Below, piece after piece: positions 1 to 11,936 of a stretch of 11,936 nucleotides of DNA. A program made the position numbers and the translations under genes. A model generated the notes under the pieces. The model was not told where the DNA came from, made no database searches, and saw only the letters and a program-made list of their open reading frames with translations. This stretch comes from an uncultured Dermabacter sp. (GTDB lineage: Bacteria; Actinomycetota; Actinomycetes; Actinomycetales; Dermabacteraceae). Positions within the stretch are counted from its first letter, which is position 1; every line of letters starts with the position of its first letter. Location of the stretch: positions 1 to 11,936 of the forward strand of contig CAMXWV010000017.1 in NCBI GenBank assembly GCA_947252755.1. Reading direction: 5' to 3'.

Positions 1-107
1 CCTAAACCAGCGGCGTGCACAACTGGAGAAGAACCCGCCCGATTCACCCCTATCAGCCACGGATCGAGCAGTCTAACCACACTTGTGCACGCCACGGGCC
101 TAAGCCG

Positions 108-135
108 CGGGCGCGGCCCGAAACCGGGCGCGCCA
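108..135 (-). terminator. Imperfect GC-rich hairpin downstream of ptsI (possible terminator, no U-tract)
   Basis: gcgcggcccg-aaac-cgggcgcgcc at 111-134. The gcccg/cgggc core stem has a bulged outer GC extension. It lies about 20-45 nt downstream of the ptsI stop on the minus strand. Confidence 0.25.
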
Positions 136-151
136 CCGCCGCGGCGTCAGC

Positions 152-1870
152 TCAGAGCCCGAGCTCCTCCAGAACCGGCAGCCTCTCGCGAACTGCTGCT
201 TTCGCTTGCGCCGCGGTCGGTGCGGTGACGGCAACCCGAGCCAGCTCTCGGCACTCTTCCAGTGTCACGGTGGACAGCACCCGGGCCACTGCCGGCAGCA
301 GGCGCGGCGTCATGGACAGCGAGTTCACGCCCAGGCCCACTAGCACGCACGCCAGCGCCGGATCCCCCGCGGACTCACCGCACACGCCCACGGGCTTGTT
401 CGCTTCAGCACCGAATGCGTCAGGGTCCCCTCCGGCAACCCGAGCACCGGTCGCGGTGGCGCCCACGAGCGCAAGCACCGCGGGCTGCCACGGATCGTTG
501 AGCTTCGCGAGGGAGCCGAGCATGCGGTCCGCAGCCATGGTGTACTGCGTGAGGTCATTGGTGCCGATGGAGGCGAAGTCCGCCACTGTCATCAGGTGGT
601 CACTGGTCAGCGCGGAGCTCGGGGTCTCTACCATGATGCCGGCGCGCTGCACACCCGCGGCGCGGGCCATGTCGATGAAGTCCTCGGTGTCCTCCAGCGT
701 GGAGATCATCGGCGCCATCACCCACGGCTCTGCCTCGGACTGCTCCGTGGCTCGACGAATCGCCTCCAGCTGGTTCTCCAGAACGGAACGCTTCTCCCAA
801 GAGGTGCGGTAGGCGCGGATGCCGAGCGCGGGGTTCGGCTCTTCCGCGTCGGTAAGGAACGGCAGCGGCTTGTCGGCGCCGGCGTCGATGGTGCGGATGG
901 TGACCTTCTTGCCGGGGAAGTGCTTGAGCACTTCCGCGTATGCCTGGGCCTGTTCCTCCACGCTCGGCTCCTCATCCCGGTCCAGGAAGAGGAACTCGGT
1001 GCGGAACAGGCCTACACCGTCGGCGTTTGCGGCCGCGGCGGCTTCAGCGTCCTGAGCGTTGCCCACGTTCGCCAGCAGCGGCATGGTTGTTCCACACTTC
1101 AGCTGCGCGCCGCCGCCGTCGTAGGTGAGGGGATTCTTCTGCAGCTCGTACCAGGCGTCAGCGAGCCCGCGCTCACGCTCACCGATTTCGGTGGTGACGA
1201 TTCCGGCTGCCCCATCCACGAACACCTCGGTGCCGTTGGGGATCTGGTCCACGCCCTTGGCTGCCACGATCGCAGGCAAGCCCAGTTGGCGGGCCAGAAT
1301 CGCAGTGTGGGACTGGGGGCCGCCGTCGGAGGTGATGAGCGCGGAGACGATCGTGGGATCGAGCGTGGCGGTGTCCGCGGGGGCAAGGTCGATCGCGGCG
1401 AGCACGAACCGTTCGGCGGAGTCGGGGATGCCGGGGGCGTCTTCGCCGCGCAGGTGCGCCACGATGCGGGCGCGCACGTCCTTCACGTCAGCGGCGCGCT
1501 CAGCCATGTACCCGCCAAGACCTTCAAGCATGGTGGCCACCTGGTCGCCGGCCTCCCAAACGGCCCGCTCAGGCGTTTTGTTCTCGCTGCGCACCAGGCT
1601 TTCGGCGGTGGTGGTGAGAGTGGGATCGGCGGCCATCTGAGCGGTGGCCTCCAGCACTGCCTTCCCGTCGCCGGTGGCGCGTTCGGCGCGCTTTTCAAGA
1701 GCATGCTTGACTGCGGCGGCGGAGGCAGCGATGCGGGCGGCTTCAGCCTCCGCATCAGCCCCGGCTGGAAGGCGGTCCGACGCGTTCGGCTCCGCAATCG
1801 GCGGCGCCATCACCAGCACGCGGTCCACCACGCGGCCCGGGCTCACTGCTACTCCGTTGAATTCCGTCAT
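152..1870 (-). CDS. ptsI: Phosphoenolpyruvate-protein phosphotransferase (PTS enzyme I)
   Basis: 572-aa ORF. It carries the enzyme I phosphohistidine region GGPQSHTAILAR and the PEP-utilising C-terminal domain motif GTNDLTQYTMAADR. RBS AAGGAGA lies 7 nt upstream of the ATG at 1870 (read on the minus strand). Confidence 0.93.
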   Translation of the reverse strand: MTEFNGVAVSPGRVVDRVLVMAPPIAEPNASDRLPAGADAEAEAARIAASAAAVKHALEKRAERATGDGKAVLEATAQMAADPTLTTTAESLVRSENKTPERAVWEAGDQVATMLEGLGGYMAERAADVKDVRARIVAHLRGEDAPGIPDSAERFVLAAIDLAPADTATLDPTIVSALITSDGGPQSHTAILARQLGLPAIVAAKGVDQIPNGTEVFVDGAAGIVTTEIGERERGLADAWYELQKNPLTYDGGGAQLKCGTTMPLLANVGNAQDAEAAAAANADGVGLFRTEFLFLDRDEEPSVEEQAQAYAEVLKHFPGKKVTIRTIDAGADKPLPFLTDAEEPNPALGIRAYRTSWEKRSVLENQLEAIRRATEQSEAEPWVMAPMISTLEDTEDFIDMARAAGVQRAGIMVETPSSALTSDHLMTVADFASIGTNDLTQYTMAADRMLGSLAKLNDPWQPAVLALVGATATGARVAGGDPDAFGAEANKPVGVCGESAGDPALACVLVGLGVNSLSMTPRLLPAVARVLSTVTLEECRELARVAVTAPTAAQAKAAVRERLPVLEELGL

Positions 1871-2054
1871 CGGGCATTCTCCTTAAGTCGTCTGTCTTAG
1901 ATCGTACCGACGGGTCCACGGGACTCCCCGAAGATTTCGGGCACTGGGCGCGCTATTGTTGATGCGGCGAGGTGCCATTGCGCGGCTCGCCGCACAAGCC
2001 CCTGCGGGCCGTGGCCCGCTCGGGAGCCGCTGCCTCTGCCGAAGGTTCTCATCG

Positions 2055-3650
2055 ATGCCCTCATTCGATCCGTCCCAGTCCAGCGTCACCGGTCAGCAGA
2101 CCGCGCAGTCCGCGTCGGCGCAGGGCACTCTCCCCGGTTTGGATGCCGCCGCCGGCTCTCCGCGACGCATCGGGTTCGATCGGGAGAAGTACATTCGGCT
2201 GCAGTCCCAGCACATCCATCAGCGACGCACCCAGATCGGCGGCAAACTGTATCTGGAGATGGGCGGGAAGCTGTTCGATGACATGCACGCGTCGCGGGTG
2301 CTTCCGGGCTTCACCCCGGATAACAAGATCGTCATGTTGGAGGAGCTGAAGGACGAGCTGGAGATCGTCATCGCGGTCAATGCGAAGGATCTGGAGCGCA
2401 CCAAGGTCCGCGCGGACTTCGGCATCACCTATGAGGAGGAGTCGCTGCGGCTGGTGGATGTGTTCCGCGATCGCGGGTTCCTGGTGCAGAACATTGTGCT
2501 CACCCAGATGGATGATGACAATCGCGCTGCCCGCGCTTTCAAGAGCCGTCTTGAGCGTCTGGGTTTGACGGTGCACCGGCACCGCACGATTCCCGGCTAC
2601 CCGGCGGATACGGCGCGCGTCGTCTCGCCGCAGGGCTTCGGCCGCAACGACTGGGTTGAGACCGAACGGGACCTGATCGTGGTGACTGCGCCGGGCCCCG
2701 GTTCCGGGAAGCTCGCCACGTGCCTGTCGCAGGTGTATAACGATCATCAGCGCGGCATTGCGTCCAGCTACGCGAAGTTCGAAACGTTTCCCATCTGGAA
2801 TCTGCCGCTCGACCACCCGGTTAACCTCGCGTATGAGGCGGCCACGGCGGATCTTGATGACGTCAATATGATCGATCCGCTGCACCTTGCCGCCTACAAC
2901 GAGCTGGCGGTGAACTACAACCGAGACGTTGAAGTGTTTCCGCTGCTCAAGGTGTTGCTGCAGCAGATGCTCGGCTCCTGCCCGTACGAATCCCCCACGG
3001 ATATGGGCGTGAACATGGTGGGCATGTGCATCTCTGATGACGACGCGTGCCGCTACGCCGCGAAGCAGGAGATCATCCGCCGCTATTTCAAGGCGCTGGT
3101 GGCGGAGAAGCGCGATGAGCTGGACAGTGACGTGTCCGAGAAGATCGCAATCATCATGGGCAAGGCGGGCGTGAACCGCGCGGATCGGCCCGTGGTGCTT
3201 CCGGCGCTGGAGACTGCCCGACGCACGCGCGGTCCGGCTTCGGCTATCGAACTGGCGGACGGCACCATCATCACCGGAAAGACCTCCGAGCTGCTCGGTG
3301 CGAGCTCCGCAATGCTGCTCAATGCGCTGAAGCACCTGGCAGGACTGTCGGATGACGCCCTGCTGCTCGCCCCGGAGGCGATCAAACCGATTCAGACACT
3401 GAAGGTGGACCATCTGGGGTCTCGTAATCCGCGTCTGCACACTGATGAGGTGCTGATTGCGCTGAGCGTATCGGCCGCGTCAGATGAGCGGGCGAAGGCT
3501 GCTCTGGATCAGCTGCAAAACCTGCGCGGCTGCGATGTGCACACCACCACGATCCTGGGAACAGTGGACGAGGGCATTTTCCGAGCGCTCGGCGTGGAGG
3601 TGACGAGCGAGCCGGAGTTCCAGGTAAAGCGCATGTTCCGTAAGCGCTGA
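2055..3650 (+). CDS. UPF0371 / DUF1846 family protein (conserved, function unknown)
   Basis: ORF 1956..3650. The family-typical N-terminus [17 protein letters not shown] begins about 33 aa after the ATG at 2055 (GAAGG 9 nt upstream), so the 2055 start is preferred over 1956. The ~530-aa length fits the family. Confidence 0.75.
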
Positions 3651-3688
3651 GGATTGGGGCTGTGGTGGTCTCAGCCCTGCGTACCGTC

Positions 3689-3716
3689 GGCGCCTAACGT
3701 TGGCGCCCTTCTTTTG
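3689..3716 (+). terminator. Rho-independent terminator of the UPF0371 gene
   Basis: ggcgcc-taacgtt-ggcgcc hairpin (3689-3707) followed by cttcttttg T-tract. A second small hairpin gggctg/cagccc lies at 3657-3677. Confidence 0.6.
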
Positions 3717-3718
3717 CG

Positions 3719-3857
3719 CAGAGCGTGGGAATGGTGCGGTAAAACCGTGGAATACCGCACGGTTCTCACGTTCTATGCGCCCGGAAGGAGGGACCCGTGG
3801 CCTCCTGTTGCTATGCCCCCCCTACCCCGGTAGAACGTGGGTTTGGTGCGGTAAAAC
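3719..3857. repeat. Tandem ~111-113-bp repeat array, left part (partial unit 3719-3736, full unit 3737-3849, first 8 bp of next unit 3850-3857)
   Basis: Unit starts ggtaaaacc..gaataccgcac.. and ends ..ggtaga(a/g)cgtgggttt(g/a)gtgc. The 3737-3849 unit is about 92-93% identical to 11761-11870. Confidence 0.8.
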
Positions 3858-3911
3858 GGCTCTTCACGAACGAGGGTGTAGCGCGGGTCTGAACCCTCCG
3901 GCTTCGAGCAG
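3858..3911 (-). mobile_element. 54-bp remnant of an ISL3-family IS right end in inverted orientation (terminal IR plus last 16 codons of transposase)
   Basis: 3858-3911 equals the reverse complement of 11707-11760 (the intact IS right end) with 2 mismatches. Its reverse complement encodes LLEAGGFRPALHPRS*, against LLEAGGSRPALHPRS* for the intact transposase C-terminus. Homology stops abruptly at 3912. Confidence 0.85.
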
Positions 3912-4338
3912 CGACCGACCCTGCAGACGCTGAGTACCAGATCCGTAAACTCGAGAACGCCTCCAACACCATCAGTGACGAGGTCTTCCACTACTGGAGC
4001 CAGAACACTGAGCTAAGCGTGAAACTCACGCTCATCCCAGGACCCGGGCCATCAACGTCTCGTGCAACGAGCGAACAAGAGCCCTTCCTACAGGTCCGTG
4101 TCCAAAACGACCGGCACCGTGTCACCGTCCCGTTCAATGAACGTTCGCGCGGCTTCGTGTGGTTCTTCTCGTTCCTAGCTTATTTCTCCCAGATCGAGGA
4201 CGAGTCCTCCTACCCGTTAATCCTGCTGCTTGATGAGCCTGGGCTGAGTCTGCATGCCACGGCTCAGCATGACCTCCTGCGATTCATCCGGGAACGCCTC
4301 GCTCCCGAGCACCAAGTGCTCTTCACCACGCACTCGCC
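3912..4338 (+). pseudogene. Internal fragment of an AAA_21/AAA_15-type (ABC/OLD/RecF-like) ATPase
   Basis: The open frame has no start codon and no Walker A. It contains SRGFVWFFSFLAYF (degenerate signature/Q-region), Walker B ILLLDEPGLSLH, and H-loop VLFTTHSP as its last recognisable residues. GC is roughly mid-50s % (hand count of three 60-bp lines), against about 70% in flanking genes. It uses tta/cta/ctt codons. Confidence 0.6.
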
Positions 4339-5211
4339 CTGCGTAACGTCATCGGCTCGATGGACCTCGAGCAGACGCTCACCAGCCGCGACCAGATCAA
4401 TGGCCAGCTGCGCGGCGTCCTCGACGAGGCCACCGGCCGCTGGGGCATCCGCGTCAACCGGGTGGAGCTCAAGGCGATCGACCCGCCGGCCAGCGTCCAG
4501 GGCTCGATGGAGCAGCAGATGCGCGCCGAGCGTGACCGCCGTGCGGCGATCCTCACGGCCGAGGGTGTCAAGCAGTCCCAGATCCTCACCGCCGAGGGTG
4601 AGAAGCAGGCCGCGATCCTCCAGGCCCAGGGTGAGTCGCGCGCCATCCTCCAGGTCTTCGACGCGATCCACCGCGGCAAGCCCGACTCCAAGCTGCTCGC
4701 CTACCAGTACCTGCAGATGCTGCCCGAGCTGGCCAACGGCACCTCGGACAAGCTGTGGGTCATCCCCACCGAGTTCACCGCGGCGCTGGGCACCATCGCC
4801 CGCGGCTTCGGCGGCTCGCCCGGCGGTAGCGGCCCGTCCGACGACGACTCCGGACCCACGCCCGAGGTCGACTTCGGCCCGGGTGGCCCGATGATGGCCT
4901 CCGGGCTGGCCGAGACCAGTCTGCAGGACCCCGACCAGGCGCTTGCCCAGGCCCGCAGCGAGGCGCAGCAGGCGACCTCCGAGGCGACCGCGGCCGGTGA
5001 GCGCTCCGACAGCCCGTTCTCCCGCTCGGCCGAGCGCGGGCAGCGGCCCGCCGAGAGCGAGCGGCGCGACACCGGACGGACCCGGCCGCGGGTCCGCCGA
5101 GCACCGCGGTGCCGCCGGCGCCCGACGCGCCTCCGCCCGCCCGGCCGGAAGGCGACGAGGAGCGGCCGGGTCAGTAGGGCACTGGCCCGCCTCGCCACCT
5201 GCGACCGGTGA
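4336..5211 (+). pseudogene. 5'-truncated SPFH/band-7 (stomatin-like) protein fragment
   Basis: The frame opens with no start and reads ALRNVIGSMDLEQTLTSRDQINGQLRGVLDEATGRWGIRVNRVELKAIDPP (SPFH core C-terminal half), then the stomatin-type coiled coil AILTAEGVKQSQILTAEGEKQAAILQAQGE. The N-terminal membrane anchor and first half of the SPFH domain are absent. The distal Arg-rich tail is of doubtful frame. Confidence 0.7.
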
Positions 5212-5249
5212 ACCTGGCCCATCCAAGGACAGAGTTCACCGGTCGCAGG
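5198..5249. repeat. 16-bp perfect inverted repeat with 20-nt spacer between convergent SPFH fragment and lacI-family gene
   Basis: cctgcgaccggtgaac (5198-5213) is the exact reverse complement of gttcaccggtcgcagg (5234-5249). The SPFH-frame stop TGA (5209-5211) lies inside the left arm. Confidence 0.7.
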
Positions 5250-5270
5250 CGTCGGGGCAGTCGGCGTGGA

Positions 5271-6281
5271 TCAGCCGCCGCCGTCACCCAGACTTGCCCG
5301 CGGGTGCAGTATCAGCTCTGACGCAGGTCCGGGTGCTCCGGCGAGGGTGCTGCCGAGGCTCTTCGTGACGGCGAGCATGAGGCGGGCGCAGATCACGTCG
5401 AGGTCGAAGGAGATCGTCGCGAGCTCCGGTTGTGCGAGTCGCCCGGCGGGGATGTCGTCGACGCCGATGACCGCGAGCCGTGCGGGCACCTCGATGCCGG
5501 CGGCCCGGGCAGCAGTGAGCACGGCCAGAGCGACGTCGTCGTTGTGGGCGCACACCCCGGTGACACCGGCCTCGACGCACGAGCGGAGCTCCGCCGTCGA
5601 TACCGCGCTACTCGGGGACCCCAGGATCAGGGGATCGGGCAGCACCAGCTCGCGGCAGACGGCCGTCACCCCGGAGAGGCGCCCCTCGGCCAGGCCGGTG
5701 AGGCGAGGGTCCGCCGGGAGCGCGTACGCGAGCCGCTGACGTCCGGCGGCCACCATCGCCTCGGCCTGGGCGCGTCCGACCGCCGCAGTCGGAACGGGCA
5801 CGTCGTGGACTTCGTCGGCGTCCCGTGCCGATGAGTGCGCGACCGTCCACCGCGCCACGGGGATCCGTAGCTCACGGATCGGGTCGATGCGCTCGGGGTC
5901 GAGGTCGACGAGGACGATGACGGCTGCCGGCAGCAGCTCCCGGCAGAGAGCACCGAGGTCGTCACCTGCGAACGAGAGCTTGGCGAGCAGGTGCAGGCCG
6001 GCGCGTGAGCAGGCCGTGGTCAGTCGCTCGAGCAGCCCGACGAGGACGGGGCCCACCGGGACGTCGGGGACGACGAGCAGCACGAGGTCGCTGCGTCCCC
6101 GGGCGAGCGCGCGGGCGGCACCCGATCGGACGTAGCCGAGCTCGGCGGCGGCGGCACGCACGCGTTCGCGCGTGTGTTCCGGGATGCTCTGACCGGGCTT
6201 GTCGTTGAGGACGTAGCTCACGGTTGCCGTGGATACGCCGGTTGCGGAGGCGACGTCCGCCAACGTCGGGCGTCGCACCAC
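5271..6281 (-). CDS. LacI-family transcriptional regulator
   Basis: N-terminal HTH RPTLADVASATGVSTATVSYVLN and periplasmic-binding-fold body. The likely start is GTG at 6281 (V-V-R-R-P-T-L...) with GGAGG 7 nt upstream (6289-6293), rather than the ATG at 6350. Confidence 0.85.
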   Translation of the reverse strand: MVRRPTLADVASATGVSTATVSYVLNDKPGQSIPEHTRERVRAAAAELGYVRSGAARALARGRSDLVLLVVPDVPVGPVLVGLLERLTTACSRAGLHLLAKLSFAGDDLGALCRELLPAAVIVLVDLDPERIDPIRELRIPVARWTVAHSSARDADEVHDVPVPTAAVGRAQAEAMVAAGRQRLAYALPADPRLTGLAEGRLSGVTAVCRELVLPDPLILGSPSSAVSTAELRSCVEAGVTGVCAHNDDVALAVLTAARAAGIEVPARLAVIGVDDIPAGRLAQPELATISFDLDVICARLMLAVTKSLGSTLAGAPGPASELILHPRASLGDGGG

Positions 6282-6329
6282 TGCCTCACCTCCGTGACGA
6301 CGATCACGAACCGGATGAACTGCCGACCC

Positions 6330-6372
6330 TTGATGGGCCCGCGACTCCATCCTATATTAGTTATGCGCATAA
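6330..6372 (+). promoter_or_regulatory. Putative promoter (-35 TTGATG 6330-6335, 17-nt spacer, -10 TATATT 6353-6358) and 12-bp palindrome TTATGCGCATAA (6361-6372), a candidate LacI-family operator
   Basis: Perfect palindrome with a central GCGC like symmetric lac operators. It sits 3 nt downstream of the -10 hexamer, over the predicted transcription start, 36 nt upstream of the glucosidase ATG, in the divergent regulator/operon intergenic region. Confidence 0.45.
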
Positions 6373-6407
6373 GTGCAGCGCTTAAGTTTCCAATGGAGGA
6401 GATTGGC

Positions 6408-8144
6408 ATGCCCACGAACAGCCGTGCCTGGTGGCACGAGGCGGTTGTCTACCAGATCTACGTGCGTTCCTTCGCCGACTCCGACGGCGACGGTCTCGGG
6501 GACCTCGCGGGTGTCCGCTCGCGCCTCGACCATCTCGAGAGCCTCGGGGTCGACGTCATCTGGCTCACGCCCTTCTACCCCTCGCCCATGGCGGACAACG
6601 GGTACGACGTCAGTGACTACGAGGCGGTGGACCCGCGCTTCGGTTCCGAGGGGGACCTCGACGATCTCATCGCCGACATCCACCGCCGTGGTATGAGGGT
6701 GATCATCGATGTGGTCCTCAACCACACGTCGATCGACCATCCATGGTTCGTGGAGTCGCGCAGCACGCGCTCGTCGTCTCGACGCGACTGGTACATCTGG
6801 CGGCCCCCGAGGGACGGGGTGGAACCAGGCACGCCCGGCGCGGAGCCGACGAACTGGCTCGGCTTCTTCGCCCAGCCGACGTGGACGTACGACGAGGAGA
6901 GCGGTGAGTACTACCTTCACCTCTTCTCCCCGGAGCAGCCCGACCTCAACTGGGAGAACCAGGAGGTTCGCCAAGCGCTCTACGCGATGCTGCGCCGCTG
7001 GCTCGCCCGCGGCGTCGACGGGTTCCGCCTCGATGTCATCAACCTCATCTCCAAGAGGTATCCGCTGCAGGACGTGCCGACGCCGCACTCGAGCCACTAC
7101 GGTGATGCCTCCTCGCAGTACACCTGCGGGCCACGGATGCTCGAGTTCCTCGACGAGCTGCGGGACCAGGTGTTCGACACCGCCGAGAAGACCCTGCTCA
7201 CGGTGGGCGAGATGCCGGGGGCGACCGTCAAGGACGGGCTCGCCGTCACCGGCGGTGAGCGCCCCCGCCTCAGCATGATCTTCACGTTCGAGCACATGGA
7301 CGTCGATCACGCGCCCGGCTGGGGCGGACGGTACGAGCCGAGGCCGTTCGACCTGCTCGCGCTGAAATCGACCATGGCACGCTGGCAGGAAGGACTGGGC
7401 CGTTCCGGGTGGAACAGTCTCTACTTCGGCAACCACGACCAGGCCCGCGTCGCCTCCCGCTTCGGTTCCCGGTCGCCGGCGCACGCGGTCGCCTCGGCGA
7501 AGATGCTCGCCACGGTTCTCCACCTGCACCGTGGGACGCCATACGTCTACCAGGGCGACGAGATCGGCATGCGCAACTACCCGTTCGCGAGCATCGAGCA
7601 GTTCGCCGACATCGATGCGCACAACTCGTGGGCGTACGGCCGGGCACTGGGTGTCCTGCCGGAACGGCTCCTTGCGGGCCTGCGCCAGAACGGCCGCGAC
7701 AACGCTCGCACGCCCATGCAGTGGGACGCGTCGGAGCACGGGGGATTCACCACCGGTACTCCGTGGCTGCCGCTCAACCCGAACACCTCCGAGGTCAACG
7801 TCGAGGCTCAGATCGACGACGCGGACTCGGTCCTCGCCCACTACCGACGCCTCATCGAGCTGCGTCACAGCAGTGACATCGTGGTCTTCGGTGACTACCG
7901 CCTCCTCGCCCGCGACCACGAGTACCTGTACGCCTTCGAGCGGACGCTCGGCGACGAGCGATGGATCGTGGTCGCGAACTTCTCCGACGAGGAGCTCGAT
8001 GTCGCTGCGGCTCTCGGCGGCGCCGTCGGTGCCGCCGAGCTGATACTTGGGACTCACCACGAGCCGCCCGAGGGTGCGGTCCTGCAGCGGCTGCGCCCCT
8101 GGGAGGCCCAGATCTGCCGTGTGCTCAAGGGGAGTGAGCAGTGA
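6408..8144 (+). CDS. GH13 alpha-glucosidase / oligo-1,6-glucosidase-type hydrolase
   Basis: 578 aa from ATG 6408 (GGAGGA 7 nt upstream). GH13 conserved regions: DVVLNHTS, GFRLDVINLIS (catalytic Asp), GEMPG (acid/base Glu), FGNHDQ, plus QPDLNWEN. The ORF-track start at 6174 is an upstream extension overlapping the regulator gene. Confidence 0.9.
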   Translation: MPTNSRAWWHEAVVYQIYVRSFADSDGDGLGDLAGVRSRLDHLESLGVDVIWLTPFYPSPMADNGYDVSDYEAVDPRFGSEGDLDDLIADIHRRGMRVIIDVVLNHTSIDHPWFVESRSTRSSSRRDWYIWRPPRDGVEPGTPGAEPTNWLGFFAQPTWTYDEESGEYYLHLFSPEQPDLNWENQEVRQALYAMLRRWLARGVDGFRLDVINLISKRYPLQDVPTPHSSHYGDASSQYTCGPRMLEFLDELRDQVFDTAEKTLLTVGEMPGATVKDGLAVTGGERPRLSMIFTFEHMDVDHAPGWGGRYEPRPFDLLALKSTMARWQEGLGRSGWNSLYFGNHDQARVASRFGSRSPAHAVASAKMLATVLHLHRGTPYVYQGDEIGMRNYPFASIEQFADIDAHNSWAYGRALGVLPERLLAGLRQNGRDNARTPMQWDASEHGGFTTGTPWLPLNPNTSEVNVEAQIDDADSVLAHYRRLIELRHSSDIVVFGDYRLLARDHEYLYAFERTLGDERWIVVANFSDEELDVAAALGGAVGAAELILGTHHEPPEGAVLQRLRPWEAQICRVLKGSEQ

Positions 8145-9583
8145 TGGCATCGACCCCCTCGGCATCGGTGAGCAAGAGGCTCGTCCTGGTCACGGTGACC
8201 GCAGCGCTGGGCTTCTTCCTCTTCGGCTACGACACGGCCGTCATCAACGGGGCTATCGACGCGCTCGCCGACCACTACGGCCTCGGCAGTGGCCTCAAGG
8301 GCTTCGCGGTCTCCTCTGCCCTGCTCGGTTGCGTCATCGGCGCGTGGTTCGCCGGCCCGCTGTCGAACCGCGTCGGCCGGGTGCCAGTCATGCTCACCTC
8401 GTCCGTCCTCTTCCTCGCGTCGGCGATAGGTACTGGCCTCGCGTTCGGCATCACCGATCTCATCGTGTGGCGGGTCGTCGGCGGTCTCGGAGTCGGCGCC
8501 GCCTCCGTCATCGCCCCCACCTACATCGCCGAGATCTCTCCAGCACACATGCGCGGGCGCCTCGTCTCGATGCAGGGCCTCGCGGGTGTCACCGGCATCG
8601 CGGTCTCGCTCTTCGTCGATGCCGGCCTGGCGTGGCAGGCCGGCGGTGCCGCGAACCCCCTCTGGTTCGACCTGCCCGCGTGGCGGTGGATGTTCATCGT
8701 CGAGGCGGTTCCGGCCATCGCCTACGGCGTCGCCGCACTGAGGGTGCCGGAGTCACCGCGATACCTCGTCGGCCTCGGGCGCGACGCGGACGCCGAGCAC
8801 GTGCTGAGGACCTGCACGGGCCTGGCCGACCCACGCGCGAAGATCGAGGAGATCCGTGGCTCGCTGCAGACGGACCGCCGCGCATCGCTACGCGATCTCG
8901 CGGGTCGGGCGTTCGGGCTCAAGCCGATCGTGTGGGTAGGCATCCTCGTCGCGGCCGCCCAGCAGTTCGTCGGTATCAACGTCATCTTCTACTACTCGAC
9001 CACCCTCTGGCGCTCGGTCGGATTCGGTGAGTCGAACGCACTGCTCATCACCGGGATCACCTCCCTCATCAACATTGGCGCGACGGTGCTCTCAATCCTG
9101 CTCATCGACAAGGTTGGCAGGCGCCTGCTCATGCTCTCCGGGTCACTCGGCATGGCGGTGACCCTCGGGGTCATGGCACTCGCGTTCTCGCAGGCGATCA
9201 CCACCGTCGCTGGTGAGGTCCTGCTGCCGGGCGTCTGGGGTGTGGTCGCCCTCGTCAGCGCGAACCTGTTCGTCGCCTTCTTCGGCGCGACCTGGGGCTC
9301 GGTCATGTGGGTGGTGCTCGGCGAGATGTTCCCCAACCGAATCCGTGCCGGGGCGATGGCCGTCTCGACCGCCGTGAACTGGCTGTCGAACTTCGCCATC
9401 TCGACCACCTTCCCCGTGATGGCGGCGATCTCGTTGACCGGCTCGTACAGTTTCTACGCACTCAGCGCCCTCGCGTCGTTCTTCCTCGTGAAGCACCTCG
9501 TCAAGGAGACGGCGGGCATCGAGCTCGAGGACATGGACAGTCAGCTCCGACACACGCCTGCCCCGGATCACGGCAATCGGTAG
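8144..9583 (+). CDS. MFS sugar-porter-family transporter
   Basis: 479 aa. It has the sugar-porter N-terminal FGYDTAVINGA, PESPRYL, and 12-TM-like hydrophobic periodicity. The ATG 8144-8146 overlaps the glucosidase stop TGA 8142-8144 (TGATG coupling), with GGGGAG 9 nt upstream. Confidence 0.85.
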   Translation: MASTPSASVSKRLVLVTVTAALGFFLFGYDTAVINGAIDALADHYGLGSGLKGFAVSSALLGCVIGAWFAGPLSNRVGRVPVMLTSSVLFLASAIGTGLAFGITDLIVWRVVGGLGVGAASVIAPTYIAEISPAHMRGRLVSMQGLAGVTGIAVSLFVDAGLAWQAGGAANPLWFDLPAWRWMFIVEAVPAIAYGVAALRVPESPRYLVGLGRDADAEHVLRTCTGLADPRAKIEEIRGSLQTDRRASLRDLAGRAFGLKPIVWVGILVAAAQQFVGINVIFYYSTTLWRSVGFGESNALLITGITSLINIGATVLSILLIDKVGRRLLMLSGSLGMAVTLGVMALAFSQAITTVAGEVLLPGVWGVVALVSANLFVAFFGATWGSVMWVVLGEMFPNRIRAGAMAVSTAVNWLSNFAISTTFPVMAAISLTGSYSFYALSALASFFLVKHLVKETAGIELEDMDSQLRHTPAPDHGNR

Positions 9584-9608
9584 CCGGGCGAACCCCACCG
9601 CACCGATC

Positions 9609-9645
9609 GGTGTGCTCCGTCGGTCCACGACCGACGGAGCACACC
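9609..9645 (+). terminator. 15-bp perfect-stem hairpin 26 nt after the transporter stop (terminator-like, no T-tract)
   Basis: ggtgtgctccgtcgg-tccacga-ccgacggagcacacc. Confidence 0.5.
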
Positions 9646-9666
9646 TGTGGCCGTTCGGGTGAGGGC

Positions 9667-9867
9667 ATGCTCGTCACCGCCACCGTCGATGACCTGGCAC
9701 GGGAGGCCGACGCGCGCGCCGCGGTGGACAACCTGGCCGCGACCGCCCGGCTGCGGCTGCGCCCGGTGTACGGCTCGCAGGACTCCGCCTTCGCGGCCGC
9801 CCTGCCGCTGGGCCTGGTGCTGCCCAAGCACATCAAGATCCCGGCCGAGCTGAGGGAGAAGCTGTGA
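9667..9867 (+). CDS. Small hypothetical protein (66 aa), translationally coupled to the downstream ATPase fragment
   Basis: ATG at 9667 after GGTGAGGG. Its stop TGA (9865-9867) overlaps the GTG start (9864) of the next ORF as GTGA. It is Ala/Arg/Leu-rich with no recognisable domain. Confidence 0.4.
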   Translation: MLVTATVDDLAREADARAAVDNLAATARLRLRPVYGSQDSAFAAALPLGLVLPKHIKIPAELREKL

Positions 9868-10250
9868 CCACGACAGACCAGACCCAGCAGCGGACCGGCC
9901 GGGGAACACGAGCCGGCAAGCCAGCGCCGGTGCGGCCGCGGCGCCCGCCGATGCGCGGCTGGCTCGGGCGCGGGCGCGGGCAGTCCTTCTACCTGCAGAC
10001 CCCGGCCGAGTGGCGCGGCACGACCATGCAGGTCTGCGGTCTGTGGCCCTTCGCCGTCGGCGCCGGCACCCCGATGGTCGGTGTCCCGTTCGGGCGCCAC
10101 ATCCACACCGGCGCCACCCTGTGCTGCGACCCCATCTCCTGGTACCAGCGCGCCAACCTCATCGGGAACCCCTCGGTGTTCTTCCTCGGCCGCCCCGGCC
10201 TGGGCAAGACCTCGGCGGTCATGCGCACGGCCGTGGGCCTCAGCGGCTAA
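9864..10250 (+). pseudogene. N-terminal fragment (128 aa) of a conjugation/DNA-transfer-type P-loop ATPase
   Basis: Basic Pro/Arg-rich N-terminus, then FYLQTPAEWRGTTMQVCGLWPF...VFFLGRPGLGKTS (Walker A GxxGxGKT). The ORF stops 15 codons after Walker A. No Walker B or later motifs are present before the IS at 10335. Confidence 0.5.
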
Positions 10251-10382
10251 GGGGTCATCCCGCTCGTGCGTAGCTCCTGCGAAAGTACGAGGCACCGGTA
10301 CCAAAGTCCCATTTTCAAGGGCGAACACTTTCCCGGCTCTTCGCGAACGAGGGTGTAGTCGGTTGAGTGCGTCGGTGGCCGG

Positions 10383-10460
10383 GTAGGGGTCGAGGTCTTT
10401 CGGATGATGGAAGTTCTTCACGCTTGCCATCTCGAAAGACCTCGACGTGCTCCACCCTAC
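10383..10460 (+). promoter_or_regulatory. Long imperfect stem-loop in the IS leader ending at the transposase start codon
   Basis: gtcgaggtctttcg (10389-10402) is the exact reverse complement of cgaaagacctcgac (10433-10446). The outer gtaggg/ccctac extension and an inner gatggaag/cttgccatc stem add to it. The GTG start (10447) is immediately 3' of the right arm, and there is no obvious SD. Confidence 0.35.
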
Positions 10461-11754
10461 TTTCGCGACCCCTGACTTGACCACGTTCTGCCGGCTCGAC
10501 GAGCTCGGGCTCGTCGCCGTCGGCCAGCTGATCGAGCCGGATCGGGCCACGATCGAATGCCGCGTCGTCGAGGACGACCCGTGGTGTCGGAAGTGCGGTG
10601 TCGAGGGCGTGCCGCGGGACACGGTCACGCGTCGACTGGCGCACGAGCCGTTCGGGCACCGGCCGACGACCCTGCTGGTGCGGGTGCGCCGGTACCGGTG
10701 CGGACACTGCCGGCGCACGTGGCGGCAGGACATGACGCGGGCAGCGGCGCCGCGTGCGAAGATCTCCCGCGGCGGCCTGGAGTGGGCGCTGCGGGGCATC
10801 GTCATCGACCACCTCACCGTGACCCGTGTCGCCGCGGGCCTGGGGGTGTCCTGGAGCGCCGCGAACACTGCGGTGCTCGCGGAGGGCAAGCGTCGACTGA
10901 TCGACGATCCCGCCCGGTTCGACGCGGTCACCACGATCGGTGTCGACGAGCACGTCTGGCGGCACACCCGCCTCGGCGACAAGTACGTGACCGTGATCAT
11001 CGACCTCACCCCGGCCCGCGAGAAGACAGGACCCGCGCGGCTGCTGGACATGGTCAAGGGTCTTTCGAAGGCGGTGTTCAAGCAGTGGCTCGCCGCCCGC
11101 CCTGCGGACTGGGCGAAGCGGATCGAGGTGGTCGCGATGGACGGCTTCGCAGGCTTCAAGACCGCCGCCGCCGAAGAACTCCCCGACGCCGTCCCCGTCA
11201 TGGACCCGTTCCACGTGGTCCGCCTCGCCGGCGACGCGCTGGATGTCTGCCGGCGTCGGGTCCAGCAAGACACCACCGGTCACCGCGGGCTCAAGGGCGA
11301 CCCGCTCTACAAAGCCCGCCGCACCCTGCACACCGGGGCGAGCCTGCTCACCGACCGGCAGCGGGCACGCCTGGACGCAGTGTTCGCGAGCGAGGAGCAC
11401 GTCGAAGTCGAGGCGACCTGGGGCATCTACCAGCGCATCGTCGCGGCCTACCGGGAGCCCGACAAGAAGAAAGCGAAGGCGATGGTGCAGGAGGTAATCG
11501 CTGCGATCAGCAGCGGCGTTCCCGCGGCGCTCGTCGAGGTCCGCAAGCTCGGCCGGACCATGAAGCAGCGGGCGGGCGACATCCTCGCGTTCTTCGACCG
11601 CCCCGGCACCAGCAACGGCCCGACCGAGGCGATCAACGGCCGGCTCGAACACCTCCGCGGCTCCGCACTCGGATTCCGCAACCTCACCCACTACATCGCA
11701 CGCAGTCTGCTCGAAGCCGGAGGGTCCAGACCCGCACTACACCCTCGTTCGTGA
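10447..11754 (+). CDS. ISL3-family transposase
   Basis: 435 aa. N-terminal zinc-finger-like Cys pairs (CRKCG...CGHCRR), DDE-type core (GVDEH, VAMDGFAGF, DPFHVV) and C-terminal NGPTEAINGRLEHL. The stop TGA lies within the right IR. Confidence 0.9.
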   Translation: MLHPTFATPDLTTFCRLDELGLVAVGQLIEPDRATIECRVVEDDPWCRKCGVEGVPRDTVTRRLAHEPFGHRPTTLLVRVRRYRCGHCRRTWRQDMTRAAAPRAKISRGGLEWALRGIVIDHLTVTRVAAGLGVSWSAANTAVLAEGKRRLIDDPARFDAVTTIGVDEHVWRHTRLGDKYVTVIIDLTPAREKTGPARLLDMVKGLSKAVFKQWLAARPADWAKRIEVVAMDGFAGFKTAAAEELPDAVPVMDPFHVVRLAGDALDVCRRRVQQDTTGHRGLKGDPLYKARRTLHTGASLLTDRQRARLDAVFASEEHVEVEATWGIYQRIVAAYREPDKKKAKAMVQEVIAAISSGVPAALVEVRKLGRTMKQRAGDILAFFDRPGTSNGPTEAINGRLEHLRGSALGFRNLTHYIARSLLEAGGSRPALHPRS

Positions 11755-11760
11755 AGAGCC

Positions 11761-11936
11761 GGTAAAACCCGGGAATACCGCACGGTTCTCACGCTCTATG
11801 CGCGCGGAAGGAGGGACCCGTGGTCTCCTGTTGCTATGCCCCCTACCCCGGTAGAGCGTGGGTTTAGTGCGGTAAAACCACGGAATACTGCACTATTCTC
11901 ACGTTCTGCGTCCGCTACGGACACGAGCCGCCCCTT
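11761..11936. repeat. Tandem ~111-bp repeat array, right part (unit 11761-11870, degenerate partial unit 11871-11936, window end)
   Basis: 11761-11870 aligns to 3737-3849 with about 8 substitutions and a 2-bp C-run indel. 11871-11911 matches the first ~40 bp of the unit and then diverges. Confidence 0.8.

What the first reader, a model, noticed from the sequence alone, without database searches (positions are those of the whole stretch)
3858..11760. 7.9-kb composite-transposon-like element: inverted ISL3-family ends with identical 8-bp target duplications GGTAAAAC
Read directly from the sequence. The intact IS right end (11707-11760) recurs in inverted orientation at 3858-3911, 52 of 54 nt identical, including the last 16 transposase codons. 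GGTAAAAC lies immediately outside both outer ends (3850-3857 and 11761-11768). Deleting 3858-11768 rejoins a single tandem-repeat unit, ...gtgc|ggtaaaac|ccgggaataccgcac.... ISL3-family elements make 8-bp target duplications. The simplest reading is therefore a single transposition of the whole 7.9-kb segment using two outward-facing right ends, like Tn5 or Tn10 with inverted IS copies. The left IS copy has since decayed to 54 bp. The intact IS left end (10335) is flanked by ACTTTCCC, which has no partner. That argues against the intact IS being an independent simple insertion. The cargo includes an intact, regulated sugar-utilisation cassette (regulator, alpha-glucosidase, MFS transporter) plus fragments of defence-type and conjugation-type ATPases. 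So this looks like a mobilisable carbohydrate-catabolism module assembled from several sources.
Basis: seen in the sequence. Interest (0 to 1): 0.85.

Follow-up and report, generated by a model that had tools for sequence, protein, structure and literature searches.

The report
ISL3-bounded transposon carrying a sugar-use cassette
A 7.9-kb mobile unit, bounded by one intact ISL3-family insertion sequence and a 54-bp inverted stump of a second copy, carried a widely shared alpha-glucosidase/transporter cassette into a hairpin between a housekeeping gene and an rRNA operon of an uncultured Dermabacteraceae bacterium; it is a well-documented but ordinary example of a compound transposon.

Summary
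An inverted 54-nt copy of the IS right end lies at 3858-3911, with the terminal 24-nt IR identical. An intact 1,426-bp ISL3 element lies at 10335-11760. GGTAAAAC abuts both outer ends. Removing 3858-11768 restores a normal ~110-bp hairpin unit. Three sister lineages (97-99% nt identity in the flanking genes) carry uninterrupted units with one GGTA(A/G)AAC each and no insertion. One of them has the predicted joined sequence with one mismatch. Related ISs in complete plasmids show perfect 8-bp duplications in 3 of 4 full-length copies. The best reading is therefore one transposition of IRR'-cargo-IS as a unit. Orientation rules out cointegrate, inversion and IS-IS recombination models. Positions 3908-10334 are one pre-existing block, 96-99% identical to IS-free contigs. 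In those contigs homology stops exactly at the IS left end (ACTTTCCC|CTGCGC...). The left stump joins the cargo through a 4-nt microhomology (GCAG). Whether that deletion came before or after the insertion cannot be told. No second insertion site of the unit was found. The LacI-GH13-MFS core occurs at ≥97.8% nt identity in several actinobacterial genera beside different mobile elements. Verdict: a new member of a known kind, of modest interest.

The parts
3706..3857 (+). Host intergenic hairpin units (~110 nt each) downstream of the DUF1846 gene. Unit 2 is cut at 3857.
   Evidence: (D1-D3). The hairpin GTGCGGTA-loop-TACCGCAC is predicted.
3850..3857 (.). Left copy of the 8-bp target-site duplication GGTAAAAC.
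   Evidence: It spans the last 4 nt of the hairpin stem and the first 4 nt of the loop.
3858..3911 (-). 54-nt stump of a second IS copy: the IRR end, inverted relative to the intact IS. The terminal 24-nt IR is intact. Positions 3908-3911 (GCAG) are shared with the cargo and form a microhomology joint.
   Evidence: (I1).
3908..4340 (+). C-terminal part of an AAA_15/AAA_21 ATPase gene. The N-terminal part is present in L109/L110/L118 but missing here.
   Evidence: Pfam. Collinearity with L109, L110, L118, L121 and L125.
4360..5211 (+). N-terminally truncated SPFH/Band_7 ORF. The same truncation is present in all other copies of the block. Here one 33-nt repeat is missing and the tail is frameshifted.
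5271..6281 (-). LacI-family regulator, 336 aa, full length.
6408..8144 (+). GH13 alpha-glucosidase, 578 aa, full length. It differs by 3 residues from the Sinomonas protein P0365.
8144..9583 (+). MFS sugar-porter family transporter, 479 aa. The terminator hairpin lies at 9609-9645.
   Evidence: I21.
9667..10334 (+). Remnants of actinobacterial conjugation genes: the last 50 aa of an SCO6880-family protein, then the N-terminus of an ATP/GTP-binding protein with Walker A. There is a nonsense codon at 10248-10250 and a breakpoint at ~10269. The last 65 nt are unrelated DNA ending in ACTTTCCC.
   Evidence: (H7, H8).
10335..11760 (+). Intact ISL3-family IS, 1,426 bp. IRL is 10335-10358, the transposase is 10447-11754 (435 aa), and IRR is 11737-11760.
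   Evidence: (I2).
11761..11768 (.). Right copy of the 8-bp target-site duplication GGTAAAAC.
11769..11936 (+). Remainder of hairpin unit 2 and unit 3. The host DNA continues to the 3' end of a 5S rRNA gene on the minus strand, just beyond the window.

Best explanation
A compound (composite-type) transposon. An ISL3-family IS inserted to the right of a pre-existing LacI-GH13-MFS block in a donor element, at the site ...ACTTTCCC|CTGCGC.... A second copy sat in inverted orientation on the left side of the block. The IS transposase then used the two outward-facing, identical IRR termini to move IRR'-block-IS as one 7,903-bp unit. The target was the loop region of an intergenic hairpin between the DUF1846 gene and an rrn operon in an uncultured Dermabacteraceae chromosome. 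The move duplicated 8 bp (GGTAAAAC).

All but 54 nt of the left IS copy, and the adjoining part of the AAA gene, were removed by an illegitimate deletion at a 4-nt microhomology. That deletion happened either in the donor or soon after insertion.

Shown here: the anatomy, the 8-bp duplication, the empty sites, the IS family and its duplication length, and the IS-free form of the cargo. Inferred: that a single transposition event delivered the unit, that a full left IS copy once existed, and the order of events.
For: - Ends and duplication.
- Restored unit: it aligns without gaps to 7 other units.
- Empty sites: sister lineages L091, L094 and L097 are 97.4-98.8% identical over the flanking 3.6-3.7 kb and have DUF1846, uninterrupted hairpin units and downstream DNA with no IS or cargo. 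L097 contains window 3834-3857 joined to 11769-11793 with one mismatch.
- Duplication length: related ISs in complete plasmids have perfect 8-bp duplications, CGTTTGAC, GGAAAAAT and ATGGAACC, in 3 of 4 full-length copies.
- Transposase: full length, above the NCBIfam ISL3 cut-off, and the same 435 aa as homologues that are about 90% identical.
- IS-free cargo: L118/L119 match 3908-5109 and 5253-10334, and the match ends exactly at the IS boundary. They share the derived breakpoint at 10269 with the window.
- Left joint: L118, L109 and L110 continue leftward through the AAA gene where the window has the IS stump, with a GCAG overlap.
- Read-through: independent assemblies read through the IS into the right flank (L002, L083, L084).
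Against: - No second insertion site of the unit and no donor with both IS copies was found.
- All assemblies are short-read metagenomes. In one sample the graph branches at the IS left end, and that IS differs at 16 synonymous sites. So the IS is multi-copy there, and linkage across it is not proven by long reads.
- The empty sites are in lineages about 2% diverged, with 2 rather than 3 hairpin units. They are not base-perfect orthologous empty sites.
- Several other copies of related ISs lack duplications. Rearrangement around these ISs is therefore common.
Confidence: 0.8

Rival explanations
1. Simple IS insertion first, creating the GGTAAAAC duplication. The cargo was acquired later next to it by cointegrate formation, by recombination between IS copies, or by inversion-type intramolecular transposition.
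For: The intact IS abuts the right duplication. Remnants of conjugative-element genes abut its left end, as a resolved cointegrate with a plasmid would leave.
Against: - A cointegrate or IS-IS crossover leaves IS copies in direct orientation, each with one IRL and one IRR. Here the left end is unambiguously IRR-type and inverted.
- Inversion-type transposition predicts the reverse complement of the duplication and of the host repeat next to IRL. Observed instead is ACTTTCCC plus donor DNA that is continuous in L118.
Confidence: 0.04
2. Two independent, site-specific IS insertions into the same position of adjacent or different hairpin units, followed by deletion or rearrangement. On this reading the identical octamers reflect target preference, not a single event.
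For: GGTAAAAC is present in every unit. Flanks of related ISs are A/T-rich with TTTCC/GGAAA-like motifs, which suggests some target preference.
Against: - Excision of exactly insertion plus 8 bp restores regular 112/110-nt spacing and a gap-free unit.
- The model needs two insertions, loss of the intervening repeat, import of 6.4 kb, and loss of the second duplication at IRL.
- The IRL flank is donor DNA, not host repeat.
Confidence: 0.04
3. The locus is larger or differently linked than assembled. The IS attached to the cargo and the IS attached to the right flank are different copies with further DNA between them, collapsed by short-read assembly.
For: - The L001 contig stops 140 nt into the IS.
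- L084 starts exactly at the IS end and carries 16 synonymous differences.
- A second related ISL3 element, 91% identical at the protein level, occurs in the same samples.
Against: - Three assemblies from different samples and assemblers read through (window, L002, L083).
- Both outer junctions are individually secure, and both face outward with IRR ends and the same octamer. So the compound-unit conclusion would survive, with only the size changed.
Confidence: 0.08

Closest known systems
Tn10 / Tn5 type compound transposons (inverted IS10 or IS50 copies; established knowledge)
   Same: Cargo is bracketed by IS ends in inverted orientation. The outer ends are used. A family-typical target duplication flanks the whole unit. 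One IS supplies the transposase.
   Different: The IS family is ISL3, not IS4. One IS copy is reduced to a 54-nt terminal stump. The cargo is catabolic, not a resistance gene. Mobility of the unit is inferred from one insertion only.
ISL3-family IS elements of Actinomycetota (e.g. IS31831 of Corynebacterium and IS1096 of Mycobacterium, from my own knowledge; relatives in Microbacterium and Arthrobacter plasmids seen here)
   Same: DDE_Tnp_ISL3 transposase with an N-terminal zinc ribbon. About 24-nt IRs starting GGCTCTTC. About 1.4 kb long. 8-bp duplications.
   Different: This copy has no duplication of its own, because it is the arm of a larger unit. Its transposase is only about 90% identical to the nearest database proteins. 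The ISfinder name was not checked.
ISL3 elements with passenger genes, such as ISPpu12 (PMC4133298)
   Same: An ISL3-family transposase moves non-transposition genes.
   Different: In ISPpu12 the passengers lie inside a single IS, between IRL and IRR. Here the cargo lies outside the IS and is captured by an extra IRR end.
Catabolic or metabolic compound transposons, e.g. chlorate-reduction composite transposons (PMC3735179)
   Same: A metabolic gene cluster bracketed by IS elements and found in unrelated hosts.
   Different: Different IS families, genes and hosts. Here only one full IS remains.

Membership tests
ISL3-family insertion sequence (element 10335-11760) | DDE transposase of the ISL3 family | tested here: met
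   Pfam PF01610 at 8.1e-54 covering 1-239/240, plus Zn_ribbon_ISL3. NCBIfam NF033550 at 354.7 bits against a cut-off of 180.
ISL3-family insertion sequence (element 10335-11760) | Terminal inverted repeats of ~15-40 nt, starting GGCTCTT | tested here: met
   IRL GGCTCTTCGCGAACGAGGGTGTAG and IRR GGCTCTTCACGAACGAGGGTGTAG, 23/24 identical (I2, 19).
ISL3-family insertion sequence (element 10335-11760) | 8-bp target-site duplication | tested here: met
   Three of four full-length relatives in complete plasmids have perfect 8-bp duplications. The copy in the window has none of its own (ACTTTCCC vs GGTAAAAC), as expected for an arm of a compound unit.
Compound (composite) transposon | Two IS copies bracketing the cargo | tested here: inconclusive
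   One intact copy plus a 54-nt terminal stump of a second. A full second copy is inferred, not seen.
Compound (composite) transposon | Outer termini are intact IRs in inverted orientation | tested here: met
   The terminal 24 nt are identical at 3858-3881 and 11737-11760, reverse-complemented.
Compound (composite) transposon | Target duplication of the IS-typical length flanks the whole unit, and excision restores the target | tested here: met
   GGTAAAAC on both sides. The restored unit aligns without gaps to other units.
Compound (composite) transposon | Empty site in related genomes | tested here: met
   L091, L094 and L097, which are 97.4-98.8% nt identical in flanking genes, have no insertion.
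Compound (composite) transposon | The same unit at other sites with other duplications (demonstrated mobility) | tested here: not met
   All contigs with the exact GH13 or transposase are this locus. Junction patterns are absent from JGI metagenomes. Other copies of the block lack this IS.
Cointegrate-derived or IS26-like pseudo-compound transposon | IS copies in direct orientation | tested here: not met
   The left end is IRR-type and inverted relative to the intact IS.
One-ended transposition unit (ISEcp1 / IS91-like) | One genuine IS end plus a weakly similar surrogate end in flanking DNA | tested here: not met
   The left end is a bona fide 54-nt IS terminus, 52/54 identical, with an identical IR.

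The most novel reading that the evidence does not exclude
The unit moved when its left arm was already only a 54-nt solo IRR. A single ISL3 element plus a stray end would then suffice to mobilise 6.4 kb of adjacent DNA. In addition, this IS clade may preferentially target the loops of intergenic hairpin repeats. If both are true, the solo ISL3 ends and MITE-like derivatives seen in actinobacterial genomes (L101, L118) would be latent capture sites. That could help explain how the same LacI-GH13-MFS cassette reached Dermabacter, Sinomonas, Propioniciclava and other genera at ≥97.8% nt identity.
Probability: 0.3. Interest if true: 0.45.

Novelty: new member of a known kind. Interest (0 to 1): 0.3.

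Why it matters
This is a clean natural example of how a catabolic cassette is passed between hosts. It has both junctions, empty sites on the host side, and an IS-free form on the cargo side. It shows an ISL3 element in Actinomycetota acting as the arm of a compound transposon. It also shows that an alpha-glucoside utilisation module, nearly identical in sequence, is shared among several actinobacterial genera on at least five kinds of mobile element. None of this changes current understanding of transposition. It is useful for annotation and for studying niche adaptation in Dermabacteraceae.

Tried and rejected
- **Genome collection scan.** The genome-contig scan with the DUF1846 protein found no relative closer than 79%. 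The host species is therefore not among the GTDB representatives, and no empty site came from that route.
- **Metagenome scans.** Two exact-pattern scans of JGI metagenomes, for the stump|AAA junction and the cargo|IRL junction, found nothing.
- **Rfam.** No family matched in the window, including the hairpin units.
- **Plasmid megablast.** A search with the whole unit found only the IS and the conjugation-gene fragment, never the unit.
- **Other IS copies in metagenome contigs.** Copies L085-L089 gave no duplications. I did not use them as evidence against 8 bp, because they sit at rearranged or possibly mis-joined sites. Complete plasmids were used instead.
- **Extended IR.** I considered that the IR extends outward (TTTCCC/TTTACC, I2). 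I rejected this because the stump's flank (TAAAAC) does not share it.
- **Other models.** Cointegrate, inversion and IS-IS recombination models were rejected on orientation and flank content.
- **Literature.** Two searches for a citable statement of the ISL3 8-bp duplication found no suitable source. That point rests and on ISfinder knowledge.
Full report
**1. The observation**

- The window holds an intact ISL3-family IS at 10335-11760 (1,426 bp).
  - Its IRs are GGCTCTTCGCGAACGAGGGTGTAG (left) and GGCTCTTCACGAACGAGGGTGTAG (right, reverse-complemented).
  - It encodes a 435-aa transposase at 10447-11754.
  - NCBIfam places the transposase in the ISL3 equivalog, well above cut-off.
  - Many database contigs of related elements are exactly 1,426 bp, as expected for a repeated IS.
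- At 3858-3911 there is an inverted copy of the right end, 52/54 identical. The terminal 24 nt are identical, and the next 30 nt match the transposase C-terminal side, not the IRL side.
- GGTAAAAC lies directly outside both outer ends (3850-3857 and 11761-11768).
- The octamer occurs four times in the window against 0.04 expected, once in every ~110-nt hairpin unit of the host spacer. So its presence at a junction is not informative by itself. The extra copy is the informative feature.
- After removing 3858-11768, the units are spaced 112 and 110 nt apart. The rejoined unit aligns without gaps to seven other units.
- The duplication spans the 3' end of the left arm of an 8-bp stem and the start of an 11-nt loop.

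**2. Host and locus**

- The left flank is ptsI (152-1870, minus strand) followed by a DUF1846/UPF0371 gene (2055-3650).
- Contigs that extend further right reach the 3' end of a 5S rRNA gene on the minus strand. I recognised the 5S rRNA by eye; no tool was run on it. The insertion therefore sits in a spacer between convergent units, which is a harmless site.
- The nearest named relative of the DUF1846 protein is Helcobacillus massiliensis at 78%, and a Dermabacteraceae MAG at 79%. The host is an uncultured member of the Dermabacteraceae.
- The same structure occurs in at least five samples with almost no divergence: 0 differences in 10,475 nt for L001, and 5 in 11,936 nt for L002.

**3. Empty sites**

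- The 90% cluster of the DUF1846 protein has four full-length variants.
- The three variants that are not the window's own (L091-L098) are 97.4-98.8% identical to the window over the flanking 3.6-3.7 kb.
- All three carry uninterrupted hairpin units directly after the gene. L094 and L097 run on into the DNA that follows the last unit in the window, with no IS and no cargo.
- L097 contains GAACGTGGGTTTGGTGCGGTAgAACCCGGGAATACCGCACGGTTCTCACG. That is window 3834-3857 joined to 11769-11793 with one mismatch.
- These lineages have two units where the window has three, so they are not base-perfect empty sites. They do show that the insertion is derived and that a unit carries one octamer.

**4. Duplication length**

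- Among related ISs (75-83% nt identity) in complete plasmids, three of four full-length copies have perfect 8-bp duplications: CGTTTGAC, GGAAAAAT and ATGGAACC.
- A 383-bp MITE-like derivative in a Dermacoccus plasmid has a 6/8 match.
- Copies taken from metagenome contigs and one from a genome assembly had none. They sit next to truncated genes or may be mis-joined, so they do not bear on the length.

**5. The cargo**

- Positions 3908-10334 are one pre-existing block.
- L118/L119 match 3908-5109 (96%) and 5253-10334 (99.3%). The match stops exactly at the IS left end, and L118 continues ...ACTTTCCC|CTGCGCGGACGC....
- The window and L118 share a derived breakpoint at about 10269 inside the ATP/GTP-binding conjugation gene. 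Other copies (L121, P0380, P0385, P0386) read on as ...VIPLVLGV.
- The IS therefore entered an L118-like arrangement 65 nt to the right of that breakpoint. The missing second ACTTTCCC is what a compound transposition would leave behind in the donor.
- On the left, L118, L109 and L110 continue through the AAA_15/AAA_21 gene where the window has the IS stump. The joint has a 4-nt overlap, GCAG. This is the mark of an illegitimate deletion that removed the rest of the left IS and the adjacent DNA.
- The AAA|Band_7 junction and the N-terminal truncation of the Band_7 ORF are present in all copies. They are therefore older than this element.
- The regulator (336 aa), GH13 enzyme (578 aa) and MFS sugar porter (479 aa) are full length.
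- The GH13 enzyme scores above the PRK10933 phosphotrehalase subfamily cut-off but below the TreC equivalog cut-off. It is paired with an MFS porter, not a PTS, so I call it an alpha-glucosidase of unassigned substrate.

**6. Spread of the core cassette**

- The core 5253-9670 is ≥97.8% identical in very different settings:
  - beside a tRNA gene (recognised by eye in the sequence) and a truncated tyrosine integrase (L107);
  - beside resolvase and Mu/Tn552-like transposition genes in Sinomonas (L120, L122);
  - among IS4-like, IS3, IS21 and another ISL3 element (L108);
  - with DUF4913 conjugation genes (L109, L110).
- Source names in the 90% cluster include Sinomonas, Propioniciclava, Dermabacter, Brachybacterium and a Mycobacteroides record.

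**7. Mechanism and rivals**

- Two identical, outward-facing IRR termini, an 8-bp duplication, empty host sites and an IS-free form of the inner junction fit one transposition of IRR'-block-IS as a unit.
- Recombination between IS copies, or a cointegrate, would leave direct repeats, each with one IRL and one IRR.
- Inversion-type intramolecular transposition would place the reverse complement of the duplication and of the host repeat next to IRL.
- Two site-specific insertions would need several further events.
- None of these rivals fits.
- The main technical caveat is linkage across a multi-copy IS in short-read assemblies. In one sample the graph branches at the IS left end, and the IS there differs at 16 synonymous sites. 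Three other assemblies read through.
- The timing of the deletion cannot be decided. All carriers already have the stump. Its two differences from the intact IS must predate the insertion, because carriers have diverged by about 0.04% or less.

**8. Verdict**

- This is a new member of a known kind: a compound transposon built on an ISL3 element. It carries a widely shared alpha-glucoside utilisation cassette.
- Interest is modest. The value lies in how completely the event can be reconstructed from public data.

Noticed in passing
window 3706-3857 and 11769-11936; L091, L094, L097 downstream of DUF1846: The spacer between DUF1846 and the rrn operon is built of ~110-nt units, each with an 8-bp-stem hairpin (GTGCGGTA-11 nt-TACCGCAC). 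Unit number and sequence vary between lineages that are about 98% identical (2 vs 3 units). There is no Rfam match, and their function is unknown.
   Followed up: partly
window 1-136; L001 7551-7877; L002 763-1089: A different ~110-nt repeat with its own hairpin (GGCGTGCACAA...TTGTGCACGCC) lies downstream of ptsI. It recurs two more times further along in the ptsI-HPr spacer. This genome seems rich in intergenic tandem hairpin repeats.
   Followed up: no
L101 (Dermacoccus nishinomiyaensis plasmid NZ_CP008890.1) 3008-3390 and 5014-5396: Two 383-bp internally deleted, MITE-like derivatives of this IS. Both IRs are intact and the left end is 95% identical to the window's IS. One has 6/8-matching 8-nt flanks (CCTTTCCG/GCTTTTCG).
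   Followed up: partly
L084 (same sample as L001) vs window 10335-11760: The IS in this sample differs from the window's IS at 16 sites, all synonymous, while 10.4 kb of flanking DNA is identical. The contig also starts exactly at the IS end. This suggests several IS variants in that sample, or gene conversion between copies.
   Followed up: no
L085/L086 4889-6314 (same samples as L083 and L002): A second ISL3 element, with a transposase 91% identical, sits next to a truncated hsdM gene without any target duplication (ACCAGATC / GAGAAACC). This is a sign of IS-associated deletion or rearrangement. The contig may or may not belong to the same genome.
   Followed up: no
L107, L108, L109/L110, L118, L120/L122, L123: The LacI-GH13-MFS core is ≥97.8% identical across contigs attributed to different actinobacterial genera, with nested left and right truncations. 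It lies beside at least five kinds of mobile element: tRNA-integrase island, Mu/Tn552-like transposon, IS3, IS4-like/IS21, and conjugation genes. In L123 the LacI gene is missing.
   Followed up: partly
window 10248-10250: The TAA stop that ends the 128-aa ORF is TAC (Tyr) in L118, which indicates a nonsense mutation in an already truncated conjugation ATPase gene.
   Followed up: yes
window 4546-4635: A 33-nt in-frame tandem repeat lies in the Band_7 ORF (2.7 copies). The window has one copy fewer than L110 and also a frameshifted, proline/arginine-rich C-terminal tail.
   Followed up: yes
L118 11827-11850; L119 7979-8002: A solo ISL3-type IRR (CTACACCCTCAATTGCGAAGAGCC) lies directly after an IS3-family element, about 2.3 kb to the right of the cargo block. 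Orphan ISL3 ends like the 54-nt stump appear to be common in these regions.
   Followed up: no

What the first reader, a model, noticed from the sequence alone, without database searches (positions are those of the whole stretch)
3893..4345. Three abrupt junctions in 450 bp: IS end | low-GC AAA ATPase core fragment | SPFH gene lacking its 5' half
The frame carrying the ATPase motifs opens at 3893 inside IS-derived sequence. It changes from IS homology to ATPase-like sequence exactly at 3912. It then reads through a degenerate signature segment, Walker B (ILLLDEPGLSLH) and H-loop (LFTTHSP). Within about 3 nt of the H-loop (about 4336-4339), a different frame begins that encodes the second half of an SPFH/stomatin domain with no start codon. 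Composition shifts from roughly mid-50s % GC to about 72% at the same point (hand-counted 60-bp lines). The ATPase fragment has no Walker A and no C-terminal effector domain. AAA_21/AAA_15 ATPases with this DEPxxxLH...TTHSP architecture are the ATPase components of OLD-family, Gabija GajA, Septu PtuA, PARIS AriA and several abortive-infection systems. That makes this fragment plausibly the scar of a defence gene destroyed by successive IS-mediated rearrangements. Neither fragment can be functional as it stands.
Basis: partly seen in the sequence, partly recalled or inferred. Interest (0 to 1): 0.6.

Follow-up and report, generated by a model that had tools for sequence, protein, structure and literature searches.

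The report
Dead defence-gene scrap inside a transposon
The three junctions are real: a 144-codon middle piece of a dead OLD-type anti-phage nuclease gene is joined out of frame to the back 70% of an SPFH membrane-protein gene, and both are junk cargo in a 7.9-kb ISL3 transposon, which is ordinary genome decay.

Summary

- **ISL3 remnant, 3858-3911:** a 54-nt end of an ISL3 element, an inverted copy of 11707-11760.
- **ATPase fragment, 3908/3912-4340:** residues 250-393 of a class-1 OLD-family nuclease. It keeps the signature, Walker B, D-loop and H-loop. It has no Walker A and no Toprim domain.
- **SPFH fragment, from 4339:** it starts at residue ~125, out of frame with the ATPase. GC rises from 58% to 74%.

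Bases 3858-11760 (7,903 bp) form a composite-transposon-like unit: the IS remnant, 6.4 kb of passenger DNA and an intact 1,426-bp ISL3. The unit is flanked by 8-bp direct repeats (GGTAAAAC). It sits in a palindromic repeat downstream of a DUF1846 gene, and related strains have the empty site.

The OLD|SPFH junction is the oldest event. It contains no IS sequence and is identical in every related contig that spans it. The 5' boundary differs between contigs:
- codon 1, an open reading frame (L103);
- codon ~178, fused to an HmaB pseudogene (L003);
- codon 250, at the ISL3 remnant (this window);
- codon ~368, at an IS1380-family element (L101).

The "defence-gene scar" reading holds. "Successive IS-mediated rearrangements" holds only for the 5' side. 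Interest is low.

The parts
3720..3774 (.). P1: complete 55-nt imperfect palindrome of the intergenic repeat array downstream of the DUF1846 gene.
   Evidence: the repeat finder family D1. Aligned with the arrays of L088 and L091.
3833..3857 (.). Left half of palindrome P2, the insertion target. Its last 8 nt (3850-3857, GGTAAAAC) are the left target-site duplication.
   Evidence: Joining it to 11769 onward rebuilds a complete P element that aligns with the empty sites.
3858..3911 (-). 54-nt remnant of a second ISL3 copy. It is the right terminal inverted repeat plus inner sequence, with the outer end facing left.
   Evidence: 96% identical to the reverse complement of 11707-11760. Identity ends at 3911.
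3908..3911 (.). GCAG microhomology shared by the IS and the parental OLD gene at the deletion joint.
   Evidence: Three-way comparison of the window, the IS and L003.
3912..4340 (+). Internal fragment of a class-1 OLD-family nuclease gene, residues 250-393 in L103 numbering. It has the signature region, Walker B, D-loop His and H-loop. It lacks a start codon, Walker A and the Toprim domain.
   Evidence: Pfam AAA_21/AAA_15; PADLOC AriA/Old/GajA/PtuA models; alignments A1 and A2; PDB 6P74 at E=5e-13 for the family profile; L103 numbering.
4339..5211 (+). 3' ~70% of an SPFH/Band_7 gene, from residue ~125. It is out of frame with the ATPase fragment. Gene callers report ORF 4360-5211 (283 aa). It lacks the transmembrane helix and the first half of the SPFH domain.
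5189..5258 (.). 25-nt-arm inverted repeat between the convergent SPFH fragment and LacI gene. It is a likely bidirectional terminator and is absent from L003, which has a 143-bp deletion here.
   Evidence: Inverted repeat I7; gap in the window/L003 alignment.
5271..6281 (-). LacI-family regulator, passenger gene with an uninterrupted ORF.
   Evidence: Pfam LacI and Peripla_BP_3; gene call in L086.
6408..8144 (+). GH13 alpha-glucosidase or trehalose-6-phosphate-hydrolase-like enzyme, passenger gene.
   Evidence: Pfam Alpha-amylase; NCBIfam PRK10933 at 566 bits against a cutoff of 535.
8144..9583 (+). MFS sugar transporter, passenger gene.
   Evidence: Pfam Sugar_tr, E=1.7e-103.
9647..10250 (+). 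Two conjugation-gene fragments: the 3' end of an SCO6880-family gene and the 5' part of an ATP/GTP-binding protein gene. A short low-GC tail follows up to 10334.
   Evidence: 78% DNA identity to annotated genes on Miniimonas and Paenarthrobacter plasmids (H27 and H28); GC 56% for 10255-10334.
10335..11760 (+). Intact 1,426-bp ISL3-family insertion sequence, with ends GGCTCTTC...GAAGAGCC and transposase at 10447-11754. Its own flanks (ACTTTCCC and GGTAAAAC) are not a duplication.
   Evidence: Pfam DDE_Tnp_ISL3; NCBIfam transpos_ISL3 at 354.7 bits against a cutoff of 180; inverted repeats; flanks.
11761..11797 (.). Right target-site duplication GGTAAAAC (11761-11768) and the right half of palindrome P2.
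11853..11907 (.). P3: complete palindrome. The sequence after it continues as in the empty-site contigs.

Best explanation
Bases 3893-4345 hold two non-functional gene remnants that are passive cargo of a mobile element.

**Shown: order of events**
- A stand-alone class-1 OLD-family nuclease gene, carried on a conjugative or defence island, first lost everything after its H-loop.
- The cause was an illegitimate deletion with a 2-nt overlap. It joined OLD codon 393, out of frame, to codon ~125 of an SPFH gene.
- That joint is identical in every related contig that spans it.
- The 5' side was then eroded independently in different lineages.

**Shown: this window**
- Here the 5' boundary is a 4-nt-microhomology deletion between position 54 of an ISL3 copy and OLD codon 250.
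- The remaining 54-nt ISL3 end and an intact ISL3 6.4 kb downstream both present their right inverted repeats outward.
- They are flanked by an 8-bp duplication of the target.
- Related strains have the uninterrupted target.

**Inferred**
- The 7.9-kb block moved as a composite transposon. It inserted into the loop of a palindromic repeat downstream of the DUF1846 gene. The block comprises the OLD scrap, the SPFH scrap, the LacI/GH13/MFS sugar cassette and two conjugation-gene scraps.
- Whether the left IS copy was truncated before or after transposition is not determined.
- The fragments themselves do nothing. There is no start codon or Walker A for the ATPase, no membrane anchor or first half-domain for SPFH, and no in-frame fusion.
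For: - **Junction anatomy:**
- **Family assignments:**
- **Full-length relatives:** homologues are ~641 aa with Walker A at residues 31-38 and a Toprim-like LLVEGPGD motif at residue 447, both missing here. The closest solved relative is 6P74, the Thermus scotoductus class-1 OLD, at E=5e-13.
- **Age of the OLD|SPFH junction:** contig L003 matches window 3908-5109 and 5253-10334 with no ISL3 at either boundary, and it already has the OLD|SPFH joint. L103 carries OLD codons 1-393 as an open frame joined to SPFH at the same base. L101/L102 carry an IS1380-family element at window position 4256.
- **Transposon evidence:** the direct repeats GGTAAAAC lie at 3850-3857 and 11761-11768. The intact IS alone has no duplication. 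The window with 3858-11768 removed aligns end to end with the DUF1846-downstream regions of L088 and L091. A related 1,426-bp ISL3 on a Microbacterium plasmid has a perfect 8-bp duplication at the same GGCTCTTC/GAAGAGCC ends.
- **Reproducibility:** the arrangement recurs in independent assemblies.
- **Decay signs:** L003 has a nonsense codon in its ATPase fragment. The window and L003 differ at 2 synonymous and 3 non-synonymous codons in the fragment. The window's SPFH has an 11-codon in-frame deletion.
Against: - No copy of the unit with two complete ISL3 elements was found, and no donor site carrying ISL3 was found. En-bloc transposition therefore rests on the duplication, the empty sites and the two outward-facing right ends.
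- The right side crosses a 1.4-kb repeat. Short-read assemblies could misjoin there. Only the window and L087 span it, and L086 stops 141 nt into the IS.
- The host organism is unidentified and no complete genome was available. Copy number, and the fate of the original locus in this strain, are unknown.
- The differences between the window and L003 are too few to prove neutral evolution of the fragments.
Confidence: 0.8

Rival explanations
1. A functional defence gene at this spot was destroyed in place by successive IS-mediated rearrangements, and both junctions are IS scars.
For: The 5' junction abuts ISL3 sequence. Another lineage has an IS1380-family element at a different 5' boundary. The parental gene is OLD-family and island-borne.
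Against: The OLD|SPFH junction has no IS sequence and is shared with contigs that lack ISL3. The ISL3 joint is internal to the IS and has microhomology, so it is not a transposase product. The gene had lost its Toprim half before any IS event seen here. The fragment arrived at this locus as transposon cargo, since relatives have empty sites.
Confidence: 0.12
2. Two independent ISL3 insertions into palindromic P elements, followed by recombination or deletion, produced the arrangement. There was no en-bloc transposition of a 7.9-kb unit.
For: Both ISL3 insertion sites seen lie at palindromes: the P loop here, and the foot of a hairpin at L003 9562-9581. Site preference could therefore generate identical 8-bp flanks twice.
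Against: Both halves of one P element abut right-end inverted repeats. A single insertion, or homologous recombination or inversion between copies, cannot give this. The two flanks are contiguous in L088 and L091 and rebuild exactly one P element with one 8-bp duplication.
Confidence: 0.08
3. Assembly artefact: the junctions are chimeric joins in a metagenome assembly.
For: The sequence is known only from metagenome and Logan contigs, and GC changes abruptly.
Against: The OLD|SPFH joint occurs in at least eight contigs from different projects: L003, L004, L086, L087, L094 and L101-L103. The 54-nt IS remnant is shorter than the k=141 apparently used for L086 (the contig is named k141_48107), and it is bridged identically in L086 and L087.
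Confidence: 0.02
4. The remnants are expressed and useful, for example an N-terminally truncated SPFH protein from ATG 4360 or a Walker-A-less ATPase peptide acting as a decoy or regulator.
For: ORF 4360-5211 is open and is called as a gene in several assemblies. The first ~100 residues of the fragment are identical to Georgenia SPFH.
Against: It has no transmembrane helix and no first half of the SPFH domain. The ATPase piece has no start codon and no Walker A, and it runs out of frame into SPFH DNA. No sigma-70-like promoter was found in 3600-5300. L003 has a nonsense codon in the ATPase piece and different indels.
Confidence: 0.03

Closest known systems
Class 1 OLD-family nucleases (phage P2 Old; Thermus scotoductus OLD, PDB 6P74; PMC7049728)
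   Same: The parental gene family has an N-terminal ABC-type ATPase with Walker A, a signature-like RSxG, Walker B LLDEP, a D-loop His and an H-loop THSP. It also has a C-terminal Toprim-like region with conserved E450, D507 and D543/E545/D546. The genes stand alone on plasmids and islands. 6P74 is the best solved match.
   Different: The window holds only residues 250-393, with no Walker A, no Toprim domain, no start and no stop. Pfam OLD-like_TOPRIM is below threshold even in the full-length relative (20.0 against 23.2 bits). No NCBIfam model reaches its cutoff.
Composite (compound) transposons bounded by inverted IS copies, such as Tn5 and Tn10 (own knowledge), including those with one degraded IS
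   Same: Two IS ends of the same type face outward. Passenger DNA lies between them. The target-site duplication has the length typical of this IS group, and an empty site exists in relatives.
   Different: One bounding copy is reduced to 54 nt. Mobility has not been shown experimentally. No second insertion of the same unit was found.
ISL3-family insertion sequences
   Same: It has a DDE_Tnp_ISL3 transposase with an N-terminal zinc ribbon and ~25-nt terminal inverted repeats starting GGCTCTTC. It is 1,426 bp long. An 8-bp duplication is seen for the unit here and for a related copy on a Microbacterium plasmid.
   Different: The intact copy here has no duplication of its own, because it is one arm of a larger unit.
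SPFH/Band 7 (stomatin, HflK/C-like) membrane scaffold proteins
   Same: Residues ~125 to the end match actinobacterial SPFH proteins at 68-83% identity (80-83% for the three Georgenia loci).
   Different: It lacks the N-terminal transmembrane helix and about 120 residues of the domain. It also has an 11-residue internal deletion.
Gabija GajA, Septu/retron PtuA, PARIS AriA
   Same: They share the AAA_15/AAA_21 ATPase core, and their PADLOC models hit the fragment.
   Different: No GajB-like helicase, PtuB or AriB partner gene was seen next to any of six full-length homologues. The best full-length PADLOC model for the closest homologue (L001) is Old; Old and AriA swap rank for L002.

Membership tests
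OLD-family nuclease, class 1 | N-terminal ABC ATPase with a Walker A (P-loop) motif | tested here: not met
   The window fragment starts at residue 250. Walker A (GKNESGKT) is at residues 31-38 in L103 and L001. The parental gene meets this feature; the window does not.
OLD-family nuclease, class 1 | Walker B, D-loop and H-loop of the ABC fold | tested here: met
   LILLLDEP, GLSLH and TTHSP are present and invariant in family alignment A2. Pfam AAA_21 and AAA_15 are above their cutoffs.
OLD-family nuclease, class 1 | C-terminal Toprim nuclease domain | tested here: not met
   It is absent from the window, because the frame switches to SPFH after THSP. In full-length relatives the region aligns with the 6P74 Toprim domain, but Pfam OLD-like_TOPRIM is sub-threshold at 20.0 against 23.2 bits.
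OLD-family nuclease, class 1 | Stand-alone gene with no UvrD-like helicase immediately downstream (PMC7049728) | tested here: met
   Six full-length homologues on plasmids have unrelated neighbours and no helicase. This was tested on relatives, not on the window.
Gabija (GajA), Septu (PtuA) or PARIS (AriA) | Adjacent partner gene (GajB helicase, PtuB HNH or AriB) | tested here: not met
   There is no such partner in the window, in L003 or L103, or beside the six full-length homologues.
SPFH/Band_7 | Complete SPFH domain preceded by a membrane anchor | tested here: not met
   Only Band_7 profile positions 98-174 of 176 are matched. Intact orthologues have about 124 more N-terminal residues, including a hydrophobic helix.
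ISL3-family insertion sequence (10335-11760) | DDE_Tnp_ISL3 transposase plus terminal inverted repeats | tested here: met
   Pfam gives 183.4 bits. NCBIfam transpos_ISL3 gives 354.7 bits against a cutoff of 180. The inverted repeats are 10335-10359 and 11736-11760.
Composite transposon (3858-11760) | Target-site duplication of the length made by the bounding IS, flanking the whole unit | tested here: met
   GGTAAAAC lies at 3850-3857 and 11761-11768. A related ISL3 element (83% DNA identity) makes an 8-bp duplication.
Composite transposon (3858-11760) | Uninterrupted (empty) target site in related genomes | tested here: met
   L088 and L091 align end to end with the window once the unit is removed.
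Composite transposon (3858-11760) | A complete IS copy at each end | tested here: not met
   The left copy is a 54-nt remnant that keeps only the terminal inverted repeat region.
Composite transposon (3858-11760) | Demonstrated mobility, meaning a second independent insertion or an experimental transposition | not testable with these tools
   Only one insertion site was found in the available contigs.

The most novel reading that the evidence does not exclude
The 54-nt ISL3 end remnant was already truncated when the unit moved. If so, one intact ISL3 plus a bare terminal repeat was enough to mobilise 6.4 kb of chromosomal or island DNA, including a sugar-utilisation cassette, into a palindromic intergenic repeat. 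Taken together, the four allelic states (OLD codon 1, ~178, 250 and ~368, with one fixed 3' joint) would then be a natural time series of stepwise defence-gene erosion across co-circulating strains.
Probability: 0.3. Interest if true: 0.35.

Novelty: new member of a known kind. Interest (0 to 1): 0.2.

Why it matters
The practical value is for annotation. The 283-aa "Band_7" ORF and any "AAA ATPase" call here are pseudogene pieces and should not be counted as a defence system or an SPFH protein. The abrupt GC change marks old deletion joints, not a recent transfer boundary.

The locus is also a small, clean example of two known processes. Defence-island genes decay by repeated truncation, and an IS can carry such debris to a new chromosomal site along with intact-looking cargo. 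Nothing here challenges current understanding.

Tried and rejected
- **Rfam and tRNA scans of the window:** nothing found.
- **Source genome among GTDB representatives:** not found. The SPFH fragment reached only Georgenia and other Micrococcales at ≤88% identity, and none of them has the downstream LacI/GH13/MFS genes next to SPFH. The host stays unidentified.
- **Metagenome scan for the P2-left/ISL3 joint:** no match.
- **Megablast of the whole unit against plasmids:** only ISL3 copies and conjugation-gene pieces matched. No plasmid-borne copy of the unit was found.
- **NCBIfam:** no model reaches its cutoff for the ATPase fragment or its full-length relatives.
- **In-frame ATPase-SPFH fusion:** rejected. 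The frames differ, and ORF 4019-4894 is ATPase followed by out-of-frame SPFH DNA.
- **Frameshift in the SPFH C-terminal tail:** considered, but the tail is low-complexity and diverges between species, so no claim is made.
- **9-nt identity TCACCACGC:** the OLD and SPFH genes share this string just upstream of the joint. The actual joint lies 7-8 nt further on, so it was not the crossover point.
- **P palindromes as dispersed REP elements:** not shown. They were found only in this one intergenic array among the sequences held.
Full report
**1. What is in the window**

The window comes from a high-GC actinobacterium known only from metagenome-type assemblies. Its gene order is as follows:
- PTS enzyme I (152-1870, minus strand)
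- a DUF1846 gene (2055-3650)
- an intergenic array of 55-nt imperfect palindromes, here called P (P1 at 3720-3774)
- the finding region
- a LacI-family regulator (5271-6281, minus strand)
- a GH13 alpha-glucosidase-like gene (6408-8144)
- an MFS sugar transporter (8144-9583)
- two short conjugation-gene fragments (9647-10250)
- an intact ISL3-family insertion sequence (10335-11760, transposase at 10447-11754)
- more P sequence to the end of the window

No Rfam family and no tRNA was found.

**2. Check of the observation**

Every element was found.

- *Frame.* The ATPase frame opens at 3893, after a TGA.
- *IS end.* Bases 3858-3911 are 96% identical to the reverse complement of 11707-11760. They are therefore the right-hand end of an ISL3 copy, with its outer tip at 3858.
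- *IS to ATPase.* IS identity stops after 3911. Identity to the parental ATPase gene, as preserved in contigs L003 and L103, begins at 3908. The joint therefore carries 4 nt of microhomology, GCAG.
- *ATPase fragment.* The translated fragment passes the Pfam thresholds for AAA_21 and AAA_15 over the C-terminal part of those profiles. It contains RSRGF, LILLLDEP, GLSLH and TTHSP, all invariant in an alignment of six full-length relatives.
- *ATPase to SPFH.* SPFH homology (Band_7 profile positions 98-174 of 176) starts at 4339 with LRNVIGSM. In intact orthologues this is residue 125 of 454 (Georgenia sp. EYE_87, L008) or 123 of 390 (Occultella glacieicola, L011). ATPase homology can be followed to 4340. 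The overlap is therefore 2 nt (CT), and the two reading frames differ.
- *Composition.* GC is 58.3% for the ATPase piece and 73.8% for the SPFH piece. GC3 is 0.72 and 0.94 respectively.

**3. The parental ATPase**

A tblastn search of plasmids found full-length relatives of 641-654 aa at 45-67% identity. They occur in Arthrobacter, Streptomyces, Embleya, Caballeronia, Exiguobacterium, Rhodococcus and others. These proteins have:
- Walker A at residues 31-38;
- the motifs of the fragment at residues 324-389;
- a conserved LLVEGPGD plus acidic residues further on.

A profile of six of them finds the class-1 OLD nuclease of Thermus scotoductus (6P74) as the best solved relative. The E-value is 5e-13, and the match runs across the Walker B to Toprim region. 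The PADLOC "Old" model is the best full-length hit for the closest homologue, L001; for L002, AriA ranks marginally above Old.

Class-1 OLD genes are defined as an ABC ATPase plus Toprim domain in one stand-alone gene, with no downstream UvrD-like helicase (PMC7049728). The six gene neighbourhoods fit that definition. They show no conserved partner: the neighbours are integrases, recombinases, a TIR protein and a type I restriction gene.

Two caveats apply. Pfam OLD-like_TOPRIM is just below threshold in the relative (20.0 against 23.2 bits). No NCBIfam model reaches its cutoff.

**4. The fragments are older than the ISL3 event**

The protein search returned a 106-aa protein 96% identical to the fragment that extends further upstream (P0021). 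Its contig, L003, matches window 3908-5109 at 96% and 5253-10334 at 99.3%. L003 has no ISL3 at either boundary, yet it already has the OLD|SPFH joint.

In L003 the ATPase piece starts at about residue 178. There it is fused to a frameshifted HmaB (DUF1156 methylase) pseudogene. HmaA lies upstream, and a gene with HEPN_Swt1 and DUF499 domains, probably HmaC, lies 10 kb downstream (PADLOC gave no hit to the 149 residues available). The L003 ATPase piece also carries a TAA nonsense codon.

An exact-match scan for the 26-mer across the OLD|SPFH joint found three more contigs:
- **L103** has OLD codons 1-393 as one open frame, including GKNESGKT. It is preceded by a type IV coupling-protein C-terminus and a DUF4913 gene, and it is joined to SPFH at the same base.
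- **L101** has an IS1380-family element (DDE_Tnp_1_4) directly abutting the OLD sequence at window position 4256, codon ~368. L102 begins at the same point.

There is therefore one fixed 3' joint and four different 5' boundaries: codon 1, ~178, 250 and ~368. The simplest order is as follows. First, a deletion removed the Toprim half and the SPFH 5' half. Later, independent truncations occurred on the 5' side, two of which involve IS elements.

**5.

- The intact ISL3 has no target duplication of its own. Its flanks are ACTTTCCC and GGTAAAAC.
- The 8 nt left of the remnant (3850-3857) and the 8 nt right of the intact IS (11761-11768) are both GGTAAAAC.
- Both P half-sites abut right-end inverted repeats.
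- Removing 3858-11768 rebuilds a complete P element. The resulting sequence aligns end to end with the DUF1846-downstream regions of two related strains that lack the insert (L088 and L091, 92-95% identical). The alignment includes the sequence after the last P element.
- A related 1,426-bp ISL3 on a Microbacterium plasmid has the same GGCTCTTC/GAAGAGCC ends and a perfect 8-bp duplication.

Together these facts identify 3858-11760 (7,903 bp) as one insertion, made by a transposase acting on two outward-facing right ends. That is a composite transposon with inverted ISL3 arms, one arm now reduced to 54 nt.

Homologous recombination or inversion between IS copies cannot place right ends against both halves of one target. 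I therefore rank those models low.

The internal IS/OLD joint, with its 4-nt microhomology, is an illegitimate deletion. I cannot tell whether it happened before or after the move.

In L003 the right arm's insertion point lies at the foot of a perfect 8-bp-stem hairpin.

**6. Reliability of the assembly**

The same arrangement is present in L086 (100% over 10,475 nt, part of a 328-kb contig), in L087 (99.96% over the whole window) and in L094. The left junctions involve only 54 nt of repeat and are safe. The right side crosses the 1.4-kb IS and is spanned only in the window and in L087, so this is the weakest link.

**7. Function**

- *ATPase piece.* It has no start codon, no Walker A and no Toprim domain. 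It runs out of frame into SPFH DNA as far as a stop at 4892-4894.
- *SPFH piece.* It lacks the membrane helix and the first ~120 residues. It has also lost 11 codons through a slip between short repeats.
- *Promoters.* No sigma-70-like promoter was detected in 3600-5300.

I conclude that both are pseudogene remnants.

The LacI/GH13/MFS genes have uninterrupted ORFs. However, the window and L003 differ there by 18 non-synonymous and 5 synonymous changes, so even the cargo may be under weak constraint. Alternatively, the Logan contig may carry errors.

**8. Comparison with the known, and verdict**

Everything seen belongs to known categories: a class-1 OLD-like gene family, ISL3 and IS1380 elements, a compound transposon, and microhomology deletions. 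The specific transposon and the four-state erosion series have not, to my knowledge, been described. I therefore rate it a new member of a known kind, with low interest.

Its interpretation was right about the nature of the fragment. It was only half right about the cause.

Noticed in passing
window 3720-3774, 3833-3857 joined to 11761-11797, and 11853-11907; L088 11700-12000; L091 11700-11960: There is a tandem array of 55-nt imperfect palindromes (core GTGCGGTAAAACCnnGGAATACnGCAC) with spacers of roughly 55-130 nt downstream of the DUF1846 gene. Copy number is 3 in this strain and 2 in two relatives. No Rfam match was found and the function is unknown. It was seen only at this locus in the sequences held.
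   Followed up: partly
window 3857/3858; L003 9562-9581: Both ISL3 insertion points lie at palindromes: the loop of P2 here, and the 5' foot of the hairpin CCCCTGCGcggaCGCAGGGG in the donor-type contig. This may be a structural target preference, but there are only two data points.
   Followed up: partly
window 10447-11754: The ISL3 transposase belongs to a 90%-identity cluster of 639 sequences. Its named members come from Dermabacter hominis, Micrococcus, Rothia (Kocuria) kristinae, Brevibacterium, Dermacoccus and Kocuria. This suggests recent horizontal spread of one IS among actinobacteria, several of which are skin-associated genera (own knowledge).
   Followed up: no
window 9647-10334: There are more gene scraps: the 3' end of an SCO6880-family gene and the first ~128 codons of a conjugative ATP/GTP-binding protein gene. 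An 80-nt tail of 56% GC follows. They are also present in L003, so the passenger DNA is a mosaic of at least five pieces.
   Followed up: partly
L003 1-3030 and 11860-13448: L003 holds a disrupted Hma defence system. HmaA is followed by an HmaB gene broken by frameshifts and truncated at about profile position 600 of 967, where it is fused to the OLD fragment. About 10 kb downstream lie an IS3-family element, a DUF1016/YhcG nuclease gene (PADLOC PDC-S02) and a gene with HEPN_Swt1 and DUF499 domains (probably HmaC; PADLOC gave no hit to the 149 residues available).
   Followed up: partly
window 5271-9583 compared with L003 4502-8814: The LacI, GH13 and MFS genes differ between the two strains by 18 non-synonymous and 5 synonymous substitutions, close to the neutral expectation. 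This could mean relaxed selection on the 'intact' cargo, or errors in the Logan contig.
   Followed up: no
window ~4605-4620 and 5110-5252: The window lacks 33 bp (11 codons, ILRAEGQAQSA) of the SPFH coiled-coil repeat that L003 and Georgenia retain. L003 in turn lacks 143 bp that include the SPFH 3' end and the 25-nt-arm hairpin at 5189-5258.
   Followed up: partly
L101 (reverse complement) 581-2216: There is an IS1380-family element of about 1.6 kb with terminal repeats CCCTGATCCACCGG. It is flanked on both sides by TTCAG, although its left flank is a remnant of another (rve-type) transposase gene and not OLD sequence.
   Followed up: partly
window 10962-10974: The only five differences between the window and L087 are clustered in 13 nt inside the ISL3 transposase gene. 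This looks like variation between IS copies, or repeat collapse in one of the assemblies.
   Followed up: no
window 1-136; L087 763-1089: The first ~130 nt of the window recur twice more, at 87-97% identity, just upstream in the longer contigs, between the HPr and enzyme I genes. This is another local repeat family.
   Followed up: no
window 596-1900 (+), 6357-8165 (-), 9501-11276 (-), 10315-11691 (-): Long ORFs antisense to, or out of frame with, real genes have no Pfam hit. They are the usual spurious ORFs of high-GC DNA.
   Followed up: yes
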